The notes beneath the pieces were generated by a model, which was given only the letters and a program-made list of their open reading frames with translations, did no database searches and was not told the DNA's origin. The position numbers and the translations under genes are program-made. A DNA stretch of 64,000 nucleotides, from the IMG/VR virus record IMGVR_UViG_3300005841_000939; one strand, written 5' to 3'. Within the stretch, counting starts at the first letter, position 1, and each line of letters opens with the position of its first letter. Shown here one piece after another: positions 1 to 64,000 of the stretch. The DNA comes from a virus. Taxonomy: Duplodnaviria > Caudoviricetes.

Positions 1-22
1 CGCTGCCGAGCAGGGCTGGAAG

Positions 23-367
23 GTGAGGACGGATTCCGATGCCATGCGGGTACATGAAATCATCTACACCAAACCCATCGAAGGAAATTCACATTACGAG
101 TTCCAAATTTGGACGGGTGTGCATCGCCCCTCAGCACCACGTCCTGGCAAGCATCCCTTCCGAATCTTCGGATACAACAATGTCCTGAAGCAGAATCGCA
201 CACACGAAGAAGTCGTCCTGCATCGCCCGGGATGGCGCATCAATGTCCCGATGACGATGGCACGCATGGAGGCGAAGCTGCGTGAACGCTGGATGAATCC
301 GAAGCGTCCCCGGATGCTTGCTGCAGGTTACGTGGTGACCGAGTTCGGACAGCAGGTCCGATACTGA
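23..367 (+). CDS. hypothetical protein
   Basis: 114 aa ORF, GTG start, followed by GC hairpin plus T-run at about 378-404. Confidence 0.6.
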   Translation: MRTDSDAMRVHEIIYTKPIEGNSHYEFQIWTGVHRPSAPRPGKHPFRIFGYNNVLKQNRTHEEVVLHRPGWRINVPMTMARMEAKLRERWMNPKRPRMLAAGYVVTEFGQQVRY

Positions 368-404
368 ATCAAAGAAGGGGTGCCAGCAATGGCGCCCTTT
401 CTTA

Positions 405-617
405 TTGCATCTTAGTAAGGATACATACACTCACAATATGTATCCTGAATTTCATGAATTAGTTCCTTTGTTCAATAAGGCCAATCAGGGAGGGTTTATG
501 CGTTTAGGTCAATGGTTCCTAAACACATATGATCCTTTGGCCGATAATATGGAACTTTTCTATTGTACTGATCAAAAGCATGCTATGGACCTCATCAGGT
601 TGACCTATTACAAATAG
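405..617 (+). CDS. hypothetical protein
   Basis: 70 aa ORF; true start may be the ATG at 438 after TAAGGA. Confidence 0.5.
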   Translation: MHLSKDTYTHNMYPEFHELVPLFNKANQGGFMRLGQWFLNTYDPLADNMELFYCTDQKHAMDLIRLTYYK

Positions 618-633
618 TCCTCATAATTAATCC

Positions 634-660
634 TTGCAGTCAGGCCTTTCCGTATACGAT
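634..660 (+). promoter_or_regulatory. sigma70-like promoter, 15 bp spacer
   Basis: TTGCAG-N15-TACGAT. Confidence 0.6.
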
Positions 661-1000
661 CAATCCAACGAACCAGCCAACACGCTAAGATGCGTGAGAA
701 AATAACGGGGAAGGACAATGAACACTTGAGAACGTCACTCCATCCCCAACAGCATCTGTGCTGACGGGTGGGAGCTAAATTACGCAGATGTAGGCATGGG
801 GTAGTTAGTCGAATCTCACCCATGTTGAAACTGAAATATAATCGGCAAACGATTGCTTGATTAGTCCATGCTTGCGATCCCGCTGCACTGTGGCCACTCT
901 GCAGGTCTGCCCGCACTCCGATTTATCATTCAAATTCGTACTAGAACACCCCTGGGCAGACGTGCTCAAGGGTGTCTTGTTTTTCAGGCTTCCTTTTTCT
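661..1000 (+). ncRNA. candidate structured ncRNA (about 330 nt)
   Basis: own promoter, no convincing + strand ORF, several helices (CATGGG..CCCATG, GCATCTG..CAGATGT, AATCG..CGATT), ends in ACACCC..GGGTGT hairpin plus T-run. Confidence 0.35.
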
Positions 1001-1027
1001 ACCTTCCTAGAACTAGGAAAATAATCC

Positions 1028-1054
1028 TTGCAAGTAAGGTCAGTTACTTACGAT
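1028..1054 (+). promoter_or_regulatory. sigma70-like promoter, 15 bp spacer
   Basis: TTGCAA-N15-TACGAT. Confidence 0.6.
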
Positions 1055-1114
1055 GTGAGTATCAAAGCAAGCAACCAAACCAATCAACCCACTCGCTTGC
1101 AAAGGATAAAAATC

Positions 1115-1456
1115 ATGGCTCACGGCATCAAGTACTGCAATAATGGTGTGCATAAGTTCATCGGCCTCGGCACTGTCCTGATCAAAAAGGATGTGCTCGC
1201 ATTCATGACGGAAGATGATCTTCCGAAGGGCTGGATGCACTACAAGGAGTTCGCTCGCAAGGCTGATATTTCGCTCCAGCGGATCTCCGAACTGGTCAAG
1301 ACGGGAGTCCTGGCGCATCGGCGACATCAGCGTGAAGGTCAGCGTGGTCGTCCGCTGCTGATGATCGCTGTAACCGAAGTCAAGCGGGTCCAGGAGTTCA
1401 AGGATCTGGTGAAGCGTGCTGCCGAACTTGGCTATAAGGCTGTTCCCAAGAAGTAA
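1115..1456 (+). CDS. helix-turn-helix DNA-binding protein
   Basis: YKEFARKADISLQRISELVKTG HTH-like segment, QRGRP motif; AAGGA RBS before ATG 1115. Confidence 0.65.
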   Translation: MAHGIKYCNNGVHKFIGLGTVLIKKDVLAFMTEDDLPKGWMHYKEFARKADISLQRISELVKTGVLAHRRHQREGQRGRPLLMIAVTEVKRVQEFKDLVKRAAELGYKAVPKK

Positions 1457-1463
1457 GCAGAAA

Positions 1464-1495
1464 GATCCCAGGCAACCATGCTTGGGATTTTTTAT
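1464..1495 (+). terminator. intrinsic terminator
   Basis: ATCCCAGG..CTTGGGAT stem then TTTTTT. Confidence 0.8.
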
Positions 1496-1513
1496 TGCCT
1501 AATATATCTGCGA

Positions 1514-1538
1514 CTATCATGCTTAGGTAATGTGTCAA
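1514..1538 (-). promoter_or_regulatory. conserved counter-oriented TTGACA-N11-CATGATAG element
   Basis: minus strand TTGACAcattacctAAGCATGATAG; related copies at 2192, 4878, 8085, 9224, 11580, 12110, 13105, 14520 (-) and 7040, 30582 (+). Confidence 0.7.
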
Positions 1539-1553
1539 ATATAAAAATGAGGC

Positions 1554-1581
1554 TTGACACCATCCTAATACCCTGTAAAGT
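1554..1581 (+). promoter_or_regulatory. sigma70-like promoter, 16 bp spacer
   Basis: TTGACA-N16-TAAAGT, ATG 6 nt downstream (probably leaderless). Confidence 0.75.
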
Positions 1582-1587
1582 GCAATT

Positions 1588-1809
1588 ATGAACGCAACCA
1601 CCATCAACAATGCGGTTTCCATCATCAGTGCAGGCATCCTTCCGAATGGTGTGAAGGTCCTGGAAATCGGCTACGATGGTACGCATGATGGATATATCAA
1701 TGCGCCCGTTGCTCTGAATTTTGATGGTGTCCAATACGGCCGTTCCTCACACAATTCCGATTCCATGCGTATCACTTATCGGTCTGATAAGAAGTTCGCA
1801 ACCAAATAA
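1588..1809 (+). CDS. hypothetical phage protein
   Basis: 73 aa ORF directly after promoter. Confidence 0.7.
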   Translation: MNATTINNAVSIISAGILPNGVKVLEIGYDGTHDGYINAPVALNFDGVQYGRSSHNSDSMRITYRSDKKFATK

Positions 1810-1823
1810 ACAGGAGAAAAATC

Positions 1824-2135
1824 ATGACCGAAGCCATCGCCAACGTTTTCGCCGAAGCCATCAAGGGGAACCAGGACTATCGCATCGAGGAAAAGCGAAG
1901 CGCAAAACCCGACCCGCAATTCGGCAGCACTTCGGAATTGGTGTGCTACATCGCACATCATAAGAATGGCACGAAGGCCTTGGTGTCATGGAGTGATCGG
2001 TGTCCTGCTTGGTTGAAGGATACAGCAATTCCGTTCAACCCTGCATATCACGGATGGCCCGAAATCAAGCGCCCAGCCCCTAAGAAGGTCCCAAATCGCG
2101 CAAGCAATGGGCGCTTCCTTCCCAAGTCCAAGTAA
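1824..2135 (+). CDS. hypothetical protein with C-terminal RxxNGRF tail
   Basis: GGAG RBS; ends NRASNGRFLPKSK. Confidence 0.7.
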   Translation: MTEAIANVFAEAIKGNQDYRIEEKRSAKPDPQFGSTSELVCYIAHHKNGTKALVSWSDRCPAWLKDTAIPFNPAYHGWPEIKRPAPKKVPNRASNGRFLPKSK

Positions 2136-2140
2136 TAGAA

Positions 2141-2170
2141 AAAGGACAAGTAATGAGCTTGTCCTTTTCT
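2141..2170 (+). terminator. intrinsic terminator
   Basis: AAAGGACAAG..CTTGTCCTTT then T-run. Confidence 0.8.
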
Positions 2171-2227
2171 TACCTTAATTGATTGTGTTTGCTATCATGC
2201 TTTGATGATAGTCAAATGAAAAAACTA

Positions 2228-2458
2228 TCAGGGAGCACAGTTCCTGGTAGCATAAGCCATATTGACCCGACCGCTATAGAGCATGGCGGAGAGCAAAATT
2301 CCAGCAACACCCATGAAAAGAAGAACAATTCGCCAGTTTTCAAGACCATGAATTGGCGTTCCGAACTTCAACATCAGCCAGATGATAATACCAACCAATC
2401 CCATGATCCGAGTGATCAGGATATTGTCATTTCTCAGGTGATTTACTTTGGTATCCAT
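2228..2458 (-). CDS. small membrane protein
   Basis: two hydrophobic segments; own promoter at 2465-2491. Confidence 0.65.
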   Translation of the reverse strand: MDTKVNHLRNDNILITRIMGLVGIIIWLMLKFGTPIHGLENWRIVLLFMGVAGILLSAMLYSGRVNMAYATRNCAP

Positions 2459-2464
2459 GTGATT

Positions 2465-2533
2465 ATATTACTCCTTATATGGTAAAGTCAATAATAAAAA
2501 CAAGGGTTGACTCCATTCTAAGTGCTGTATAGT
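2465..2533. promoter_or_regulatory. divergent promoter pair
   Basis: minus TTGACT-N15-TAATAT (2491-2465); plus TTGACT-N15-TATAGT (2507-2533). Confidence 0.7.
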
Positions 2534-2540
2534 AAGGAAT

Positions 2541-2840
2541 ATGAACGCCAACGACACGCTTTTTATGACGATGGCCACCCCTGAGCGTGATCCTATGCTC
2601 TACATCAATGATGCTGCAAACGCATCGGTCAAGGAGTGCGTGCGACTCCTGAGTGACAATCCGACCAGCAGCATTAAAAAGGTCATCACCATTCAGGATC
2701 ATGGCGTCCATACGTTCACTGGTTACCCGTATTCGCGTGATACGAATATTTTCCATGTGATGGATCGTCTGGATCGGAACATGAATGTTAAGGAAATCGA
2801 ATACAACGTTGATACGAATGCATATGAAGAATCAATGTAA
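2541..2840 (+). CDS. hypothetical protein
   Basis: 99 aa ORF after promoter, AAGGA RBS. Confidence 0.7.
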   Translation: MNANDTLFMTMATPERDPMLYINDAANASVKECVRLLSDNPTSSIKKVITIQDHGVHTFTGYPYSRDTNIFHVMDRLDRNMNVKEIEYNVDTNAYEESM

Positions 2841-3087
2841 GACGGGTGGTCCCGTAGTTGCGCGCTACAAATTCAACGGGCGCACCCGAATCATTTATGG
2901 AAAGCTCCATTCAGTTGATGGAACTTCCTGGGTTACTGTTGAAGTCCAAACATGGAATGATGGAAAAAAGGGTTTTGACTTTTTAGCCTGTAGGAAGTAC
3001 AACGTTAAAGACTGCACGCAAGAGGAAGTAGACTTCTACAACAAACAAGTTGAGGGGTGGGCTAAAGAACCCGCTGCAATAAAATGA
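2824..3087 (+). CDS. hypothetical protein
   Basis: ORF overlapping upstream stop; beta-rich. Confidence 0.6.
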   Translation: MKNQCKTGGPVVARYKFNGRTRIIYGKLHSVDGTSWVTVEVQTWNDGKKGFDFLACRKYNVKDCTQEEVDFYNKQVEGWAKEPAAIK

Positions 3088-3296
3088 GCAAAGCTACTGA
3101 ATTAGTTGAAGAACTGAACAAAAAGCAAAAGGAGTTTTGGGAAGTTGAACGCAAAGAAAACGAAGCATATGCCGAAGCTGAAAAACAATACAATATCAGA
3201 TATGGCATATATAAAGAAATGGAAAAATTGAAGAGAGAACTTGACGAACTTCCTGAGGAAGAAAAAGAAGGGGTTGAGTTCCATAAGCTGCCGTAA
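3084..3296 (+). CDS. coiled-coil hypothetical protein
   Basis: ATGA overlap; E/K-rich. Confidence 0.65.
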   Translation: MSKATELVEELNKKQKEFWEVERKENEAYAEAEKQYNIRYGIYKEMEKLKRELDELPEEEKEGVEFHKLP

Positions 3297-3339
3297 AATA
3301 ATACCTTGCAATAGGTATGAGGACCATATAGTTAAGCCC

Positions 3340-3420
3340 ATGAGCAAAGAAACCAAAAAACTGATCATCGCTTCCATCGGGCTTATCGCCTGCATCCTCC
3401 TGGCTGGCATCGCCAAGTAA
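3340..3420 (+). CDS. 26 aa single-TM peptide
   Basis: MSKETKKLIIASIGLIACILLAGIAK after TTGCAA-N15-TATAGT promoter (3306-3332). Confidence 0.55.
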   Translation: MSKETKKLIIASIGLIACILLAGIAK

Positions 3421-3430
3421 GGGATTCATC

Positions 3431-3643
3431 ATGGTCTCCTTCACAACTGATGTTGTCACTCACACTTTCCATGCTGAATTTTCGGAAGAAGAGGTGAAGG
3501 CTATCCTTCTTGATCATATCCGAAAGAACGATCCCAAGGCGAAGCTGGTGAAGCATGGTTCCGATGAAAAGTTCGATGTAACGTTTCACATCGGGCATGA
3601 CATTCTTCGGAACGTCACTGTCGAATGCAAGGTGATCAAGTAA
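3431..3643 (+). CDS. hypothetical protein
   Basis: 70 aa ORF, AGGGA RBS. Confidence 0.65.
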   Translation: MVSFTTDVVTHTFHAEFSEEEVKAILLDHIRKNDPKAKLVKHGSDEKFDVTFHIGHDILRNVTVECKVIK

Positions 3644-3647
3644 ACAC

Positions 3648-3863
3648 ATGCATCTCCCTCTTGCGTCATTGCGCGAAAAGTTAGGAGTAACTCAGACAGA
3701 GCTTGCCAAGAGGTTGAACATTTCCCAGCCCTCAGTTTCACATATCGAAAGCAGCCAAAACCTGCACGTCAGTACATTGAAAAAATATGTAGAGGCTCTC
3801 GGTTGTACGTTGGAAATCGTTGCAAAATCCCCTGGCAAAAAATCCATCATCCTTTTTAATTAG
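3648..3863 (+). CDS. XRE-family HTH protein (antitoxin-like)
   Basis: LREKLGVTQTELAKRLNISQPSVSHIE..STLKKYVEALG signature. Confidence 0.9.
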   Translation: MHLPLASLREKLGVTQTELAKRLNISQPSVSHIESSQNLHVSTLKKYVEALGCTLEIVAKSPGKKSIILFN

Positions 3864-3872
3864 AAATTAATC

Positions 3873-4103
3873 ATGGAATATTCCTTCACTATCCCCAATC
3901 CATCCTTCATCGGAAATGTTCCTGTCAAGAAGGGTGATGTAATTTCCTGGGGTGGATCAGATAATGAAGGTAAGTCCTCAGTGACATACGCTTTCTATAT
4001 CAATGATAAAACCCGTGTTGAGAATAAAGGGGATATGCTGCATAAGTATCTCACTCGCACCAGGAATCGTGCTGACGCTGAGAAGCTCCTTAATAAGAAA
4101 TAA
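3873..4103 (+). CDS. hypothetical protein
   Basis: 76 aa ORF in operon. Confidence 0.6.
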   Translation: MEYSFTIPNPSFIGNVPVKKGDVISWGGSDNEGKSSVTYAFYINDKTRVENKGDMLHKYLTRTRNRADAEKLLNKK

Positions 4104-4158
4104 GGCTTGCATTCTCCTAATCCCTTGTACAGTAGAGTTATCACAAGGGATAACAATT

Positions 4159-4638
4159 ATGACGCAGGTCAATTTTTTCTATCGCAATGATCAGTTGATC
4201 CTCGAATACTATATGATCTATTTCGAGATTCCTTTCTCAATGGATCCTACGGGTGAGGATGACATGGTTGCCTACGATGATTTGGTGCATGTTGCTACCC
4301 GAACTTTTGAGAGGCATTTTTCCCCGATTCATTCGGAACGTACGCACATGCCGGAAGAGCATCCCATCCTTGCTGAAAGTGAGGACTTCATTCTCTTCCT
4401 GGCAAACAATGGCCAGACCTGGGCAATCGTGCTGGGCATCAAAGTAAACAGCACCATTCCGAATACATATGAAACGGGTGCAAAGATTCAGGCCTTTTTC
4501 CGTGGCATGATGATCGTCTATCCGAACTCCTGGCGATACAGGACCTGCGATTTGAGCACATCACCAATCAAAGTTGGTGAACAAATTCCGGCATATGTGA
4601 CTTCGTGTGCATGGTGCAGAGAAACTGTTCCTGCATAA
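4159..4638 (+). CDS. hypothetical protein
   Basis: AAGGGA RBS; promoter TTGCAT-N15-TACAGT at 4107-4133. Confidence 0.65.
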   Translation: MTQVNFFYRNDQLILEYYMIYFEIPFSMDPTGEDDMVAYDDLVHVATRTFERHFSPIHSERTHMPEEHPILAESEDFILFLANNGQTWAIVLGIKVNSTIPNTYETGAKIQAFFRGMMIVYPNSWRYRTCDLSTSPIKVGEQIPAYVTSCAWCRETVPA

Positions 4639-4647
4639 AAACGTTGA

Positions 4648-4865
4648 TACCCTGGGGGGCTTTTAAGGCCTCACCCCAGGGTATCCCCTTTATTGGCGGA
4701 CCAAGTTGCGATCTTGGTCGGATAGTGATCAAACTTCCTTGCCAACAGGATTGATTTGTATACCGCTCTCCATCGAAGCGGGGCATTTAAGCTAGTTGTA
4801 ATCAACGAGTGATCAAACACGGGGGATTGGTTACCTCCATCGTCCTATTACAAGCAGGACTGCTT
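4648..4865 (+). ncRNA. candidate structured RNA (about 220 nt)
   Basis: run of hairpins CCTGGGG/CCCCAGG, GACCAAG/CTTGGTC, CCGCT/AGCGG, GTCCT/AGGAC in an intergenic gap. Confidence 0.35.
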
Positions 4866-4964
4866 TGCCCTTACGTTGTATCATGTCATTAGATACTGTC
4901 AAGGTTATATTTAATAAGGTATTTGAGGTATTGACTTGCCTTATATGTGATGTAGTATGACGGT

Positions 4965-5219
4965 ATGAAAACGATTTTTGATGCATTCATGCTTGAAGTT
5001 GAACATCAGGTCATCTTCATGTGGTCGCAAATTCAGGAAAGCGAAACACATCAATTTTACGTTCATGTATGGGAAGACAAGAACGGGATTCAATATCGGG
5101 TCACCATTGAGGAACCAAATGGTCCGTGCATGATTATCAAGTATTCGGATCGTCTTGATGAAGTCCTAGATGCTCTGGCAGAATACATCAACAATTGCAA
5201 GGAGTGTGCTGTTGCATAA
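4965..5219 (+). CDS. hypothetical protein
   Basis: follows TTGACT-N16-TAGTAT promoter (4931-4958). Confidence 0.7.
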   Translation: MKTIFDAFMLEVEHQVIFMWSQIQESETHQFYVHVWEDKNGIQYRVTIEEPNGPCMIIKYSDRLDEVLDALAEYINNCKECAVA

Positions 5220-5269
5220 GTGAAAATTGTTGATATTATTTGAATCAACAATTTAAAAAGGACAATCTT

Positions 5270-5887
5270 ATGTGTACAGACACAGATAAATTTTACAAGG
5301 GCAATATTTACAGAGCCCGTGACGGAAAAACCACATTGGTCAGCACACAAAAGACTGGCCTCAATGATCAAAATGTGTGGGTAATTCACAGTACCACTAA
5401 CCCAAAATACAGCAAGGGTCAATGGTTCCGTGGTTCAATGGGTCATGCACTCCCATGCAAGAATCCTCGTGGTTTCACTGAATCGGAACGTGAATGTCGT
5501 TTGCATCAACTTGATGCAGTTTCATATTCAGGTGATGATTTGTCATGGAATGATGTTGATAAGCTGGTCCTCAGCGATGCAGACAAGCTAGTCCCTAATC
5601 TCGCAATTGATGACATGGTTTCATTGAATGCGCCAGTCAAGGCAGTTGAAGTCAAAAAGCCTGTAGCATCAGTTGCAGCTCCTACAGCTAAAAAGCTGTC
5701 TGTTGCTGTTGTTCGTGATCCACAAGCCAAACCAAGCACTTCAAACGCCAAGGTCAGTGCAAAGGTAAAGAAGGTTGTTGCAAGCACTGGTTGGAAATCA
5801 CAGAAGCGCGATAGCTCAGGGCGTTTCCTCAGCAAATCAAAGGTTGTTGCAGGTCAGAAGCGTGATCGTAACGGACGTTTCGTCTAA
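5270..5887 (+). CDS. hypothetical protein with basic A/K/V/P-rich tail and two RDxxGRF motifs
   Basis: AAGGA RBS; KRDSSGRFLSKSK and KRDRNGRFV at C-terminus. Confidence 0.75.
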   Translation: MCTDTDKFYKGNIYRARDGKTTLVSTQKTGLNDQNVWVIHSTTNPKYSKGQWFRGSMGHALPCKNPRGFTESERECRLHQLDAVSYSGDDLSWNDVDKLVLSDADKLVPNLAIDDMVSLNAPVKAVEVKKPVASVAAPTAKKLSVAVVRDPQAKPSTSNAKVSAKVKKVVASTGWKSQKRDSSGRFLSKSKVVAGQKRDRNGRFV

Positions 5888-5895
5888 GAGCACGC

Positions 5896-5922
5896 TTGAC
5901 AGCAGGCCTTAAGGCGTAGACT
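5896..5922 (+). promoter_or_regulatory. sigma70-like promoter, 15 bp spacer
   Basis: TTGACA-N15-TAGACT. Confidence 0.7.
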
Positions 5923-5926
5923 TCAC

Positions 5927-6610
5927 ACATCGAAGACGATGATTCGCTAATAAGCTCGAAAGAGTAAAAAGGTGGTCATCTGACATCGGGCTCTTTGATG
6001 CATAGGGTGCAGACAGAACGGATGAGTCTAAACCAGTAATGCCGGGTACGGTTGATCTAACGGTAACTCCATTTAACGTGTGGAAGCCCAAAGATACAAA
6101 GGCCATGCATGAACGGTGTTCAAAGCCGAACATAAGATAAGCCGGAAACTTCTGCAACACCGATTCCTGGGATAGCAAAAAAACATTTGCCACCCATATA
6201 CCCAGGAAAGAAATGGGTTCACATATCTAGGAAGGGGCGGATAGACCTTCATCCCTGGCTCTATGTGAAACATTAACATTGTGGTGGCAGCAGGCGCAGT
6301 TGGTGAAAGCCTATTGCGATTGAAAACCGAGACTCTGATTGATGCGTGGAGGGTAAAGGGCCGTAGATCCGCATCAATAAATTGACTAGTGGCATCTAGT
6401 CAGCATCTTATCCCATGCCAGGGATGTTGCTCCACGTTTGAAAATTCCTGTGGAGGACGATATAGCGGGTGTTAATAACACTCAAAATGTGCAGCGGAAT
6501 GCTGCATATATGCGTATCGGTGCAAGAGTAAGTCAATGCGCGTTATAGCAACGTCGCCTAGGTTTTGAGACAGGATCAGCCCAATAAAGGGGTTGGTCCT
6601 GTTAGTTTTT
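5927..6610 (+). ncRNA. candidate large structured ncRNA (about 680 nt)
   Basis: promoter upstream, no credible ORF, many local and long-range helices and GAAA loops, 3' terminator-like ACAGGATCAGCCC..GGGTTGGTCCTGT plus T-run. Confidence 0.6.
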
Positions 6611-6647
6611 CCTTGCGGCCTTACCTGTTCTGGATACATTAAGGCAT

Positions 6648-6815
6648 ATGGCTGTGAGCATCAGGAAAATATCTGATTTTCATATGTTCCTGGAGATTCC
6701 AGGGCATAAGCTCATGCTTGTCACTGTCTTCGGACGCATGAGCATTTCCAATAAGCCAATGCCTCCAACCCATTCATATCAGATTATGCGAAGGAATAAT
6801 CATAATAGATCCTAA
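6648..6815 (+). CDS. 55 aa hypothetical protein
   Basis: after TTGCGG-N16-TACATT promoter (6613-6640); below ORF-track cutoff. Confidence 0.45.
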   Translation: MAVSIRKISDFHMFLEIPGHKLMLVTVFGRMSISNKPMPPTHSYQIMRRNNHNRS

Positions 6816-7032
6816 TTACATCTATACATTTATTTCTGAGGCTGGCAATCGTGGCGCAGGAAATAGTGTTGATGCAGCAATCAGGTCGGCACTTGGTGTT
6901 GACGCTCCTAAAAACCTGAAATATGGAAAATATGAATTGAGCAAGCCTCCAAGTACATATTTTAGGTCTTGTGATATTTTCCAGGTGCTTCACTCTGAAG
7001 AAGAAGTCCTCATGGGGAAATTATACGTCTGA
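6802..7032 (+). CDS. 76 aa hypothetical protein, possible ATA start
   Basis: open frame IIDPNYIYTFISEAGNRGAG..GKLYV with AAGGA 6 nt upstream but no ATG/GTG/TTG. Confidence 0.4.
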   Translation: MIDPNYIYTFISEAGNRGAGNSVDAAIRSALGVDAPKNLKYGKYELSKPPSTYFRSCDIFQVLHSEEEVLMGKLYV

Positions 7033-7144
7033 ATTTTTGTTGCATTGTCTAGAAGCATGATATAGGATCCTGACAGTCCTGTTATCTTCTTGACTCAAAG
7101 ATGTCTAGGGTATATGAATAGTATTAAGCCCTAAAAGCATCCAT

Positions 7145-7384
7145 ATGTTTACTACTGCAACACATTATTACATTGTCTTCAAAGCAAGTAATGGAGAAGT
7201 CCTTTTCTTGCATGAGGATGATGATGGTTACAAGTTGCGTTTAAAGGCTGATAATGATGATTCAATTTGCTGTTTTGAATTAGGATCGGAAGCACATTAC
7301 GAAATGGGTCGGGCTGAATTGACCTTTCCGAAAATAAGGCTTGAAATCCTTCCTGAGGCGTGTACAGTGTGCGTAAGAAAGTGA
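7145..7384 (+). CDS. hypothetical protein
   Basis: 79 aa ORF downstream of TTGACT at 7090. Confidence 0.6.
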   Translation: MFTTATHYYIVFKASNGEVLFLHEDDDGYKLRLKADNDDSICCFELGSEAHYEMGRAELTFPKIRLEILPEACTVCVRK

Positions 7385-7392
7385 ATCATACC

Positions 7393-7953
7393 ATGAAGAA
7401 CATCCTCAACATTCTCTCACTGCTGGTCATCTGCATCGCGCCGATCCTGGCTGCTGATAGCAAGCCCACGCTCCCCGGAAAGGTGGCGTACGAAAAGGCC
7501 TTGGATGATGCAACCAAGGTGTTCACCCAGGCCAAGCTGAAGGCACTCGACAAGTTCAAGAAGGACCTCAAGAAGGCCCTCGCTGATGAAGTGAAGGCTG
7601 GCAATCTCGACAGTGCCAACGCCATTAACCTCGAAGTCAAGGCCCTCGATGACGAACAGGCCAAGCTGACGGGAATGGACGATGTCAATCCCAAGGTGGC
7701 CCTGCTCGGCAAATGGCTGGTCACCCGAACGGATGGCCATGTCGGTGTCTGGATCTTCAAGGAAGATCAGACAGTAGTGATGGATGGAAAGAACTTCAAT
7801 GGCAAATGGGCCATCGAAGGGACTGTCGCAAAAATCGTCTGGATGAACGATCCGACGAAGTGGGACACGTTCACGCTTCCGGTTAGTGACAAGACTTCGG
7901 GTGATGGCTGGAATATCCCGAAGGGTGGGTTGTCAGCAACGCGCCAGAAGTAA
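7393..7953 (+). CDS. secreted protein (signal peptide, coiled coil, beta domain)
   Basis: MKNILNILSLLVICIAPILA signal peptide; GC-rich biased codons. Confidence 0.8.
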   Translation: MKNILNILSLLVICIAPILAADSKPTLPGKVAYEKALDDATKVFTQAKLKALDKFKKDLKKALADEVKAGNLDSANAINLEVKALDDEQAKLTGMDDVNPKVALLGKWLVTRTDGHVGVWIFKEDQTVVMDGKNFNGKWAIEGTVAKIVWMNDPTKWDTFTLPVSDKTSGDGWNIPKGGLSATRQK

Positions 7954-7959
7954 ACCAGA

Positions 7960-7991
7960 AAAGATGGATCGTAATTGATCCATCTTTTTTT
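7960..7991 (+). terminator. intrinsic terminator (probably bidirectional)
   Basis: AAAAGATGGATC..GATCCATCTTTTTTT. Confidence 0.85.
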
Positions 7992-8182
7992 ACCTTTATA
8001 CTCGGACCATGAACTATTGGGATTTTGTCAAAGAGTTTTTTACCTCAGAAGCTGGGCAATGGTTCAGTATGTGCCTTTTCCTTTCTATCATGCTTATTCT
8101 TTCAATCAAGGGGTATCATTGGATTAGGGATCATATCTAAAATAAGGTTTGACTTAGGAATTTGGGCCTTATACTCAATATT

Positions 8183-8413
8183 ATGAGCGAGCAACAACCC
8201 ATCAAAAATGCTCCCCGTGATGGTTCGGTAATCCTTACCAATGACGGCCCTGCTCGTTATGTGGATACCGGAAGTTGGGGTGAGCCTACTCCAATCGGTT
8301 GGTATCTCTGTTCACCCAACGGCATTATTCCAACATGTTCAAAAGAAGGAATCGCAATCGCATTCCTCATTCCCAAGCTCTGGATCCCTCTTCCAAAATG
8401 GATGCAACCATGA
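8183..8413 (+). CDS. hypothetical protein (QPIxxAPRDG N-terminus, DUF551-like)
   Basis: QPIKNAPRDGSVIL..W.PLP motif; promoter TTGACT-N15-TATACT at 8149-8175. Confidence 0.6.
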   Translation: MSEQQPIKNAPRDGSVILTNDGPARYVDTGSWGEPTPIGWYLCSPNGIIPTCSKEGIAIAFLIPKLWIPLPKWMQP

Positions 8414-8751
8414 CTACTCCCATCCCTTTCGCCGAAGCTCTGGCAGGTTACGTCAAGACCGTGCAGGCCATCAATGATGAATACTACGCCAAGAACTTCC
8501 CCAATTCAACGGCAGTCAAATCGCCGCTGATCGTGACCGAAGAAGGTCCGAAGAGGGTGCGCATCATCAAGCAGGACCGAATCGGTGATAATCGTTCGGT
8601 GCATACGTTCATCGACAAGGCAACTGGTGACATCCTGAAGGCTGCTGGATGGAAAGCCCCTGCGCCCAATGGCAAGCGTGGCAATATCTACGATGTCAAC
8701 TATCCGAAGTGCATCAACTGGCATGGCGCCGAATATCTGAGGGGTGGCTGA
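8410..8751 (+). CDS. conserved phage protein (GDILKAAGWKAPA motif)
   Basis: SVHTFIDKATGDILKAAGWKAPAPNGKRGNI resembles a widespread phage hypothetical family. Confidence 0.75.
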   Translation: MTTPIPFAEALAGYVKTVQAINDEYYAKNFPNSTAVKSPLIVTEEGPKRVRIIKQDRIGDNRSVHTFIDKATGDILKAAGWKAPAPNGKRGNIYDVNYPKCINWHGAEYLRGG

Positions 8752-8753
8752 TT

Positions 8754-8906
8754 ATGTCAATCATCCACATCCTGCAAGATAACCAGCGCATACCTCCGGT
8801 GAAGCCACCAACGAAAATGCCTTGGAAGGAAGCTTGCAGGCGTTGCAAGCAGTTCAATATCCAATATCCGAAAGGGTCAAATGTTAAGGCCAAAGTAGGA
8901 CAATAA
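8754..8906 (+). CDS. small hypothetical protein
   Basis: GAGGGG RBS, 50 aa. Confidence 0.5.
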   Translation: MSIIHILQDNQRIPPVKPPTKMPWKEACRRCKQFNIQYPKGSNVKAKVGQ

Positions 8907-8908
8907 TC

Positions 8909-9187
8909 ATGGACATCGGAATTATCTGCCCAAGAACGCATGTTGCCTATTATCGTGGATGGCTTGCTGAACCATCAAAGCACAAAGCCATTAGCTTGAA
9001 ATATTTCGGAAAGGCACCAGTGCATCCTAACATCAAGCCTGAAGCTCAGGGCGTTTGGATGGAAAGTGAAATCTGGATCCTTGGTGTGTTCAATGTGAAA
9101 GAAGCAGAACGGCAACTTGATCTCCTGATAAATTTATGGTCAGGAAAGAATCCTGCTGATTGGCAATACAGAAGGACGAAGGACTAG
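8909..9187 (+). CDS. hypothetical protein
   Basis: AGGA RBS; followed by terminator 9181-9203. Confidence 0.65.
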   Translation: MDIGIICPRTHVAYYRGWLAEPSKHKAISLKYFGKAPVHPNIKPEAQGVWMESEIWILGVFNVKEAERQLDLLINLWSGKNPADWQYRRTKD

Positions 9188-9299
9188 AAATAGTCCTTTT
9201 TTTATTTGAACACCTAATCCCCTTTATCATGCTTTAAAGAATATCAAGGTATATTCCTATAAGGATTTTAAATGCCTTGACTTTATTAATTAAAGGTAT

Positions 9300-9557
9300 A
9301 TGTTACAAGTTACTATGCGTATTCGTACAAGTGTTTGGCTTCTAATTGCTGCTTTATTTTTGATTGGTGGATTATTTTTAGAATGGTCAACAATAAGTTA
9401 TGAAAAGGGGGTCATTAGTGAAAAATATAATGTTCCTGTTGATAAGTTAGAATTATGTTTTTTTGATCATAGACTTGGAAAGTATAAGCATTCAAGGACC
9501 TATGAATATGATGGAAAATATTATACGATTGATTGGTTTAATATTTCCGTAGAATAA
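9300..9557 (+). CDS. membrane-anchored hypothetical protein
   Basis: N-terminal hydrophobic helix. Confidence 0.6.
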   Translation: MLQVTMRIRTSVWLLIAALFLIGGLFLEWSTISYEKGVISEKYNVPVDKLELCFFDHRLGKYKHSRTYEYDGKYYTIDWFNISVE

Positions 9558-9597
9558 TCATTGACTTAAGGTAATAACCTTTTATATTGAACGCATC

Positions 9598-10341
9598 ATG
9601 GAAAATATTGATCGCGAAGCTATTATCCGTCGTGCTGCCAAGCTGGCCGCATTCAATGATAAGAATGCATCTCCTGAGGAAGCCATGCTCGCGGCAGAGC
9701 GTTTGGCGGCAATGCTCAAAGAAAACAATATGTCCATGCGGGATATTGATGTTGACCGAATCAAGAAGGGAATTCGTCAGGAAGCAGTACATGACCTGGA
9801 AAATCGTAGGAAGTGGGTTAGTTGGCTTTCATACGCAATTGCCACTGCCTGTGATTGCAAGGTCATTGTTGTTGAATATCCAACGTGCATTTATTATTTC
9901 GTTGGTTATGAGGAAGATGCAATTGTCGCTTCGTGGTTTTTCGAGCGTATGCGCGATATTCTTCCTGGTATCTGTGCAAAACACATGAAGGCATGGAAGA
10001 AAATTCCCCGTGCTGGATATTCAAGGGAATATCTCAGAGAAAAGCAGAAAGCTGAAAAGAACGGCTTCATGTCTGGTTTTTCCACCCGAATTGGTACGAA
10101 AATCCGTGATGTGATCAAGCCCAAGGAAGAAACGACAGAAAATCATAACGAATTTGCATTAATAGATTTGAAAAAGCAAGCTGTTGATGAAAAATACAAA
10201 GAATGGTTTCCTAAGGCATATCTATTAAAAAATAAAGAAAGATTTTCGGAAGAAGGAAAGAAAGCTGGCGCCGAAGCTGCTGAAAAGGTCAGCGTCAATA
10301 TCCCTCTTCCAGAAACCATGGAACACAAGAGGTTGACATAA
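9598..10341 (+). CDS. DUF2786 domain protein
   Basis: IIRRAAKLAAFNDKNASPEEAMLAAERLAAMLKENN N-terminal motif. Confidence 0.8.
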   Translation: MENIDREAIIRRAAKLAAFNDKNASPEEAMLAAERLAAMLKENNMSMRDIDVDRIKKGIRQEAVHDLENRRKWVSWLSYAIATACDCKVIVVEYPTCIYYFVGYEEDAIVASWFFERMRDILPGICAKHMKAWKKIPRAGYSREYLREKQKAEKNGFMSGFSTRIGTKIRDVIKPKEETTENHNEFALIDLKKQAVDEKYKEWFPKAYLLKNKERFSEEGKKAGAEAAEKVSVNIPLPETMEHKRLT

Positions 10342-10383
10342 AAAATGTGTTGACCTTTTAAATCAAGGTCTTACACTTTAATT

Positions 10384-10659
10384 ATGAACAAGGGAACCAT
10401 CATCAATCAAGAAGGTGTTCGTGTTGGTCACTGGACCGATTCCACCCTCTCCCCTGGTGCAAAAACTTTTGAAATTATGGTGAATGGTCAATGGTATTCG
10501 GCACGCAGCAAGTCGGATCCCAATGAAACGTTTTCAAGTGCAATTCACAACGAATCATGGTTGCTGGTGTCATCGGATAAGAGCACCCCGCCATTCACTA
10601 CCCGCAACATCATCTGTCATTTTCTGAACAAAAACCAACTTTATCTGATGGACAACTGA
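10384..10659 (+). CDS. hypothetical protein
   Basis: follows TTGACC-N16-TACACT promoter (10350-10377). Confidence 0.7.
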   Translation: MNKGTIINQEGVRVGHWTDSTLSPGAKTFEIMVNGQWYSARSKSDPNETFSSAIHNESWLLVSSDKSTPPFTTRNIICHFLNKNQLYLMDN

Positions 10660-10661
10660 TC

Positions 10662-11108
10662 ATGGCAAAATACTACGTCCAGGCCTTCTATGCTGATGGT
10701 CGCCCCATCTTGGGAAATGGCGATGGTCAGACTGTCATCAAAGCCAAGAAGCCTCTCCTGACTGATGCATGGAAGCGGATCGAAAAACTTCCCCTCAGCA
10801 TGCTGACGATGCACAAAGGAGACATCAAATATCAACTGGTCACCGAATATGGTACGGTCCTGCGAACTGTCATCCGTTCGGCAACTGCTGTGGAAACCGA
10901 ATGGTCAAAGCTGGCCCCGCTTCGTCAGCAATGGCATGATGTGAAAAAGCAGGGAAAGCGTTTGATGGTGCAGATTGATGGTGGCCACATGAGGCTTCCC
11001 GTCACTGGATTCCGTGAGCATCCGCAGTATGGAACTGCACAATTCCAAGTCTCAGGCCGGCAGTGGAACTATCTGAATGCTGCTTTATTCACCTTCTTCG
11101 GAGAATGA
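10662..11108 (+). CDS. hypothetical protein
   Basis: 148 aa ORF in operon. Confidence 0.7.
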   Translation: MAKYYVQAFYADGRPILGNGDGQTVIKAKKPLLTDAWKRIEKLPLSMLTMHKGDIKYQLVTEYGTVLRTVIRSATAVETEWSKLAPLRQQWHDVKKQGKRLMVQIDGGHMRLPVTGFREHPQYGTAQFQVSGRQWNYLNAALFTFFGE

Positions 11109-11110
11109 TC

Positions 11111-11374
11111 ATGAGTGAGTCCTTTTCGGTTCGTCTCAATCTGAACTATGAAAATGTTGGCGATTCCGCTAACAACTTAGTCAGTGATACCAAGGACGTT
11201 AATGTGAATGCACTCCCTTCCCAAGGAGTGACTATTTACATGGAAACGAAAACTCATCAGATTGAGGGAGTTGTTACTCGCCCTCCCCATTTGATGATCA
11301 TCGGCCCGTTTACTGGCACGTACCTCATTCATGTTCAGGTCACCAGTTACAAAGCCAGGCAGACCAAGGCCTAA
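11111..11374 (+). CDS. hypothetical protein
   Basis: GGAG RBS. Confidence 0.6.
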   Translation: MSESFSVRLNLNYENVGDSANNLVSDTKDVNVNALPSQGVTIYMETKTHQIEGVVTRPPHLMIIGPFTGTYLIHVQVTSYKARQTKA

Positions 11375-11544
11375 GCAGCGTCAAACGATTCCTCAATCCG
11401 TTCAATCTGAGATAAGGACAAGTGGATTCCCCATTTGTCCTTTATCTTTTTTTGCAGTTCCACACCATTATTGTCAAGGATGAGGGTTTCAAGCTCCTTC
11501 TGGCTGATTGAATGCTTTTCGGAGATGCGTTGCCAGTAAATCAT
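11371..11544 (-). CDS. 57 aa hypothetical protein
   Basis: MIYWQRISEKH..; preceded by minus-strand TTGACA-N16-TAGCAC element (11604-11577). Confidence 0.45.
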   Translation of the reverse strand: MIYWQRISEKHSISQKELETLILDNNGVELQKKIKDKWGIHLSLSQIERIEESFDAA

Positions 11545-11653
11545 AAGGGTAGCCTGAAAGGGGTGGTGTTCCCAATGTGCTAATATGCTTATTGCATCTG
11601 TCAACAACCAAAAAATAGTTTGTGTCCTTGAATATAAGGTGTAGTATGCATAT

Positions 11654-11866
11654 ATGACAACCAAGGTTACGAAAATAAACAACCCAGGTTGTGCTGCTCC
11701 CTGCTTCAAAGCAGAATCCTCAGAGGAACTTACAGACACTATCTGTGAGGATCTACAGCATAAAGCAGGATATCCTCCTGCTGGCTATGGAATGAGCCGA
11801 GTCAAGTACGAAAAAGAAGGTGATACTTTCATCGCCACATGGTCCTGTCTCCCTTCAAGTGACTGA
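11654..11866 (+). CDS. hypothetical protein
   Basis: 70 aa ORF. Confidence 0.65.
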   Translation: MTTKVTKINNPGCAAPCFKAESSEELTDTICEDLQHKAGYPPAGYGMSRVKYEKEGDTFIATWSCLPSSD

Positions 11867-11876
11867 AAGGTCATAC

Positions 11877-12080
11877 ATGCTGCTCATGTCATCCAATGCG
11901 TTCCTCCCTCATCACCTTTCAGTCCTGAATGAACGTGGTGAAATCAACCGAGTTCAAAAAGGAGTGTTCATCAATGTCACCAAGGTTAATAAATCGTTGG
12001 TGCAAGTGAATTTCTCAAAGATTCAGGATGCTGAATTCATCGTGCAGCCCTCTCAGGAGGTGGTGGCTGGTGGGGTCTAA
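11877..12080 (+). CDS. hypothetical protein
   Basis: AAGGT RBS. Confidence 0.5.
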   Translation: MLLMSSNAFLPHHLSVLNERGEINRVQKGVFINVTKVNKSLVQVNFSKIQDAEFIVQPSQEVVAGGV

Positions 12081-12235
12081 CCCTGCCTTCACCTCGCGGC
12101 TGCCGTTAGTTATCATGCTTGAGGGTAGATGCAAGGATGAAGGTGAGAAGGAATGTCTACGGAAAACATCCTTGACTCCTAGAAAGAGTGTGCATGATGC
12201 GAGGTATCACCCATACCCATACAAGGGAAACGACC

Positions 12236-13021
12236 ATGACTGCTACTCTCATCGCCCACGCCGGATCGTATGTCGCCACCAAGGACCAGGTCTACGGCAG
12301 CAAGCCGGTGATGGATGCGTCCAAGACCTACGATCCCATCGGCCACGGACGCTTCGTGGACCTCATCGAGGAGGGCCTGGAGCGCAATAAGTGGAACGTC
12401 GCCAAGCGTTCCTACGCCCTCGGGAAGGAAGGCAATGGTCAGCTCTTCGGAGCGTATGACCTGGTCGCATCGGGCAACGCTGGCCACACGCTGTGTCTCG
12501 GCTTCCGCAACAGCACGGACAAGTCGCTGCAGGCTGGTCTGGCGTGCGGATCGCGTGTCTTCGTGTGCGATAATCTCGCATTCTCCTCGGACATCGTCAT
12601 CCAGACCAAGCATCGCGCCCACGTCCAGGAGAATCTGCCCAACCTGATCGACAAGGGCCTGGAAAAGTTCCTGATCGATGGCGCCGAACAGGAGAAGGAG
12701 TTCGCTTTCTGGAAGCAATTCCGGATCGATGTCGCTTCGGCCAGCAATCTCATCTGTCAGGCTGCTGAGGAGAAGGTGATCCATTCCGAACGTCTCATCA
12801 TCCCCGTGCGTGCTGAATTCATCAAGCCCCGTTTCAACGAATTCAATGACGGTGGGACGGCCTGGAGCCTGTACAACGCTTTCACCACGATTCATCGCCA
12901 TGTCCGTACTGATGTCGAGCCGGTGAACCAGTTCGGTGCGTTGAAGCTGACGCATGCGTTCATGCGCAAGGTGGCCCCGATGCCCAAGGAAACCACCCCG
13001 GCGGATGCGCTGGCCAACTGA
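12236..13021 (+). CDS. DUF932/DUF945-family protein
   Basis: LCLGFRNSTDKSLQAGLACGSRVFVCDNLAF and KH motifs. Confidence 0.85.
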   Translation: MTATLIAHAGSYVATKDQVYGSKPVMDASKTYDPIGHGRFVDLIEEGLERNKWNVAKRSYALGKEGNGQLFGAYDLVASGNAGHTLCLGFRNSTDKSLQAGLACGSRVFVCDNLAFSSDIVIQTKHRAHVQENLPNLIDKGLEKFLIDGAEQEKEFAFWKQFRIDVASASNLICQAAEEKVIHSERLIIPVRAEFIKPRFNEFNDGGTAWSLYNAFTTIHRHVRTDVEPVNQFGALKLTHAFMRKVAPMPKETTPADALAN

Positions 13022-13032
13022 GGCCAAACGAA

Positions 13033-13064
13033 AGATCCCTGGACTAACCACCCAGGGATTTTTT
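13033..13064 (+). terminator. intrinsic terminator
   Basis: ATCCCTGG..CCAGGGAT then TTTTTT. Confidence 0.85.
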
Positions 13065-13314
13065 ACCTGCAAAATTCCTGCGTTTTTTCAAGAATTTATG
13101 GCGGCTATCATGTTTTCTCTAGTTGTCAAGGAATCCTTTAAAAGTGGTTGCCTTATATAAGAAGAAAGGGGTCGTTCCGAACTGATTAGGAAGACCTACG
13201 AAATATTCCTTGACCTTGAAATAGAGGCATTAGATTGAACACATAACCCAAGCATGGGAAATGTAGCAAAGCTACCAAACCCCATGCGCAACTTCCCAAG
13301 AAAGGGAATGCATC

Positions 13315-13944
13315 ATGCGTAAGCTCATCTCTGTCCTCGTCGGTTCGGACACCAAGTACATCGGTGATCGCAACGGCTCCACCCTCGTCGCTCGCATGTC
13401 GGATGCCCATCGCTTCAACAGCGGTTCGGCCGAGCAGCGCGCCAAGGACTTCAAGTCCAGCGACTTCATCAAGCAGGCCGGTGGCACCACCCTGGTGGTG
13501 ATCGATGACGAGGGCAAGGCCAAGTCGGCCAGCGCCAAGGACGCGAAGGCCCCCAAGGCGAAGCGTGGTCGCCCGGCCAAGGCCACGACCGAGAAGGTCA
13601 AGGGCAAGCCGGGTCGCAAGCCCAAGGCCGAGAAGGTCGAGAAGGTGGCCAGCGGCAAGCGTGGTCGCCCGGCTGGTGCGGTCAGCGCCCTGATCGGCAA
13701 GCGCCAGATGGGCATGCTGATCGAGGACCTGAAGGCGGGGCTGCTCCCCTCGCTGCTGGAAGCGATCAAGGCCATCGTGATCCCCGCCCCGGCGGTGCCC
13801 GCGGTCGCCACCCCGTCGGCTCGTCGCGCCCCCGCCAAGGAAAAGGCCCAGGTCGCGGCCCCCGCGACGAATGCCCAGGGTGACCAGGCGAACGCCAGCG
13901 CCCAGGTCCAGACCCCGGCGACCAGCGGTACCCCGGCGGCCTGA
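13315..13944 (+). CDS. histone-like / AT-hook DNA-binding protein
   Basis: K/A/P-rich with KRGRP, KPGRKP, KRGRP; promoter TTGACC-N15-TAGATT at 13210-13236; most GC-rich gene in window. Confidence 0.75.
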   Translation: MRKLISVLVGSDTKYIGDRNGSTLVARMSDAHRFNSGSAEQRAKDFKSSDFIKQAGGTTLVVIDDEGKAKSASAKDAKAPKAKRGRPAKATTEKVKGKPGRKPKAEKVEKVASGKRGRPAGAVSALIGKRQMGMLIEDLKAGLLPSLLEAIKAIVIPAPAVPAVATPSARRAPAKEKAQVAAPATNAQGDQANASAQVQTPATSGTPAA

Positions 13945-13961
13945 TACAGCGAACTCGGCAA

Positions 13962-14004
13962 AGAGAAGCCCTGGGGTGTAAAAACCCTGGGGCTTCTCTT
14001 TTTT
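13962..14004 (+). terminator. intrinsic terminator
   Basis: GAGAAGCCCTGGGG..CCCTGGGGCTTCTC then T-run. Confidence 0.8.
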
Positions 14005-14042
14005 CGTTGACATTTGACCTTACCTGTTAAACTGGCGGTAGC

Positions 14043-14495
14043 ATGAGTAGAAAAAATGTTAAATGGAGGAATGGGAGTATTCTCCCCGAACATGCTAGGG
14101 CGCTAGAAACTTTTCACCTGCCCAAAGAGATAGCAACCTTTATTCCGCCAACTGTTGGAACTCATCAGATTAACCATCGCTTTACCGTCACCATCCAGGG
14201 AAGTATGGCAATCAGACAATCATATGAAGAAATGGTCCCTATTGGTTTGGATATGCGTTTAGCTTTTGCTACAGCCATGAACCATATCCCTAAAGAGCAA
14301 TGGGAAACGGTATGGAATGCAATTGCAAACGCCATGGAAAACCCCTTAGCGTTCAATCAAATTGCTGATCGTATCATTGATGAAGCAGAAACACACATCC
14401 CGAATGCTCAAGTAAAGATTCCCCAATCAAAAAGAGGGCCGACATTGTGGGCAAAAGATACAAAAATAAATGTTGAAGTTGAAGAACTTGAATAA
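14043..14495 (+). CDS. hypothetical protein
   Basis: follows TTGACA-N15-TAAACT promoter (14007-14033). Confidence 0.7.
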   Translation: MSRKNVKWRNGSILPEHARALETFHLPKEIATFIPPTVGTHQINHRFTVTIQGSMAIRQSYEEMVPIGLDMRLAFATAMNHIPKEQWETVWNAIANAMENPLAFNQIADRIIDEAETHIPNAQVKIPQSKRGPTLWAKDTKINVEVEELE

Positions 14496-14624
14496 TTTTT
14501 TAATTTCCTCCAATGTCATCTATCATGCTTATATGAAATGTCCATAGGAATTTGAACATAAAAATATTGTTGACATAGGTTTATATTCTCCACAATGGAC
14601 GTATCACCACATAGGAACGCAATC

Positions 14625-15353
14625 ATGGGCGATGAAGCTGATGCACTTTGGGAAATCTACACTGATGTCGGTCCCGACGTTACGTGCAAATTCTGTGGCA
14701 AGGGAAACCTGCTGTGGGATCAAGCCTCCAACGGGAAGTTTTTCCTGACAGATGAAGACGGCACCATGCATACGTGCTTGCGCAAGCGTCTTCCGAAGTT
14801 CCGGCCCAGCATGATCCAACCCCCTCCTGGCCAAGCTGAACACTCCCAGGAAACTCTTGACATCCTCAATAGCCCACAAGTCAGCAAGCTCCTGCGCTAC
14901 AAAGGTCAAGCTGTCAAGCTCAAAAAGATCAAGGAGTGCAAGCTGCTGGCGGCCCATCGCGGTAAGGTGATCGTCACCAAGGAAAGCGAATACGTCACCC
15001 GCATCGGCATCAGCTACAACAACATGCAGGACGTTATTCGCAAACGGCAAACTGGTGAATTGCCTGCGACTCCCCAGCCGATGGCATGGGGTGAATGGGT
15101 TCCTGGTCTGGAAAACTACGTCAAGCGCCATACCAAGGATGGTGTTGTCCACCTGTACTTCCGCTGCTATACTGTCAAGGGAGACTTGAAGCACAGCAAG
15201 GCCCGGTACTACGTGAATGGTAAGGAAGTTACCAAGGAAGAAGCGCAGGTGTACTGCACCAAGTTCGCTGATGAATTCACTGACAACCAGGACTGTTTTG
15301 ACATCCACATCAAGGACATGGTTGAAGTCAACGGCGAAAACATCCAGGCCTGA
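14625..15353 (+). CDS. hypothetical protein with N-terminal Zn-binding motif
   Basis: CKFC..HTC motif; AGGA RBS. Confidence 0.75.
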   Translation: MGDEADALWEIYTDVGPDVTCKFCGKGNLLWDQASNGKFFLTDEDGTMHTCLRKRLPKFRPSMIQPPPGQAEHSQETLDILNSPQVSKLLRYKGQAVKLKKIKECKLLAAHRGKVIVTKESEYVTRIGISYNNMQDVIRKRQTGELPATPQPMAWGEWVPGLENYVKRHTKDGVVHLYFRCYTVKGDLKHSKARYYVNGKEVTKEEAQVYCTKFADEFTDNQDCFDIHIKDMVEVNGENIQA

Positions 15354-15368
15354 ACTGGAGGATAAATC

Positions 15369-15668
15369 ATGTGGCCATTCCATACACATAAGATGACGAA
15401 GGCCAACTCGCTTTTTATTGGTGATTATGTCATCACTAATAAAACTCCTGTGTATGTGAATGTTGAACAATGCGATTATCCTGTGTTAAGTCATGTTGAA
15501 GAAAAAGAAGTAACCTATAAGGATTGTTCATTAATAATCAATGAATGTAAAAAGTGTGGCAAGCGTGAAGCTCACATTGTCGCACCAACCGAAAAATTTC
15601 CAGTGCAAGTTGATTGGGCTGATTGTTTCATTTACAATTTTTATCAAAAGAATCAAACTGGAGGATAA
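15369..15668 (+). CDS. hypothetical protein
   Basis: GGAGG RBS; CKKC motif. Confidence 0.65.
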   Translation: MWPFHTHKMTKANSLFIGDYVITNKTPVYVNVEQCDYPVLSHVEEKEVTYKDCSLIINECKKCGKREAHIVAPTEKFPVQVDWADCFIYNFYQKNQTGG

Positions 15669-15671
15669 ATC

Positions 15672-16037
15672 ATGGCTATTTGCATCACTCCAAAACCTGA
15701 TCATCCAATTGATAAGTCCCGTCTTAAATTGAAAGTTAAGACTCAGAAGATCATCAATGTGATGCACAACGACCTTGATCATTTCATCAATCTGATGCTT
15801 GATATTCCAAAGGAAAGCCAATTTTGTTTGGAGGATCATTTACGAGAAGGACGTGATGCCAAATACAATTTCATGGCCAAGAAGGAATATGACCGTGACA
15901 TCACAATGAAAATTCAAAACTGGATTTTCGCAAAGTATCCTGTCAACAACAAACCTACTGTCCGAGAAATGATCAAGTATCTGGCAGACTCAAAGCGCAT
16001 TATGCATGGAATGTATATTGTGCGGGTTACTGGATAA
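15672..16037 (+). CDS. hypothetical protein
   Basis: GGAGG RBS. Confidence 0.7.
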   Translation: MAICITPKPDHPIDKSRLKLKVKTQKIINVMHNDLDHFINLMLDIPKESQFCLEDHLREGRDAKYNFMAKKEYDRDITMKIQNWIFAKYPVNNKPTVREMIKYLADSKRIMHGMYIVRVTG

Positions 16038-16048
16038 AAACCAACTGG

Positions 16049-16303
16049 ATGATAATAATGAAAATAATTAAATACATTGAACAGATGCCCGTCAAAGGAA
16101 AAGAACATATTCCTGTCAAACCAGATTTAGGCATTGGAACTATTGTTGAATACATGGGAACTGTTTGCACTGTGCAACATAGAAGGCAAACAGAATTAAA
16201 TTCAGGTTGGTTATATACCCTTTTGACACCTGATGGAAAATTTTTACCTGTCTATGGTACAGAAGCTATCATGCATTATAATAAGGTCAATAATAAAAAA
16301 TAG
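16049..16303 (+). CDS. hypothetical protein
   Basis: 84 aa ORF. Confidence 0.6.
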   Translation: MIIMKIIKYIEQMPVKGKEHIPVKPDLGIGTIVEYMGTVCTVQHRRQTELNSGWLYTLLTPDGKFLPVYGTEAIMHYNKVNNKK

Positions 16304-16343
16304 GTCTTGACCTTAACTCATTTATATGTAAGCTATAAACATC

Positions 16344-16700
16344 ATGGCACAGATCACTTACTACCACGTAACCGAATCTCAGAACGTGGAATCCATTATG
16401 CAAAAGGGTCTTGTGCCGCAGGTTGGCAATCAGACTCGCGATCGGGATGCTGATATTTTCAATCGTGTTGATGCGGTATATGTGTTCATCTATAAGGATG
16501 ACATGCAGAAGTTTTTGGACAAAGGTGTGTATGGTGATTTTTACTATATGCAGAACACCTTTGTGTCTGTCTTTGAAGTGACATGCGATGACAGCATATT
16601 CCCAATCAAAACGAATTGGTATGCATCAACGAACAAAGTTATTCCGCCATCGTGCTTGAAGGTGATCGTTTCAGAATTCCCCGTCAACAGCATTTTCTAA
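16344..16700 (+). CDS. ADP-ribosyltransferase-fold protein (Tpt1/DarT-like N-terminus)
   Basis: YYHVTESQNVESIMQKGLVP..VYVF motif. Confidence 0.6.
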   Translation: MAQITYYHVTESQNVESIMQKGLVPQVGNQTRDRDADIFNRVDAVYVFIYKDDMQKFLDKGVYGDFYYMQNTFVSVFEVTCDDSIFPIKTNWYASTNKVIPPSCLKVIVSEFPVNSIF

Positions 16701-16711
16701 AGGAAAATATC

Positions 16712-17233
16712 ATGAGCCAGATTCACACTGCGGGCGCTATCACTGTCTGCAAATTAGTTAAAGGTGATTCCGATAACAAGTGGAATGAAAATATCATCCT
16801 GATCATCAGTGGACACAAGGCCGTTACGGTGACTCTGGAATCAGTCATTGTTAATGGTGTGAATTATCATGCTCGCATCACATACTATCGTGACAATCAA
16901 GATTTAAGTAAGTGGCATCGCGATGGCGAAAATACATTCGTTCATCGGAATGATCAACCGAGAAAGAAGCCCATCCCTGCTGATAAGGATGTCATCTATA
17001 TCCTGACAGACAAAATCATGGAAGAATCTCATAACGCCTTTCCGAATTTGTTCATGATGGCAGATAAAACATATTATCTGGATCAAGTTAATATTAATAC
17101 CGCAAAGGCAATTGAGCTTGAAAAACAGGCTGCTGGTTTGCGTGGGTTCAGCAAAACCTTGGAACATAATCTGATGGAGCGAAACAAATTCTATAATCAA
17201 ATCATCGCGGATAGGAATGCGGCGAAGACTTGA
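16712..17233 (+). CDS. hypothetical protein
   Basis: AAGGA RBS; C-terminal coiled coil. Confidence 0.7.
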   Translation: MSQIHTAGAITVCKLVKGDSDNKWNENIILIISGHKAVTVTLESVIVNGVNYHARITYYRDNQDLSKWHRDGENTFVHRNDQPRKKPIPADKDVIYILTDKIMEESHNAFPNLFMMADKTYYLDQVNINTAKAIELEKQAAGLRGFSKTLEHNLMERNKFYNQIIADRNAAKT

Positions 17234-17287
17234 CAAACCTTAATCATCGTTAGTTATATCCCATTCAGCAATGAGTGGGATTTTCCT

Positions 17288-17692
17288 TTGAATAAAAGAA
17301 TACTTGAGGAAGCTGTAAAGATTGCCCTCAAAAAATTAAGTTCCCATCCTCAATATTCTTGTTATCCTCATTACTCATTTCTTGTGCAGGGAAACAAAAT
17401 CCTTGCTACGGGAATGAATAATACCGGCAACTCAATGCCAAGGCATTATGGCCATTACTCTAGGATAACTGATGGTTTACCCAAAACCCATGCAGAAGTG
17501 GTTGCATGGAAGAAGGGAAGAGGTCTGATGGACAAATCAAAGCCTTGGGAAATGATTAATATCAGGCTCAATCGTCAATCAAAGATCATGAATTCAGCAC
17601 CTTGCCCTGATTGTTTTACATTAATGAAGTCCTTGGGCTGTACGAATATTCATTATTCTACGGATTTAGGTTTCGTTAAATTGCCGACTTGA
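17288..17692 (+). CDS. cytidine/deoxycytidylate deaminase-family protein
   Basis: HAE and PCPDC zinc motifs. Confidence 0.85.
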   Translation: MNKRILEEAVKIALKKLSSHPQYSCYPHYSFLVQGNKILATGMNNTGNSMPRHYGHYSRITDGLPKTHAEVVAWKKGRGLMDKSKPWEMINIRLNRQSKIMNSAPCPDCFTLMKSLGCTNIHYSTDLGFVKLPT

Positions 17693-17736
17693 CTCTCACC
17701 TTAAGTATGTTAGTCCATTAATCCCCAGGAAACACC

Positions 17737-18042
17737 ATGGCCAAGATCAAGACCAACGACATGAGCATCAACCCTGATGCAATGCCCAAGAGCAACACCC
17801 AGGAATCGTCTGCCAACGGAAAGGCAAAGCGTGTTCGTGAACGCAAGGTCCTGCCCAAGAATCTGCGTTCGCATCGTCGTGGCCACCGGGCGCGTGCCAA
17901 TCGCATCTACGTCCAGACCAACAAGGCCGCCATCGTCTACATCCCTGCTGCCGAAGCTGATAAGCTGGTAGCTGAAGGTTCGGGCAAGTACATTGCTCGC
18001 CAGAAGGCCAAGGCTATCCTCGCCAAGAAGAAGGCTGCGTAA
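17737..18042 (+). CDS. small basic protein
   Basis: R/K-rich, AGGA RBS. Confidence 0.7.
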   Translation: MAKIKTNDMSINPDAMPKSNTQESSANGKAKRVRERKVLPKNLRSHRRGHRARANRIYVQTNKAAIVYIPAAEADKLVAEGSGKYIARQKAKAILAKKKAA

Positions 18043-18351
18043 ATGCGCAAAGCATATACTCTTTCTGAATTGATTGGGTGCCTTTCAATTATCATCTTTG
18101 TGGTCGTATTGATCGCAGTGATGATCAACTGGATGTTTCATACCCAATGGTTCGCTCGGCATTGGGGCGGCTCGTATACCATGGAACTGCCAGCCAATGA
18201 AAAGGTTGTGACAGTTTCATGGAAGGATTCCAATCTCTGGATCCTGACTCGTCCCATGAAAAAGGATGAGGTTGCTGAAACCTTTACACTGCATGAGAGT
18301 TCCAACTTCGGAGTTCTCCAGGGTACTGTTGTTATCACAGAGAAAAAATAA
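18043..18351 (+). CDS. membrane-anchored conserved phage protein
   Basis: N-terminal TM; ARHWGG..VSWKDSNLWILTRPM..ESSNFG motif. Confidence 0.75.
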   Translation: MRKAYTLSELIGCLSIIIFVVVLIAVMINWMFHTQWFARHWGGSYTMELPANEKVVTVSWKDSNLWILTRPMKKDEVAETFTLHESSNFGVLQGTVVITEKK

Positions 18352-18393
18352 GAATTGACATGTAAAGGATATCTATATACTCTTTACATATAT

Positions 18394-18469
<76 letters not shown>

Positions 18470-18542
18470 TATTCAAATGCTCTTTAGAGACAACGGATCA
18501 TACATTTGCAAGTAATTTAGGAGAGCAAATTCTCCTCAGCTC

Positions 18543-18631
18543 GGGCGAGTACCGGACTGTTCTTATAAAGCAGATTACCGTAATCGGTGGCGATAGTATC
18601 AATGTGGGTTCGAGTCCCACCTTGCCCACCA
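18543..18631 (+). tRNA. atypical tRNA-like element (UAU loop, no D-arm in normal position)
   Basis: 7 bp acceptor GGGCGAG/CTTGCCC, T-arm GTGGG-TTCGAGT-CCCAC, ACCA end; CTGTT-CTTATAA-AGCAG arm starts only 7 nt after the acceptor strand. Confidence 0.6.
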
Positions 18632-18665
18632 AAAAGGCGTTGATTTACTTCACTTGTATGATAAA

Positions 18666-18752
18666 CGGCTTGTGGCGGAATTGGCAGACGCGGGGGACTT
18701 AAAATCCCCTCCCAGCAATGGGGTGCGGGTTCGAGTCCCGCCGGGCCGACCA
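18666..18752 (+). tRNA. tRNA-Leu(UAA)
   Basis: cloverleaf with long variable arm, loop CT-TAA-AA, encoded CCA. Confidence 0.95.
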
Positions 18753-18761
18753 AATTAATAG

Positions 18762-18793
18762 AACCCATGTCAATGACAGGCATGGGTATTTTT
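18762..18793 (+). terminator. intrinsic terminator after tRNA cluster
   Basis: ACCCATG..CATGGGT then T-run. Confidence 0.75.
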
Positions 18794-18832
18794 ACCTTGT
18801 ATCTGAACCTTATTTGCTATTATAAAGTCATC

Positions 18833-19300
18833 ATGAACGAACCAATCACCCTGACCAATCCTCACGATGGCGAAAAATGGACTTCGGGCAAGCGTGGTCG
18901 CAAGCCGAAGTGGGTGACCGAAATGTTGGAAGGCAAAGTGCCAACCAAAATCGAAGAAGTGGTGAAGGTGGCAAAGGAACCATCTGAGAAGAAGGTGGCT
19001 GCTGAAAAGCCGGTTGAAGTGAAAGTGGAGCCGACTTCCTTCTGCTGGTGGTACAAAGGTGAGGATGATGACAGTGGCGTGAACTATGGCGCCAAGGTTC
19101 GCTGCTTCGTCCATGCGAAAAACTTCAAGGATGCTCTCGCTCTGCTCTCCGCAACGTTCAGCACTCCCGTTACGCAATATGAATTGCAAACGAAGTGGAA
19201 GGTTGGTAGTGATGCCGCTCTGACCCATAACGGGAGGTTTGGCGTCTGGAACTACATCAACGGCCAGTGGGTTGAACGCGAAGCCAAGAAACGCGCTTGA
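18833..19300 (+). CDS. protein with N-terminal H-NS-like DNA-binding motif
   Basis: TNPHDGEKWTSGKRGRKPKWV resembles the H-NS family TW(S/T)GxGRxPxW motif. Confidence 0.7.
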   Translation: MNEPITLTNPHDGEKWTSGKRGRKPKWVTEMLEGKVPTKIEEVVKVAKEPSEKKVAAEKPVEVKVEPTSFCWWYKGEDDDSGVNYGAKVRCFVHAKNFKDALALLSATFSTPVTQYELQTKWKVGSDAALTHNGRFGVWNYINGQWVEREAKKRA

Positions 19301-19332
19301 CATCGCAGTATCAATGACTTATCAATGAGGCC

Positions 19333-19581
19333 ATGAAGACATCTGCACTCGCTTTGACCCTTATCGCAAATAATGTGAAAGAGGACGAAGCGAATGCGAT
19401 GCTTTATGTGCTTGGTCATGATGGACATAAGGCATTGATGTCGCGGATCCCATTTTCCGTAATAGAAGATGGTAAGATTATCCGCAAGTGGAAGGTACAA
19501 GCGTATCTTCCTCAACATAAAGCACAGAAAATAAAGAAGGCAGTGAGGAACGCATGTTTGCCAGCATTAAGCGTTTCGTAA
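19333..19581 (+). CDS. hypothetical protein
   Basis: GAGG RBS. Confidence 0.6.
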   Translation: MKTSALALTLIANNVKEDEANAMLYVLGHDGHKALMSRIPFSVIEDGKIIRKWKVQAYLPQHKAQKIKKAVRNACLPALSVS

Positions 19582-19817
19582 AATACCTGCTGCATTGCAT
19601 TGATCAACTGGCGGATCAAGGAGAGTTTTGTAAGAAATTACCTTTGAAGAGTCAGGTATATTTCTATTCAGGCAAGCAAATTTATATTGGTGTCATCATG
19701 CATTATGATCCTGATGACAAACATGATATTCATTTCATGTATGAGAATAAACCGTGGCATATTATTTTGTCACACAATGCTGTAATTCCTTGCTGTATGG
19801 AATTGCAAAGCACTTAG
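19554..19817 (+). CDS. hypothetical protein
   Basis: GAGGA RBS. Confidence 0.55.
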   Translation: MFASIKRFVKYLLHCIDQLADQGEFCKKLPLKSQVYFYSGKQIYIGVIMHYDPDDKHDIHFMYENKPWHIILSHNAVIPCCMELQST

Positions 19818-19923
19818 TAACAAAAAGTGCTACTAGGAACAGCAAACAGACTATTGACGCTGAAATCTGTTTGCATACAGTGCTGAGTAATCCAATCAAT
19901 TAACCTTAAAGAAAGGGCATACC

Positions 19924-20535
19924 ATGCTCGAAGAAACCTCCCAAACGGTGGCTGAAGAAATTATTGCCGAAACTCCTGCCTTATCTGATGTGTCTGAAAC
20001 TGTTGAAAGTAATGAGGAGATGCAGGCGCGTATCATGCGTCGGAAAACAATCAATGCCGAAATAATACGTTCCCTCAAATCCAATCGCAAGATCAATAAA
20101 TGGATGACGGGATCCAGAGATTTTAACGAAGAAGATATTGTCCGTGATGAAGATGGAAACGAAGTAAAATCCGAATCACACAAAGAAGATAACAAATGGC
20201 CACAGCTTGAAGAAGTAGTAAACCCTGTCGGCACTCTTGAAATTCTGCTTGTGGTTGGCTGTTTGGAAGAGTTGACCCGTGTAGATCCAACGTGGGTTTA
20301 TTTGAAGAATGAACCATCATCAATAGTCAAACGTGTCAGAAAATGGTTGATCAATAATAACCAATCAATTATAGGTGCCTTTGAACATGGCTCCTTAACT
20401 TCTGCAATTGAATTCTGTAAAATCCGAGATGATAAATGGGGAATATGGGAATATCTCAGCACTCCTGAATCAACTGTTGAAGGATATTTCCCAGCAGAAA
20501 ATATTGTTGACAAGGTCCAAGATCCCGTACAGTAA
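19924..20535 (+). CDS. hypothetical acidic protein
   Basis: 203 aa; promoter TTGACG-N16-TACAGT upstream. Confidence 0.7.
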   Translation: MLEETSQTVAEEIIAETPALSDVSETVESNEEMQARIMRRKTINAEIIRSLKSNRKINKWMTGSRDFNEEDIVRDEDGNEVKSESHKEDNKWPQLEEVVNPVGTLEILLVVGCLEELTRVDPTWVYLKNEPSSIVKRVRKWLINNNQSIIGAFEHGSLTSAIEFCKIRDDKWGIWEYLSTPESTVEGYFPAENIVDKVQDPVQ

Positions 20536-20556
20536 AGGGATACAAGGGTTTATATC

Positions 20557-20976
20557 ATGGCTGAAACCATTCATCGTGTTCAGGAACTCGCTCATGCATT
20601 AGGGTTCACAAATGCCTTTGAGATGGTTCAGGCCCTGTATGAAAATGAAAAAGCGATTCGTGAATGCGGTGTGGAATTGATTTTGTATTATTCGCACAAC
20701 ATCACTTTTAGTTCACGGAATAATTGCGCACAACAACATCTTCCTAATGATAAACATCCATCACTTTCCTGGAGTGTTCCGATCCGAGAATATACTTGGT
20801 ATGCTCCTGGTAATCCTGATTCATTTATCTTTAAATCAATCAATGCTGATGGGGAAGAAGTATATACCGAACAATTCATCTTCGGATTTTCAAACTGCAA
20901 CAAAGAAGAAATAGAAAAAGCATTAGACACCTTAGACGATACAGTCTACCTCTCCAACAAAGAAACCACCAAATGA
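20557..20976 (+). CDS. hypothetical protein
   Basis: promoter TTGACA-N15-TACAGT at 20507-20533. Confidence 0.7.
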   Translation: MAETIHRVQELAHALGFTNAFEMVQALYENEKAIRECGVELILYYSHNITFSSRNNCAQQHLPNDKHPSLSWSVPIREYTWYAPGNPDSFIFKSINADGEEVYTEQFIFGFSNCNKEEIEKALDTLDDTVYLSNKETTK

Positions 20977-21410
20977 AAAAACTCCTCATTCTCATCGGCC
21001 CACCTGGCTCAGGCAAAAGCACATTCGCCAAAGAATATACGGCGAAGCTTGAAGCTGCGGGCAACAATTTCAGCATCCGTTCAACTGATGATCAGTTCAT
21101 GAAGGATGGCAAGTATTGTTTCGACCGCACCAAGTTGGGCCAATATCATCACAACAATATGATCCTGGCTGCAAAAGACATGGATTTGAATATTGATGTG
21201 GTGATCATCGACAACACCAACGTTAATCCCAGGGATTACAAAGTGTACATTGATGCTGCCAATTCGCGCGGCTACGAAGTTGAATATCACACGATGGATA
21301 CCGATTTGGATACGTGCTTGGCTCGCAATGCCACTCGTACACCCGATCGCAAAGTTCCTGATGATGTGGTCAAGCGCATGTGGGAAACTGTCAATAAACA
21401 AAACAAGTGA
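20973..21410 (+). CDS. P-loop kinase (AAA_33 / polynucleotide-kinase-like)
   Basis: GPPGSGKST Walker A, STDD, VIIDNTN, CLARN motifs. Confidence 0.9.
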   Translation: MKKLLILIGPPGSGKSTFAKEYTAKLEAAGNNFSIRSTDDQFMKDGKYCFDRTKLGQYHHNNMILAAKDMDLNIDVVIIDNTNVNPRDYKVYIDAANSRGYEVEYHTMDTDLDTCLARNATRTPDRKVPDDVVKRMWETVNKQNK

Positions 21411-21416
21411 TAGAAT

Positions 21417-21674
21417 TTGCTGATGAAGTTTTATCAGCCTATTCAAGACATCACTCAGGTTATCAAGGAGCCCTTCTTTAAAAAGAATGTGGCTCCGACA
21501 TTGCTTTCTGGTGGCGTCTTCATTTTCAATAAATTTGAAGATTCCTCAGAATATTTTGTAGTGATGGTGCGACAACACGACGAAATCAGCCAAATACCTC
21601 CCTCAAGACCTAGCAATTGGTTCTTGACTGAGGAAGATATACCGATAAATAATGATCATCATGAAGAAGACTAA
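21417..21674 (+). CDS. hypothetical protein
   Basis: 85 aa ORF. Confidence 0.55.
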   Translation: MLMKFYQPIQDITQVIKEPFFKKNVAPTLLSGGVFIFNKFEDSSEYFVVMVRQHDEISQIPPSRPSNWFLTEEDIPINNDHHEED

Positions 21675-21810
21675 GGAAATAAAGGGAGCTAATAGAGAAG
21701 TTCGCCAAGAAATGATCCGTAAGCACGGTGATTCTTGGAAAGTTCCTGCTCCCAAAGTCTTCAGAGATAAGAAGCGTGAAGCTAGCCGACGCTGGAATTC
21801 TGACGATTAA
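21661..21810 (+). CDS. 49 aa basic peptide
   Basis: MKKTKEIKGANREVRQEMIRKHG..; below track cutoff. Confidence 0.5.
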   Translation: MKKTKEIKGANREVRQEMIRKHGDSWKVPAPKVFRDKKREASRRWNSDD

Positions 21811-21970
21811 TCCAGAGTTCCTTGGCTGTCTCAGCCATAAACTTTGTTCGAGTAAGCTTTTCTAATGCATCTGTGAAGTGTTCACAGTCAAAGCTTTCCT
21901 CCATGATGCCAGTAATCATTTCCTCTGATAGGCCAGTTTCGGATGATAGCTGGGTTAAATGAGAACTCAT
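21782..21970 (-). CDS. small hypothetical protein
   Basis: own minus-strand promoter TTGACA-N15-TAGAAT (22006-21980) and GGAG RBS. Confidence 0.7.
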   Translation of the reverse strand: MSSHLTQLSSETGLSEEMITGIMEESFDCEHFTDALEKLTRTKFMAETAKELWINRQNSSVG

Positions 21971-22142
21971 CAGGTCTCCATTCTAAGAACGCTTGGCATG
22001 TGTCAACAATACCTTCTTAACATGCATTTAAGCCTAGTCAAGAATTACCTTAGTATCTGATTAGACCTAAAAATGTTTATTGCTTTTTCACCTTAAGTCT
22101 TTACAGTCATCAACATACCAATCATACAGAAAGCGAATAATC

Positions 22143-24488
22143 ATGCTTGTAGCAACCAAGTCGGAACAAGTCGGTCGCCATGGGGAAATGAAAGTTTCCA
22201 CTCTGACCATCGATAATCCTGGCATGATGCTTGCGCACATGTTTGATACGATCTATACCAACAAGGCAAAAATCGTTGTTCAGGAGATCGCTTGCAATTG
22301 TCGCGATGCTCACAGAGAAGTAGGAAAGGCTGATGTTCCGATTACCATCAAGCTGCCGAACAAGCTTGACACTTCTTTGCAGTTCATTGATGAGGGTCCA
22401 GGCCTTTCTCCCCAACGAATCGATGCGATATACAACAGTGTCGGTGCATCTACCAAGCGCGGCAGCAACGATCAAACTGGCGGGTTTGGTATCGGATCAA
22501 AAACTCCTTGGTCCCTGACCAACATGTTCCTGGTCAAGACAACTGCCTGGGAAGGAGAAGGTGAAAATCGCGAATTGGTATATCGCGAATACACCATGCT
22601 CCGTGAAGGATTATTTTTCACTTGCAATCAAACTGGTGATCCTGAAGTGAAGGACCCTGCTCTGAATAAGAGCGGCACCATTATTGAAATGCAACTGGAG
22701 GAAAAGGAATGGCAGAATATTGAATCAGAAATTCAGAAAATCTTTATCTCATGGGATCCCAAGCCAAATATCCTTGGTTATTCTAGCGGTGAATGGGTTT
22801 GGAAAACCAGACTTGATCCGCTGTTTGAGGGAAAAGGTTGGAAAGTTTACAATGGTCAGGCTTATTACAATCACACGCATGTCTTCATGGACAATATTCC
22901 ATATCCGTTGGATTGGAGCGCAATGGAAACTGCGTTTGTCAGCTTGATGACTGATGTTTCAATTCCTGGAACTGCCACGGAAGAAATGAATGACATCGTC
23001 ATCAATAAGAACAATGATCCGATGACAAGTGCAAGAATTCGCACGTTGTGGCATCAGGCAGCAATCCTGCAAAATGTAACTTGCGGATTGTTCTTCAAGA
23101 CGGGTGAACTGGATCCCGCATTGAATCGTGAATCGTTGCAGTATACCCCTCAGACTGTTCGGCGCATTGTGGCTCGCATGTTGGCTGCAACTCAAATCAT
23201 CCTCACCACATATCAGAAAAAGGTTGAAGCTGCACCAACGTATGTTGCTGCATTGACCATGTGGAAGGAGTTGGCCAGCAACGTTATCAGAAATCTTATT
23301 TCAGGTTCGCGTGCCAACTGGCGGGGACTGCCTCTGAATACTGCCATGACGATTCACTTCCCTGAATCAGTCATTGTAAACAAAGTGATGCTCCGCAGTA
23401 ATTATAGCCGTCGCGCCAAGTTTTCAATGCGGCAAGAGGAAAGCATCAAACTGGAGGGAATTGATCAAAAGAAGCAAATTTTCGTCAACACTGGCTACAA
23501 CGAACGCAATGTACGCCATTACATGGAGCAAAATAACTTTGGTGGAAATAGCTATGACAGGGAATGCTTATATTTCCTGAGCTTCAAGCCAGGGTTCTCT
23601 GATCGTACTCTTCCACTCCCTGACATTGATGCTAAGGTCATGGAAGAAAGGTTCTTCAAGTCTGATCTATGGGTCGGTTTGGAACATGGTGGCAACAGTG
23701 ATCAGTTCCCGAAAAGGCCGATTATCAGAAATTCAGCAACGGGAAGTCGCGGACCGAAGAAGGATCCCCTCGCTGCCAATATATGGAATTCTGGTTTGAA
23801 GAAATTCCATGCATCTGATGTGATGCTGTCAGTTGACGAGGAAGATGAATCTGAGGATGCCGATCAAAAGGACATCGTCTATGTCTTGACTTTCCGAAAG
23901 GACTGCAACGAATTCAATGGCGACCAATTGAATACGTTGGAACATGCATTGAACATTTCCATCTATGGCGTTTCGGAACGCTTGAAGCATCGCATCCCTG
24001 ATCATTGGGTATCACTTGGGGAAAAGGCACGTGAATGGTTGTCTCAACAGCCTTTGGATTCAACTATCGCCGAATACATTCGCAAGCGCAATATCAATTC
24101 GGTGATGATCAATGCTTGCAAGGATATTTCTGCATCATTTGCAAGCATCATGGCAGATCCGGATTTGGAACAACTTGTCACTGCACCCGATTGGATTGAA
24201 ATGGCCCGTCTCTTCAAGACGACATTCAATTCAGAAACTCAATTGGATACGACTCCTGAATCCAATATCCTCAAGAAAATCAAGGACGTCAACAAAGTCC
24301 TGAGCAATCCACTGACGATTCCCGATATGCCTGAAGCAGAAGAAACCTCTCCTGAAGCAGAAGCTTTGAAAGCTCTGGTTGAAAAGTATTACTTGGTGAG
24401 GCAGGCTGCTGCAAGCTATACGCTTGATGCAACAGTGCTCAATCGCATCATTCCAGACCTGGCTATCTTCATTAATGCCAAAGGATAA
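22143..24488 (+). CDS. rIIA: rIIA-like protein (GHKL ATPase N-terminus)
   Basis: IYTNKAKIVVQEIACNCRDAH, DEGPGLS, STKRGSNDQTGGFGIGSK motifs; upstream of rIIB. Confidence 0.9.
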   Translation: MLVATKSEQVGRHGEMKVSTLTIDNPGMMLAHMFDTIYTNKAKIVVQEIACNCRDAHREVGKADVPITIKLPNKLDTSLQFIDEGPGLSPQRIDAIYNSVGASTKRGSNDQTGGFGIGSKTPWSLTNMFLVKTTAWEGEGENRELVYREYTMLREGLFFTCNQTGDPEVKDPALNKSGTIIEMQLEEKEWQNIESEIQKIFISWDPKPNILGYSSGEWVWKTRLDPLFEGKGWKVYNGQAYYNHTHVFMDNIPYPLDWSAMETAFVSLMTDVSIPGTATEEMNDIVINKNNDPMTSARIRTLWHQAAILQNVTCGLFFKTGELDPALNRESLQYTPQTVRRIVARMLAATQIILTTYQKKVEAAPTYVAALTMWKELASNVIRNLISGSRANWRGLPLNTAMTIHFPESVIVNKVMLRSNYSRRAKFSMRQEESIKLEGIDQKKQIFVNTGYNERNVRHYMEQNNFGGNSYDRECLYFLSFKPGFSDRTLPLPDIDAKVMEERFFKSDLWVGLEHGGNSDQFPKRPIIRNSATGSRGPKKDPLAANIWNSGLKKFHASDVMLSVDEEDESEDADQKDIVYVLTFRKDCNEFNGDQLNTLEHALNISIYGVSERLKHRIPDHWVSLGEKAREWLSQQPLDSTIAEYIRKRNINSVMINACKDISASFASIMADPDLEQLVTAPDWIEMARLFKTTFNSETQLDTTPESNILKKIKDVNKVLSNPLTIPDMPEAEETSPEAEALKALVEKYYLVRQAAASYTLDATVLNRIIPDLAIFINAKG

Positions 24489-24555
24489 GGTTTGACATTG
24501 CTGTCCCCTTATGTAGAATCAACCCATACAACCAACCCAACCTTGGATCACAGTC

Positions 24556-25488
24556 ATGTCAAAGAACAAGCGCAAAATCATCCTCACTGAGAACCAGGTG
24601 GCACTGACCATCAAGGGGCAGACGAGAACCATCAACAAGAAACATCCTGCATTCAAAAAGGTGCTGGACCTCATTCACGTCGGTGGCAGTGATGAAGACC
24701 TGTTGAAGGCCATCGAACCCGTCAAAGCCATCAACACCAGCAAGAAGGCTGCGAATTGGGGCATCAAGGTGGTGGATGGTTCCATCAAAATGCAGGAAGA
24801 GGTGCTGCCCGCTGATATTGCGGATACCATTCTCGAATTCAAAGCTGCAAACGAACCGTTCGAACCGCTGGTGAAGTTCTACGAGAACTGCAAGCTGAAT
24901 CCTGATGTGCGTGTCAAGGAAGGTCTCTTCCGGTTCTTGAAGGCTCATCGCTTCCCTCTGACGGAAGATGGTTGCTTCATCGGCTATCGCAAAGTCGCAA
25001 ACGACTTCAAGGACTTCTATACTGGCAAGCTCGACTTCTCCCCCGGCCAGACTGTGACCTTGGATCGCAGTCTTTGCGATTCGGACAATAACAATACGTG
25101 CTCCCGTGGTTTGCACGTCGCCAACTTCCGCTATGCGAAGGAAGTCTATCATCCTGGCTCCGGCAAGATGATCAACGTCAAGATCAATCCCCGTGATGTG
25201 GTCGCATTCCCAACGGACTATCATTTCGAGAAAATGCGCGTGTGCGCAATGTACGTCATCGGCGAGAATGGTACCAGCGAAGCTGATGCCCAAGAATATC
25301 AGGAGCTGTTCAAGCAGCAGAATCCTGATTGGAAAAAGAATGACAAGGACGTTGACGAAGCTGAGGAAGAAGACATCGAAACTGGTGCTGTCAGTGTCAA
25401 GGGCAATCCCCAGGATGCTGTCGAAATTCCGGTCTGGATGTCACAGAAGCGTGACGCTCGCGGTCGCTTCGGCAAGGTCAAGAAGTAA
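24556..25488 (+). CDS. rIIB: rIIB-like protein
   Basis: LTEDGCFIGYRKV, CSRGLHV, VKINPRDVVAFPTDY..KMRVC motifs; own promoter TTGACA-N16-TAGAAT (24492-24519). Confidence 0.92.
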   Translation: MSKNKRKIILTENQVALTIKGQTRTINKKHPAFKKVLDLIHVGGSDEDLLKAIEPVKAINTSKKAANWGIKVVDGSIKMQEEVLPADIADTILEFKAANEPFEPLVKFYENCKLNPDVRVKEGLFRFLKAHRFPLTEDGCFIGYRKVANDFKDFYTGKLDFSPGQTVTLDRSLCDSDNNNTCSRGLHVANFRYAKEVYHPGSGKMINVKINPRDVVAFPTDYHFEKMRVCAMYVIGENGTSEADAQEYQELFKQQNPDWKKNDKDVDEAEEEDIETGAVSVKGNPQDAVEIPVWMSQKRDARGRFGKVKK

Positions 25489-25545
25489 GAAATTGACTGG
25501 CAAAGTATTTCACATATAAGTGTGAAGCTTTGCCAGTCCCCACAA

Positions 25546-25621
25546 GTACCTGTAGCTCAGTCGGAAGAGCGACAACCTTCTAAGTTGTTGGTCGTAGGTT
25601 CGAGTCCTACCAGGTATACCA
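25546..25621 (+). tRNA. tRNA-Arg(UCU)
   Basis: full cloverleaf, loop CT-TCT-AA, encoded CCA. Confidence 0.95.
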
Positions 25622-25638
25622 CCACAAGGAATCACATC

Positions 25639-26076
25639 ATGGCTATCGCCATTTCCCGTCTCTCAACCAATACCGCATTCTTCTATCTGCGTCATCAATT
25701 GATGCATAAGGGAGTGTTGAGCAAACATCGCATCGGTGCAATTGCCATCGCTCCAAGTACCGATCCGAATAAAATCATCGTCAGCATCTTCATCGCAAAT
25801 CCCAACAAGAAGGTTCAGCCATCGTACATGAAGACCGCTGCGATCGGTCGCCTCAACTCGACAAAAAAGTTCGTTGAGGTTGACATTAGCAGGGGCAATG
25901 ATGGTGAACTGGATGCTGAAGCAACGATGAGTTCGATCATCTCGTTGGTTGGTATCAGCGAATGGCTTGACACCAAATATGGTGTTACTGATGAAAATCA
26001 GTTCGCTGATCTGTGGACTTCTGGCCTTGCTGGAGCGTATAAAAATATGCTCAAGAGTGAAAAAGCTACTGCTTAA
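25639..26076 (+). CDS. hypothetical protein
   Basis: AAGGA RBS directly after tRNA. Confidence 0.75.
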   Translation: MAIAISRLSTNTAFFYLRHQLMHKGVLSKHRIGAIAIAPSTDPNKIIVSIFIANPNKKVQPSYMKTAAIGRLNSTKKFVEVDISRGNDGELDAEATMSSIISLVGISEWLDTKYGVTDENQFADLWTSGLAGAYKNMLKSEKATA

Positions 26077-26102
26077 TTCACGCGTCAATCGGCTTTGACT
26101 CT

Positions 26103-26132
26103 GACCCACTGGAGGGCTTCCAGTGGGTTTTT
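26103..26132 (+). terminator. intrinsic terminator
   Basis: ACCCACTGGA..TCCAGTGGGT then TTTTT. Confidence 0.85.
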
Positions 26133-26258
26133 TGCCGTGCAATGTGAATGATTCTTACCACAACTTAATGAATAGTCCGCATTACCAAATTTAAGTTTGA
26201 CTATTTGATCATATTGGTGTATATTAATCACTGAAATACGTAACTAGAACACTTCATA

Positions 26259-26528
26259 ATGACTTACACCAACTTAGATAAAGCTGCACTCACCAATCTT
26301 TATGCTTTGGCTGGCATTTGGCACATGCTCCAAGAATCAACCAGGGAGGACTTTCAAGAAAACCTCAGTCTACATCATGATGTTTTAAAAGACATCATTA
26401 AGGAATTAGTCTCTTATCAAGGTGATAACCAGGAGATTAAGAATGGCATCAGAATCAACCTAAGTCATGTATCAGAGCTTGAAGCATTTTGCTCAGGCAT
26501 TTCAAGTCTCATTCCAGCATCCACATAA
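26259..26528 (+). CDS. hypothetical protein
   Basis: 89 aa ORF after TTGACT-N17-TATATT. Confidence 0.65.
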   Translation: MTYTNLDKAALTNLYALAGIWHMLQESTREDFQENLSLHHDVLKDIIKELVSYQGDNQEIKNGIRINLSHVSELEAFCSGISSLIPAST

Positions 26529-26551
26529 CATATTACCTAAAAGGTACTATC

Positions 26552-27013
26552 ATGTCATTGAACGACCGCAACCCTTCTTCAAATATCCATCCCCTTCTGC
26601 ACGCCAAGCGCCAGAGAGTCATGCAGAAGGAATATTACTTAGTCAATCTTCGTACAGGTGAACGGCTTATCGTGAAAGCTCCTCGTGGGCCTGGAATTAA
26701 TGAAGATTGGCAGAATCCGATGAATGAGAAAGGAGAGTATATTCGCATCTTTAGAATAATCAATTTCAACAATATTAAAGTGTTTACTCGGCCAGCAATT
26801 GCTATGTTCCATATGCCGGGAACTCTCCCGAGAACCACTGATTCCGTCAATGGTGATATTTGGGCTGTGCAAGAGATTCCTGGAATCCGTGCTCCAAAAC
26901 CAAGAACCAAAATCAGTTTGATTCCCGCAGAACAAGTCAGCTTTGCAACTGCTACTCGTTCAGAATCATCTGTAAAGAAGACGGGCGATACTGGAATATT
27001 TACAGTATCGTAA
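26552..27013 (+). CDS. hypothetical protein
   Basis: AAGGT RBS; terminator follows. Confidence 0.7.
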   Translation: MSLNDRNPSSNIHPLLHAKRQRVMQKEYYLVNLRTGERLIVKAPRGPGINEDWQNPMNEKGEYIRIFRIINFNNIKVFTRPAIAMFHMPGTLPRTTDSVNGDIWAVQEIPGIRAPKPRTKISLIPAEQVSFATATRSESSVKKTGDTGIFTVS

Positions 27014-27035
27014 TCAACAATTCATATGTTGAGGG

Positions 27036-27066
27036 AAATGGGGTCTTAACTAGGCCCCATTTTTTT
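27036..27066 (+). terminator. intrinsic terminator
   Basis: AATGGGGTCT..AGGCCCCATT then T-run. Confidence 0.8.
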
Positions 27067-27173
27067 ACCTCTAGATCACTGTTGACAGGGGTTAGCATCT
27101 GAGTATAAATCAGGAATCATCAATAGCGAAGCAACCCTACTTCGTAAACACACCACTGACAAGGAAATCCTCC

Positions 27174-27803
27174 ATGGCCAAAATTCTGAGAATCCTGAAC
27201 AAGGACTACAAACTGGTAAACCAGGCTGATCCGTCCCAACACATCATCGTTCATCGCGTCTCTCAGGAGATGGGTGAGAATCGCCTCAAGCCCAAGAACG
27301 CTACGGACACCTGGAAGAAGATGTATAACGTGGTGGACAACTGCGGCATCACCAAGTGGCCCAACGGCACCAAGATCCAGCTTCAAAACAAGCCTGGCGC
27401 TGCCGGTGCTGTCGCTGAATGGCCCTGGATCATCGATTCGGACAACGCCAAGTGGATCATGGAGGAAATCCCCGAGGTCGCAGAAGTCAAGGTCAGCACT
27501 GGCACTGGCAAGCGTGGTCGCCCCCCTGGCTCGAAGAACAAAGCCAAGGTCGCTGCTCCCGTCGCTCAGGTCAATGCCCCTGTCGCTGATACCACCCCTG
27601 CTGACACTACGCCAGCCGCTGCTGATGCGATTCCCGCAGATACCAAGATCGAGGAACCCATCGCCACGGCGACTGATGAGGCAACTGCTGCCACGGATGC
27701 AGTTCAGCCGGTCGCTGAGGTTGAAGTTCCCAAGACCGAGACTGCCATCATGAATGGCGATGGAACTCCTGCTGTTGAAGATGCTTCCGCTGCCCAGGCG
27801 TAA
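27174..27803 (+). CDS. AT-hook protein with acidic A/T/P-rich tail
   Basis: GKRGRPPGSKNK canonical AT-hook. Confidence 0.75.
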   Translation: MAKILRILNKDYKLVNQADPSQHIIVHRVSQEMGENRLKPKNATDTWKKMYNVVDNCGITKWPNGTKIQLQNKPGAAGAVAEWPWIIDSDNAKWIMEEIPEVAEVKVSTGTGKRGRPPGSKNKAKVAAPVAQVNAPVADTTPADTTPAAADAIPADTKIEEPIATATDEATAATDAVQPVAEVEVPKTETAIMNGDGTPAVEDASAAQA

Positions 27804-27894
27804 ATATCCCAACAACTTAAGGTCTTGACTGGACCCTTGGTGATGCTATATTTAGCAAAGCCAAGGGTCTAACTTTTTAAGGTCTGCCGCCATC

Positions 27895-28485
27895 ATGCGC
27901 TTCATCACTCTCAAAGAATGCCAAGATGTTTTGAATGAAGCTGCACGTGCCTTTCAGAATTCAAATACATCTGATAAAGCAAAAAGGGCTGTGGCAAATA
28001 CCCAATACACATTGTTGCTAGAATACAAAAACAAGAGGAATAACTTCGGCCAATGTCAGTGGGACCGAGAAACTAATACTCATGGAATCCTCATTAATGG
28101 TTCGTTAATGAGCAATATGAGTAAAGAGGACTTCCAAGATACATGCAGGCACGAATTCGCCCATTTCATCGTTCATGCATTGTGTTCGGCAAATCTTTTG
28201 AAAAAGAATGTCCGTTCACATGGTGCTGAATGGAAAGCAGTATGCCTGCTTGTTGGTGCTCGGCCTCGTACTCATACCAAATCTGCCAAAGCAGGTGTAT
28301 GCGGTCTTGCAGGGTATCTCATTGATAACAAGAAGAACAAGATACATGCTATCTCCCTCAAGACACTGAATAAATGGAAAAAGAAAGGGGCATTCAAATC
28401 TGGAAGATGGACTATCAAAGCCGCAGACCGTTCTGAAATCATGGATCCAAAAATCTTCAAAGACCTTGAGAAATTCAAGCTCTAA
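27895..28485 (+). CDS. SprT-like zinc metalloprotease
   Basis: HEFAH zincin motif, HGAEWK motif. Confidence 0.88.
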   Translation: MRFITLKECQDVLNEAARAFQNSNTSDKAKRAVANTQYTLLLEYKNKRNNFGQCQWDRETNTHGILINGSLMSNMSKEDFQDTCRHEFAHFIVHALCSANLLKKNVRSHGAEWKAVCLLVGARPRTHTKSAKAGVCGLAGYLIDNKKNKIHAISLKTLNKWKKKGAFKSGRWTIKAADRSEIMDPKIFKDLEKFKL

Positions 28486-28495
28486 AGGACACATC

Positions 28496-28735
28496 ATGGC
28501 CACCAATATCTTCATGTGCAAAAACGGAGCGTACTGCTGCGTGGTTGCTGCCAGAACTGAGGGTTCTGCACTCCGTCAGGCTCGAAACATCATGGATGCT
28601 CATCATGTTCAGGTCTGTCCAGCAACCGTTGAGGATGTTAATCATGTGATTGGCATGGGAAGTCATATTCACAACATGACCGAAAAACAGGTCAATAAAT
28701 GGCTCAAAAAGAATGAGGTGGAACATGCAGGATGA
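28496..28735 (+). CDS. hypothetical protein
   Basis: AAGGA RBS. Confidence 0.65.
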   Translation: MATNIFMCKNGAYCCVVAARTEGSALRQARNIMDAHHVQVCPATVEDVNHVIGMGSHIHNMTEKQVNKWLKKNEVEHAG

Positions 28736-28973
28736 AACTGGCATCCTCATCAAACCAACTGATGTGCCAGCCGATGCAAAGGAACAAGACCTTCGCAAAA
28801 TTGAATCCCTCATTGAGGCTGATTTAGAAAAGAAATACGGAAAGGGAATCTGGAATACACTTGAATCCCTCCAACTCATCGAAGAAGCCTTGAAGAAGAT
28901 TCGTATCCAGAAGGATCAGAAGATCATGAAAGAACTTAACAAACAAGGAATATCGTTTATCAAACCCCGATAA
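28725..28973 (+). CDS. hypothetical protein
   Basis: GAGGTGG RBS. Confidence 0.6.
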   Translation: MQDETGILIKPTDVPADAKEQDLRKIESLIEADLEKKYGKGIWNTLESLQLIEEALKKIRIQKDQKIMKELNKQGISFIKPR

Positions 28974-29092
28974 ACAGATAGAATGGAGTCATATGCCGTC
29001 AGAAACCTCTGTAGTGAATGACTCTAGCAATAATCAACCCTTGACCCTATGTCCTTGTGATGTATTCTGGTGGGAGCAAGAGGGATGGGACC

Positions 29093-29332
29093 ATGAAGCA
29101 GATAAAGCTGATCAAGAGCCCCTCTCCAGAATCTACTTGCACGGATAATCCCCGCAAAGAAGAATGGCAGGCTTATAGAGCCATACCATCCGATGATAGA
29201 GTTGAATACCCCAAGGTCTATAATCCTCTCACTTGGACATCCAGAATCTGGAACCAAGTCCTCATCATCGTTATCATCCTGTCAGCTTTCTTCTATCTCT
29301 GGTGCTTCAACACCATTCCCCAAGGATTCTGA
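29093..29332 (+). CDS. membrane protein (C-terminal TM)
   Basis: promoter TTGACC-N16-TATTCT at 29041-29068. Confidence 0.6.
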   Translation: MKQIKLIKSPSPESTCTDNPRKEEWQAYRAIPSDDRVEYPKVYNPLTWTSRIWNQVLIIVIILSAFFYLWCFNTIPQGF

Positions 29333-29334
29333 TC

Positions 29335-29616
29335 ATGTGGAAAGAAATCAAAGAGAAGGTTGATAGCTCCTGCTACTTCTTCGCAATCGTTGGGGCAACC
29401 CTGACCTTTTGCGTATGCTTCTTTTTGGCACTCAAGTCTGGTGCGCTATTCAGCATCATCGGATTGGGCTTGGTAATTCTCTCACCCATCATCGGCGCGT
29501 TCATTGGTGGCATGATCTTTGGGGTGTTCTTGGCATTCCCCCTCATTGTGGTTTGGGAAGTGCTGATCCTCCCCATCGTTCGCATCCTCAATTCTCACAA
29601 CAGCCGTCATCACTGA
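29335..29616 (+). CDS. integral membrane protein
   Basis: three hydrophobic segments, AAGGA RBS. Confidence 0.7.
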   Translation: MWKEIKEKVDSSCYFFAIVGATLTFCVCFFLALKSGALFSIIGLGLVILSPIIGAFIGGMIFGVFLAFPLIVVWEVLILPIVRILNSHNSRHH

Positions 29617-29618
29617 TC

Positions 29619-29933
29619 ATGCCCTGGCCAGGTAAATGTCCCTATTGCAATGAGGTCATGACTACTCGGCGTGGACCGTCAGAAGTCACTAATGACCATA
29701 TCATCCCTTTAAACAAAGGTGGTGATACGAACGATGCCAATACCATCTACGTGTGCCAAAAGTGCAACAACGTCAAAAGCAACCATCTCCCATGCGATCC
29801 TGAATGGGGCAATGATCCTAGAAGAGTCATCATCACTAATCGTGTATTGAAAATTATCTTTGATAGGAAATTGGCGTACCCTTGGGAAAAACACGTCAAA
29901 GACCTTAAAATAGATAAACAAGATGCCTCATAA
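29619..29933 (+). CDS. HNH endonuclease
   Basis: CPYC..DHIIPLNKGG..N..CQKCNNVK. Confidence 0.9.
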   Translation: MPWPGKCPYCNEVMTTRRGPSEVTNDHIIPLNKGGDTNDANTIYVCQKCNNVKSNHLPCDPEWGNDPRRVIITNRVLKIIFDRKLAYPWEKHVKDLKIDKQDAS

Positions 29934-30038
29934 TAGAGAAAAATTTGGTCCTTGCGAATATGCACTGATCATTGTATTCTCTCTCGCAAGCCACTTATTT
30001 TACAGTATCTTAGAATACCTTTTCACGAAATTCTGGTA

Positions 30039-30194
30039 ATGCCCACGTCCTCCATCAGCGAACGCCTCAAACTCCACACTTCATTAGCCATGGAGCTTGT
30101 AGACGTAATTGATCAACTCAAACAAGATCCAGCTAATGAAGAGTTGAAAGCTCGGCGTCTTGAACTCCAAGCCCGCATTGATGAGTCAGCTTAA
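30039..30194 (+). CDS. small coiled-coil protein
   Basis: 51 aa; last + strand gene before the strand switch. Confidence 0.55.
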   Translation: MPTSSISERLKLHTSLAMELVDVIDQLKQDPANEELKARRLELQARIDESA

Positions 30195-30356
30195 AATATC
30201 CTTTCGGAATTGAAAGAATGAAGATTTTAAATTATTGATTTGCTCTGCATAAATTTTTAGATGATCATATCTACTATTGCGATGATATAAGAATCCAACG
30301 AAGGCTACATTTTGTCCCTCTACATTACTTAAATCTGGTTCAAAAATATATTTCAT

Positions 30357-30563
30357 TCAATATCCTGACAGCATGTTGAATCGTTTTCGGTCATCTAAGA
30401 AATCCCGAACAATATCTGATATAGATTTTGGTTCAATCAATGGATGATCATACCTATTGTTTTGTTGTTCTAATATAAAAGGAAACATAACATCAATACC
30501 ATATATTGATTCAAAATCTTGTATGGCTTCTTGAGTGTATTTTATTTTCATGATTCTATTCAT
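30357..30563 (-). CDS. KxxR-family protein (divergent)
   Basis: QNNRYDH. Confidence 0.5.
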   Translation of the reverse strand: MNRIMKIKYTQEAIQDFESIYGIDVMFPFILEQQNNRYDHPLIEPKSISDIVRDFLDDRKRFNMLSGY

Positions 30564-30606
30564 AGGATTCTAAGTTTCTTATTGACTTCCGTCTCAAGCA
30601 TGATAG

Positions 30607-31119
30607 CTAGGCCAGTATCATGTCTTTACTGATTTGCAACCACATTTTATGGGTCGCATAGTTCTGACGGTCCATTTTCAATCTTTCTATTGCATCTGTA
30701 GTTTCAATAAAATCTACATGTTCATATTCAAAGGGCAATAAAGCCGGATCTACTTTTTCACCTTTCCGCAAAATAAACAATATAGCAAAAAACTTTATAT
30801 TGACATGACCATTTGAATTTGAAAGACCTTTTCTATCAAGAACTTCTAATTGATATTGATTGTGCGTGACAGATGTTATCTCCATATCTTTTGCACATAA
30901 TTCTAATACTTCTAATGAAAAGGCACTTTCCGCATTACTAATAATAGAATTGACATGATCGTTGTAATGAATAGCAGGTCTTCCCATTCTAGAAACAAAC
31001 CATGCTAAATTATAATGTTTTAAATAATCTACCGGTAAATATTTCCTAAGCGTTATAGCTTCAGGTGTATTTGCTAAGTGGAGGTCCTTAGCAAACATAT
31101 TTTGAACTGGAGGAATCAT
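30607..31119 (-). CDS. 170 aa protein with C-terminal KxxR module
   Basis: KMDRQNY..WLQI at C-terminus. Confidence 0.7.
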   Translation of the reverse strand: MIPPVQNMFAKDLHLANTPEAITLRKYLPVDYLKHYNLAWFVSRMGRPAIHYNDHVNSIISNAESAFSLEVLELCAKDMEITSVTHNQYQLEVLDRKGLSNSNGHVNIKFFAILFILRKGEKVDPALLPFEYEHVDFIETTDAIERLKMDRQNYATHKMWLQISKDMILA

Positions 31120-31291
31120 TAATATGTATACCGCAAATGAACAAAGCCAATCACTAGAGAATCATAGGTGTTTTCTATTGCAACTCTTTCATAACTATAA
31201 TAGGTATAACGATTCATCTTTTCCTGTAGATTAATTTGGATGCTACTATTACCAAATGCTACACCATAATTTTTTCCACCAGTAAATCTAA

Positions 31292-31492
31292 TCATATATA
31301 TTTCTTTAGTATAAAACTTTCCCAGGTATAAACCATATCACTAATATCATAAGTAATTATGGAATGTCTGGATTCTTTTGGTAAGGCTAATAAGTTTTGA
31401 GTAAAAAAGAAAAAATTATCCCATTCAGGACTGTCCCGTTCAAATACTAACGGAACTCTAATAAATTCATTTATTTGAATCCTATTTGCCAT
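31292..31492 (-). CDS. KxxR-family protein
   Basis: KESRHS..TWESF. Confidence 0.65.
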   Translation of the reverse strand: MANRIQINEFIRVPLVFERDSPEWDNFFFFTQNLLALPKESRHSIITYDISDMVYTWESFILKKYI

Positions 31493-31847
31493 ATACGTAA
31501 TTCAAATGGTAAATATCACCAGCACTGGTACCACGTCTAGGATATACTTTCTTTCTACCATTCATGAAACAATCAACAACTTCTTTCCATGTTGATTTAA
31601 TTAATCTCTTCTTGTATTCCTTTGTGTAATCATATCGGTTATCTGTAGCATCCAAATCCATTACAGGATCACCACCCATAGGCTGAACACTTATTAAATC
31701 TTCTATAACTAAAGAAGGGAATGACTGCATAATAGTCGGAAATGCCATGCTATCAAACCCACCAATAGTAGTATTAGGCTTTTTTAAATCATCAGCCCAT
31801 TGTTGTGTATTCTTTAATAATTCGTCTATGTTACTCATTATCTCCAA
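31482..31847 (-). CDS. chimera: T4-type major capsid fragment plus KxxR module
   Basis: GFDSMAFPTIMQSFPSLVIEDLISVQPM and GDIYHLNYVYG flank TDNRYDY..KSTW. Confidence 0.8.
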   Translation of the reverse strand: MEIMSNIDELLKNTQQWADDLKKPNTTIGGFDSMAFPTIMQSFPSLVIEDLISVQPMGGDPVMDLDATDNRYDYTKEYKKRLIKSTWKEVVDCFMNGRKKVYPRRGTSAGDIYHLNYVYGK

Positions 31848-32001
31848 TTATACTGTTTAACTTATCAGACTTCAAGCTATCCCATAAATCATTAAATACT
31901 TGTTTACCATAAACCTTTATAAAATTTTCATTATAAAAACAACTGTTCCTATCATCACGGTAATCTATAAACAAACTGAACCATAAATCTCTATTTGTCA
32001 T
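31831..32001 (-). CDS. KxxR-family protein (56 aa, not in track)
   Basis: RDDRNS..LWDSLKSD. Confidence 0.55.
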   Translation of the reverse strand: MTNRDLWFSLFIDYRDDRNSCFYNENFIKVYGKQVFNDLWDSLKSDKLNSIIGDNE

Positions 32002-32251
32002 TTGGAATTTTTACCATATCATCCCAACGATAACCTTCTAATATATGCTTCTTTTCTATTTCTGAATAAAATACATGATTAGGTACATCCTTACCATACC
32101 GCTTAATAAAGAATGCACATAAAATATGATGCAATGTGTCTTGAACATCTTCTATGGATATACATGGAGGACCTTGATCATATCTCTCACACTTTTCCAA
32201 TAACTGCCGTATTGTTATTATCCTATATCCAATGTCTAATCTAATTCTCAT
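31991..32251 (-). CDS. KxxR-family protein
   Basis: KCERYD. Confidence 0.6.
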   Translation of the reverse strand: MRIRLDIGYRIITIRQLLEKCERYDQGPPCISIEDVQDTLHHILCAFFIKRYGKDVPNHVFYSEIEKKHILEGYRWDDMVKIPNDK

Positions 32252-32384
32252 CTAAGTATTTGTCTTTTATATCTTTAAGTATTATTTCAACATAATCTGA
32301 ATCTTCACAGAGAAAATAATGACATTGTCTATTTTCTTTAGCAATAAATACACTAATTCTAAAATCTTTATGATAAAACGCCAC
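32241..32384 (-). CDS. KxxR-family protein (47 aa, not in track)
   Basis: GTG start; KENRQC..IKDKYL. Confidence 0.55.
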   Translation of the reverse strand: MAFYHKDFRISVFIAKENRQCHYFLCEDSDYVEIILKDIKDKYLDEN

Positions 32385-32389
32385 ACTAA

Positions 32390-32734
32390 TTAACCTAAAT
32401 TAATTTTATAGGACTGAGTATTATCAAACAATATCTCCATAAGCTTTGCAGTACTATTACGCTTTATATGTCTTTCTGCATATCTTTCAACTAGTGATTC
32501 CCATGTAATCTCTATGTTATCCTTTCTATATGTTTTTAAGAAAGGTGAATATCCATACCGTGTTTCTTTATGACTATAAACTAATTCACCATATTTCCTA
32601 GCAACAGCTTTTGGAATAGGTCTATCACAGGAAACTAATTCAGATGGAATAAAATTTGGAAAAGGGGCATTAACTGTCGGGAAATGTATATCATCAAAAC
32701 TCATTTTAAATTTCCTTTTGCAGCATATTTCCAT
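32390..32734 (-). CDS. chimera: degenerate capsid fragment plus KxxR module
   Basis: FDDIHFPTVNAPFPNFIPSELVS then KETRYGY..ITWESLVERY. Confidence 0.7.
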   Translation of the reverse strand: MEICCKRKFKMSFDDIHFPTVNAPFPNFIPSELVSCDRPIPKAVARKYGELVYSHKETRYGYSPFLKTYRKDNIEITWESLVERYAERHIKRNSTAKLMEILFDNTQSYKINLG

Positions 32735-32898
32735 CTAGATTCGGATATTAAATTATCCCATGTTGCTTTAACATTACCAGAATCATAATTATATCCTTTG
32801 TAATTGTTTCGGGTTTCTTTAAGAAATAAATCAATAAATTTGTAAGAAACATCAAATTCTCTTAAATAAATTCCTGGTTTTATATAATTTGTACTCAT
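32701..32898 (-). CDS. chimera: tail-sheath-like N-terminus plus KxxR module
   Basis: YIKPGIYLREFDVS then KETRNNY..ATWDNL. Confidence 0.72.
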   Translation of the reverse strand: MSTNYIKPGIYLREFDVSYKFIDLFLKETRNNYKGYNYDSGNVKATWDNLISESRWKYAAKGNLK

Positions 32899-33143
32899 TC
32901 GTTAACTTTCGTTTAGCTTTTAAAAACTTCTTGACTTGCGGCATTTCTGTGGTAAGATAAATTTTTAGGCTCGGCAAGGAAGGCAACCAAGTTTACAGAC
33001 CCATTTGCTTACTAGAATACCGCTAAGCCGTTTATTGTTATGTTCCTTTATCAATACCTTATTCATATTCATTTTCTTACTCATTTCCCTTTTACTCGTA
33101 TTGGTAATATCTTATTAGCATGTGGCATTGGATTACCGATATA

Positions 33144-33512
33144 TCATGCAACTTTATTAATTCTTTTAATACAAAGCTCTTTCATATAGATTGTTTTATT
33201 TTGGCCTTCAGTAACTAGAGTGTAGAAACATTTTGATTCTATATCTATACCTGCATGCATATTCCATAAGACAGAATCAAGGGATTCCATTTCAGAATCA
33301 CTTGTAGTGTCTATTGAAGCCTTTCTCCATAGAAATACATTTTTAATATGAAGAAAGGCTTGACTAGCTTCTATTGGTTTAGATACTAAATGTCTATCTT
33401 CTTTAGGAAAACAGAATATCACATGGAATCGTTTTCCATGAATAGTTTTATTAAAGCCTTCAATTGGTAATGAAGCATTGCGTTCAGTTGAATAGAATTG
33501 CCAATTACTCAT
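33144..33512 (-). CDS. KxxR-family protein (paralog of 34456)
   Basis: MSNWQFY..FPKEDRH..IKNVFLW. Confidence 0.7.
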   Translation of the reverse strand: MSNWQFYSTERNASLPIEGFNKTIHGKRFHVIFCFPKEDRHLVSKPIEASQAFLHIKNVFLWRKASIDTTSDSEMESLDSVLWNMHAGIDIESKCFYTLVTEGQNKTIYMKELCIKRINKVA

Positions 33513-33712
33513 AGTCTATCCTTGTCTATGCGGGATTGGATTACTGACCTATTATGTAATGAAATAGCTCTATCATTATATGCCCATATTCCTCTTGGAT
33601 CTGATTTCATCCATGACATCTGTAAGAAATCACTTTTTAATTGAGTAAGGCCTGCCAGACCGGTATGATTTAGTCTAAAATGTCTAGTTTCTTTAATTGA
33701 ATTCCTATTCAT
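33509..33712 (-). CDS. KxxR-family protein
   Basis: KETRHF..LKSDFL. Confidence 0.7.
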   Translation of the reverse strand: MNRNSIKETRHFRLNHTGLAGLTQLKSDFLQMSWMKSDPRGIWAYNDRAISLHNRSVIQSRIDKDRL

Positions 33713-34139
33713 AATACCAATCAGGATCCATGAGCGTTAACAGTTTAAATGAGAATATTCCTAAGTCCAAGAAAGAGAAGAATTTAACTAGTCGGAATAG
33801 GAGAGACTTCTTTGGTTTTGGTTGTTCAATGACACGTATACCTGTATCTCTACATGCAGCTACAAACATTGGATACGTAATGAGTGTTTTATCTATTTTA
33901 ATTCGGAATAGTTTGACAAGTACTGGATTCTCTTCTATGAGGACCTCTGTACTTGTAACTTTAGAGAGGAATTTTCTTACGAGACCGTGTACCACCCATT
34001 GTTGCAAAGCACTGGAAACATAGACATCCCTATGGGTTTGATCATGGCAATATGTTTGGCGGGTTATCATGACATCATCAAAATCATGCTGACCAGCAAT
34101 AAGAACAATTTTACCTGCAGAAGTTAATTGAGCTATCAT
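33705..34139 (-). CDS. KxxR-family protein, extended
   Basis: MITRQTY..LVRKFL. Confidence 0.65.
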   Translation of the reverse strand: MIAQLTSAGKIVLIAGQHDFDDVMITRQTYCHDQTHRDVYVSSALQQWVVHGLVRKFLSKVTSTEVLIEENPVLVKLFRIKIDKTLITYPMFVAACRDTGIRVIEQPKPKKSLLFRLVKFFSFLDLGIFSFKLLTLMDPDWYYE

Positions 34140-34456
34140 ATTGTTGATTTACTTACTTGTATACCGTTATCTTCATAGAGAAGTGCTTGTGGATTTCTAC
34201 CTTTCTTTATTTTATGGATTTGGATAGGTGTGAGGTCTTTTATTCTAAATCCATTGTCAATAATATTTTTAACAACCATAAGTTCATGGACCGAATTTTC
34301 TCTTGTAAACATATTCGTAATTCTTTGAACCTGACAGTTGTGTGTAAGATATATGCTCTTGAGATGAGGAAATATGTTATGGATTCTGTGATTGATAGGA
34401 AAAATCCTATCTTGTCTACTAAATTTATGATCTGTATTGAACCAATCAATCTGCAT
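34136..34456 (-). CDS. KxxR-family protein
   Basis: KFSRQD..LKSIYL. Confidence 0.7.
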   Translation of the reverse strand: MQIDWFNTDHKFSRQDRIFPINHRIHNIFPHLKSIYLTHNCQVQRITNMFTRENSVHELMVVKNIIDNGFRIKDLTPIQIHKIKKGRNPQALLYEDNGIQVSKSTI

Positions 34457-34752
34457 TATTTTCTTCTTGTCCTAAAGCTTTTTATGGGATCTTCTGTACC
34501 CATTTTCATATACCATAAAGTAGCATCAAGAGTAGTCATATCATCAATGATGTCTATGTTTAACTTTAGGAATTTCCATAAGAACATTTCTTTTATATTC
34601 ATGAGAGAACCTGAGCTTTCAAGCTCACGAAAGATCGTATGTCTATCTTCTTTAGGGAAGTACGCTAACTCGCGGAAGACCTTTCCTTGAAAATTACATG
34701 TTCTTCTAAACATATACGCATGCGTACCCTCATAAAATTTCCAATTACTCAT
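34456..34752 (-). CDS. KxxR-family protein (paralog of 33144)
   Basis: MSNWKFY..FPKEDRH..IKEMFLW. Confidence 0.7.
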   Translation of the reverse strand: MSNWKFYEGTHAYMFRRTCNFQGKVFRELAYFPKEDRHTIFRELESSGSLMNIKEMFLWKFLKLNIDIIDDMTTLDATLWYMKMGTEDPIKSFRTRRK

Positions 34753-34979
34753 ATGTCATCTATTCCTGTTATGGTCGCATACTTATTAGACATAACTCCA
34801 ACATCATCACCGTAATATTCTAAGAAATCGCTATTAAACACAAGAGCTTGTTCCTCAAGAGTCCATTCAATCCCTTTACCTTTAAAGAAATGTCTTTTGC
34901 GTAATTCCAATTCATGAATAGGGTCGTAGGTAAATCTTCGTTGGCGACATTCTTTACAAAAAATTAATCGTTTATGCAT
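34749..34979 (-). CDS. KxxR-family protein
   Basis: KECRQ..LRKRHFF..IEWTLEEQA. Confidence 0.6.
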   Translation of the reverse strand: MHKRLIFCKECRQRRFTYDPIHELELRKRHFFKGKGIEWTLEEQALVFNSDFLEYYGDDVGVMSNKYATITGIDDI

Positions 34980-35089
34980 CGGAAATAATAGTGATTAAAA
35001 AGATAGAAAGGGGGTAAGTGGCATTCTGCATCGCAAATATGTATAAATACTGATTATCCGTTCATAAATTCATCTTTGCGGTCATAGAC

Positions 35090-35242
35090 TTACAACTTTG
35101 TTGGCTTTAATAATGCTGGAATGAGTGATTTATCGGCATCCCTCGTCCATAATCTGACGCAATATGAGTGTCTAAATTTTCTCCATTTTTCCATATCTGG
35201 CGGCTGAGGTTCTGTATACCTATTAATTATTAAACGTGTCAT
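35090..35242 (-). CDS. KxxR-family protein (50 aa, not in track)
   Basis: IINRYT..WRKFRHSY. Confidence 0.55.
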   Translation of the reverse strand: MTRLIINRYTEPQPPDMEKWRKFRHSYCVRLWTRDADKSLIPALLKPTKL

Positions 35243-35421
35243 GAGTCTTGAAATAGACCTTCAGGGATCATGGCATCACAATAAACTTTTGCTTGTTCTC
35301 GGATAGACCATTCAATGTTTCTTATGACGAAGAATTCTACTTTTAACATGTCAACATAGGCCTCAGAATAAAACATACACCTATAGTATCTTGTTTCCTT
35401 TATGAAGAGTGATCCGTTCAT
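35239..35421 (-). CDS. KxxR-family protein
   Basis: KETRYY..LKVEFF..IEWSIREQA. Confidence 0.7.
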   Translation of the reverse strand: MNGSLFIKETRYYRCMFYSEAYVDMLKVEFFVIRNIEWSIREQAKVYCDAMIPEGLFQDS

Positions 35422-35642
35422 ATATTAACTGGAGGTTGTGGGCAGAGAATGGTATTGATTCTATGTTGGTTATCAAGTAATGACTCACGCATACCTTCTT
35501 CATGTATGAACTCTTCTATAAGAATTGCTACGTCATACTCTATCCAATAAATTAGCAATTTTTTATCCGTCAATCGGTTTATTTTTTTGTCATCATATAT
35601 CATGCGTTGTGTATTCATGAATAAGACGAATTCCGTGTACAT
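35418..35642 (-). CDS. KxxR-family protein
   Basis: KINRLT. Confidence 0.6.
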   Translation of the reverse strand: MYTEFVLFMNTQRMIYDDKKINRLTDKKLLIYWIEYDVAILIEEFIHEEGMRESLLDNQHRINTILCPQPPVNI

Positions 35643-35883
35643 CTAGGAAATTTTGGACATCAAGATTATCATACATAGTTTTTTCGGTTAATTTTAATGC
35701 TTTCACAACAAATTCTATTCCATATATAAAAAACAGAAATTCATCAGCCCTATATGTACAGTTGTATAAGCTTTTAGGATGATGATATTCAAGAGATAGA
35801 TCAGGTGATAAAAACTTACTTTTAAGTGCATTAAATCCATAGGTAACGGAATGATAGCAATATGTATGTCTATTTTCTTTCAT
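35593..35883 (-). CDS. KxxR-family protein (paralog of 37257)
   Basis: KENRHTY..LKSKFL..ADEFLFF. Confidence 0.75.
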   Translation of the reverse strand: MKENRHTYCYHSVTYGFNALKSKFLSPDLSLEYHHPKSLYNCTYRADEFLFFIYGIEFVVKALKLTEKTMYDNLDVQNFLDVHGIRLIHEYTTHDI

Positions 35884-36152
35884 TATTTGAATAGACCCTG
35901 AATACCATATTGATCAAGTATGCACTTTTGTTTTATATCTTTAATTCGGTATTCATTGGCTATGAATGAATTAGGGTTTAAGTTAGATGAAGGATTATCC
36001 GAGGTAATTATTAAACTATCATCTCGTTTCCAACCAAATACATATTCCTTTAATTCAACTAAAGCCATAATTTTTGACTTAAAATTGAAGGGATTTTTAT
36101 ATTGATTTTGCCTATTTATTGGAGTATTGATAAGGGTCAAAATATCTGTCAT
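35883..36152 (-). CDS. KxxR-family protein (paralog of 36973)
   Basis: PINRQN..LKEYVFGWKR..ANEYRIKDI. Confidence 0.75.
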   Translation of the reverse strand: MTDILTLINTPINRQNQYKNPFNFKSKIMALVELKEYVFGWKRDDSLIITSDNPSSNLNPNSFIANEYRIKDIKQKCILDQYGIQGLFK

Positions 36153-36297
36153 ATGTTTCCATTAAAATACTTTGAATTCGCAGGTCATTTGTTCTTATAT
36201 AAATAGAAGGTTTTATTTTTAAGAAGCTTTCTCGTATTTTGCAAGTATACAATAAAAGATCCCCAGCGAAAGGATATGTATTTCTATTGACCTTAAT
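36112..36297 (-). CDS. KxxR-family protein with possible ATT start
   Basis: KVNRNTY..IRESFL..NDLRIQSI; TAAGGA 7 nt upstream of ATT; no ATG. Confidence 0.6.
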   Translation of the reverse strand: MKVNRNTYPFAGDLLLYTCKIRESFLKIKPSIYIRTNDLRIQSILMETYDRYFDPYQYSNK

Positions 36298-36310
36298 ACG
36301 ATATTCCTTA

Positions 36311-36562
36311 TTATTTTATTATACTATCTTTATAGTTATAAGAAGAGAATGAATTACCTAGCCAGTCAGGTTGATGGCATTCTGGTTTAAATCCCCAAAA
36401 TTCTATAAGTTGTTTATGTGTTACAACTTTGTCCCATAATGTTCTTTTGCGGCTTTTTAAATATTCTAGAACAACACGACTTTGCCAATCTTCAAAATAA
36501 TACTTCACTACTGAAGAATCGTAGGTATATCTAGTAGCTTTCATAGTGAAGCGAATCAACAT
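36311..36562 (-). CDS. KxxR-family protein
   Basis: KATRYTY. Confidence 0.7.
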   Translation of the reverse strand: MLIRFTMKATRYTYDSSVVKYYFEDWQSRVVLEYLKSRKRTLWDKVVTHKQLIEFWGFKPECHQPDWLGNSFSSYNYKDSIIK

Positions 36563-36566
36563 AATT

Positions 36567-36971
36567 TTATTTTTTAGACTGGAGGCTGATATTGAAAAAC
36601 TTTTGTATATTTTCCATGTTATGATCTGAATTGTTCATGAAATTATTTAAGTCTAGCAATAAATAAGGGTCTTCTTTAATAACACTAGGACATAATTTTA
36701 TTCCGTATCCAGCCGCAACTATTGGAAAATCACGATGATTATATATGAAGTTTTCATTTACTTTTAAAATTATGCGTAATTGTTTTAGATGATTAGAAAA
36801 TTTAAGAAAAGTATTTGCCCTCTCATCACATGCATATAAAGTTTTTTCTTGTGAATAATGTATATAAAAATCTAGATCATATTTTTCAAAAAATCTTCTT
36901 TTTAATGCTGTTATAGACACTACCATATCATAAATTGAAGGAAGTTCTTCTGAATGTCTATTTATTTTCAT
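36567..36971 (-). CDS. KxxR-family protein
   Basis: KINRHS..LKRRFF. Confidence 0.75.
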   Translation of the reverse strand: MKINRHSEELPSIYDMVVSITALKRRFFEKYDLDFYIHYSQEKTLYACDERANTFLKFSNHLKQLRIILKVNENFIYNHRDFPIVAAGYGIKLCPSVIKEDPYLLLDLNNFMNNSDHNMENIQKFFNISLQSKK

Positions 36972-36972
36972 T

Positions 36973-37260
36973 TTAGGTCAAGTATCTAAATTTAGTTGGT
37001 GCTGACATATATTTTTCAAAATCTTCTGATTTAATAAGTTCTCTAATTCGGAATTCGTTAGAGATAAAAGATTCTGGCTTATGTGTCCTTGTTTTTGTAA
37101 TCTCATTGTAGATAAATGAATCTTTCCGTTTCCATCCAAAGTAAGATTCCTTAAGAATAATAATGCAAGTAATGCGATCCCTTGGAGCATATCTCTCTAT
37201 ATACGTGTGTCTATTCATCTTTTCTTGAATAGATTGTAGTGTGTGCATGGTTTCAATCAT
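36973..37260 (-). CDS. KxxR-family protein
   Basis: KMNRHTY..LKESYFGWKR..SNEFRIREL. Confidence 0.75.
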   Translation of the reverse strand: MIETMHTLQSIQEKMNRHTYIERYAPRDRITCIIILKESYFGWKRKDSFIYNEITKTRTHKPESFISNEFRIRELIKSEDFEKYMSAPTKFRYLT

Positions 37261-37529
37261 GAAATTAGTTTAATATCATAACTGTTAAGACAATTAATAA
37301 CACGCTGATTAGTAAATATATCCTTATCTTTTATTCCTAGGTCTTTTTTAGCAGCATCAACCCAACGTGAGAAAAAATAGAATTCATCTGCTTTGACAGA
37401 ATACCATTGCAGACCTTTAAATACATTTAAAGATAATGGAAGGAGATTTGGTCTAAACTCCGATTTTAATGTAGTAAATCCGGTATAAACACTTAGCTTG
37501 CCTTTATATGTTTGTCTATTTTCTTTCAT
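37257..37529 (-). CDS. KxxR-family protein
   Basis: KENRQTY..LKSEF..ADEFYFF. Confidence 0.75.
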   Translation of the reverse strand: MKENRQTYKGKLSVYTGFTTLKSEFRPNLLPLSLNVFKGLQWYSVKADEFYFFSRWVDAAKKDLGIKDKDIFTNQRVINCLNSYDIKLIS

Positions 37530-37536
37530 TTAATTA

Positions 37537-37779
37537 TCAGTCTTGCGCTGCATCCAAAGAATCTTTAAGGTATTGGTCTTTTCTTATTTCTAATATTCTT
37601 TTTTCATTTGCTGTAATTGATCTATCATTTGAATATATATTAGGCTCATCATAAGTTTTTGTTATGCCAAAAAATGTGTATTTAATATCTCTAAGAAAAA
37701 TAATAGGTGATCTTGGAAAATTATTTTTATATGTCTGTCTATTAAATTTTATTTTTAAAATTTTTATTGCAGGTAACAT
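37537..37779 (-). CDS. KxxR-family protein
   Basis: KFNRQTY..IKYTFF..ANEKRILEI. Confidence 0.75.
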   Translation of the reverse strand: MLPAIKILKIKFNRQTYKNNFPRSPIIFLRDIKYTFFGITKTYDEPNIYSNDRSITANEKRILEIRKDQYLKDSLDAAQD

Positions 37780-37780
37780 G

Positions 37781-37975
37781 TTAATATAATACTATACTAA
37801 TATTTTCAATACGAAATCTAGGTGGAAATAAAAGTTCTCTTACTCTATCTTCATATTCAAACATCATTTTCATATTTTTATCATCTGTGTAATTTAAAAA
37901 ACGATATTTCAACATGACTATTCCAGCAAATGGAGGATTTTTAATATATGTATTCCTATTTTGTTTTATTGGCAT
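37781..37975 (-). CDS. KxxR-family protein
   Basis: KQNRNTY..LKYRFL..YEDRVREL. Confidence 0.75.
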   Translation of the reverse strand: MPIKQNRNTYIKNPPFAGIVMLKYRFLNYTDDKNMKMMFEYEDRVRELLFPPRFRIENISIVLY

Positions 37976-37977
37976 AG

Positions 37978-38136
37978 TTATCTAATAACATCATTTTTTG
38001 ATAATGGGGGTTGTTTATAACTTTTCATTTTTCGGCTAGCACAATAATTAATTCTCCATGCACACCACGTATCCTTGATTAGTTTTTCATCATTATTCAT
38101 CAATTTGTATCTATTTAATTTAAAACTATTCTTCAT
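37978..38136 (-). CDS. KxxR-family protein (52 aa, not in track)
   Basis: KLNRYK..IKDTW. Confidence 0.55.
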   Translation of the reverse strand: MKNSFKLNRYKLMNNDEKLIKDTWCAWRINYCASRKMKSYKQPPLSKNDVIR

Positions 38137-38344
38137 ATTTAATATCTTTTATTCTTTTTTCATTAGCCATTATGGAATCTTTTTTGAGATAATATCCTTC
38201 GTCAATAATATCAAAACTATCCTCTTGCGTCATTTTAAGAAATGATTCTTTTACAGTGCAAGTATACAATTGATAATTTGTTATAAAAGGAGTTTTATAG
38301 GTATTTCTAAAAATTTTATTTTTAATATTATTAATGACTAACAT
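38126..38344 (-). CDS. KxxR-family protein
   Basis: KIFRNTY..VKESFL..ANEKRIKDI. Confidence 0.75.
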   Translation of the reverse strand: MLVINNIKNKIFRNTYKTPFITNYQLYTCTVKESFLKMTQEDSFDIIDEGYYLKKDSIMANEKRIKDIKYEE

Positions 38345-38561
38345 GTTTATTTTTCCAAACTATTTTATAAATTGCATAATAAATAACAACATTTTCAAGT
38401 TTCTTATCAGCTATGAATCTAAAAGCAGAAGCTTCATAGTTATAGGTAGTTCTTTTCGTAACATACTTAGAATACTCATTTGCCTTAGGAAAACTTTGTT
38501 TAATAATGACCCATTCTCTTACATCAAATTCTCTTATATATGATTGTCGTGTTTGCATCAT
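38331..38561 (-). CDS. KxxR-family protein
   Basis: MQTRQSY..WVIIKQSF. Confidence 0.7.
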   Translation of the reverse strand: MMQTRQSYIREFDVREWVIIKQSFPKANEYSKYVTKRTTYNYEASAFRFIADKKLENVVIYYAIYKIVWKNKHVSH

Positions 38562-38731
38562 TATTTAAAAGTACCTGCCCAGCGTGTTATTTCAAATATA
38601 TCGTAAGGATCATGATTTGGATCAGCATAATAAGGACATAAATGTTTCGTGTAGACAAATCTAACATCTTTCCATAAGATTTCTACAAAATATGATTGCT
38701 GTCCTGAATATGTTTGTCTATTCTCTTTCAT
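38561..38731 (-). CDS. KxxR-family protein (56 aa, not in track)
   Basis: MKENRQTY..LWKDVRF. Confidence 0.65.
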   Translation of the reverse strand: MKENRQTYSGQQSYFVEILWKDVRFVYTKHLCPYYADPNHDPYDIFEITRWAGTFK

Positions 38732-38862
38732 TTTAATACTTCTATTATTTCGCTTTTCTTTCCTTGTTTATTCAATATACCTACACAAAATAAACGTCGT
38801 AGTACTTTCCACTGATGTTCGTTAAAAAATTTATAATATTCAAATCTATTGATTCTAGTCAT
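38728..38862 (-). CDS. KxxR-family protein (44 aa, not in track)
   Basis: RINRFEY..WKVLRRLF. Confidence 0.55.
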   Translation of the reverse strand: MTRINRFEYYKFFNEHQWKVLRRLFCVGILNKQGKKSEIIEVLK

Positions 38863-39061
38863 ATGCAAATCCCATTCTTACATCTCTAAATTCAGCTAGA
38901 ATATAAAAAATTTGTAAATCTCTATTCTGTAATTGTTTAGAAATTGTTAAATAACTTTCATCATCTTCAGCAATAAAATTGCTGAGTAAAGAAACAACAG
39001 AATAACCAATTTTCAAAGGGGTATATGAAAATGGATCATATGTTTGACGATTTATTTTCAT
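38855..39061 (-). CDS. KxxR-family protein
   Basis: MKINRQTY. Confidence 0.75.
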   Translation of the reverse strand: MKINRQTYDPFSYTPLKIGYSVVSLLSNFIAEDDESYLTISKQLQNRDLQIFYILAEFRDVRMGFAYD

Positions 39062-39288
39062 AAAGAAAAATTAGCAAATCCCACAGATGATTGCCCAATA
39101 TCTAATATTCTACGTTCAATCATGTAAATTGATAGTGGACCTTGAGTCATTGGATCCTCATCAAGTATATTACCTTTTAAAAGAAGAATATCATGAAATA
39201 CATGATAAGTATGATATTTTGATAACTGTCGGTTACATTTTCCTAAAGCTAAAAATAGAGGCATGCCATGTTTAAGTGATTGAATCAT
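39058..39288 (-). CDS. KxxR-family protein (paralog of 39932)
   Basis: KCNRQL..LKGNILDEDP..IERRILDI. Confidence 0.7.
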   Translation of the reverse strand: MIQSLKHGMPLFLALGKCNRQLSKYHTYHVFHDILLLKGNILDEDPMTQGPLSIYMIERRILDIGQSSVGFANFSL

Positions 39289-39545
39289 TTTTTATATATA
39301 AACACATCATATTGCATGTTGTAGAACCTTTTGTCATTTGTTTCAATAAGAATTTTTCTTAATCTTACGTCACTGTTGTAGATAACATTATAGTTATCAT
39401 GGATAAGTCTAGCAGTCAAAAAATCTGAAACAACCTTAGTTGTTAATCCCAAGGTGGAAATAGTTTTTTTAACTGGAGGTCTATCTTGTCTAGTTATTTT
39501 ATCTTGCATAGGATTGTATTTAAATAATTGATTGAATGCGATCAT
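39285..39545 (-). CDS. KxxR-family protein
   Basis: KITRQD. Confidence 0.7.
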   Translation of the reverse strand: MIAFNQLFKYNPMQDKITRQDRPPVKKTISTLGLTTKVVSDFLTARLIHDNYNVIYNSDVRLRKILIETNDKRFYNMQYDVFIYKK

Positions 39546-39678
39546 CGTTGAATTTCATCAAATCCCAATCTACAAATAAATTTTTATTATTTTTAAGAAA
39601 ACTATAATTCACTCCTATAATACCCATTAATTTAAAAATTGTTAATTTAGGATTATATGTATTTCTACTTATCTTCAT
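39520..39678 (-). CDS. KxxR-family protein (52 aa, not in track)
   Basis: MKISRNTY..NDDRIQSI. Confidence 0.6.
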   Translation of the reverse strand: MKISRNTYNPKLTIFKLMGIIGVNYSFLKNNKNLFVDWDLMKFNDDRIQSII

Positions 39679-39935
39679 GATATTATTTTAATTTTTAAAT
39701 AATCCATGTATTCAATAATATGTTGTAATTTATAGACAAAGTTTTCTGATAAACCTTGATTATCATAATAACCTTCTATAACATTTTTTAGACTAACTAA
39801 ATCTTCTAAAACGTGTTCTATCCTTACAACATCATGATATTCTACATCACTTAAATCTAGATAACATTCTTTTAAAGGAATTATGTCTGCTGGTTGTCCA
39901 ACATAAAAATTTGAATACCTAGAAATTTTATTCAT
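39675..39935 (-). CDS. KxxR-family protein
   Basis: KISRYS..LKECYL. Confidence 0.7.
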   Translation of the reverse strand: MNKISRYSNFYVGQPADIIPLKECYLDLSDVEYHDVVRIEHVLEDLVSLKNVIEGYYDNQGLSENFVYKLQHIIEYMDYLKIKIIS

Positions 39936-40156
39936 TTAAATGAATTATAGTAGGATTTATAATAGAGGTTTCCACTGATATTTGATATTCTACATTCAAT
40001 TTGATAAATTGATAGCATCCCTTGTTTATTAGGATCCTCTTTTATAAAATATCCCTTTAATACGCATATATCATTAAACAGACATGCATAGTTATATGTA
40101 TGTTCTTGTCTATTAGACTTAAACAAAAATAAAGGATTTCCATGTATGAACTGCAT
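39932..40156 (-). CDS. KxxR-family protein (paralog of 39058)
   Basis: KSNRQE..LKGYFIKEDP..IECRISNI. Confidence 0.7.
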   Translation of the reverse strand: MQFIHGNPLFLFKSNRQEHTYNYACLFNDICVLKGYFIKEDPNKQGMLSIYQIECRISNISGNLYYKSYYNSFK

Positions 40157-40383
40157 TAAACTAAACCTTTAAACTCTATTCCATTATCGGAATCTTTATA
40201 CATAAAAAAGGATTTAGAATTATTCAGGAAAAGAAATTTAGTTAATATATATTTCCACTTGTTGTTTATTTGTTTAAACGAATCGGATTTATAGTTTTCT
40301 CTATATTCTTTTGTTAAAAATGCTGAAATAGATATAGATACAGGATCTATCGGGAAGTTTTCCATAATTATTTTTCTAAACAA
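40156..40383 (-). CDS. KxxR-family protein
   Basis: KEYRENY..KWKYILTKF. Confidence 0.65.
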   Translation of the reverse strand: MFRKIIMENFPIDPVSISISAFLTKEYRENYKSDSFKQINNKWKYILTKFLFLNNSKSFFMYKDSDNGIEFKGLV

Positions 40384-40735
40384 AATTTAATAATTTATAA
40401 TTGTGATTTTTTAAGATTGAATATCGTGATCGTAAACCTATATTTGGTTTTATGTCTTCTTTCTTAAAAAAATTAATAATTAAATTTTGCCAGGACTCTT
40501 TGATAGTGTTTAATGCATATTCTGATTTAAAATTATTTCTATTTTCTTTATTTAATTCAATTTCATAAACAGAATTATTGAAATTAATTGGCACATATGG
40601 AGCATAAACATAACCAACATCCCAAGTATCATCAAACCTTTTTGTATATTTTAAAACATCATCTTTTAAAATATTTAATATTTCATCTTCTATTTCTTTT
40701 TTATATTTTTCAACAAGCTCATCAATATTTTTCAT
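40376..40735 (-). CDS. chimera: telescoped T4-type capsid C-terminal motifs plus KxxR module
   Basis: EIEDEILNIL, DVGYVYAPYVPI and KPNIGLRSRY around KENRNNF..ESWQNL. Confidence 0.8.
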   Translation of the reverse strand: MKNIDELVEKYKKEIEDEILNILKDDVLKYTKRFDDTWDVGYVYAPYVPINFNNSVYEIELNKENRNNFKSEYALNTIKESWQNLIINFFKKEDIKPNIGLRSRYSILKNHNYKLLNFV

Positions 40736-41117
40736 TCCACCATTTTACAGGAATTTTGTTTATTTCGTTAATAAACTTTGGAGAATTCTTAAAAGTTTTG
40801 CTAATAAGATCAATATCACTCTGAACATATCTAACAAAGTGATCATATCTAAAATTATAAGTTGTAATAGGCCCAATAATCGTATCTTTTTTACCTTCTG
40901 ACCATAAACCAAAAATGTCCCATTCAATTTGTTTTGCTACCTGCATATGTTCGCTAGTCGTTTTACGATTGTATTTAATCCGTGTTGTATATTTTGCATT
41001 GCAAACATCTGCCATAACAAGTTCTTTAATATCCATCCAATAATCTACATCAAAATCGTTTTTTGAATACCTACCAATTTTTCTTCTATGTTGTAAAGTT
41101 ATAAGCGCCATTGTCAT
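40722..41117 (-). CDS. KxxR-family protein, extended
   Basis: KIGRYS..WMDIKEL. Confidence 0.7.
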   Translation of the reverse strand: MTMALITLQHRRKIGRYSKNDFDVDYWMDIKELVMADVCNAKYTTRIKYNRKTTSEHMQVAKQIEWDIFGLWSEGKKDTIIGPITTYNFRYDHFVRYVQSDIDLISKTFKNSPKFINEINKIPVKWWNEKY

Positions 41118-41337
41118 ATCCTAAAAGCCATAGTTCATTGATTCTAGTATCATTTTCAACAATTGCCACAATTTGTTCTCCATTCATATCAGGATCAATA
41201 AACTCACGTTTAACATACATTAGATCCTCTAAAAATAAATGTCCGTTATAAACTGGCTTATACCTATGATTTTTAAACATGAATGTTTCTGATGGAGAAA
41301 AATCAGGAACACCAACATATTTTATGCTCAATGTCAT
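41086..41337 (-). CDS. KxxR-family protein
   Basis: KNHRYK..VKREFI..ENDTRINEL. Confidence 0.65.
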   Translation of the reverse strand: MTLSIKYVGVPDFSPSETFMFKNHRYKPVYNGHLFLEDLMYVKREFIDPDMNGEQIVAIVENDTRINELWLLGYDNGAYNFTT

Positions 41338-41349
41338 ATGTTACCTATT

Positions 41350-41589
41350 TTATACATGCCAATATCTTTCATCAATTAAATCATTAAATAAACCGTACAA
41401 TCTTCTTTCATTATCATACATATCACAGAAGAGTTTACAATCCTCCAGGCCCCTTGAAATAAGAAATTTATTATTATGGTATGCCAATGTATCAATATCA
41501 TGAATACATTTAATTATTAATTGATAATCATGTCTTCCAATTTTTTCAGTCACGATGATTCCCCCATTGATCAAATAAGGCATTCTCAA
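41350..41589 (-). CDS. KxxR-family protein
   Basis: KIGRHDY. Confidence 0.65.
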   Translation of the reverse strand: MRMPYLINGGIIVTEKIGRHDYQLIIKCIHDIDTLAYHNNKFLISRGLEDCKLFCDMYDNERRLYGLFNDLIDERYWHV

Positions 41590-41782
41590 TTCTTGAAATA
41601 ATATTATATGGATATGGATGTGGATTAATACCTTTTTCTATTAAGAAAAAATTTCTCAATTCACGAAAATATGGTCCGTGAATGAAACGATCAATACGAT
41701 CTCCTCTATACTCTTTTGATTTAATGATAGTTCTTAAAGAGATATGAATATTTTTAGTTCTATTACCATATTGAATATTCAT
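41546..41782 (-). CDS. KxxR-family protein
   Basis: RIDRF..LRNFFL. Confidence 0.6.
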   Translation of the reverse strand: MNIQYGNRTKNIHISLRTIIKSKEYRGDRIDRFIHGPYFRELRNFFLIEKGINPHPYPYNIISRIENALFDQWGNHRD

Positions 41783-41784
41783 GT

Positions 41785-41976
41785 TTAATCACGTTTAGAG
41801 AACTTTTCTACAACCTTTATTTCAAACACTCTATTTTCATAATTTCTAATAGAACGTCCTTTGATAAGAGAGTCAAAAATAGGGTGTATATTTAGGAATT
41901 CTTCTCTCAATTTACATAAATCTAGACTGAAATTGACGTTTGTGGCTAATTTATGATGTCTTGATTCTTTTTTCAT
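41785..41976 (-). CDS. KxxR-family protein
   Basis: KESRHH..LREEFL..YENRVFEI. Confidence 0.75.
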   Translation of the reverse strand: MKKESRHHKLATNVNFSLDLCKLREEFLNIHPIFDSLIKGRSIRNYENRVFEIKVVEKFSKRD

Positions 41977-42293
41977 CCTGAATCCCCTAGGAGAACATAA
42001 CAGTCTTCGCCCTTCATTTCTCTTATATCTATACCGTAAAATTTAATAAGTCTTAAACGACTTGTTTCCTTATATTCAAAAAACTCAATAGAATCTAGTT
42101 TTCTTATTAAAAATAATTTGACACCAATATCAATCATGACAATGCATTCTTCTCTAATATAAGGACGACTTAGACGGTTCAATTTATCGTTCATAATTAA
42201 TATGCAAAGATGTTGTATGATACATTTATTATCTTCTAAACCTATAAAAATCATACATGCGTTTATCATGTGCATGAATATATTCAGCAACAT
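41973..42293 (-). CDS. KxxR-family protein (true start probably internal)
   Basis: KLNRLS..VKLFL. Confidence 0.6.
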   Translation of the reverse strand: MLLNIFMHMINACMIFIGLEDNKCIIQHLCILIMNDKLNRLSRPYIREECIVMIDIGVKLFLIRKLDSIEFFEYKETSRLRLIKFYGIDIREMKGEDCYVLLGDSG

Positions 42294-42414
42294 GAATTGA
42301 TAAATTTTTATTATTTATCATTAAAAATCCAATTTTTAAATCTGAATAGACATGAAGTGAAAAATATATTGTTTCTCTTGATACATTCAGTGAATTTCTA
42401 TTAATTTTATTCAT
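42229..42414 (-). CDS. KxxR-family protein
   Basis: KINRNS..LKIGFL..AHDKRM. Confidence 0.7.
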   Translation of the reverse strand: MNKINRNSLNVSRETIYFSLHVYSDLKIGFLMINNKNLSIHVAEYIHAHDKRMYDFYRFRR

Positions 42415-42925
42415 TTTTACTTCTAAACCATTGATAATCTAGGTCATAATTTGTATTAGTTGGTCCGTAAAGATCAACTGATGGTACTTCCCCCTCGTTA
42501 AATGGTTTTGTCCAAATTGGCCAAATAAATCTTTCTATATGCTCCATGTGGATTCTATCAACAAGATGCGCTGAATGCCAAACGTACTTGTCAATAAACC
42601 TCATTCTTATATCCGACCAAGTTGATGCACTAAAATAGTCAACTCTTCTAGGATTATCTGAATGTCTATCTGAAAAAGTAAACCAATAAGGTCTAATATC
42701 AAAATCGTTGTAATGTATATTGTCTATCCAGGAAGCATTATCTCTATTCTCTAATATGAATTCAATATGATGATGTCTTTTATTTCTAAAACTTTCTGAA
42801 ATAAATGTATCATAACCTATAAAAGGTTTAATACAATTCCTTAATTCATTCTCATCAATGTCTAATGTAGGTATTCCATTAATTCGGATTATACTTTCTA
42901 TTTCGTTGATCTTGTCATAAACCAT
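42407..42925 (-). CDS. 172 aa hypothetical protein, possible divergent member
   Basis: STWSDIRMRFI resembles the WxxLxxxF motif. Confidence 0.6.
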   Translation of the reverse strand: MVYDKINEIESIIRINGIPTLDIDENELRNCIKPFIGYDTFISESFRNKRHHHIEFILENRDNASWIDNIHYNDFDIRPYWFTFSDRHSDNPRRVDYFSASTWSDIRMRFIDKYVWHSAHLVDRIHMEHIERFIWPIWTKPFNEGEVPSVDLYGPTNTNYDLDYQWFRSKNE

Positions 42926-42983
42926 TAGGATACAATTTTACTAAGTTGATTATATTTTGAAAGAGTATTCATGTTGGTTCTAT

Positions 42984-43142
42984 TCACAACAAATAAGGAG
43001 CATGCCATCCATCAAGATGCCTAAATTCATATGAACTTTTAGAAACGTAAAGCTCATTTAGATAAGAACTTCGGCATTGGCGCCAATCACTACTAAAAGA
43101 TCCTCTAGTTTCTGTTGTATATCTGTCTATTTTAAAAAACAT
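42984..43142 (-). CDS. KxxR-family protein (52 aa, not in track)
   Basis: KIDRYT..WRQCRSSY. Confidence 0.6.
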   Translation of the reverse strand: MFFKIDRYTTETRGSFSSDWRQCRSSYLNELYVSKSSYEFRHLDGWHAPYLL

Positions 43143-43362
43143 ATTCTTTATTAGCTAATAAGTTATTATATTTGTGTACGAATGGTCCATATCTTATATC
43201 AATAACATCTATGTCCGCATATGTTATGTGATTTATTTCCTTTCCAGGATTCTCAATACTAAAAATAAAAAGTGTACGAATAATTCTCAATCCTGAACTA
43301 ATTACAATTGCATACTCATATTCTTTATATTGCCTAGTATCTTTTTTAATTTTTTTAATCAT
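43132..43362 (-). CDS. KxxR-family protein
   Basis: KDTRQY..IRTLF. Confidence 0.65.
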   Translation of the reverse strand: MIKKIKKDTRQYKEYEYAIVISSGLRIIRTLFIFSIENPGKEINHITYADIDVIDIRYGPFVHKYNNLLANKEYVF

Positions 43363-43561
43363 TTATTGTCTTGAAACCATCTTTTTCTAGGATCCGTATT
43401 ATTCTATCTTCACTATATCGTATGTTTGTTGGGCAATCAAGTTTTATCTCTTCTTGAGGTATTTTTAAAAATGTTTCTTTCAAATGACAATAATCAAAAG
43501 AAAACCAGGAGCGCATTTCTGTGAGAGAGGTATATCTATCAACCTTCTCATCATACATCAT
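43355..43561 (-). CDS. KxxR-family protein
   Basis: KVDRYT..LKETFL..SEDRIIRI. Confidence 0.75.
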   Translation of the reverse strand: MMYDEKVDRYTSLTEMRSWFSFDYCHLKETFLKIPQEEIKLDCPTNIRYSEDRIIRILEKDGFKTIND

Positions 43562-43832
43562 AAGATGATTTTATGGTTTTGATATTATAATCAAGGTATA
43601 TTTGTTTTGACCTATAATCAAAATCATCAAATAGATTTATAGGTATTTTTAGTTCAGTGCTCAAAAATCGTATACGTTCTTTAATAAACAAAAAGTCTAA
43701 TGATCGTATTTCTATGTCTTCTATATCTCTTGAATTTCCATCTTTGATAAATTGTTTTTTGATAATTTTCATATTTTCAAATATAAGAATATCTTTTGAG
43801 AAAATTACTTTTGAAAATCTATCTAATTTCAT
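43551..43832 (-). CDS. KxxR-family protein
   Basis: KLDRFS..IKKQFI..IKERI. Confidence 0.7.
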   Translation of the reverse strand: MKLDRFSKVIFSKDILIFENMKIIKKQFIKDGNSRDIEDIEIRSLDFLFIKERIRFLSTELKIPINLFDDFDYRSKQIYLDYNIKTIKSSYDV

Positions 43833-44047
43833 ACTAAAAGACTTTCAAAAAACTTTTCCATGTATCCATTAGATTTGTTGTGGAGATTAAAGAAGTTTAT
43901 TAAAAAATTGATTCTCAAAATTCTAAATTCACCTAATTCACCTAGAGGATCAATAATTATAGAAGAATACGCAGGATTCTTTTCCATACTCCAGATAATA
44001 TAACTATGACGTGTAATTTTCATTATTTTAAAAATGTCCTCATCCAT
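43829..44047 (-). CDS. KxxR-family protein
   Basis: KITRHSY..LRINFL. Confidence 0.7.
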   Translation of the reverse strand: MDEDIFKIMKITRHSYIIWSMEKNPAYSSIIIDPLGELGEFRILRINFLINFFNLHNKSNGYMEKFFESLLV

Positions 44048-44238
44048 TTTGCCATAGGAATCATGTTTATATATTGCTGCATTTGATTATTAGTTTTGGG
44101 ATAAAGTGGGTAACGATTTACACAAAATGATGAGCGAACTATAAACCATTCATCCTGAGTACTAAAAGATCCCACTGAAACAAACTTTATAAATCCATCA
44201 GATAGTTTATGTTTGTTTAGTCTAGTTATTTTTTTCAA
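44023..44238 (-). CDS. KxxR-family protein
   Basis: KITRLN..WFIVRSSF. Confidence 0.7.
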   Translation of the reverse strand: MKKITRLNKHKLSDGFIKFVSVGSFSTQDEWFIVRSSFCVNRYPLYPKTNNQMQQYINMIPMAKWMRTFLK

Positions 44239-44411
44239 TTTTTATCTCTTAAATTAAAACCAGAGCATTCAATTCTGAGAATGAGCTGTCTATCTCTTTC
44301 AGTGTATAATCTCAGAAAATTACATTTTATATCACGCATCACCCAAGCCAATGAATTGTTCATAAAACGACAACTATAACCCTGAAAGTTATAACGATTA
44401 ATAATTTTCAT
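44235..44411 (-). CDS. KxxR-family protein (58 aa, not in track)
   Basis: IINRYN..IKCNFL. Confidence 0.6.
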   Translation of the reverse strand: MKIINRYNFQGYSCRFMNNSLAWVMRDIKCNFLRLYTERDRQLILRIECSGFNLRDKN

Positions 44412-44661
44412 TTTTACCCAACACTTTGAATTTATGCTTCATTTCTAGTTCAAATAGAACTACATCAGGGAAATTATCATATGGATAACGTTCTGAAAAT
44501 TCTCTTAAAAAATATGTTCTACGCTCATATCCATGAATTGATACATCTTCAGACGAATATAATTTTATTTTAAAAAAATTAATCTTTATTTTGTATAAAG
44601 GCTCTGATAGTTCCCTAAAAATATCTAGTAGAGGTAAAATATTATGACGATTAATTTTCAT
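44398..44661 (-). CDS. KxxR-family protein
   Basis: KINRHN..IKINFF..YERRT. Confidence 0.75.
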   Translation of the reverse strand: MKINRHNILPLLDIFRELSEPLYKIKINFFKIKLYSSEDVSIHGYERRTYFLREFSERYPYDNFPDVVLFELEMKHKFKVLGKNENY

Positions 44662-44845
44662 GGATTAATGTATCCTCATACCACAAAGTTATTATTTTAA
44701 TTTCATAGTTAACAAGCTCAGTTCTATATCCAATAAATTTTTTACTAAACAAAAAATCGCTTTTTATTGAGATATAAACTTCAGAGGCATCATCATAATA
44801 AATTTTTGATGTCATCGTTTCATAATCATACCGATCAGTCTTCAT
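44651..44845 (-). CDS. KxxR-family protein
   Basis: KTDRYDY..IKSDFL..YEIKI. Confidence 0.75.
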   Translation of the reverse strand: MKTDRYDYETMTSKIYYDDASEVYISIKSDFLFSKKFIGYRTELVNYEIKIITLWYEDTLIHEN

Positions 44846-45047
44846 TAACTAATTCTATGATTCTTCTATCTTTAACTAAAAAATCACGATTTAATTCTGA
44901 ATATCTTTTTCTATTAAAAGTCCTATTCATAATATAACATACCCTTATATCTGATATGGTATGAGTATGATGATTTATAAACCACATAGTGTTTAAATAA
45001 TTTAGATTTTCTAAATCTTGCCTAGTTATTTTTTTATGTATTACCAT
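44835..45047 (-). CDS. KxxR-family protein
   Basis: KITRQD..IRVCY..KDRRIIEL. Confidence 0.7.
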   Translation of the reverse strand: MVIHKKITRQDLENLNYLNTMWFINHHTHTISDIRVCYIMNRTFNRKRYSELNRDFLVKDRRIIELVNED

Positions 45048-45333
45048 AGAAGGAAAACTGTATCATTTTCAGTTAAGGTATGTCCAATGTCTTCCAATAG
45101 CAAGTTTACAATACGTTCCTCATATTTCAATAGGATTCTTTTACCTTCATCTTCATCTGTTCCATAATGCGCCAACAAATAATCATTTCCGTAAGGATCA
45201 ACATCCCACTCATAAAAATATTTTTTATTTAATTTACGTGATGAAAATATTACTTTGATAATAACCCATAGTTCTACGTCAAAGGTATTTTTATATAGCT
45301 TACTATGATGCCTATTTGTTTTTTGTTTATCAT
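45041..45333 (-). pseudogene. frameshifted KxxR-family member
   Basis: ATG 45333 (MINKK) is out of frame with KTNRHHS..WVIIKVIF..YEERIVNL; joined by a -1 shift in an A6 run. Confidence 0.6.
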
Positions 45334-45548
45334 ATAAGTTTTAACAAAGATACATCTACTTCAATTTGATTTTTTCTTGAAATTCTACGTCCCTCAACCA
45401 ATATTGAATCAATTTTCTGATGATTCAATTCCTCCTCCATAGATATATTATATTTAATAATTCTCAAAGCAGAAAGAAACGTGACTAAATTCTCCATGTT
45501 AAATGTTTTATCAGTGTTTCTATTTATTTTATAAGGACTTGCAAACAT
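45330..45548 (-). CDS. KxxR-family protein
   Basis: KINRNT..IKYNI..EGRRI. Confidence 0.7.
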   Translation of the reverse strand: MFASPYKINRNTDKTFNMENLVTFLSALRIIKYNISMEEELNHQKIDSILVEGRRISRKNQIEVDVSLLKLI

Positions 45549-45772
45549 TATGCATTATCTTTAAGCATTAATTGTATTCTTCTATCGTTTTCTAATATTT
45601 CATATTTTATTTTTATATAAAAATCTGAGGAATCTAATGCCATACGCTTTTTATCAATCTTAGTGACTTTATATATGAAATCAATCCTCTTAAAAATCCA
45701 AAAAGGTTCATATTTTTGAGTTAAATATGTGTTCCTATTTATTTTATCAACAATATTGCCAGTAGGTTTCAT
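45548..45772 (-). CDS. KxxR-family protein
   Basis: KINRNTY..WIFKRIDF..ENDRRIQL. Confidence 0.75.
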   Translation of the reverse strand: MKPTGNIVDKINRNTYLTQKYEPFWIFKRIDFIYKVTKIDKKRMALDSSDFYIKIKYEILENDRRIQLMLKDNA

Positions 45773-46005
45773 CAGTAGCCTAAGTAATAATATTTTCTTA
45801 TAATGCTAGGTTTTTCAAGTTCTTTTAATTCAAACGTTCGCTGTTCAATGATGTCTAAATTTTCAAAAGAGGTCTTAGTCCATTTAAGTTTTATCTGAAC
45901 AAGCCATTTGGCATATCGCACTTTTCTTCTATGTGACATTCCATAGTTTTGTCTATGTAATCTGGTATCAACCTCATAAAGTGGCTTCATAAATTTTCTT
46001 CGCAA
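45772..46005 (-). CDS. KxxR-family protein
   Basis: RLHRQNY..WLVQIKLKW..IEQRTFEL. Confidence 0.7.
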   Translation of the reverse strand: MRRKFMKPLYEVDTRLHRQNYGMSHRRKVRYAKWLVQIKLKWTKTSFENLDIIEQRTFELKELEKPSIIRKYYYLGY

Positions 46006-46306
46006 TTAAACTTTTTAGGGCAAAATCATTGCGATTTATATTGTAAATGTAATCTGAAAATTTAATAGCTTGTTCCTTGTTGCTTATTATAGTAATGTCA
46101 CAGTGAGGATCAAGTATCCTCAGTTTTAAATGTGTCCAGTCTTCTTGAAAATCCCTTATATCATAGAGAAATTTGTTATATCTAGTTTGAGGCCAAAAAT
46201 AACGCATACCTTGTACCATTTTAACAGAATAAGCTTCAAAAGGATAATAAATGCAAATCCTAACACTTTCGCACCAGTGTTCTAAAGTAAGTTCATCACT
46301 ATACAT
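45974..46306 (-). CDS. KxxR-family protein
   Basis: PQTRYN..WTHLKLRI. Confidence 0.65.
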   Translation of the reverse strand: MYSDELTLEHWCESVRICIYYPFEAYSVKMVQGMRYFWPQTRYNKFLYDIRDFQEDWTHLKLRILDPHCDITIISNKEQAIKFSDYIYNINRNDFALKSLIAKKIYEATL

Positions 46307-46619
46307 CTAAACTCTCAACGATGAATCTTATGGATATTTCTTTTATGCGAATTGCATAATTGAGAAAATCATTGTAATCATTTTCATCTTTAATTTTTAT
46401 TGGTTCTATTACATCATCTAATTTTATTTGTAAAATAGTTATGTCTTTTAAATTAAAATATTCTTTAAATTTGTAAAGTTTTAATGCATTGAGATATTCA
46501 GCATAATCTCCACTATCATAGTTTTGATGATTTGAATGTCTTGTAAATTTATCTACTATTGGATGATATGAATTAACCATTATAAAACTCCCTATAACGC
46601 ATTTTTTCCAATACATCAT
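46299..46619 (-). CDS. KxxR-family protein
   Basis: KFTRHS..LKLYKF. Confidence 0.7.
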   Translation of the reverse strand: MMYWKKCVIGSFIMVNSYHPIVDKFTRHSNHQNYDSGDYAEYLNALKLYKFKEYFNLKDITILQIKLDDVIEPIKIKDENDYNDFLNYAIRIKEISIRFIVESLDV

Positions 46620-46833
46620 TTATGATTATTTCAGAAATATAATCATTGTAATTTTCTATATCAACTCCTTTGCTAGAAAAATATGGCAACTTTATTTCTG
46701 CTATGAGAAAATTATGAAAATTATTACCAAAATCAAATTTTAGAAACTTTATTTTTAAAGTCACATAGTCATATAAGATGTCAATCCCAGCATCATCCCC
46801 TTTTGTCTGACGATATATTTTATTCATAAACAT
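46573..46833 (-). CDS. KxxR-family protein
   Basis: KIYRQT..LKIKFL. Confidence 0.7.
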   Translation of the reverse strand: MFMNKIYRQTKGDDAGIDILYDYVTLKIKFLKFDFGNNFHNFLIAEIKLPYFSSKGVDIENYNDYISEIIINDVLEKMRYREFYNG

Positions 46834-47008
46834 CTATAGCATAATTTTCATAATTAGGATATTTTTCAATAACGAAATCATACCCTCTATATTCAATATT
46901 AAATATTGGATCAATTGGTTTTATACATAGAAAAGCACATTTATGAAATATCCATTTATGTAAATTCATATATTTAAGTTTTTTGTAACTGTTTCTGGTT
47001 TCTTTCAT
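46820..47008 (-). CDS. KxxR-family protein
   Basis: KETRNSY..WIFHKCAFL. Confidence 0.75.
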   Translation of the reverse strand: MKETRNSYKKLKYMNLHKWIFHKCAFLCIKPIDPIFNIEYRGYDFVIEKYPNYENYAIDVYE

Positions 47009-47232
47009 ATGTAAAGACGATGTTTTCCAGTTCTACGCAAATAATGAACATTCAATGCATATAGTGCTTTACTATGCCAACTTCTATCGTAATGAGTTAA
47101 ATAGACGAAATATTCCTCCATTATTAAAGAGAATTGTTCATGAAATTTTTTAGCTTTAAGTACATTGAAATCGTCTCTTACTTCAACTGCACTATATACA
47201 GGAATATGGTTTTGACGGTCTATTTTTTCCAT
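47005..47232 (-). CDS. KxxR-family protein
   Basis: KIDRQN..FNVLKAKKF. Confidence 0.75.
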   Translation of the reverse strand: MEKIDRQNHIPVYSAVEVRDDFNVLKAKKFHEQFSLIMEEYFVYLTHYDRSWHSKALYALNVHYLRRTGKHRLYI

Positions 47233-47510
47233 AGGTAGACCTTATTTCGTATATAGGATCTTTTCCTTTTGTTTCTTTTTATTCTTTTATCATTTATCCT
47301 ATTATTATAAAATATATTTGCAACTCTAATGTCACCTGAATCACATTTATTTAAATAATAAACACAATCTTCAAGGTTTATTTTATAATCCTTGTAAAAT
47401 AACTTTGCTTTTATCCGATTAAAGCTAATTTTAATATAATCTAGGGGATAATCTATACGACTATACCTATTAACTTTTTTATTGAGGCTTTTATTTATGT
47501 TAAGCATCAA
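47220..47510 (-). CDS. KxxR-family protein
   Basis: KVNRYS..FNRIKAKLF. Confidence 0.7.
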   Translation of the reverse strand: MMLNINKSLNKKVNRYSRIDYPLDYIKISFNRIKAKLFYKDYKINLEDCVYYLNKCDSGDIRVANIFYNNRINDKRIKRNKRKRSYIRNKVYLWKK

Positions 47511-47539
47511 TACGGTATTTTATTGATGCATATAAAAAA

Positions 47540-47773
47540 TCAATCAATAACACTATGTGGAATTGATAATAGTGTTTTAGGGTCATCAATTGATATAAGA
47601 AATAAATAAAGTTTAGTCTCAGGATCATACACTCCTTGAGGATTTTTTGTAAACGAGATGAACGAATATTTATTACTTGACCAATGCTGGCTAAAAAATC
47701 TATATGATTTTAATTCGTTAATGCATGTTAATCTATTAATTTTCATATTTTTTTGTAAATTCAATGACACCAA
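47540..47773 (-). CDS. KxxR-family protein
   Basis: KINRLT..WSSNKYSF. Confidence 0.7.
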   Translation of the reverse strand: MVSLNLQKNMKINRLTCINELKSYRFFSQHWSSNKYSFISFTKNPQGVYDPETKLYLFLISIDDPKTLLSIPHSVID

Positions 47774-48059
47774 CTAAATTTAAATGCCATGTATAAGAAT
47801 TCATACCATGCACGTATGTATTTTCTTTCTCTGGAATAAATCTGTAAATCATTTCTTGTGTTGAACTATCATTTATGTTACTTATGTAATGTTTACAATC
47901 TGTATAGTAATTATATAACAAGAAGGCTGCACAATTATCTGCCCACTCAAAAGAATCTAATCCATAACTATTTGAATATTTTCCATTTTTATGCCATACC
48001 ATAACTAATGCATAATCTTGTCTATCTATTTTTCTATCATCATATGTTATTGGATTCAT
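47736..48059 (-). CDS. KxxR-family protein
   Basis: KIDRQDY. Confidence 0.7.
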   Translation of the reverse strand: MNPITYDDRKIDRQDYALVMVWHKNGKYSNSYGLDSFEWADNCAAFLLYNYYTDCKHYISNINDSSTQEMIYRFIPEKENTYVHGMNSYTWHLNLVGVIEFTKKYEN

Positions 48060-48412
48060 TTGAAATTATAAACTCCCTCAATATATTCTGTTGGGTCAAA
48101 TTCACTGAAATCCCAACCAGTTATTTCATCATGTTCATTTCTATATATAATTGCATATGTTTGCGGAAAAGAGAGCGTAACTTTCATATCTTCTGCAGGC
48201 AACATAAGTTTCCTATCAAATAACCAACGAATTCTATAAAAAGCCCATCCTTTCCAATAATGAGCTATATTCCAATCCCACATGAAAAAATACATCTTTT
48301 TAAGAGATGATGGATCATATTGACGATTGAATTTAATATCTATAAACTCATGTGAAAATATTTCACCTGGTAAAAGATTATCCTCATAAAATGACAGCGG
48401 CATATTTGCCAT
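48056..48412 (-). CDS. KxxR-family protein
   Basis: KFNRQY. Confidence 0.7.
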   Translation of the reverse strand: MANMPLSFYEDNLLPGEIFSHEFIDIKFNRQYDPSSLKKMYFFMWDWNIAHYWKGWAFYRIRWLFDRKLMLPAEDMKVTLSFPQTYAIIYRNEHDEITGWDFSEFDPTEYIEGVYNFK

Positions 48413-48702
48413 TACGTGTAATCCTCATAAGATAAACAATTATAGAGAGGTTGAGCAATTATATCTTTAAATCGTGAATGATGATCCAATAACTTTTCAT
48501 CCATCAAGAACGTTAATTTATAAAATTGCAGGTCTCTAAATGACTCTTTCCACTTTACATTATTATTTTGATTGTGTCTAGTAATTTTTGCATACAGGTC
48601 TTCAAACTCCATAACCGTATAAAGATTATGTCCTGAAATACCACTTTTATCAGGAATCAAGTCAAAACGTAAATTCCTGATTCTTATTTTTGCCGCAGCC
48701 AT
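48412..48702 (-). CDS. KxxR-family protein (module C-terminal)
   Basis: KITRHN..FRDLQFYKLTFL. Confidence 0.7.
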   Translation of the reverse strand: MAAAKIRIRNLRFDLIPDKSGISGHNLYTVMEFEDLYAKITRHNQNNNVKWKESFRDLQFYKLTFLMDEKLLDHHSRFKDIIAQPLYNCLSYEDYT

Positions 48703-48911
48703 TCTATTTTATCCCTTGGATCATTTATGCCTAGTAGAGAGATTAATTCAGATTTAGATAATTCATTATTCCAAATTCTATTTCTATGTTGTTCTATAAA
48801 ATTGGCAACCAATATGCTTCGCCAACCATTGAGAATTTCATATCTAGGATTATCTAATGCGGTATAATTATACCTATCCTCATAATCATGCCTTGTCTTT
48901 AAAATACTCAT
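48684..48911 (-). CDS. KxxR-family protein
   Basis: LKTRHDY..WRSILVANF. Confidence 0.7.
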   Translation of the reverse strand: MSILKTRHDYEDRYNYTALDNPRYEILNGWRSILVANFIEQHRNRIWNNELSKSELISLLGINDPRDKIEWLRQK

Positions 48912-48929
48912 AAGTTTCGCAAATTAATC

Positions 48930-49130
48930 TTATAATTTTGTTTTGTTAGTTTTAAACTTTCTTTCCTCTACAACCTTCCACAATCCAGTTTCTAAATTAA
49001 TGTGAATTTCAAAAATTCTATTTGGGAATTTTTTGTTTAAAAAGTTTTTAGAACAAAATCCAAAATAATCCTCAGAACAAGCTGTTGTATCAGGATAATT
49101 ATATCTATGAATTTTATCTTGAATGCACAT
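48930..49130 (-). CDS. KxxR-family protein
   Basis: KIHRYNY..SKNFL..NRIFEI. Confidence 0.7.
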   Translation of the reverse strand: MCIQDKIHRYNYPDTTACSEDYFGFCSKNFLNKKFPNRIFEIHINLETGLWKVVEERKFKTNKTKL

Positions 49131-49305
49131 AATTTTTCTTCAAAACATTAAACAATGAAAATCTGTAATCAGATGACATATTTAAACTTTTTTTATATCT
49201 TGTGTCTTTTTTATTTATCAATTCATCATAATTTAATTTATCTGCATTAGTTTTCATCATATATAACTGAAAATCAATATTTTCTTCAAAAAAATCTTGA
49301 TTCAT
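49114..49305 (-). CDS. KxxR-family protein
   Basis: KDTRYK..FNVLKKNY. Confidence 0.7.
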   Translation of the reverse strand: MNQDFFEENIDFQLYMMKTNADKLNYDELINKKDTRYKKSLNMSSDYRFSLFNVLKKNYVHSR

Positions 49306-49529
49306 AATGGTATCTCAAATAAATTATATCTAAAAATAGTTGTTGGTATTGAACTTATAAATCTTTCTCTTAAACTTCTCCATGTAATATCAAGTCTATC
49401 ATATGGTTGATCGTTATTGATAGGGCGGATTGATCCCAGACGATGCATAATTAATTCAGAAGGATATGTAATTGACCATTCAGGTGTTTGCCTCCAATGT
49501 TTATATGTTTCACGACTAACTTTTTTCAT
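49302..49529 (-). CDS. KxxR-family protein
   Basis: KVSRETY..ITWRSLRERF. Confidence 0.75.
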   Translation of the reverse strand: MKKVSRETYKHWRQTPEWSITYPSELIMHRLGSIRPINNDQPYDRLDITWRSLRERFISSIPTTIFRYNLFEIPL

Positions 49530-49734
49530 TAAAAATCCAATGTTTTTTATGAGTCTCTATTATTTCTTCTATTGTATACCCCAAAGATTGTATATGCAAA
49601 TAACCATTTGGTAATACCGAATAATTAGGTATAGTATCTGGAAAATTCTTTAAAAACAATTCAGGATATGCTTTCCAAGAAGCGTACTGATGTCTGTTGA
49701 TTTTATTTTGGAGAATAAGATTTGTTAATATCAT
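49516..49734 (-). CDS. KxxR-family protein
   Basis: KINRHQY. Confidence 0.7.
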   Translation of the reverse strand: MILTNLILQNKINRHQYASWKAYPELFLKNFPDTIPNYSVLPNGYLHIQSLGYTIEEIIETHKKHWIFNEKS

Positions 49735-50180
49735 AAATCATATTGCCATTCTTTTCCTGCTTTAAATCCATATTTAAGATATGCTGCTTGAGCTTTCATG
49801 TTGGTATCTTCAACAAACAACGTCAGTTTATCACACCCTTCAGCTATGGCTATCTTTTTGCAAGCATCTAGCAGTCTCATTAAGTGACCTCTTCGTCTAA
49901 ATTCTTGTGCAATAATGACACCGTCAATATATAAATTTTTGGCGTTTCTCCAATCACTAAATTTAAATGATGCTCTCAGACATCCAACATAATTTTCTTC
50001 ATCTTCAGCGATCAGATAAAATCCATGTTCAGCAGTTTTTGCATTAAGAATTGTTGTTATTCCATCAACTAACTTTGGAGGAATTTCATTATATTCTTCC
50101 ATTGCCAAATTATATTGGAGGAAGATTAATGGGGTTAAATGTTCTATTGTAGCTCTGCGTATTGTCATAATATTATTCAA
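49731..50180 (-). CDS. GNAT acetyltransferase
   Basis: LYIDGVIIAQEFRRRGH motif A; LFVEDTNMKAQAAYLKYGF motif B. Confidence 0.9.
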   Translation of the reverse strand: MNNIMTIRRATIEHLTPLIFLQYNLAMEEYNEIPPKLVDGITTILNAKTAEHGFYLIAEDEENYVGCLRASFKFSDWRNAKNLYIDGVIIAQEFRRRGHLMRLLDACKKIAIAEGCDKLTLFVEDTNMKAQAAYLKYGFKAGKEWQYDL

Positions 50181-50478
50181 AGGATGATGGTTTACTTTCC
50201 ATCACATAAACTGTTGTTTGATGTGACGATGGAAATACTACTAAATGCTTTTTAATTAAAAAATCCAATCTTATGTACGCTATTGGATACAGATGCAATT
50301 TATAGAAAAGTAAACCTTGGAAAGAATTTCTTGTAATCTTATGTGAAAGAACATGATCTGTTGTAGTTGTATATACTCTTTCTCTAAAATCTTTTGCAGT
50401 TGCAACATATTCACTGCCCAAAAAACTATAATTTACTATGTCCACACGTACTTTCAATGGTTCAAAATGCAATTGCAT
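50173..50478 (-). CDS. KxxR-family protein (module C-terminal)
   Basis: KITRNSF..IRLDFL. Confidence 0.7.
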   Translation of the reverse strand: MQLHFEPLKVRVDIVNYSFLGSEYVATAKDFRERVYTTTTDHVLSHKITRNSFQGLLFYKLHLYPIAYIRLDFLIKKHLVVFPSSHQTTVYVMESKPSSFE

Positions 50479-50480
50479 AA

Positions 50481-50747
50481 TTAATATTTGTAAATTTCTA
50501 ATAAACGTGGCGTGGAATCATCATGTATTTTAACAAAATAAAATCTTGTTGCTAACCAATATTTAACAAAATCATTTGATAATTTTATTTCTATTGAATA
50601 TCTATTAAATTTTGAAAATCTCCTACGATTATAGGTTTTAAGAACCCAGTCTATTTGTATATGATCAGTATCATCGCTTACAAGCAACTCCTCAAAATAA
50701 GGATTTTGTTTAGGCTTAGGCACGAAATATTTAAAAAAAGAATTCAT
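50481..50747 (-). CDS. KxxR-family protein (module C-terminal)
   Basis: KFNRYS..WLATRFYF. Confidence 0.7.
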   Translation of the reverse strand: MNSFFKYFVPKPKQNPYFEELLVSDDTDHIQIDWVLKTYNRRRFSKFNRYSIEIKLSNDFVKYWLATRFYFVKIHDDSTPRLLEIYKY

Positions 50748-50995
50748 ACCACATATCCTTTTGGCTCAATAACTCCTTTTGTTTTAAGAAAATAAAATCG
50801 CATATAATGCAAGAAGTACCATTGAAAATTTTGTTTGATTACATGTCTATGAACAACACTATTAACTTCTGAATAAAATACCAGAATATCAGACCTTTGC
50901 AAAAATCCGTCAGTGTTTACTACAGCTAAACTATATCTAGGAATTTCAAACTTGCAAAATGCAGCATTATGATAATTAAAACTAATAGACATCAA
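50744..50995 (-). CDS. possible divergent KxxR-family protein
   Basis: VVHRHV..MRFYFL. Confidence 0.55.
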   Translation of the reverse strand: MMSISFNYHNAAFCKFEIPRYSLAVVNTDGFLQRSDILVFYSEVNSVVHRHVIKQNFQWYFLHYMRFYFLKTKGVIEPKGYVV

Positions 50996-51690
50996 AAAAT
51001 TTCAGCTTTAACAATATCAAGAACCTGTTTACATTTTTCTAAATCAAATAAATCGTTAGTTCTTAGTTTTGATTCCATATCAATCCAAGTTGGAATTGTT
51101 TCTGTTTTACTCAGAATATCTAATAGGTTTTCTTTGACATTTTCTGGACCCATTCCACCTGCATATCCACAATACCTACCAGGAAGTGGTTCCTGCCATT
51201 TGGTTGCTTCAATTCCACGGCCACCCGATGCATCAAATAGGAATGCGTGGTTCGTATAATGAACCATATGATGCCATATATGCCCATTACTGACATTATG
51301 CTGCGTTAAAAACGTTTTGTCTGGTGTTAGTACAAACAAATTTTCTAAGTCGCTTAAATCAAATGGATTTTTATGTATGTTGAAATTTAGCTGAATCCGT
51401 TGAAATGGTTTAATCAAGGTAAGCATTTCATGATCACCATTTAATATTCTAGGAACTGCATCTCCGCACAAATGAATAGCAAAATTGCCTGTATGTCGTT
51501 TATATATTTCTTCTGAAAGTTCTTTAATCCATTTTTCACTTGGGTATCGCCCACCACCTCCACACCTTTTTGGTGAAAATAATATACCCCATTCAACAAA
51601 GTTGTATTGATCACTCAATTCAAATAACTTATTGATAGGAGTTGAATCATCAGCACCAGTCAAGGTACAAATAAATTTAGGACGATACAT
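50992..51690 (-). CDS. TrpF (phosphoribosylanthranilate isomerase)-like TIM-barrel protein
   Basis: LFDASGGRG, GYAGGMGPENV, WIDMESKLR motifs. Confidence 0.75.
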   Translation of the reverse strand: MYRPKFICTLTGADDSTPINKLFELSDQYNFVEWGILFSPKRCGGGGRYPSEKWIKELSEEIYKRHTGNFAIHLCGDAVPRILNGDHEMLTLIKPFQRIQLNFNIHKNPFDLSDLENLFVLTPDKTFLTQHNVSNGHIWHHMVHYTNHAFLFDASGGRGIEATKWQEPLPGRYCGYAGGMGPENVKENLLDILSKTETIPTWIDMESKLRTNDLFDLEKCKQVLDIVKAEIF

Positions 51691-51743
51691 AAGAGCTTTC
51701 TAATTGTTGTTGACAACTAACATTTTTATTTGAAAATCGTAAT

Positions 51744-51932
51744 ATGTCAAGAGCACAATTACTAGAAGAAATCAAAAAATTAGAGGATCAAGAATCACAA
51801 TTGATGATTCAATGGTCTGAGGCTACAGATCCTTTAATTATTGAATTACTTTCTGCAACATTGGAATTGACAAGAGCAGGTATAAAATTATCTAAAGTTG
51901 GACTTAAAATTGAAGACGCTAATAGATTTTAG
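51744..51932 (+). CDS. small coiled-coil protein on the opposite strand
   Basis: heptad pattern; TTGACA at 51711 upstream; fills a gap between - strand genes. Confidence 0.6.
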   Translation: MSRAQLLEEIKKLEDQESQLMIQWSEATDPLIIELLSATLELTRAGIKLSKVGLKIEDANRF

Positions 51933-52219
51933 AAAAACAATCTAGTAAACTTCTCGCGAGTTTTTATTTTATATTTATTTGATAAGAATAACAAACATAA
52001 GACTACAAAATTTTCATTCTCAATTTTTTCATATGTTTCAATATTAGTATTACGTGTAAACTTATAAGTTTTATCACTTATAATCATATAACATATCCAC
52101 TCATTACGATGATATATTATCTCACATGGCGAATGACTTATTAATGTTATTGATGCTGTACGAAAATTTGTAGAGCCAATTAACTTTGCAGGCTTTAATG
52201 TAGTATTCTCCAAGTTCAT
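51929..52219 (-). CDS. KxxR-family protein (module C-terminal)
   Basis: KFTRNT..FVVLCLLFL. Confidence 0.65.
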   Translation of the reverse strand: MNLENTTLKPAKLIGSTNFRTASITLISHSPCEIIYHRNEWICYMIISDKTYKFTRNTNIETYEKIENENFVVLCLLFLSNKYKIKTREKFTRLFF

Positions 52220-52328
52220 ATAAGTACTTTTGATTATTTCGCGTTACTTTTCTATTAAGTTCATATAAAGCTAATTGCAATTGAATTAATTCAGAATCAC
52301 TAAAATCAGAATAGTAATCTTTCATCAA
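52122..52328 (-). CDS. KxxR-family protein
   Basis: KVTRNN..YYIKACKVNWL. Confidence 0.65.
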   Translation of the reverse strand: MMKDYYSDFSDSELIQLQLALYELNRKVTRNNQKYLYELGEYYIKACKVNWLYKFSYSINNINKSFAM

Positions 52329-52530
52329 CAGACATTATAACACCTTTATCAATTAACCATTTTGTGCGCCAATATATAAACCCATCAGACGTATTATAAA
52401 TGTCAAAAATATATTTACTTGTTTGACGATTTACATTACACTTTAGATCATTCCATTCCTCTTCATAATATATGTCGCTTGAATCCTTGACATTAATTTT
52501 GAATACTCTCTCAAACATAGTATATCGCAA
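52306..52530 (-). CDS. KxxR-family protein
   Basis: NVNRQT..YWRTKWL. Confidence 0.65.
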   Translation of the reverse strand: MRYTMFERVFKINVKDSSDIYYEEEWNDLKCNVNRQTSKYIFDIYNTSDGFIYWRTKWLIDKGVIMSVDERLLF

Positions 52531-52556
52531 GTTTACAGTGTTCTTTTGTTAAGCAA
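52530..52556 (-). promoter_or_regulatory. sigma70-like promoter, 15 bp spacer
   Basis: TTGCTT-N15-TAAACT pointing into the array. Confidence 0.55.
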
Positions 52557-52585
52557 TCAAGAAGTGTTTCCTAAACATAAAGGAT

Positions 52586-52879
52586 TTAAGAGATAGCATG
52601 CGCCACCATTTCCTCATCCTCACATGTATTTTTTGCAAGCCATAAATGCGAAACTATTTCAAACCCTACGCCAAAGAATTCATGATCATAATCCATCAAA
52701 TCTTCTTTAATGGCATAAGTTCCATATCTAGATTCTGGCATCATAAGCATATATACAAAACATAATAACATTTCGCTATCAGTTTCATTAAATCCACCAT
52801 ATATTTCAGAAATTTCTTCATAATATTTTTCAGAAATACAATATGAATCCACTTCTCTATCACGTATGTCTAGCGCCAT
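52586..52879 (-). CDS. acidic protein, possible divergent KxxR member
   Basis: PESRYGTY..IKEDL. Confidence 0.6.
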   Translation of the reverse strand: MALDIRDREVDSYCISEKYYEEISEIYGGFNETDSEMLLCFVYMLMMPESRYGTYAIKEDLMDYDHEFFGVGFEIVSHLWLAKNTCEDEEMVAHAIS

Positions 52880-53238
52880 TGATTTTTGTCCGATAAAAAT
52901 TCTAAAAATTGGTTTTCATGTTTAATATCATTTAAAAATAATATAGACAATGCAATAAGTTTAATTTCAGCATCTATTGCGTCTTTAAAAAATAAATTAT
53001 TTTCTTCTTCATACCTACCTATTTTTTCAGCATCTTTATCTATTTTCAATGCCATTTTAAGATATTTTTTATTTCTAGGAACTTCAAAAACAAATCCCCT
53101 ACCATGTTCAAGCGTTGAATAATTTGAAATTATATTTATGGTATCATTGAAATACCGACGAAAACTAGTATTATCTTCATCCTTAAAAGTAAAATACAAA
53201 GAATGACCTTCGCTATCTTTTCTCATGAAGATTATCAT
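52870..53238 (-). CDS. KxxR-family protein (module C-terminal)
   Basis: KIGRYE. Confidence 0.7.
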   Translation of the reverse strand: MIIFMRKDSEGHSLYFTFKDEDNTSFRRYFNDTINIISNYSTLEHGRGFVFEVPRNKKYLKMALKIDKDAEKIGRYEEENNLFFKDAIDAEIKLIALSILFLNDIKHENQFLEFLSDKNQWR

Positions 53239-53558
53239 TCAATGTCCCTAAACACCATTTTCTTCCATTCTATATCTTTTTCATTAAACCACAACCATTT
53301 TAGTTCAACAAGAGAACAAGGTCTGTTTGAATCGCAAAAATCTTTATCTTCTGATTGTGTTAATCTATTATTAAATCTACTTACTTGTTCATTAATATAT
53401 TTAAGAATAGATGATTTTGACATTACCCAATGACAAGAATTATCTTCTAAGTCAGTGACATATAACCATATGTGTTTATTATGTTTTTCACGAAGGATTC
53501 TTCCTACTTGAAAAAACTTAGATTGTGAGGAATCATACACTTGTAAAAAGCTATCCAT
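53235..53558 (-). CDS. KxxR-family protein (module C-terminal)
   Basis: QVSRFN..LVELKWLWF. Confidence 0.6.
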   Translation of the reverse strand: MDSFLQVYDSSQSKFFQVGRILREKHNKHIWLYVTDLEDNSCHWVMSKSSILKYINEQVSRFNNRLTQSEDKDFCDSNRPCSLVELKWLWFNEKDIEWKKMVFRDIE

Positions 53559-53622
53559 AACGTAAATTCCTTATGGTAAAATGATTTCAAAACTTAATAT
53601 CTATAACTATCTATACTCTCTT

Positions 53623-53892
53623 TCAATTGAAAAACCCAAAATGTGCATAAAAATATTCACCGCTTGCCTCTACATCAGAATATTTTCTTTGTAAAAAATG
53701 CGTAACTAACATCGCTAAATTACAATTTTTAAATGTATTACCACCGTTGTCATGCCTGTTTATTTTAATTGATAATGATATATTGATCTCTTTGTATGAA
53801 GGAAAAACTATAGAACCTTCTTTAACACGAAGATAAAACAAATCTTCACAGCAAATGGATATTACTTTATCATAAATAAAGTCCATTACCAT
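53623..53892 (-). CDS. KxxR-family protein (module C-terminal)
   Basis: KINRHD..LVTHFL. Confidence 0.7.
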   Translation of the reverse strand: MVMDFIYDKVISICCEDLFYLRVKEGSIVFPSYKEINISLSIKINRHDNGGNTFKNCNLAMLVTHFLQRKYSDVEASGEYFYAHFGFFN

Positions 53893-54200
53893 TTTATCTC
53901 ATATTCTGTTGTGATAAATACTTCTGTACAATTCATATCCGTCTTATCATCAGTGTTTAAAAACTTTTTAATAAGTATAGGCATTGGAATAGTTACAATC
54001 ATGAATGTATTTGTTATATCTTGTCTTCCAATTTTTATCTGAAGAAGTTGATCAACATATGATATTCTTAATCTTACTGTTTGTATAGTGTCATCTTTAG
54101 TATTAATTACATATTGGTCATTTTCAACATGAACTGTTCCTCTTTTTATTAAAGATACATATGTAATTACTGGATCAAAACTAGGCAGTTGGTATTGCAT
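53886..54200 (-). CDS. KxxR-family protein (module C-terminal)
   Basis: KIGRQD..LIKKFL. Confidence 0.7.
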   Translation of the reverse strand: MQYQLPSFDPVITYVSLIKRGTVHVENDQYVINTKDDTIQTVRLRISYVDQLLQIKIGRQDITNTFMIVTIPMPILIKKFLNTDDKTDMNCTEVFITTEYEIKW

Positions 54201-54486
54201 GTTTTTTATTCCAATCGCGCTGATGGACTTCCCACATGACAGCCAATGTTAAAGTATAATCCTCATAGGTTTTCTTAATGCGCAAATATTTTAATGGATC
54301 AAACATCTTTTCTGGATTGATGTTTATCCAATCTTTAACAGTTTCGCGCTGCATGTCCTTCAATAGTTCACGTTGAAACGCAAGCTCATGGGCATATTCT
54401 TTAATAAAAAATTCTTCAAATTTTTTATCTGTATACCGAAATACAAATCCGGATTCATCATCCCATGATTCAGGCTTTAAGATCAT
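54181..54486 (-). CDS. hypothetical protein
   Basis: 101 aa ORF; only weak motif similarity (DMQRET). Confidence 0.6.
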   Translation of the reverse strand: MILKPESWDDESGFVFRYTDKKFEEFFIKEYAHELAFQRELLKDMQRETVKDWININPEKMFDPLKYLRIKKTYEDYTLTLAVMWEVHQRDWNKKHAIPTA

Positions 54487-54911
54487 GATTCTTTAGATTT
54501 TGATTCTGCGTCATGCACTTGTTTAACAAGATGGCTAATTTCACGAACCAATTCTAATCCAACGGAAACACTTTCTCCAGGACGTAAGCAATCAACTAAA
54601 TCTCCCAATCTATTAATTACTCTATTCATATAATATTTTCTAGCACTTAAAGATAATGCATGATCTTTAGTTATACCTGGAAACGCATTTATTGATTGTA
54701 ATTCTTCAACAGTAGTTGGTAATTTTATTTGCTTTTTAAATAACTTATTCCAAAAAGATTGATTGTGTTTAACACAAGCGTCTTGCACTTCTTTAAGAAA
54801 AAGATTATTTAATTCAATAATGTGCTCATCTCTTTCTTTAATAAGAAGTTCTCTTACTTTTGCCAACACATTACCAGAAATTACAACATGAGTAGTAGTA
54901 CATTCAGACAT
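54483..54911 (-). CDS. hypothetical protein
   Basis: 142 aa ORF. Confidence 0.7.
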   Translation of the reverse strand: MSECTTTHVVISGNVLAKVRELLIKERDEHIIELNNLFLKEVQDACVKHNQSFWNKLFKKQIKLPTTVEELQSINAFPGITKDHALSLSARKYYMNRVINRLGDLVDCLRPGESVSVGLELVREISHLVKQVHDAESKSKES

Positions 54912-54915
54912 TTTA

Positions 54916-55134
54916 TTAGATGAATGGGTCTAAACCTTTTTCCCAAAGGAAGAGAACAACCAAACCTTTCACTTGCCATTCTACTTCGTCATTTACTATA
55001 CGCAAATAGCAACCTTTACACCAAATTTTGTTCTCTAGGTCTAAAAATTCAGTTGAATCCTCTTCTGTAGGTACCCATCCATCACGAACTTGAAGCAAAT
55101 AGGATATAACAAATGCTTTTTCTTTTTGCTTCAT
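54916..55134 (-). CDS. hypothetical protein
   Basis: GGAG RBS. Confidence 0.6.
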   Translation of the reverse strand: MKQKEKAFVISYLLQVRDGWVPTEEDSTEFLDLENKIWCKGCYLRIVNDEVEWQVKGLVVLFLWEKGLDPFI

Positions 55135-55213
55135 AGTGGCATTTTCTCCACCATCTATTTAGCAAAATAAGGATCCTATTATACCACCATTTAAAATAAT
55201 TTAAATTAGGTTT

Positions 55214-56866
55214 TTAGAGACTGACCTGCTTCCATCCGCTATCATTCCACGATCCGGTTCCATTTGGATGTGAAAAGATGTTATCAGGGAATTGATGGTC
55301 AATTAATTTTGATTTGGTGGGGGTTTTCTGTGCGAATGCCAAAGTTTTATCACTAATTGGTACCACGACAACACCCACAGGAGTTAATGAGAAAATTGGG
55401 CTATGAAACGTGTGGCTTGAATCTAGGATAGTATGCGTACCTTCCGAATTCCAGTAATGCATTTCATACAAGCCTTGCTTCTCAGTAACTAGAATGAGGT
55501 TTCCATATTCTGAATGCCAGGCTGCTATCTTCTTGCCCTTTATTTCTTTCAACGCAACATCTACAAATTTATTTTGTCCGAGATACGCTTTCCAATATGG
55601 CATACCGAGTAAGTAATGAATGAAATTACCAGCAACTCCATTTTTAATTCCAGGAGTTGTTTCACCAACAGCCTTGCTGGTAAGAACCCAATTGATACCA
55701 ACCTTGGTAAATGAATAGTGGAAAATCTTACCATCCTGATTTACTACAAAGAAAGTATTATCGTTTGACAGATACCAATGCTTTGCATTAGGATGAGTCA
55801 TATATTGATTATGATTTGAATCTAGGATCTTATCATCCTTACGATAAAACCATTGCTGCTTATTCTCAGGATGGGTAATGATCCACGTTGAATTATCCAA
55901 TGCAACGTTTGCAGGATAAATGTTTTGATTGATATAGACGTTGCTTGCTGACCATGCAACTACAGTTCCATTTGCCATGCCATAACAGCCCAGCAAATCA
56001 TTTGCGTGTTGCTCATTACTGATTTTCCAACCAACAATTTGTGCAATCTTCTGAACCATCTGAATAACAGCGCCGCGAACAAATCCTGGAGGAGCTGAAC
56101 GCTTACCATTTTGGAAAACATCTTTGTACCAATCCAACATTGGACCAGGTATTGCGCTCCAATCTCTCACAACTGGAGAAACTTTCACACTTGAATCAAA
56201 CACAGAAAGATTCAAACGCATTCTTTCTGTGAATGAAAGTCCCTTTGGTTCTTTGCCTTTGAATGGATGAATGCCCGTCCACAATTGAAATGTGACAATC
56301 CCCCAACCATACCAATCAGATTCTTTATTGAACTTATTATTTTTCTCAGTCAATGGATCACGGACAGATGCCATGATTGCTGTTGCATGATGCGATGGTG
56401 TTTGCCATGCATCGGTATCAATAATCGTAGTTGACCAATTGACTTCATCAAGAAGCCAATTCATTTCATTTGCATCAACTATCAAACAATTTGCATCATG
56501 GACAGATTGCATAATCTCTGCCATTTCTTTACAAATGTTGTTGATGTTTTTACCTTTGAGATTTGCCCGAGTTTGTGCAGGAGTTGTAATATAAGTACAC
56601 AACGGTTTGCCACCCATGACAGCAGGCATCCAATATCCGATACGCTTGCCATTGGTATCGTAAATACTTCCTTCTGATTTTATAACACGTTTGTCTTTGA
56701 TCAAACTAAGTTCTTGCAACTTTGATTCAGGAATACCATTCGCAGGATCATGCCAAATTTTGTAGGCACGATCACCTTTCACATAAACTGTACCTTCACC
56801 ACCATCACCGACTTTCTCTTTGTCAGCAAGAGTGTAGAGCATTCCATTGTTGTCTTTAATTTTCAT
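55214..56866 (-). CDS. Ser/Thr protein kinase (TerY-P triad type)
   Basis: GDGGEGTVY glycine loop, AYKIW, IVDANEMNWL, IIDTD, DWYGWGIVTFQLWTGIHPF. Confidence 0.9.
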   Translation of the reverse strand: MKIKDNNGMLYTLADKEKVGDGGEGTVYVKGDRAYKIWHDPANGIPESKLQELSLIKDKRVIKSEGSIYDTNGKRIGYWMPAVMGGKPLCTYITTPAQTRANLKGKNINNICKEMAEIMQSVHDANCLIVDANEMNWLLDEVNWSTTIIDTDAWQTPSHHATAIMASVRDPLTEKNNKFNKESDWYGWGIVTFQLWTGIHPFKGKEPKGLSFTERMRLNLSVFDSSVKVSPVVRDWSAIPGPMLDWYKDVFQNGKRSAPPGFVRGAVIQMVQKIAQIVGWKISNEQHANDLLGCYGMANGTVVAWSASNVYINQNIYPANVALDNSTWIITHPENKQQWFYRKDDKILDSNHNQYMTHPNAKHWYLSNDNTFFVVNQDGKIFHYSFTKVGINWVLTSKAVGETTPGIKNGVAGNFIHYLLGMPYWKAYLGQNKFVDVALKEIKGKKIAAWHSEYGNLILVTEKQGLYEMHYWNSEGTHTILDSSHTFHSPIFSLTPVGVVVVPISDKTLAFAQKTPTKSKLIDHQFPDNIFSHPNGTGSWNDSGWKQVSL

Positions 56867-57699
56867 GACACGACAGTCCTGATGAGAGCAGCACATGAAA
56901 AGTCATCATGATGATAGATGGAATTCTTTCCCATCGTCTGACGCATCTTTCCCCAACACCGCTTTAAAAAGTTTCCATTGGTGTTTGGAATGTGAATCAA
57001 CTCGCGGATGATTTTATCAAATGGATAATTATCAACTACTGGAATACCATTTGAATTGGTAACTTTTTGTTTGAATGATGTAATACCATCAGTCATGATA
57101 AAAACTTTTAATGGACTGATGAAAGTAAATGCTTCAAAATCAGTTTTACTTTCAACGACATCAACATCAATGCCATTTCCTTGCGCATCATAATGAAATG
57201 TGCGAATAGTTTTTGTCATATCAACAGTTTTCAATGCTTCTCTTCTTTTATCGCTTAACAAATATGAAAGATAAAGCGGAGTATTCTCTTTGTAATCAAC
57301 AATGATGACATCATAAGAACCATCTGATTTGACGACACAAATTGTGCCATCGCCCCACATAGTTGCTTTGACATTATCTCCTTCAGTTGTTGCAAAAATG
57401 AGTGTTGCATCCAATGATTGCTGAACGATACCAGGAATATTTATTTGCTGGCAATGCGTAAAGTGAAGAATTGCATGCGCCATATCTTCCCACTTCGTGT
57501 AGTTGGCAGCATATGACGCAAAATTTGAAATGGCGAATGAAACTAAAAGTCTTGAACCCCAATCACTATCGGGTGAACTGCTGCAACCATCCGAAACACA
57601 CAAAAAAACATCAGTTGCTGATTTTGAAGTTCCAGCAAAATCCTGACAAACTTCATGATCGTGGCCGATACGATAAAAAGAATCTTTGACCCAACTCAT
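56863..57699 (-). CDS. PP2C-like protein phosphatase
   Basis: GHDHEVCQD, VSDGCSSS, GDG, IMTDG, HHDD motifs; ATGA overlap with kinase. Confidence 0.9.
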   Translation of the reverse strand: MSWVKDSFYRIGHDHEVCQDFAGTSKSATDVFLCVSDGCSSSPDSDWGSRLLVSFAISNFASYAANYTKWEDMAHAILHFTHCQQINIPGIVQQSLDATLIFATTEGDNVKATMWGDGTICVVKSDGSYDVIIVDYKENTPLYLSYLLSDKRREALKTVDMTKTIRTFHYDAQGNGIDVDVVESKTDFEAFTFISPLKVFIMTDGITSFKQKVTNSNGIPVVDNYPFDKIIRELIHIPNTNGNFLKRCWGKMRQTMGKNSIYHHDDFSCAALIRTVVS

Positions 57700-57929
57700 A
57701 CATCATCCTTGTCTTCAGGAAAGGTATAATACACAGGCTTTTGACATACCGGGCAAATTGGACCTTTAGATTCACTTTTTATATACATATTTGAAACATG
57801 GCCTTTTGTGCAGCGCCATGTAGGTTTATCAAGCCAACGCTCAGGAATGTCCAAGAATTTTGGACCTTTTTCCTTTTTATAGGCTTCTACTATAATTTTT
57901 GGTCTATTAGGATCAAATGGTAATGACAT
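57696..57929 (-). CDS. small Zn-ribbon protein
   Basis: CTKGH..CPVC. Confidence 0.7.
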   Translation of the reverse strand: MSLPFDPNRPKIIVEAYKKEKGPKFLDIPERWLDKPTWRCTKGHVSNMYIKSESKGPICPVCQKPVYYTFPEDKDDV

Positions 57930-57938
57930 GTAACCTAC

Positions 57939-57966
57939 AACATACCATCTAAACCATTGATGTCAA
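57939..57966 (-). promoter_or_regulatory. sigma70-like promoter, 16 bp spacer
   Basis: TTGACA-N16-TATGTT upstream of Zn-ribbon/PP2C/kinase. Confidence 0.7.
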
Positions 57967-57973
57967 CTACTTA

Positions 57974-58399
57974 TCAATTTTTTCTAGGATTAAACGGAAC
58001 TTTTAAACCAATAAGCGAAGCGATTTCTTGATCTTTTTGAGGCAGCTTACTGATCACATATTTGTAAAAATCATCTGCGTTGTAATAAGGATAATGAAGC
58101 CATGTGAAGTCATATTCACCATGCTGCACTAATACCCTCTTATAAAATCCTTTTTCAGTGACAATGACATCAAAGTCACCATCCTCAATTGGATTTTCAG
58201 CATTGGCGAAACACCATTTTTCGCCAGAAACATCAAAAATTTCTTTGCTTTTTATTGCTCTATTGATCGCAATGATTACTAGTTCTTGTATTGTCATAAA
58301 AGAGAAAGAAGATAGTGGCAGGATGCTCGTTCCGACTCTAAATAAAAAGCACAGATTAAGAGTTTTGACAATTGATTTTTGATGGTTGACTGTTGACAA
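57974..58399 (-). CDS. hypothetical protein (true start probably internal, MTIQEL)
   Basis: ORF. Confidence 0.6.
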   Translation of the reverse strand: MSTVNHQKSIVKTLNLCFLFRVGTSILPLSSFSFMTIQELVIIAINRAIKSKEIFDVSGEKWCFANAENPIEDGDFDVIVTEKGFYKRVLVQHGEYDFTWLHYPYYNADDFYKYVISKLPQKDQEIASLIGLKVPFNPRKN

Positions 58400-58507
58400 G
58401 TTGAGTCTTGAGTCTTCGCATCGCGTTCATTGTCGTTATCGGTGCCGTATATTATATGGCCTGTACTCTTTACCCAAAGGCAGAAAGAGCAGAGCCTGCC
58501 ACCATCC

Positions 58508-58978
58508 TCAGATTTCAAAAGGGATCTTGATCTTGGTCAATGCATTGTGAGCATCAACCTCTTCTTGAAGGGTACCGATTTGTTCTTCCAGGTCATTGAC
58601 AGTCTTGTCAATACCAGCAGCATCAAAAACCTGATTGATCTTGATCTTGGTGATGTCCTGAGTTCCGTAAACACGCTCCGTCGTATACTCGCGGTTATCC
58701 GTTGGAACCGTGCGCCAGAATTGCACCAACGACTTCAACTCAGCCATCTGCGCCATCTTCCCATAGATAGGAACATTGGCTTCTTGGATGAGAGTCTTGA
58801 GCGAAATAAGGTTGTTGATCAGTTGGCCGAGAACATCAGACTCAACCTTGGCATCAAAAGAAGACTTATTGTTTTCCTGTGAAACGTTGGATGTCCGAAC
58901 CTTGTTTTGCGTTTCGGAAACCTTCTTGGCGAGGATGTTCTTGAGAGCCAGAGCTTTGCGGAGAGTTATTTCTTTCAT
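58508..58978 (-). CDS. coiled-coil protein (DIP1984-like N-terminus)
   Basis: MKEITLRKALALKNIL..LQEEVDAHNALT pattern. Confidence 0.6.
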   Translation of the reverse strand: MKEITLRKALALKNILAKKVSETQNKVRTSNVSQENNKSSFDAKVESDVLGQLINNLISLKTLIQEANVPIYGKMAQMAELKSLVQFWRTVPTDNREYTTERVYGTQDITKIKINQVFDAAGIDKTVNDLEEQIGTLQEEVDAHNALTKIKIPFEI

Positions 58979-58995
58979 GGTAATGTATTTCTACA

Positions 58996-59349
58996 TTAAT
59001 CATTTGAAGAGTCCAGGATTAAATTTTTAATCTGTGGGGTCAGCATATATAAAGTTCTAGGTACATCCTCTTCTTTTATTGCAAAATCATTGTGCAATGC
59101 TTGCTGAATTAATTCAAGGGATTTGATCATATCCTTTTCAAATCGCTTAGAATCCTTTGGATCCTTTAATAAATTCTTATCCTTCAATTTATGCATGAAG
59201 TGATACAATTCCAAATATGTAATACGCCATTCATTTTTATGGCACTCTTGATATACAGAATTGTGATCAACAATTTCTTTACCCATTTTTAGGATAATGG
59301 AGCACAATTTCTTTTGACGAACCGTCAATTTACGCATCGCGGTCATCAC
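58996..59349 (-). CDS. hypothetical protein
   Basis: 117 aa ORF. Confidence 0.65.
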   Translation of the reverse strand: MMTAMRKLTVRQKKLCSIILKMGKEIVDHNSVYQECHKNEWRITYLELYHFMHKLKDKNLLKDPKDSKRFEKDMIKSLELIQQALHNDFAIKEEDVPRTLYMLTPQIKNLILDSSND

Positions 59350-59821
59350 GCACCATCATTTTATAGGTATGAATATCACGCACACAAATATTGGTCAAAA
59401 TGTCAATTCTATCTTTAACTATTTTCTTAAATCTCTCGTTAAATACCTGATGAAACAAATCATTGTGTTTGTCAATTTCATTAATCATGAAATTGGTGTA
59501 TGCTTCTTTAATTCGGTTTATGTATCCAATTTCATTTCCAGCAGCATAAGCTCGGCGCAAATCCGCTTTGACTTGATCATAAAGAGTTTTGTAATGAATG
59601 ACTAAAGTTTTGCTTTCCAACTTATACAGATTCCAGGAGAACATAAATCCATCATGATACTTACCGAAGTACAGGATTTCTGTTAAATCACTCTGGCGCT
59701 TATTTGCTGCGTGCAAAATGGTTGGCGGATATTGATTAAACTTGACGAGATTAACCGTCAATGCTGGATCCATATCCTCATAAAATTCAAGCTCGCTATA
59801 GATGGTCATAAGACCTACCAT
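59330..59821 (-). CDS. hypothetical protein
   Basis: 163 aa ORF; TTGATT-N16-TATGGT upstream. Confidence 0.65.
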   Translation of the reverse strand: MVGLMTIYSELEFYEDMDPALTVNLVKFNQYPPTILHAANKRQSDLTEILYFGKYHDGFMFSWNLYKLESKTLVIHYKTLYDQVKADLRRAYAAGNEIGYINRIKEAYTNFMINEIDKHNDLFHQVFNERFKKIVKDRIDILTNICVRDIHTYKMMVRDDRDA

Positions 59822-59850
59822 AGCGAGCTTTTATTAGAAATCAAGAGGTT

Positions 59851-60795
59851 TTATACTGGCGTTGTATGACCTTGAGCTAGGGCTGTCTCAAGGGTAGTAC
59901 AATCAAAGCGATCAATGTATGCAATCGTATCGTCTTTAACGATGACAATCAAAGGATCTTTTGGCTTAATTTCACTGGTGGCTCCTACAGTCTTCCAATC
60001 AGCTTCAACAATCAATTTAACTTCGCCACCTACAGAGTCTGCAATTTCTTTAGCCTCAATTATTGTTTTCTTTGCATTTTCAGGTATTAATCCTGGTACA
60101 TGCGTGACAAACTTCATACGAACATCTTCACTATCTTTGAAACTATTGTAATGTTTTATGCCAAAATTTGCCCAAGCTAAACATAGACAAGGGAGTAATA
60201 AAACCAAACCAAAAAATACTAATGGTCCAAGGCCACCAGCACCAGTTGTTATTCCAGAATATAGCATTATTCCTGCAATAATGCAACCAATTATACCAAG
60301 TATGAAATTTGATGTAGCACTTATATCGTTTAAGCTAAACCAGGATTTTGTGTAATTTATTGAAACATTAAACCATGATTGAACATTGGTTCTTAAACGC
60401 AATTCGCCAGACATTGAAATATCAGCGTGAACGCTCAATCCACCACGATCAATTGCATCAGAACCTAACTCAGGCCAATTTTTCAAATCAGTGATTGGCT
60501 GTTTAAAAGGATTTATCATTGCATAAACTGGTAAATCAACAATCAATGAAGGACGAGTTTCAAATGAAACTGTTTTCTTTTTCATTTTCTTCAAAATAGC
60601 AGGTTCAATATATTTTATTTTAGTATCATATCTATCTTGAACTGTTTGAAGCCACATATTGGCAACATCAAATTCTTTCTTTGAGTTTGTGAAACATTCT
60701 TCACATGGAAGTAGATTTTTAAGCTCAACTTGAGGCTTACTAACCTTAATATATTTAGTTTTGGAAACAACATCATCAAGAACATTAGTAGTCAT
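59851..60795 (-). CDS. two-TM membrane protein, paralog 1 of 3
   Basis: LLPCEE, PGLIP, LIVEADWK, DPLIV, DRFDCTT..QGHTTP. Confidence 0.85.
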   Translation of the reverse strand: MTTNVLDDVVSKTKYIKVSKPQVELKNLLPCEECFTNSKKEFDVANMWLQTVQDRYDTKIKYIEPAILKKMKKKTVSFETRPSLIVDLPVYAMINPFKQPITDLKNWPELGSDAIDRGGLSVHADISMSGELRLRTNVQSWFNVSINYTKSWFSLNDISATSNFILGIIGCIIAGIMLYSGITTGAGGLGPLVFFGLVLLLPCLCLAWANFGIKHYNSFKDSEDVRMKFVTHVPGLIPENAKKTIIEAKEIADSVGGEVKLIVEADWKTVGATSEIKPKDPLIVIVKDDTIAYIDRFDCTTLETALAQGHTTPV

Positions 60796-60837
60796 AATTG
60801 TATTTCTTTCAGAATTTTCTTGTATATCAAGAAAAAA

Positions 60838-61755
60838 TTATAGAGGAGTTGTGTAGCCTTGGGCCAAAGAAGTTTCAAGGGTTGTGCAATCAAAACGATC
60901 AACGTAGAAAATCATATTATCTTTAATGAGAACAATAACAGGATCTTTTGGAAGTATTTCGCTTTGTTGAAGTTTCCAATCAGCTTCAACTATCAAGCGA
61001 AGTTTGCAACTTTCTCTTCTATCATAATCACTCTGATCAGCAAAATCTCTTAATTCTTTTAACTTATTTTTAACATCTTTTGGAATTAGACCTGGAATTC
61101 TAGTTATAAACTCAAATTTTGCATAAACATCTTTATATAAAGTATTTTGAGTCAATCTGTAAACATTTGACAAAATATTTATTAGACCAACACTTCCTAC
61201 TGAAATTCCAACAAGTAAAGAAGTAAACGAATAGCTTAAAAAGAACATGAACAATACAGAAGCCAAAACAATAATTGAACCTACTATAATATTACTTTTA
61301 ATGCTCAAATCATCAAACAAATTAAAGAATGGTGTATAATTTTTGAAAGATGGTTGAAAGAAATGGCTTAAATTTGTCTCAAATTCTACTGACGTGTTTG
61401 CTTTTAATGACAACCTTCCAGTTAATTTACCAGTATCAGTACCGTTATGAATATACGTACCTTCTTCTACTCTTTTAAATGGATCAATGAACGCATAAAC
61501 TGGCAAACCAATCTTTAAAGAAGGATTGTCAGGAAATGTTACTGTATATTCTTTATTTTTCTTAAGGATTTCTGGATGCAAATATTTCAACTTGTGACCA
61601 AACTTATCTTCAAATCGTTTCAACCACTTAAAATCTATGTTGTTTGGTACATCAACCAAACCTTCTTCACATGGAAGAATATCTTCAGTACTCTTCACAT
61701 CCTGAACTGGAATAACTGAAACAATAACATCTTCAAGGGTTGGTGCAATATTCAT
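60838..61755 (-). CDS. two-TM membrane protein, paralog 2 of 3
   Basis: ILPCEE, PGLIP, LIVEADWK, DRFDCTT..QGYTTP. Confidence 0.85.
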   Translation of the reverse strand: MNIAPTLEDVIVSVIPVQDVKSTEDILPCEEGLVDVPNNIDFKWLKRFEDKFGHKLKYLHPEILKKNKEYTVTFPDNPSLKIGLPVYAFIDPFKRVEEGTYIHNGTDTGKLTGRLSLKANTSVEFETNLSHFFQPSFKNYTPFFNLFDDLSIKSNIIVGSIIVLASVLFMFFLSYSFTSLLVGISVGSVGLINILSNVYRLTQNTLYKDVYAKFEFITRIPGLIPKDVKNKLKELRDFADQSDYDRRESCKLRLIVEADWKLQQSEILPKDPVIVLIKDNMIFYVDRFDCTTLETSLAQGYTTPL

Positions 61756-61796
61756 ATGGGTATTCTCTCACGAAATAGTTATTTACCAAATTGTTT

Positions 61797-62729
61797 TTAA
61801 ACAGGGGTGGTGTGGCCTTGAGCAATCAAATTCTCTTTGGTGGTGCAATCAAAACGATCAATATAAGCAATCGTATCACCTTTGACGATAACAATGATTG
61901 GATCTTTATTTTCAGGTATGATAGTTCTTTCAACACGGCTAACTTTCCAATCAGCTTCAACAATCAAATAAAGTTCACCACCAACATTTTTTGCAACTTT
62001 TGTTGCCTTTTCAATTTTCTTTTTAGCATCTGGTGGAATTAACCCTGGAAGCATAGTGGAAAAATGTAACTTACATCTTTCATTTTTGACAAATGTATTT
62101 TTATGTAAGTTAACAACAGAAGGAATTGCAAATAAACCACCAAAAATAGATGCAATGCCAGCAATACAAGAAACCAAAACTCTAAGTGGAGTTTCATCAC
62201 AAAATTTAAAAATGGAAAATACAGCTATTGCTGAAACAGCTAGTATAATTGTTCCTGTTATAAAGTTTGCAACAGTTGACATGTCGTCATTTAATAACCA
62301 ATTTTCTTTAACTTTCACATCAACAGTATTTAATGGATGATGTGAAGTATCAACTTTGGATTCTCTATCTCTATCACTAGTAATTTCAACGGTTATTCCG
62401 CCTCGCCGTTGTAAATCATTTCCATAATATTCATCAGTTGGATTTATTGAAGGTAAATGTGGATCAATCAACGCAAATTCAGGTAAACCAATTTTAAGTG
62501 CTTGACGACCTTTTATTTTTATTGAATGATTTTTTGTCCCTTTCAATACTTCTGGATGAAATTTTCTGATTGGGGCGCCATATTCTTTTTGAACAAGTTT
62601 TAACCATTCATTGCTATTCTTCTTGTGATTTTCGCTGAAATGTCTTTCACATGGAAGAAGATTTTCAACAATATGATCTTCAACTAATTCAGAGGAAGTT
62701 TCAATAAGATTTGCGAGAGTAGAAACCAT
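61797..62729 (-). CDS. two-TM membrane protein, paralog 3 of 3
   Basis: LLPCER, PGLIP, LIVEADWK, DRFDCTT..QGHTTP. Confidence 0.85.
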   Translation of the reverse strand: MVSTLANLIETSSELVEDHIVENLLPCERHFSENHKKNSNEWLKLVQKEYGAPIRKFHPEVLKGTKNHSIKIKGRQALKIGLPEFALIDPHLPSINPTDEYYGNDLQRRGGITVEITSDRDRESKVDTSHHPLNTVDVKVKENWLLNDDMSTVANFITGTIILAVSAIAVFSIFKFCDETPLRVLVSCIAGIASIFGGLFAIPSVVNLHKNTFVKNERCKLHFSTMLPGLIPPDAKKKIEKATKVAKNVGGELYLIVEADWKVSRVERTIIPENKDPIIVIVKGDTIAYIDRFDCTTKENLIAQGHTTPV

Positions 62730-62743
62730 GATATATCCTTGCG

Positions 62744-63133
62744 TTATTTGGTGAGACTTTTGCGAGCCATTTTGTAATCAATCAACTTTGGAACTTTTAG
62801 AATTTTCGTATATTCGTTAATGAATTTATTATTTTTAAATACATCTTGTATATCCATCACTGATGTTGATTGATCAATTGCTTCATTAATTTGAGCCATT
62901 AATTCTTCCAGTTTTCTCAAACTAGGGAGCTTCTTATATGAGTGACCTTTTGGAATTGTTGATTTTTTATTTTTAATTCTTGCCCAAGCATAAATATCAA
63001 ACTGTACTCTGTGTTTTAAAACTAATAACGCTACAAGCCTGTCAGATATTTCCAATGTATTATCTTTTGAATATGCATTCAAAATCGTTTCAGAAATATC
63101 ATAAAACGTAGCTTTAGAAGGCATAGTTTTCAT
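62744..63133 (-). CDS. hypothetical protein
   Basis: own promoter TTGACA-N16-TAAGAT (63167-63140). Confidence 0.7.
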   Translation of the reverse strand: MKTMPSKATFYDISETILNAYSKDNTLEISDRLVALLVLKHRVQFDIYAWARIKNKKSTIPKGHSYKKLPSLRKLEELMAQINEAIDQSTSVMDIQDVFKNNKFINEYTKILKVPKLIDYKMARKSLTK

Positions 63134-63183
63134 GGCTTGATCTTATCGTTGGAAGTTTGGATGTCAAAATACTTACCTAAAAC

Positions 63184-63218
63184 AAAAAAGCCACCAGTTG
63201 TTACACTGATGGCTTTCC
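63184..63218 (-). terminator. intrinsic terminator after vWA gene
   Basis: minus strand AAGCCATCAG..CTGGTGGCTT then T-run. Confidence 0.8.
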
Positions 63219-63235
63219 TAAATGAACTAGAAAGT

Positions 63236-63979
63236 TCAGATAGAGATTGACTGAGAAGGACCACCGGTCCCAAGAGCCTGAGACTGAGCCGAAATGCTCT
63301 TGCTCACGAACTGCGCCAGCTTGGCGATTGAGCTTTTCGTTGCATCCTTGATTTCAACGAATTGCGTGAACCCAGCATCCTGTTGGAGAGTGCGAAGTTC
63401 ATTGGCAACCTGAGAATCGCTCATGTTGACACCGACGAGAATTGAGACGATGCTTTCCAGCGATTCTTCCTTCATCATGGAAACCAGAGCTTCCTTGATG
63501 CGATCCTTGCCGTAGTTGCTGGAATTGTTCATGCCATCGGTGATCACGATGACGATGCCGTTTGCCGAGAAGTGCTGAGCATTCAGCGATTTGCCGTAAG
63601 CTGCCGTTGCTTCCACAGCATTGACGCATGCATCGTAGAGGGCAGTCATACCACCGTCACCGAGCAGGTTGGCATAGTCGCCAGCATTGATCGTCATCAG
63701 GGGCTTGAATCCGTGGAATTCTTTCAGCGCACTGCTGAAAGTGGTGACACGAATCAACAGGTTGTCTGCACGGGGACTGTAGCGACAGGCCTTGACGATT
63801 TCCTCCATGCAGTTGATCATGTCAGAACGGAAACTGTTGATGCTTCCCGAATCATCAACAGCGACAGTGATGAGGGTATATTCATCAGCGCCGAGGGATT
63901 CGATTTTCGTGGCCGAGAAGGTGAATGCACCAGGAAGCTTGAATTGTTCCAGGTCATCCGCTGCGTTGAGTTTGGGCAT
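63236..63979 (-). CDS. von Willebrand factor A domain protein (TerY-like)
   Basis: VDDSGS MIDAS, GMTALYDA, VITDG motifs; GGAG RBS. Confidence 0.9.
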   Translation of the reverse strand: MPKLNAADDLEQFKLPGAFTFSATKIESLGADEYTLITVAVDDSGSINSFRSDMINCMEEIVKACRYSPRADNLLIRVTTFSSALKEFHGFKPLMTINAGDYANLLGDGGMTALYDACVNAVEATAAYGKSLNAQHFSANGIVIVITDGMNNSSNYGKDRIKEALVSMMKEESLESIVSILVGVNMSDSQVANELRTLQQDAGFTQFVEIKDATKSSIAKLAQFVSKSISAQSQALGTGGPSQSISI

Positions 63980-64000
63980 TTGGAGGTTCCTTACTTGAGG

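What the first reader, a model, noticed from the sequence alone, without database searches (positions are those of the whole stretch)
31482..31847. Major-capsid 'Gol-region' fragment with the KxxR module inserted into it
Seen: GFDSMAFPTIMQSFPSLVIEDLISVQPM, then a roughly 48 aa block containing TDNRYDY..IKSTW, then GTSAGDIYHLNYVYG. Knowledge (recalled, not searched): T4-type major capsid proteins have a contiguous ..FPxVRRxFPxLIAxxLxSVQPM-xxPxGxIFxLxxxYG segment. In T4 gp23 this region (RRAIPNLIAFDICGVQPM) is the Gol peptide, which binds EF-Tu and activates the Lit protease. Inference: a stand-alone 121 aa capsid-epitope mimic that could be a decoy for capsid-sensing defences or a dominant-negative inhibitor of a competing phage's head assembly.
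Basis: partly seen in the sequence, partly recalled or inferred. Interest (0 to 1): 0.88.

Follow-up and report, generated by a model that had tools for sequence, protein, structure and literature searches.

The report
Stand-alone mini capsid-protein N-arm gene
A small early-region gene of a ~380-kb T4-like soil phage copies the most conserved N-terminal peptide of the phage's major capsid protein, split by a helical insert. It belongs to a widespread, unannotated family of such "mini-capsid" proteins in huge phages, whose function is unknown.

Summary
ORF 31482-31838(-) encodes 118 aa from an ATG preceded by GGAG. It sits in a tightly packed, low-GC array of small genes beside rIIA/rIIB.

Residues 22-57 align to the gp23-type capsid N-arm that ends in VQPM. 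Residues 103-118 align to the strand that follows directly in T4-type gp23 (RB3 gp23 99-117 and 118-133). A 45-aa insert separates the two pieces.

The ORF is not a one-off. A profile search found about 160 clusters of 75-190-aa proteins with the same colinear architecture. They occur in metagenomic huge T4-like phages, including the 635-642-kb genomes LR745206 and LR756502. A profile built without this ORF recovers it at E 5e-7. The family profile matches capsid-protein residues 4-104 with 95% probability.

Related phages carry sets of such minis for other conserved capsid segments. This window also holds a C-terminal-type mini at 40376-40735 and a degenerate copy at 32390-32704.

The insert is ancient and family-wide. 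AlphaFold predicts it as one long helix, with flexible capsid-derived arms on either side.

Function is inferred only. The best guess is an early-made peptide mimic that competes for a partner of nascent capsid protein, such as an immune sensor, EF-Tu or GroEL. An assembly role is the main rival.

The parts
31482..31838 (-). CDS of the mini capsid N-arm protein (118 aa, ATG start; stop at 31482-31484)
   Evidence: an identical 118-aa product is called on 9 contigs from several rhizosphere samples
31842..31845 (-). GGAG ribosome-binding site, 3 nt before the ATG; it overlaps the alternative TTG start
   Evidence: read from the sequence
31776..31838 (-). Residues 1-21: N-terminal helix (MSNIDELL...W...L), predicted with confidence. 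It resembles the N-terminal KW helix of gp23 and of family members, but its exact origin is uncertain.
   Evidence: pLDDT 86-87, helix 4-19
31668..31775 (-). Residues 22-57: capsid N-arm segment ending in VQPMGGD. It corresponds to RB3/T4-type gp23 99-117 and S-SRM01 gp23 72-109, the Gol region of T4.
31533..31667 (-). Residues 58-102: 45-aa insert, partly helical (65-84). It contains DNRYDY...IKSTW, the local array motif, and is colinear with the family's conserved helical insert.
31485..31532 (-). Residues 103-118: G..G.IY.L.YVYGK, equivalent to the capsid strand that follows VQPM directly (RB3 gp23 118-133). The ORF stops right after it, as in the family.
32390..32704 (-). Degenerate paralog (104 aa): N-arm-like FPT..FP..L.S plus the local module, without the terminal strand
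   Evidence: blastp E 1e-7
40376..40735 (-). C-terminal-type mini (119 aa): capsid motifs D.GYVYAPYVPI and KPNIGLRSRYS separated by a module-bearing insert
   Evidence: (deleting 57-90 raises the capsid-HMM score from 9.5 to 24.6 bits, z = 6.2)
30357..30563 (-). Possible helix-type mini (68 aa): KYTQEAIQDFESIYGIDV resembles the end of the capsid spine-helix region, followed by NNRYDH. The evidence is weak.
   Evidence: E 0.035 among 1906 frames

Best explanation
Shown:
- The ORF is a real small gene of a T4-like jumbo phage.
- It is a divergent member of an unannotated family of 75-190-aa proteins.
- Family members are stand-alone copies of the first ~100-125 residues of the gp23-type major capsid protein. 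These comprise the N-terminal helix, the N-arm ending in VQPM (the Gol region of T4 gp23) and the next strand.
- The copy is interrupted between adjacent capsid residues by a ~45-48-aa insert.

Shown by prediction:
- The insert is one long helix.
- The capsid-derived arms have no confident fold of their own.

Shown by context:
- The gene lies in a polycistronic array of small genes with no T4-type late promoter on its strand.
- Related phages encode sets of such minis, each carrying a different conserved capsid segment on the same helix.

Inferred mechanism:
- The protein is a linear-peptide mimic of nascent capsid protein mounted on a helical handle.
- It is made before the capsid protein and occupies a partner that recognises that peptide.
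- The most likely partner is a host factor. It could be a sensor or abortive-infection protease that detects capsid protein, or EF-Tu or GroEL, which bind exactly this part of T4 gp23.
- The shared helix or tag would supply a common second contact or oligomerisation.
For: Homology and architecture.

Family:
- 162 representatives at E <= 1e-3, almost all 75-190 aa.
- Sequences share FP..LPIA..AA.TIG.DLVSV.PMGG, then an insert with NR..KID.I, then G.LFYLDY.YG.
- An HMM built without this ORF finds it as the only hit in the window, at E 5.2e-7 and colinear over 113 of 128 positions.
- Family members hit the PHROG T4 major head profile at positions 2-90 of 444, down to E 3.7e-6.

Same-genome comparison:
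- In the 636-kb contig L018 the mini lies two genes after its own gp23 and matches that protein's N-arm.
- In LR745206 the mini matches its own capsid residues 7-51 and 86-118, E 1e-18.

Sets of minis:
- A tandem trio of helix-type, C-terminal-type and N-terminal-type minis occurs in L020, L022 and L007.
- P0099 is a natural fusion of two types.

Structure:
- This ORF: pLDDT 62.8, with only helices confident.
- Canonical member P0010: insert helix 29-53 at pLDDT 87-92, arms at 56-64.

Timing: no TATAAATA on the minus strand anywhere in the window.

Partners of this region in T4:
- Gol binds EF-Tu, the first ~100 aa bind more stably, and Gol is the most conserved part of gp23 (PMC3014915).
- The gp23 N-terminus directs fusion proteins to GroEL (PMC3012670).
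Against: - There is no functional, expression or interaction data. No RNA run holds the locus.
- The phage's own gp23 could not be retrieved, so mimicry of its own capsid protein is unmeasured.
- In two relatives the mini sits among head genes: gp23, homing endonuclease, mini in L018; and portal, a 77-aa gene, mini, large terminase in L023. That placement fits an assembly role.
- A Gol-bearing peptide would activate rather than block a Lit-type protease.
- This ORF's insert lacks the family's near-invariant NR..KI in register.
- Promoter inference rests on the T4 late consensus only. Sigma-70-like sites are not enriched in the array.
Confidence: 0.45

Rival explanations
1. Capsid-assembly accessory protein. 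The mini uses the capsid N-terminal helix and N-arm to dock on the scaffold, the portal or neighbouring capsid subunits of the phage's own very large prohead. There it would regulate nucleation or size, or be packaged. The helix motif would act as a head-targeting or coat-binding tag.
For: - In L018 the order is head maturation protease, gp23, homing endonuclease, mini.
- In L023 the order is portal, 77-aa gene, mini, large terminase.
- Canonical members keep the propeptide and an ..NE-type site where gp23 of T4-like phages is cleaved (the cleavage rule is recalled).
- The core motif of the insert is a C-terminal tag on about 40 small proteins of LR745206: 42 instances against 1.35 expected, and 31 of 41 start 9-15 residues from the C-terminus. 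This is what a targeting signal would look like.
Against: - In this window the gene sits in an array with no late promoter on its strand.
- In LR745206 it lies 90 kb from gp23.
- In L020 and L022 the trio lies between UvsY-like and clamp-like genes and DNA polymerase, that is, among replication genes.
- This ORF lacks the NE site.
Confidence: 0.25
2. Weapon against co-infecting relatives. The mini would be a dominant-negative capsid N-arm that poisons lattice formation by a competitor's capsid protein.
For: - The mini carries the most conserved, inter-subunit N-arm segment.
- The genomes are rich in homing endonucleases, so inter-phage conflict is common in these lineages.
Against: - Minis are as similar to their own capsid protein as to others: about 35% overall and about 16 of 25 residues in the N-arm core in L018. 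Self-poisoning would be hard to avoid.
- There is no evidence of a paired resistance change.
Confidence: 0.1
3. Non-functional debris. The ORF would be a telescoped remnant of partial capsid-gene duplication, created by recombination or homing-endonuclease activity and kept open by chance.
For: - Homing endonuclease genes lie next to some minis (HNH at window 29409-29933).
- Motif order is shuffled in some ORFs, such as L020 16008-16397.
Against: - About 160 diverged clusters keep the same start, insert length, end point and near-invariant residues.
- The ORF has its own RBS and is tightly coupled to its neighbours.
- The sequence is identical in several independent samples.
Confidence: 0.05

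Closest known systems
T4 gp23 N-terminal region / Gol peptide (Gol-Lit-EF-Tu exclusion; GroEL targeting)
   Same: The same stretch of the same protein family. Residues 22-57 and 103-118 correspond to T4-type gp23 99-133, and family members correspond to capsid residues ~4-125. In T4 this peptide alone binds EF-Tu, activates Lit, and targets fusion proteins to GroEL (PMC3014915, PMC3012670).
   Different: Here it is a separate gene and not part of the capsid protein. It is interrupted by a 45-aa helix, ends right after the first strand, and lies in a non-late array. No binding has been tested.
gp24-type vertex protein (full-length paralog of gp23)
   Same: It arose by duplication of the capsid gene within T4-like phages.
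   Different: gp24 keeps the whole HK97 fold and is a structural subunit. The minis keep only short conserved segments and cannot form the fold.
DSAD1, a phage inhibitor of the tail-tube sensor DSR2 (PMC11087589)
   Same: It is a precedent for a small phage protein that blocks a sensor of a structural protein by competing for the sensor.
   Different: As far as I know, DSAD1 is not related in sequence to the tail tube protein it competes with; this was not tested here. In the present case the mimicry is by homology, and no sensor is known.
P22-type scaffolding C-terminal coat-binding helix and T4 capsid-targeting sequences (recalled)
   Same: These are short terminal helices or tags that direct proteins to the procapsid. 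The family's insert core is such a recurring terminal tag in LR745206.
   Different: No sequence relation was found, and here the tag is internal. Targeting is untested.

Membership tests
gp23-type major capsid protein (Pfam PF07068 Gp23 / PHROG 138, HK97 fold) | Profile match above the curated threshold | tested here: not met
   Pfam gave no hit for this ORF. PHROG 138 gave E 0.13. Relatives score 11-16 bits against the Gp23 cut-off of 24.4.
gp23-type major capsid protein (Pfam PF07068 Gp23 / PHROG 138, HK97 fold) | Complete HK97 fold (spine helix, P and A domains; about 400-590 aa) | tested here: not met
   The ORF is 118 aa. Only capsid positions ~65-116 of a 454-column profile are represented. 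AlphaFold finds no compact fold.
gp23-type major capsid protein (Pfam PF07068 Gp23 / PHROG 138, HK97 fold) | Homology of the N-arm segment ending in VQPM and of the following strand | tested here: met
   blastp E 2e-7. hhalign E 2.4e-5, and 95% probability with E 3.9e-8 at family level. Adjacent mapping to gp23 99-117 and 118-133.
Mini capsid N-arm family (defined here) | Colinear profile match over the whole length, using a profile built without the ORF | tested here: met
   E 5.2e-7, HMM positions 6-118 of 128 aligned to residues 3-120. It is the only hit among 534 window ORFs.
Mini capsid N-arm family (defined here) | Insert of ~45-48 aa between V.PMGG and G.LFY.DY.YG, with the ORF ending within a few residues after the strand | tested here: met
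   The insert spans residues 58-102, and the stop follows YGK directly.
Mini capsid N-arm family (defined here) | Near-invariant N-R..K-I in the insert helix | tested here: inconclusive
   In register the ORF has Y-K..L-I. An NR lies 9 residues earlier. The canonical insert HMM does not score it.
Gol peptide as a functional class (EF-Tu binder, Lit activator) | Binding to EF-Tu domains II/III and activation of Lit | not testable with these tools
   Only positional correspondence to the Gol region is shown (PMC3014915).
Inteins / intron-type insertions in conserved sites | Splicing junction residues (C/S/T at both junctions, terminal HN) and a size of 130 aa or more | tested here: not met
   The insert is 45 aa, starts with P/G and ends with RR|G. 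Family inserts likewise lack junction residues.

The most novel reading that the evidence does not exclude
Huge T4-like phages may encode a modular 'capsid-epitope display' system. It would consist of sets of small, early-made proteins, each presenting one conserved linear segment of the major capsid protein: the N-arm/Gol region, a helix segment, the YIDPY strand, or the C-terminal strands. All are mounted on a common tag helix. The helices would bundle into multivalent mimics that blind capsid-sensing immunity, or hijack EF-Tu or GroEL, before the real capsid protein is made. This ORF would be the N-arm unit of such a set in its phage.
Probability: 0.22. Interest if true: 0.95.

Novelty: categorically new. 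Interest (0 to 1): 0.82.

Why it matters
The conserved N-arm (Gol) region of gp23 is the textbook example of a capsid peptide sensed by a bacterial suicide system. Many newer defences are also triggered by capsid proteins. A widespread family of stand-alone, homology-based copies of exactly this peptide is an unrecognised class of phage gene, especially since sister genes copy other conserved capsid segments.

If these proteins are decoys, they would be the first anti-defence proteins that work by copying the trigger itself. They would also point directly at the epitopes that host sensors read. If instead they are assembly factors, they bear on how capsids of 400-700-kb phages are built.

In either case the family supplies about 160 diverse sequences, and complete genomes (LR745206, LR756502), in which the question can be tested. 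Neither Pfam nor PHROGs has a family for them. Full-text searches found no description of such genes.

Tried and rejected
Searches that found nothing:
- No whole genome is held for the window.
- An exact-pattern scan and a profile scan of IMG/VR found nothing.
- blastn of the region against phage records found nothing.
- A word-based protein search found only the ORF itself.
- A typical array member has no homolog outside this phage.

The phage's own gp23 could not be reached. Scan notes place it about 146 kb beyond the window. The encoding contigs on offer are too short, and records behind JGI loci cannot be searched.

Uninformative results:
- The ESM Atlas look-up scored below its recognition threshold.
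- No RNA runs hold the locus.
- All assemblies of this phage are 100% identical, so dN/dS cannot be computed.
- Fold searches were not run, because both models have low-confidence arms.

Ideas rejected:
- Intein or intron origin of the insert: it is too small and lacks junction residues.
- The tag motif being a DNA element such as a promoter. Conservation is codon-periodic, with free third positions, and does not extend into flanking DNA.
tblastn gives no sheath hit.
- The canonical insert being the same as the window's array module. The canonical insert HMM hits no array ORF.

Full report
**The gene.**
- The ATG at 31838 is preceded by GGAG at 31842-31845. The alternative TTG start overlaps that site.
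- Public gene calls give the 118-aa product, which occurs identically on nine contigs from several rhizosphere samples. The longest contig is 379,560 bp.
- The ORF overlaps its upstream neighbour by 8 nt and its downstream neighbour by 11 nt.
- It lies in a run of about 93 small minus-strand genes (30.1-55.3 kb, GC 26-34%). These follow a 41-58% GC block that carries rIIA (22080-24488) and rIIB (24556-25488). The host genome is therefore a T4-like jumbo phage.
- No TATAAATA occurs on the minus strand anywhere in the window. Sigma-70-like sites are not enriched. The array does not look late.

**The capsid likeness is real.**
- Pfam gives nothing, and PHROGs gives only weak major-head hits.
- tblastn against 50,697 phage records returns 406 records, almost all of them gp23 genes.
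- Pairwise blastp to the Synechococcus phage S-SRM01 capsid protein gives E 2e-7, with residues 22-69 against 72-121.
- hhalign against ten diverse gp23 sequences gives E 2.4e-5.
- Residues 22-57 best-align to RB3 (T4-type) gp23 99-117. The last 16 residues, aligned alone, best-align to 122-133. The spliced pieces align colinearly to 99-133.
- Deleting residues 57-104 raises the capsid-HMM score from 13.2 to 22.6 bits.
- On this ORF alone that gain is only z = 1.7 against shuffled tails, so adjacency rests partly on relatives.

**It belongs to a large, unannotated family.**
- One metagenome contig (L007) encodes a 164-aa protein with the same plan.
- A profile of the two proteins, searched against 1.84 billion representatives, found 162 proteins at E <= 1e-3. 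Almost all are 75-190 aa.
- Their common plan has four parts:
  - an optional N-terminal KWAPILE..W.S.YAE.HS helix region;
  - FP.LLPIA..AA.TIG.DLVSV.PMGG;
  - a ~45-48-aa insert around NR..KID.I;
  - G.LFYLDY.YG, followed soon by the stop codon.
- A profile of 79 members built without this ORF finds it as the only hit in the window, at E 5.2e-7 and colinear over nearly the full length.
- The family profile matches gp23 columns 4-104 with 95% probability, E 3.9e-8.
- Members hit the PHROG T4 major-head profile from position 2 to about 90, down to E 3.7e-6. They hit no other annotated family.
- A subgroup (P0008, P0014, P0017, P0023) carries the insert earlier. This leaves V.PMS.PSG.L.Y.DY.Y contiguous as in real capsid proteins and fixes the identity of the last strand.

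**Which genomes carry it.**
- Carriers are huge T4-like phages.
- A 635,887-bp contig (L018) has this order: T4-type portal, head protease, gp23 (589 aa), a homing endonuclease, then the mini. The mini matches its own gp23 N-arm.
- The complete 634,780-bp genome LR745206 and the 642,428-bp genome LR756502 also carry a mini.
- In LR745206 the mini (291407-291880) matches its own capsid residues 7-51 and 86-118 (E 1e-18) but lies 90 kb from that gene.

**Minis come in sets.**
- In L020, L022 and L007, three adjacent genes carry three different pieces:
  - the capsid helix segment (..EL..IL.EE...);
  - the C-terminal strands (YAPYI.., ..IKSRY);
  - the N-arm.
- Each of these carries the same helical insert.
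- Further ORFs carry the YIDPY strand or permuted motif orders.
- P0099 is a natural fusion of two types.
- This window holds, besides the present ORF:
  - a degenerate paralog at 32390-32704 (blastp E 1e-7);
  - a C-terminal-type mini at 40376-40735, where insert deletion raises the capsid score from 9.5 to 24.6 bits, z = 6.2;
  - a weak helix-type candidate at 30357-30563.

**The insert.**
- In a canonical member, AlphaFold2 predicts the insert as a single long helix (residues 29-53, pLDDT 87-92). The capsid-derived arms score 56-64.
- For this ORF the model has mean pLDDT 62.8, with a confident N-terminal helix (4-19) and an insert helix (65-84).
- The core of the insert is a recurrent protein tag. 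In LR745206 the pattern R-[DE]-x-K-I-[DN]-x-[IVL] occurs in 42 ORFs against 1.35 expected. In 31 of 41 cases it starts 9-15 residues from the C-terminus. Conservation is codon-periodic and does not extend into flanking DNA, so it acts at the protein level.
- In this window the analogous [NTSD]-R-x-x-[YFH] motif occurs 47 times in 41 of 93 array ORFs (16.9 expected). Of these, 26 lie within the first 25 residues (5.3 expected).
- jackhmmer seeded with this ORF's insert gathers array members. First-round E-values are only 0.03-0.05.
- The canonical insert HMM does not hit the array.
- The insert is therefore an old family feature that, in this phage, resembles the local module. It is not a recent insertion.

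**What it probably does.**
- Nothing here measures function.
- The anatomy is a rigid helix with flexible arms that copy the most conserved linear segment of gp23. This suggests a peptide mimic that folds on a partner.
- In T4, this very segment binds EF-Tu and activates the Lit protease. The first ~100 residues bind EF-Tu more stably, and the region is the most conserved part of gp23 (PMC3014915). The gp23 N-terminus also directs fusion proteins to GroEL (PMC3012670).
- Given the non-late context, I favour an early-made mimic that engages a host factor ahead of the capsid protein. That factor could be a capsid sensor, EF-Tu or GroEL.
- A plain Lit decoy is doubtful, because a Gol peptide is itself the activator.
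- The main rival is a head-assembly or head-targeted role. It is supported by the head-gene neighbourhoods in L018 and L023, by the retained propeptide, and by the tag-like motif.
- Dominant-negative action on competing phages, and non-functional debris, are less likely. The reasons are similarity to the phage's own capsid protein and family-wide conservation, respectively.

**Novelty.**
- Pfam and PHROGs hold no family for these proteins.
- Full-text searches for capsid decoys, mimics or fragments in phages returned nothing relevant. A 2026 review of anti-defence does not list such genes.
- The earlier notes of this scan that bear on this report are on the same window or genome.

Noticed in passing
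window 40376-40735 (-): A 119-aa ORF with two C-terminal gp23 motifs (D.GYVYAPYVPI and KPNIGLRSRYS) separated by a module-bearing insert. Removing residues 57-90 raises the capsid-HMM score from 9.5 to 24.6 bits (z = 6.2). Homologous 'C-type' minis exist in other phages: 8 clusters, plus L007 241-573 and L020 9712-10023.
   Followed up: partly
window 30100-55300 (-): An array of about 93 small genes. In 41 of them the motif [NTSD]-R-x-x-[YFH] occurs, typically as MK(I/E)NR(H/Q)TY at the N-terminus: 47 instances against 16.9 expected. A typical member has no homolog outside this phage.
   Followed up: partly
LR745206.1 (loci L028-L059), whole genome: About 40 small ORFs of this 635-kb phage end in a shared C-terminal peptide, R-D-x-K-I-D-x-I-L: 42 instances against 1.35 expected. 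This is the core of the mini family's insert helix. Conservation is codon-periodic, so it is a protein tag of unknown function.
   Followed up: partly
LR745206.1 207176-207907 (+): A 243-aa paralog of the C-terminal half of the capsid protein (matches its own gp23 435-531, E 2e-12) carrying the same C-terminal tag, 5 kb downstream of gp23. Smaller capsid-like fragments lie at 93266-93520, 554784-555284 and 255010-255237.
   Followed up: no
L023 8579-12027: A T4-type portal homolog of only 354 aa (Pfam positions 8-374 of 433), a 77-aa UVR-motif ORF, a mini N-arm gene and a 485-aa large terminase sit between replication-type genes. In relatives this position holds the three-mini set. It is unclear whether the portal gene is truncated or split.
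   Followed up: partly
window 32701-32898 (-): A neighbouring ORF that another note calls a 'sheath chimera'. tblastn against phage records gives no tail-sheath hit. It does carry the local module (KETRNNY...VKATW).
   Followed up: partly
window 55214-57699 and 63236-63979 (-): A protein-kinase-like gene (560 aa), a PP2C phosphatase (278 aa) and a VWA-domain protein (247 aa) lie at the far end of the array.
   Followed up: no
window 12001-14000: An isolated 58% GC block within a 41-48% GC region, with long overlapping ORFs on both strands. Unexplained.
   Followed up: no
window 29409-29933 (+): An HNH homing-endonuclease gene lies at the boundary between the rII block and the small-gene array. 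Homing endonucleases also flank minis in L018 and L020.
   Followed up: partly

Follow-up and report, generated by a model that had tools for sequence, protein, structure and literature searches.

The minus-strand gene at positions 32,701-32,898 encodes a 65-aa protein whose N-terminus resembles, in register from Met-1, the N-terminal arm of T4-type contractile tail sheaths, and this resemblance is unusual for the window (the whole 64,000-nt stretch of DNA analysed here). The resembling peptide is fused to a module shared with other mini-genes of the same array. Judged from sequence comparison, the match is too short to tell a copy of a sheath gene from chance, and homology to sheaths is not demonstrated. 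We give about an even chance to the peptide being an array-intrinsic or fortuitous look-alike in an orphan accessory gene.

The 65-aa gene and its setting

The window belongs to an uncultured, ~380-kb T4-like rhizosphere phage that carries both rIIA and rIIB and has no close cultured relative. Its GC content steps down at ~30,000 from ~44% to 27-33% over a whole array of minus-strand mini-genes. The higher-GC side contains plus-strand genes including rIIA/rIIB, SprT-like and HNH genes, and the array, in which minus-strand mini-genes are tightly packed over 24 kb (30,357-54,486), has a GC content 12-17 points below the remainder of the window. Exact-pattern scans of IMG/VR and JGI metagenomes detected no copy of the region, and protein-guided scans with rIIB, rIIA and the 65-aa ORF detected no relatives. 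In Xanthomonas phage XacN1 (AP018399), a rIIA-like gene was observed twice with equal scores, at 60.7 kb and 379.5 kb.

The 65-codon ORF is a real gene, its product being predicted by public gene callers. The identical product is present in the public gene calls of seven contigs of up to 379,560 bp, the ORF of a second rhizosphere run was identical and showed no variants, and the surrounding region was unaltered in several rhizosphere metagenome runs. Because an in-frame TAA stands two codons 5′ of the ATG at 32,898, translation can begin only at this ATG, and the spacing between Met-1 and the motif described below is fixed. The translation reported in the initial annotation, MSTNYIKPGIYLREFDVS followed by KETRNNY..KATWDNL, was exact. 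At its 3′ end, the gene overlaps the next one on the minus strand (a 104-aa product in public calls) by ATGA at 32,701-32,704.

On its 5′ side, the gene is preceded by a 245-nt gap (32,899-33,143, minus strand), which is atypical of the tightly packed array. The gap contains a weak GAAAG Shine-Dalgarno-like site 8-12 nt ahead of the ATG, and no sigma-70 match was found on its minus strand. A structured RNA on the minus strand was considered and rejected (fold z-score +1.06). The GC content of the gap is locally higher than that of its surroundings, and its plus (antisense) strand has a sigma-70-like site, TTGACT-16-TAAGAT with TG, at 32,931-32,958. Farther upstream, the plus strand of 33,281-33,390, antisense to a mini-gene, gave a below-threshold match to the Rfam tp2 sRNA (30 bits, with the gathering score at 50; E = 0.058), which is probably due to chance.

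The fusion architecture proposed in the initial annotation was recovered from paralogue alignments, which set the module boundary. An N-terminal extension (residues 1-18, MSTNYIKPGIYLREFDVS; 32,845-32,898, minus strand), including the sheath-arm-like core PGIYLREFDVS (residues 8-18; 32,845-32,877, minus strand), is followed by the array module (residues 19-55; 32,734-32,844, minus strand). The module belongs to a KE[TN]R..Y...TW..L subfamily identified by phmmer, jackhmmer and tblastn against local paralogues. The array family as a whole is defined by K-x-[NTDS]-R-x-x-[YF] with aromatic-x-x-[LI] 10-25 aa downstream, and the 65-aa protein conforms to this definition with KETRNNY at residues 27-33 (32,800-32,820, minus strand) and TWDNL at residues 46-50. 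The strict K-first motif occurs in 49 array ORFs, mostly at the extreme N-terminus, and a looser pattern in 62 of 107 ORFs, some of these being chance matches. The family is fast-evolving, with ~50 recognisable members. Many array members in 30,357-54,486 also share a second theme, [LI]-[KR]-[ES]-x-[FY]-[LF], as in CKIRESFLK, HLKETFLK and LCKLREEFL.

Among the window ORFs, the closest paralogues of the module by phmmer were those at 40,376 (E = 0.002), 31,119 (E = 0.004) and 32,390 (E = 0.017), supporting its earlier identification as a KxxR module. The subfamily obtained within the window by phmmer and jackhmmer consists of these three, the gene at 31,482 and an open frame at 36,112, all aligned from about residue 18-19 to residue 55 of the 65-aa protein. 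Pfam searches with 43 array members gave no meaningful match except Gp23 in the gene at 40,376-40,735. Derivation of the KxxR motif, or of the rest of the protein, from the C-terminal IDRNEF/IKPARSINF strands of the sheath was rejected: the ORF was missed by a profile of the sheath C-terminus, and an hhalign comparison of module and sheath returned a probability of 0.1%, indicating that the two are unrelated. The AF2 model of the 65-aa protein was of low confidence (pLDDT 52), with a coil at residues 1-18 (pLDDT <50) followed by two helices.

Within the databases searched, the gene appears to be without homologues outside its source phage. Among 5.8 billion proteins, a word-indexed search recovered only the 65-aa protein itself, IMG/VR and the ESM Atlas contained no homologue, and Pfam gave no match. 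The sole PHROG match was to 7438, a function-unassigned family of 71 positions, which covered residues 4-45 in one stretch (E = 0.0015). In the PDB, phmmer found no sheath, its top matches being methionine aminopeptidase. Only chance matches were returned by tblastn against 50,697 phage records, and a PF04984 search of two phage records linked only by a chance tblastn match found nothing.

Comparison with the tail-sheath arm

The initial annotation had given M..YxSPG(V/I)YxxExDxS as the typical start of contractile tail sheaths. A T4-type sheath, searched by HMMER against all of 1.84 billion representatives, yielded 150 mutually diverse sheaths, two of which were confirmed as sheaths by Pfam. 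Their consensus start, MxFQxSPGVxVxExDLTxIVP, has the core SPGVxVxExDL[ST], in which S, P, G and E are invariant and D is nearly so; the motif of the initial annotation is therefore sound for the T4 superfamily. An earlier sampling was confined to close T4 relatives, whose sheaths start M..LSPG[IV]ELKE, and the resulting arm profile was too narrow (E = 0.27 for the ORF).

The 65-aa protein reproduces the exact spacing of P, G, E and D, together with the hydrophobic positions (+2, +4 and +9) and S/T at +10. It thus carries P-G-[VI]-x-[VIL]-x-E-x-D-[LIV]-[ST] from Met-1, like the T4-type handshake strand (gp18 residues 1-20, upstream of PF22671, PF04984 and PF17482). Its Pro is residue 8, and that of the sheath representatives falls at residues 5-10 in 144 of the 147 scored. 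Residues 1-18 are predicted to be extended or unstructured, as in the sheath arm. Unlike the arm, they are not followed by the conserved segment xxIVPAVxTS...GxFxWGP, and Lys-7 occupies the place of the invariant Ser directly preceding Pro. Past residue 18 there is no likeness to sheaths, the score over 19 columns being 4 bits compared with at least 23 in real sheaths. The domains PF22671, PF04984 and PF17482 were absent from the protein when searched by Pfam, a sheath C-terminal profile and hhalign. The protein also differs from T4-type sheaths in being only 65 aa long and in lying in an early-type array. Two distant jumbo phages have sheath starts less similar to the ORF (MALISPGVEVNIVDES in XacN1 and MATLNSPGVDISVIDES in Atu_ph07), and the two representatives with the most similar starts are on unrelated contigs.

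An HMM comparison of the N-terminus with sheath profiles, which the initial annotation had suggested, gave a divided result. Standard Pfam, PHROG and PDB searches returned no sheath, the outcome that the initial annotation had named as counting against its proposal; because the Pfam sheath models begin no earlier than residue 24, the absent Pfam match is uninformative on the arm. When arm profiles were used in a local HMMER search, the ORF ranked first among the 465 window ORFs, with 8.1 bits (E = 0.05) and 6.0 bits (E = 0.2), the runner-up being only ~1 bit lower with the second profile. True arms scored 16.4 bits (T4) and 17.6 bits (XacN1) in the same type of search. An ungapped local PSSM gave 17.5 bits over PGIYLREFDVS (P = 4.5e-4 per random 65-mer), and the array runners-up had 13-14 bits. 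When the PSSM was anchored to a Pro at residue 5-10, the ORF scored 13-14 bits and again ranked first of 465, followed by ORFs with 4-8 bits; the random P for its score was 1e-5 to 5e-5, and the first rank was kept under every column choice tried. Real sheaths had a median of 30-32 bits and a 5th percentile of 21 bits on this scale, so that the ORF lies below 95% of them.

As decoys, we used 8,255 ORFs from T4-like loci, XacN1 and Atu_ph07, of which ~8,170 were non-sheath. None of the non-sheath decoys attained the score of the ORF with columns through +11, and two and seven exceeded it when columns +12 to +15 were added. When the protein was compared by hhalign with a sheath profile of 572 columns, the one best alignment placed residues 5-18 on columns 5-18 (E = 0.024, probability 2%). 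BLASTP with the most similar sheath start, residues 4-17 of P0147, gave 8/14 identities and 12/14 positives (E = 8e-5), although this pair was hand-picked. Over all methods and with register counted, the expectation at the level of the window is ~0.005-0.05 (0.005-0.02 for the anchored PSSM), a value that excludes the unquantified trial factor arising from choice of the motif after the window was read.

These results bear on the proposal that a virion protein donated its N-terminal arm to the module. In its present form, this would mean that the 5′ end of a T4-type sheath gene was copied long ago and has since diverged to give the first 17-18 codons, or that these codons encode a selected mimic of it, in either case fused in register to the module; we regard this as possible, if somewhat doubtful. 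The proposal draws support from the in-register, top-ranked match that non-sheath decoys did not equal over the arm columns, from the hhalign register, from the hand-picked P0147 pair, and from the exact spacing of residues that are invariant or nearly so in real arms. In addition, the match stops where the module begins. Nevertheless, the match is shorter than standard significance demands, the invariant Ser is missing and the motif was selected post hoc. None of the proteins of 115-2000 aa in the 5.8-billion set shared three 5-residue words with residues 1-40, and this collection includes the proteins of the 379,560-bp contig. The peptide is thus not a recent copy of any sheath, presumably including the phage's own. 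Restriction of the gene to its source phage also weighs against a sheath origin, as do the composition of the segment, which is as AT-rich as the array, and the outcome with five other large phage genomes, in which the arm profile found no extra arm copies. What stands of the proposal is that the extension is more sheath-arm-like than any other ORF start tested; donation by a sheath gene is opposed by the absence of standard profile matches, by the low score relative to real arms, by the lack of shared 5-mers and by look-alikes in the array.

Look-alike peptides and capsid fragments in the array

Pieces of the sheath-like peptide, YIREFDV and IKPSIYIR, occur in the array outside any sheath context. 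The array member at 38,331-38,561 (minus strand), which starts MMQTRQSYIREFDV, has YIREFDV directly after its own KxxR-type motif, with six of seven residues identical to YLREFDV. YFLREFS is found inside the array gene at 44,398. The presence of an LREFDV theme in several members would offer a simple array-internal origin of the N-terminus. Most likely, the sheath-like look of residues 8-18 arose inside the array rather than by copying of a sheath gene. The LREFDV half would then represent a theme that recurs after R-x-x-Y, as YIREFDV (38,331), YFLREFS (44,398) and IKPSIYIRTNDL (36,112), so that the N-terminus may be a degenerate first module and the preceding Pro-Gly coincidental. These look-alikes in non-sheath contexts count against a sheath origin, but they are individually weak (E = 0.07 to 2.3) and, not being significant themselves, leave room for it.

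Another array member is an uncalled open frame at 36,112-36,291 (minus strand). It reads NNKEYRIKVNRNTY..., and its second half, IKPSIYIRTNDLRIQSILMETYDRY, is similar to residues 6-33 of the 65-aa ORF. From stop to stop, the frame has its own KVNRNTY motif first and then ...YTCKIRESFLK..., and the motif is not preceded by an ATG, GTG or TTG. There is an ATT codon 7 nt past AAGGA, and public calls leave a 158-nt stretch empty here; the frame represents a copy in decay or else a gene initiated at ATT. This possible paralogue lacks the Gly and Glu of the arm, which disfavours a sheath origin of the peptide.

The same frame raises the alternative that a small array sub-lineage inherited residues 5-38 as a single unit, a strand-turn-strand running into KETR that is common to the second half of 36,112 and has a structural role of its own unrelated to virion proteins. 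Residues 5-38 were aligned by phmmer to residues 12-43 of the 36,112 ORF (E = 0.066), after which jackhmmer included this frame, and the PHROG 7438 match spans the extension and much of the module as a single stretch. Both matches are weak, however, the AF2 coil at residues 1-18 supports no fold, and the 36,112 frame, uncalled and without ATG, may be decaying. We therefore consider a common inherited unit improbable.

The initial annotation had also proposed that capture of structural epitopes by the module is recurrent, and independent support was obtained for virion-protein pieces in this subfamily. The closest paralogue of the module, a 119-aa product encoded at 40,376-40,735 (minus strand), contains a C-terminal fragment of the major capsid protein Gp23 that is split by the module. 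Its match to Pfam Gp23 (E = 2.5e-4, under the gathering score) extends over 76 residues and 42 profile positions (310-351), with the array module inside. The gene at 31,482 aligns with T4 gp23 in the region around VQPM (E = 0.011). The 65-aa protein is like the gene at 40,376-40,735 in belonging to the same subfamily and array and in having a virion-protein-like piece adjoining the module. It differs in that 11-14 residues match on one side only, whereas in its paralogue the matching stretch flanks the module on either side and, at 42 profile positions, has the length needed for profile significance. The occurrence of virion pieces in this subfamily favours a sheath origin of the extension, and the information per residue of the sheath-like match is about that of the Gp23 fragment, the match being merely shorter.

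An extension of these findings would be that the array includes a set of early mini-proteins displaying virion assembly-interface peptides (capsid N-arm, capsid C-terminal strands and sheath handshake strand) on a common small scaffold, with the 65-aa protein as the sheath member. Such proteins would be interface mimics that control or sabotage assembly, or baits for host sensors. We think this general scheme rather unlikely.

Possible functions and implications

If the N-terminus arose inside the array, as we favour, the 65-aa protein is probably a host-takeover or counter-defence binder, like other mini-proteins from variable early regions of phages. The two-helix module may serve as a scaffold and the variable N-terminal strand as the contact with a target.

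T4-like phages have hypervariable small early or accessory genes in 'hyperplastic regions'. The array is similar to these in consisting of tightly packed, translationally coupled ORFs of 45-135 aa with no database homologues and birth-and-death duplication, and differs from them in having ~50 members of one motif family in a single 24-kb low-GC block. Virion-protein epitopes also act as immune triggers, as in the T4 Gol peptide with Lit, capsid sensing by CapRel, and STAND/Avs sensors. The resemblance to these systems is one of concept only, a short conserved piece of a structural protein being the functional unit. We know of no established sheath-sensing defence. A 2026 preprint names the tail sheath only as a possible further sensing target (10.64898/2026.01.04.697583). 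Neither sheath-arm or capsid-fragment decoy genes nor such arrays were described in the literature we searched.

The N-terminus of the sheath is a known inter-subunit handshake strand (PMC10457771), and this role gives a free copy an obvious possible mode of action, which adds to the case for a sheath origin. A free strand might add a beta-strand to the sheet of the sheath C-terminal domain at the docking site for the neighbour's N-terminus, and could thereby hold back or cap sheath polymerisation, either premature polysheath of the phage itself or the tail of a competitor. Alternatively, it might occupy a host sensor that recognises the handshake strand. In a weaker form of the sheath explanation, the captured element was no more than a strong translation start, and the peptide is without function.

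As the evidence stands, the gene is an orphan mini-gene with an unproven likeness of 11-14 residues to the sheath arm, and it provides one data point on the role of a ~50-member array. If it is a true mimic, the peptide would provide the first free-standing example of the strand by which contractile sheaths are knitted together. Taken with the neighbouring capsid-fragment genes, it would suggest a strategy in which a phage produces assembly-interface peptides by themselves, and it would bear on the control of tail assembly, on competition between phages and on immune sensing of virion proteins.

Follow-up and report, generated by a model that had tools for sequence, protein, structure and literature searches.

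A 119-residue protein with a gp23-like C-terminal block in the tiny-gene array of a T4-related phage, a putative capsid-fragment competitor

Among the many very small genes in an AT-rich stretch of phage DNA there is one, encoding a protein of 119 residues (called P0001 in the following), in which pieces reminiscent of the C-terminal end of a T4-type capsid protein can be recognised. This raises the question of what such a gene could be: a shortened capsid protein, a leftover from a capsid gene, or a functional small protein that makes use of a capsid segment. The preliminary description of the locus proposed a telescoped mini-capsid, in which three capsid motifs are arranged around a KxxR module. 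We have considered these possibilities using the whole 64,000-nucleotide stretch of DNA from which the gene comes (IMG/VR record IMGVR_UViG_3300005841_000939, called the window below). On the basis of the sequence comparisons, P0001 is best described as a chimeric mini-protein that originated from the 3' end of a capsid gene, has been maintained and putatively acts as a fragment competitor, and we estimate the probability of this reading to be roughly one half.

The window consists of two halves with different base composition, one with a GC content of about 44% and one AT-rich with about 27%. P0001 is a member of a long array of head-to-tail tiny ORFs (Table 1), which is flanked by rIIA (22080-24488), a protein kinase, a PP2C phosphatase and a vWA protein. 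The best explanation for the element that harbours the gene is a T4-related rhizosphere phage of roughly 380 kb, with the array as part of its AT-rich accessory region. The gene call recurs on independent assemblies, and the exact protein is found, with unchanged gene calls, on contigs as long as 379,560 bp. The DNA of the gene is identical in contigs from three rhizosphere metagenome runs, that is, it is without variants, and there are no RNA runs among the sequencing runs listed for it. There are overlaps of 14 nt with the ORF upstream and of 8 nt with the one downstream, and translation confirms both the ORF of P0001 and all the strings that had been quoted from it. P0001 is a genuine small gene, one of a long row of tiny genes that are apparently co-transcribed. 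Scans for promoters and terminators performed no better than shuffles in the AT-rich DNA here, and a megablast search of the surrounding DNA (39-43 kb) against phage records returned no match. For the protein itself, the ESM Atlas gave nothing above 0.8 and NCBIfam nothing relevant.

Table 1. Features of the array and of P0001, with positions counted from the first letter of the window.
Feature	Position	Strand	Remarks
Array of 91 head-to-tail tiny ORFs, P0001 included	30186-54911	−	median 77 aa, 96% coding, ~27% GC
P0001, 119-aa ORF	40376-40735	−	translation; single Met
Predicted N-terminal helix (MKNIDEL...), aa 1-32	40640-40735	−	AF2 helix aa 4-32
Claimed first motif KKEIEDEILNILK, aa 12-24	40664-40702	−	contains KKEIEDEIL; not capsid-like above chance
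Capsid-like core DDTWDVGYVYAPYVPINF, aa 35-52	40580-40633	−	T4 gp23 445-456, profile positions 364-378
Second motif DVGYVYAPYVPI, aa 39-50	40586-40621	−	aligns with the DAGxxYAPYVPL block of gp23-type capsid proteins
Array signature module (K-E-N-R-N-N-F ... I-K-E-S-W-Q-N-L), aa 62-95	40451-40552	−	module HMM aa 56-95 or 62-95
NFKSEYAL, aa 68-75	40511-40534	−	alternative third motif (GFKTRYGL), near-native spacing
KPNIGLRSRYSI, aa 96-107	40415-40450	−	third motif of the preliminary description, downstream of the module; within the Pfam alignment span
ORF 31482	31482-31847	−	121 aa, paralog-like; aa 8-72 on the capsid N-terminal region including the ..P.L.a.D..gVQPm block
ORF 30357	30357-30563	−	68 aa; aa 3-25 (RIMKIKYTQEAIQDFESIYGIDV) on the capsid block R.lKA.Y..E..QD...hG.D
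Capsid-profile match of P0001	40376-40735, residues 36-75	−	profile 364-401; 21.2 bits, E 1.3e-5
Capsid-profile match of ORF 31482	31482-31847, residues 11-72	−	profile 57-113; 15.8 bits, E 5.8e-4
Capsid-profile match of ORF 30357	30357-30563, residues 3-25	−	profile 194-216; 15.1 bits, E 9.4e-4

The link between P0001 and the capsid protein is made by the second of the three motifs. The best Pfam match of the protein is Gp23 (PF07068), with an E-value of 2.5e-4 and a score of 21.0 bits, where aa 35-110 are aligned with positions 310-351 of the 376 in the model. We also constructed a capsid profile of our own, with 434 nodes, from 39 gp23-type proteins (nine from diverse phages and 30 phiM12-like), and ran it on all 1782 pieces that a six-frame translation of the window yields. 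Three pieces scored, all of them array ORFs, and each one matched a different conserved block of the capsid protein. For P0001, the highest score among 5000 shuffles was 8.9 bits, as compared to the observed 21.2. When the alignment of P0001 with its only homolog (P0002, see below) is compared by hhalign with a 15-sequence capsid alignment, columns 35-74 fall on columns 365-402 with a probability of 87.8% and an E-value of 3.3e-6. In an alignment to a T4-type gp23 (RB10), the second motif corresponds to residues 445-456 and the third to residues 467-478. A tblastn search of 50,697 phage records gave 12 weak matches, eight of them at the C-terminal end of major head proteins, including those of RM378 and the phiM12 group. 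The profile alignment to gp23 that had been proposed as a check thus supports the second motif. It is important to keep in mind that the resemblance covers a short stretch of about 16-40 aa. No capsid protein was reached when P0001 was searched against 1.84 billion representatives, and the PDB, queried with the sequence of P0001 as well as with a profile of P0001+P0002, did not return T4 gp23 or any capsid chain even at E 10.

The first motif, on the other hand, which had been read as EI(D/N)REI, is at chance level. A sub-profile of the capsid spine helix gives P0001 a score of only 1.8 bits (E 6), and 12 of the 464 ORFs in the window score higher. This means that the description of P0001 as a telescoped capsid protein with three motifs does not hold; two motifs remain. 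These two do occur in the order found in the C-terminal part of gp23-type proteins, with the DAGxxYAPYVPL block followed by an IGxxTRYG-like one, just as had been proposed.

For the third motif there are two placements. The one at NFKSEYAL, which is given by BLAST, by our own profile and by hhalign, is nearly ungapped. The one at KPNIGLRSRYSI, which was the choice of the preliminary description, comes after an insert of ca 34 aa and is preferred by Pfam, whose alignment of aa 35-110 with model positions 310-351 implies the layout with a long insert. Truncations of the protein give Pfam Gp23 scores of 11.8 bits for aa 1-60 and 21.9 bits for aa 30-119, which means that the long-insert path adds about 10 bits. 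When aa 59-92 are excised in silico, the score increases from 21.2 to 32.4 bits with the full profile and from 26.3 to 34.0 bits with a C-terminal profile. The controls for the latter value reach at most 31.0 bits (120 shuffles of aa 57-119) and 30.3 bits (200 shuffles of aa 95-119). As a separate domain, KPNIGLRSRYSI alone scores 1.3 bits, and the same excision applied to P0002 gives no significant result, with 16 and 48 of 200 shuffles equalling the observed score. The earlier assignment of the third motif holds therefore in part: none of the 200 tail shuffles reaches the score (p ~0.01), but the rival NFKSEYAL is located inside the span claimed for the module. The layout in which the third motif follows an inserted module is plausible, at a little above even odds.

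P0001 is, however, outside the Gp23 family. Its Pfam score (21.0 bits, or 21.9 for aa 30-119) is below the gathering cut-off of 24.4 bits, and instead of a full HK97-type subunit it covers positions 310-351 of 376 in the Pfam model and 364-401 of 434 in our profile. Both C-terminal blocks are present in order, the first one strong and the second one with p ~0.01 and two placements. The known gp23 major capsid proteins and their vertex paralogs, gp24 (PF07068, HK97 fold; structures 6uzc, 7vs5 and 5vf3, and 1yue for gp24) have the DAGxxYAPYVPL and TRYG-like blocks in the same order, but they are 390-560 aa long, whereas P0001 has 119 residues, no spine helix, no P domain and no N-arm, and bears in addition the unrelated array module. 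An HK97-fold subunit is thus impossible. The AF2 model obtained for P0001+P0002 has an overall pLDDT of 45, and the N-terminal helix at aa 4-32 alone has ca 70.

We turn now to the module itself, in which the string KENRNNF..IKESWQNL occupies aa 63-85 (40481-40549). The pattern K/R-x-N/T/S-R-x-x-Y/F is found in 16 of the 91 array ORFs, while 1.4 are expected and the maximum in 1000 shuffles is 8, and it is present in no other ORF of the window. The suggested KxxR module between the last two motifs is thus a real shared element. In most cases the signature is located at residue 2, as in MKENRQTY, and its usual carriers are ORFs of 50-80 aa. An iterated module profile collects 21 members, among them P0001 with aa 62-95 (E below 0.01), and with the signature, the downstream hydrophobic/W block and its position as a tiny minus-strand ORF in the array, P0001 belongs to the array family. 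The arginine codons of the signature and its flanks vary, which excludes a DNA-level repeat and shows that the conservation is at the protein level. Descent of the module from the capsid tail (KTRYG...) was also considered and discarded (hhalign probability 0.07%). Two origins fit the facts, namely insertion of the module in a capsid fragment, at a hairpin loop, or fusion of a 62-aa capsid-fragment ORF to a 57-aa array unit. Nearly all of the array ORFs are orphans. There are several small paralog groups, and when all 91 are compared with Pfam and PHROGs at E 0.01 or better, the result is one GNAT acetyltransferase and the Gp23 match of P0001. By coordinate mapping, the acetyltransferase is most likely the ORF at 49731-50180 on the minus strand (Acetyltransf_1, best E 5.7e-16).

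The other two ORFs that scored against the capsid profile are ORF 31482 and ORF 30357. For the former, the maximum score in 5000 shuffles was 13.0 bits (observed 15.8), and for the latter it was 6.0 bits (observed 15.1). ORF 31482 forms a pair with the ORF at 32390, and hhalign aligns columns 8-60 of this pair with columns 35-97 of the capsid alignment with a probability of 89.5%. It had been proposed that ORF 31482 covers a capsid region different from that of P0001, and this is what we find (profile positions 35-113). The NIDEL start that the two ORFs were said to have in common is also there: P0001 begins with MKNIDEL, and ORF 31482 with MEIMSNIDEL if read from a TTG or with MSNIDEL from an internal ATG, such that the two N-termini resemble each other. 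The two proteins are in fact co-linear, with a module at a similar offset (E 0.001) and similar total length, while their middle parts match different capsid regions. For such apparent paralogs, either segment swapping or independent capture of the capsid pieces is needed. The sole Pfam match of ORF 30357 is again Gp23, at E 0.12. Judged from these scores, three capsid-like matches in one window cannot reasonably be due to chance.

Some further observations were made on the neighbours of these ORFs. The ORFs at 31482-31847 and 32390-32734, both on the minus strand, are paralogs (BLASTP E 4.7e-5) with capsid-N-like N-terminal halves and the array module at the end. In 30357-30563, the capsid-like part is followed by an NNRYDH motif, which is also present in the neighbour at 30186-30356. 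The minus-strand ORF at 32701-32898, with the N-terminus MSTNYIKPGIYLREFDVS, was considered as a tail sheath fragment, but a tblastn search against phage records gave weak matches and no annotated sheath gene, and this assignment was abandoned.

The comparison with homologs gives information about how the capsid block has been conserved. In the 1.84 billion representatives there is one relative of P0001, a metagenomic protein of 73 aa called P0002 (E 6e-4), and word-index searches, started from P0001 or from its alignment with P0002, found these two proteins and no others. P0002 is encoded on a 677-bp contig that also has overlapping tiny genes. It starts with MKGTVSWDVGYVYCPYIPLHF, which is followed by ..EKETRQDY.. 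and ..IEVTW.., and its sole Pfam match is Gp23 (E 3.3e-3), at the same model positions as for P0001. The KG-x4-D-x-G spacing in P0002 is that of the YKG....DAG block of the capsid proteins. In the capsid block (aa 38-52), 11 of 15 residues are identical between P0001 and P0002, as compared to about 33% overall, and in this contrast of two sequences the capsid block is thus preferentially conserved. Two uncultured huge phages that are related by their kinase and rIIA genes, LR756511 and LR756500, have gp23-type capsid proteins. That of LR756511 has DSGYFYCPYVPL at the capsid block, and in single BLASTP comparisons it matches P0002 with an E-value of 2e-6 and P0001 with 4e-4. In LR745208, related by the kinase gene, no gp23-type capsid match was found.

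These data bear on the alternative that survives best, which is that the capsid pieces are neutral debris. The array would in this case be a gene nursery that picks up capsid scraps through illegitimate recombination or loss of stop codons, and the block in P0001 would be without a role and simply not yet erased. We consider this account doubtful, but it has a number of points in its favour. The ORFs of the array are orphans, a single homolog of P0001 turned up in billions of proteins, and the GNAT enzyme is the only convincing Pfam or PHROG match in the array. The usual N-terminal position of the module in ORFs of 50-80 aa makes P0001 look like a 62-aa ORF that has become fused to a 57-aa unit. 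Furthermore, profiles detect the most conserved blocks alone, so that the picture is partly one of detection bias. On the other hand, neutral decay does not predict that the capsid block should be the best conserved part of P0001 and P0002. It is also found that the fragments detected among the 91 ORFs are all capsid-like, with no other family represented, and that the frame of P0001 is intact and tightly packed.

Another alternative is that P0001 is not derived from a capsid protein at all, and that its aromatic and proline-rich strand (GYVYAPYVP) and its RY tail have arisen by convergence or chance. The sub-threshold Gp23 score and the absence of a solved T4 gp23 chain at E 10 would be in line with this, as would the fact that MAFFT can align the block of P0001 with a different proline-rich block of ORF 31482. 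Very many windows were screened, and rare chance matches are therefore expected somewhere. However, the E-value of the match is a window-wide one and the shuffles stay far below the observed score, P0002 adds the upstream KG of the YKG-x4-D-x-G spacing, and two more array ORFs match other capsid blocks with E-values below 1e-3. The joint probability of this by chance is negligible even across hundreds of thousands of windows, and the hhalign probabilities are 88-90% for both pairs. Taken together, these results make a non-capsid origin improbable.

We return to the reading of P0001 as a chimera derived from the capsid gene. The protein consists in this reading of an N-terminal helix, some 20-40 residues from the 3' end of a gp23-type capsid gene, the array module and a tail that has a second TRYG-like block, with the capsid piece corresponding to about residues 445-478 of T4 gp23. 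In gp23, the A-P linker is made up of aa 486-502 and the axial A domain is the core of the capsomer (PMC9546572). The segment in question is located just ahead of this linker, in the A domain. The AF2 model of the capsid alignment has a pLDDT of 39.5. The matched segment is probably core A-domain structure that is conserved for that reason, and it may be no recognition surface.

What we propose is that the capsid block is kept by selection and that the mini-protein may function as a fragment-type competitor. P0001 would then offer the capsid segment to whatever binds this segment in the unassembled capsid protein. Candidate partners are a host sensor of the capsid, a folding helper, or capsid subunits, which may belong to the phage itself or to a T4-like phage infecting the same cell. 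To our knowledge, no recogniser of the C-terminal strands of the capsid protein has been described. That P0001 acts as a true mimic of the capsid is unlikely in our view, albeit worth keeping in mind.

There are known systems with which this proposal can be compared. The Gol region of T4 gp23 activates the Lit protease of e14 via EF-Tu; it is the most conserved part of gp23, and the free Gol peptide is active on EF-Tu and Lit (review PMC3014915). This is a precedent for a short conserved capsid peptide that is active alone, and the alignment of ORF 31482 spans the N-terminal segment in which Gol apparently lies. P0001, in contrast, corresponds to the other end of the capsid protein, the C-terminal one, and does not have the ..RR..PNLIA.D..GVQPM.. 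block that characterises Gol-type peptides, which is instead matched by ORF 31482. Moreover, the free Gol peptide turns a defence on and blocks none. Both Lit and CapRel have been reported to sense the capsid protein via short motifs (bioRxiv 10.64898/2026.01.04.697583). It is also known that engineered protein fragments can inhibit their parent proteins, as demonstrated with high-throughput inhibitory fragments (PMC11831152). Such fragments, and microProteins, resemble P0001 in concept, as one piece of a larger protein titrates partners or poisons assembly; those cases are, however, engineered or eukaryotic, while P0001 has an additional shared module. A literature search found no paper on natural capsid-fragment mini-genes.

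One more option is that P0001 is an accessory factor for the phage's own head assembly, which docks on the capsid subunits by strand complementation and holds or times assembly, or is carried in the head, without being directed at the host or at rival phages; the location of the segment in the A domain, the capsomer core, and the requirement of T4-type capsid proteins for dedicated folding help (PMC9546572) would agree with this, but the gene lies among AT-rich accessory mini-genes near rIIA/rIIB, the kinase and the phosphatase, and not within a cluster of head genes, and its family is nearly unique to this phage, unlike assembly factors, which makes this option very improbable.

If the competitor reading is extended to the other two ORFs, the array could be seen as a natural library of fragment mimics, in which a common module presents short, invariant pieces of the capsid protein. 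ORF 31482 would contribute the N-arm/Gol block, ORF 30357 the QD..hG block, and P0001 the last strands of the A domain. The mini-proteins would be made ahead of the real capsid protein, and could blunt host sensors of capsid motifs or poison the capsid assembly of competing T4-like phages. This wider scenario is rather speculative, and we do not expect it to be correct.

If the capsid block of P0001 is indeed kept for its function, it would follow that phages make free-standing copies of those pieces of their shell protein that vary least. These pieces are the ones that bacterial immunity can read, as in the cases of Lit and CapRel (bioRxiv 10.64898/2026.01.04.697583). This would represent a simple and evolvable path to counter-defence or to interference between phages, and it would provide a handle on the role of the tiny orphan genes in giant phages. 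Should the block instead be debris, the case still documents that mini-gene arrays recruit pieces of core genes.

Finally, a few features of the window outside the array can be mentioned. Three tandem paralogs of about 305-314 aa (59851-62729, minus strand), with the kinase/PP2C pair on one side and the vWA gene on the other, have 34-37% mutual identity and no Pfam matches. At 12001-14000, the GC content peaks at 58% in surroundings of about 44%, and long overlapping ORFs are present on both strands. There was no clear sign of stop-codon recoding in the first 30 kb of the window. Genes for tRNA-Lys(UUU), tRNA-Leu(UAA) and tRNA-Arg(UCU) are located on the plus strand at 18394-18752 and 25546-25621, and these tRNAs read codons ending in A or U, which are expected to be common in the AT-rich array.
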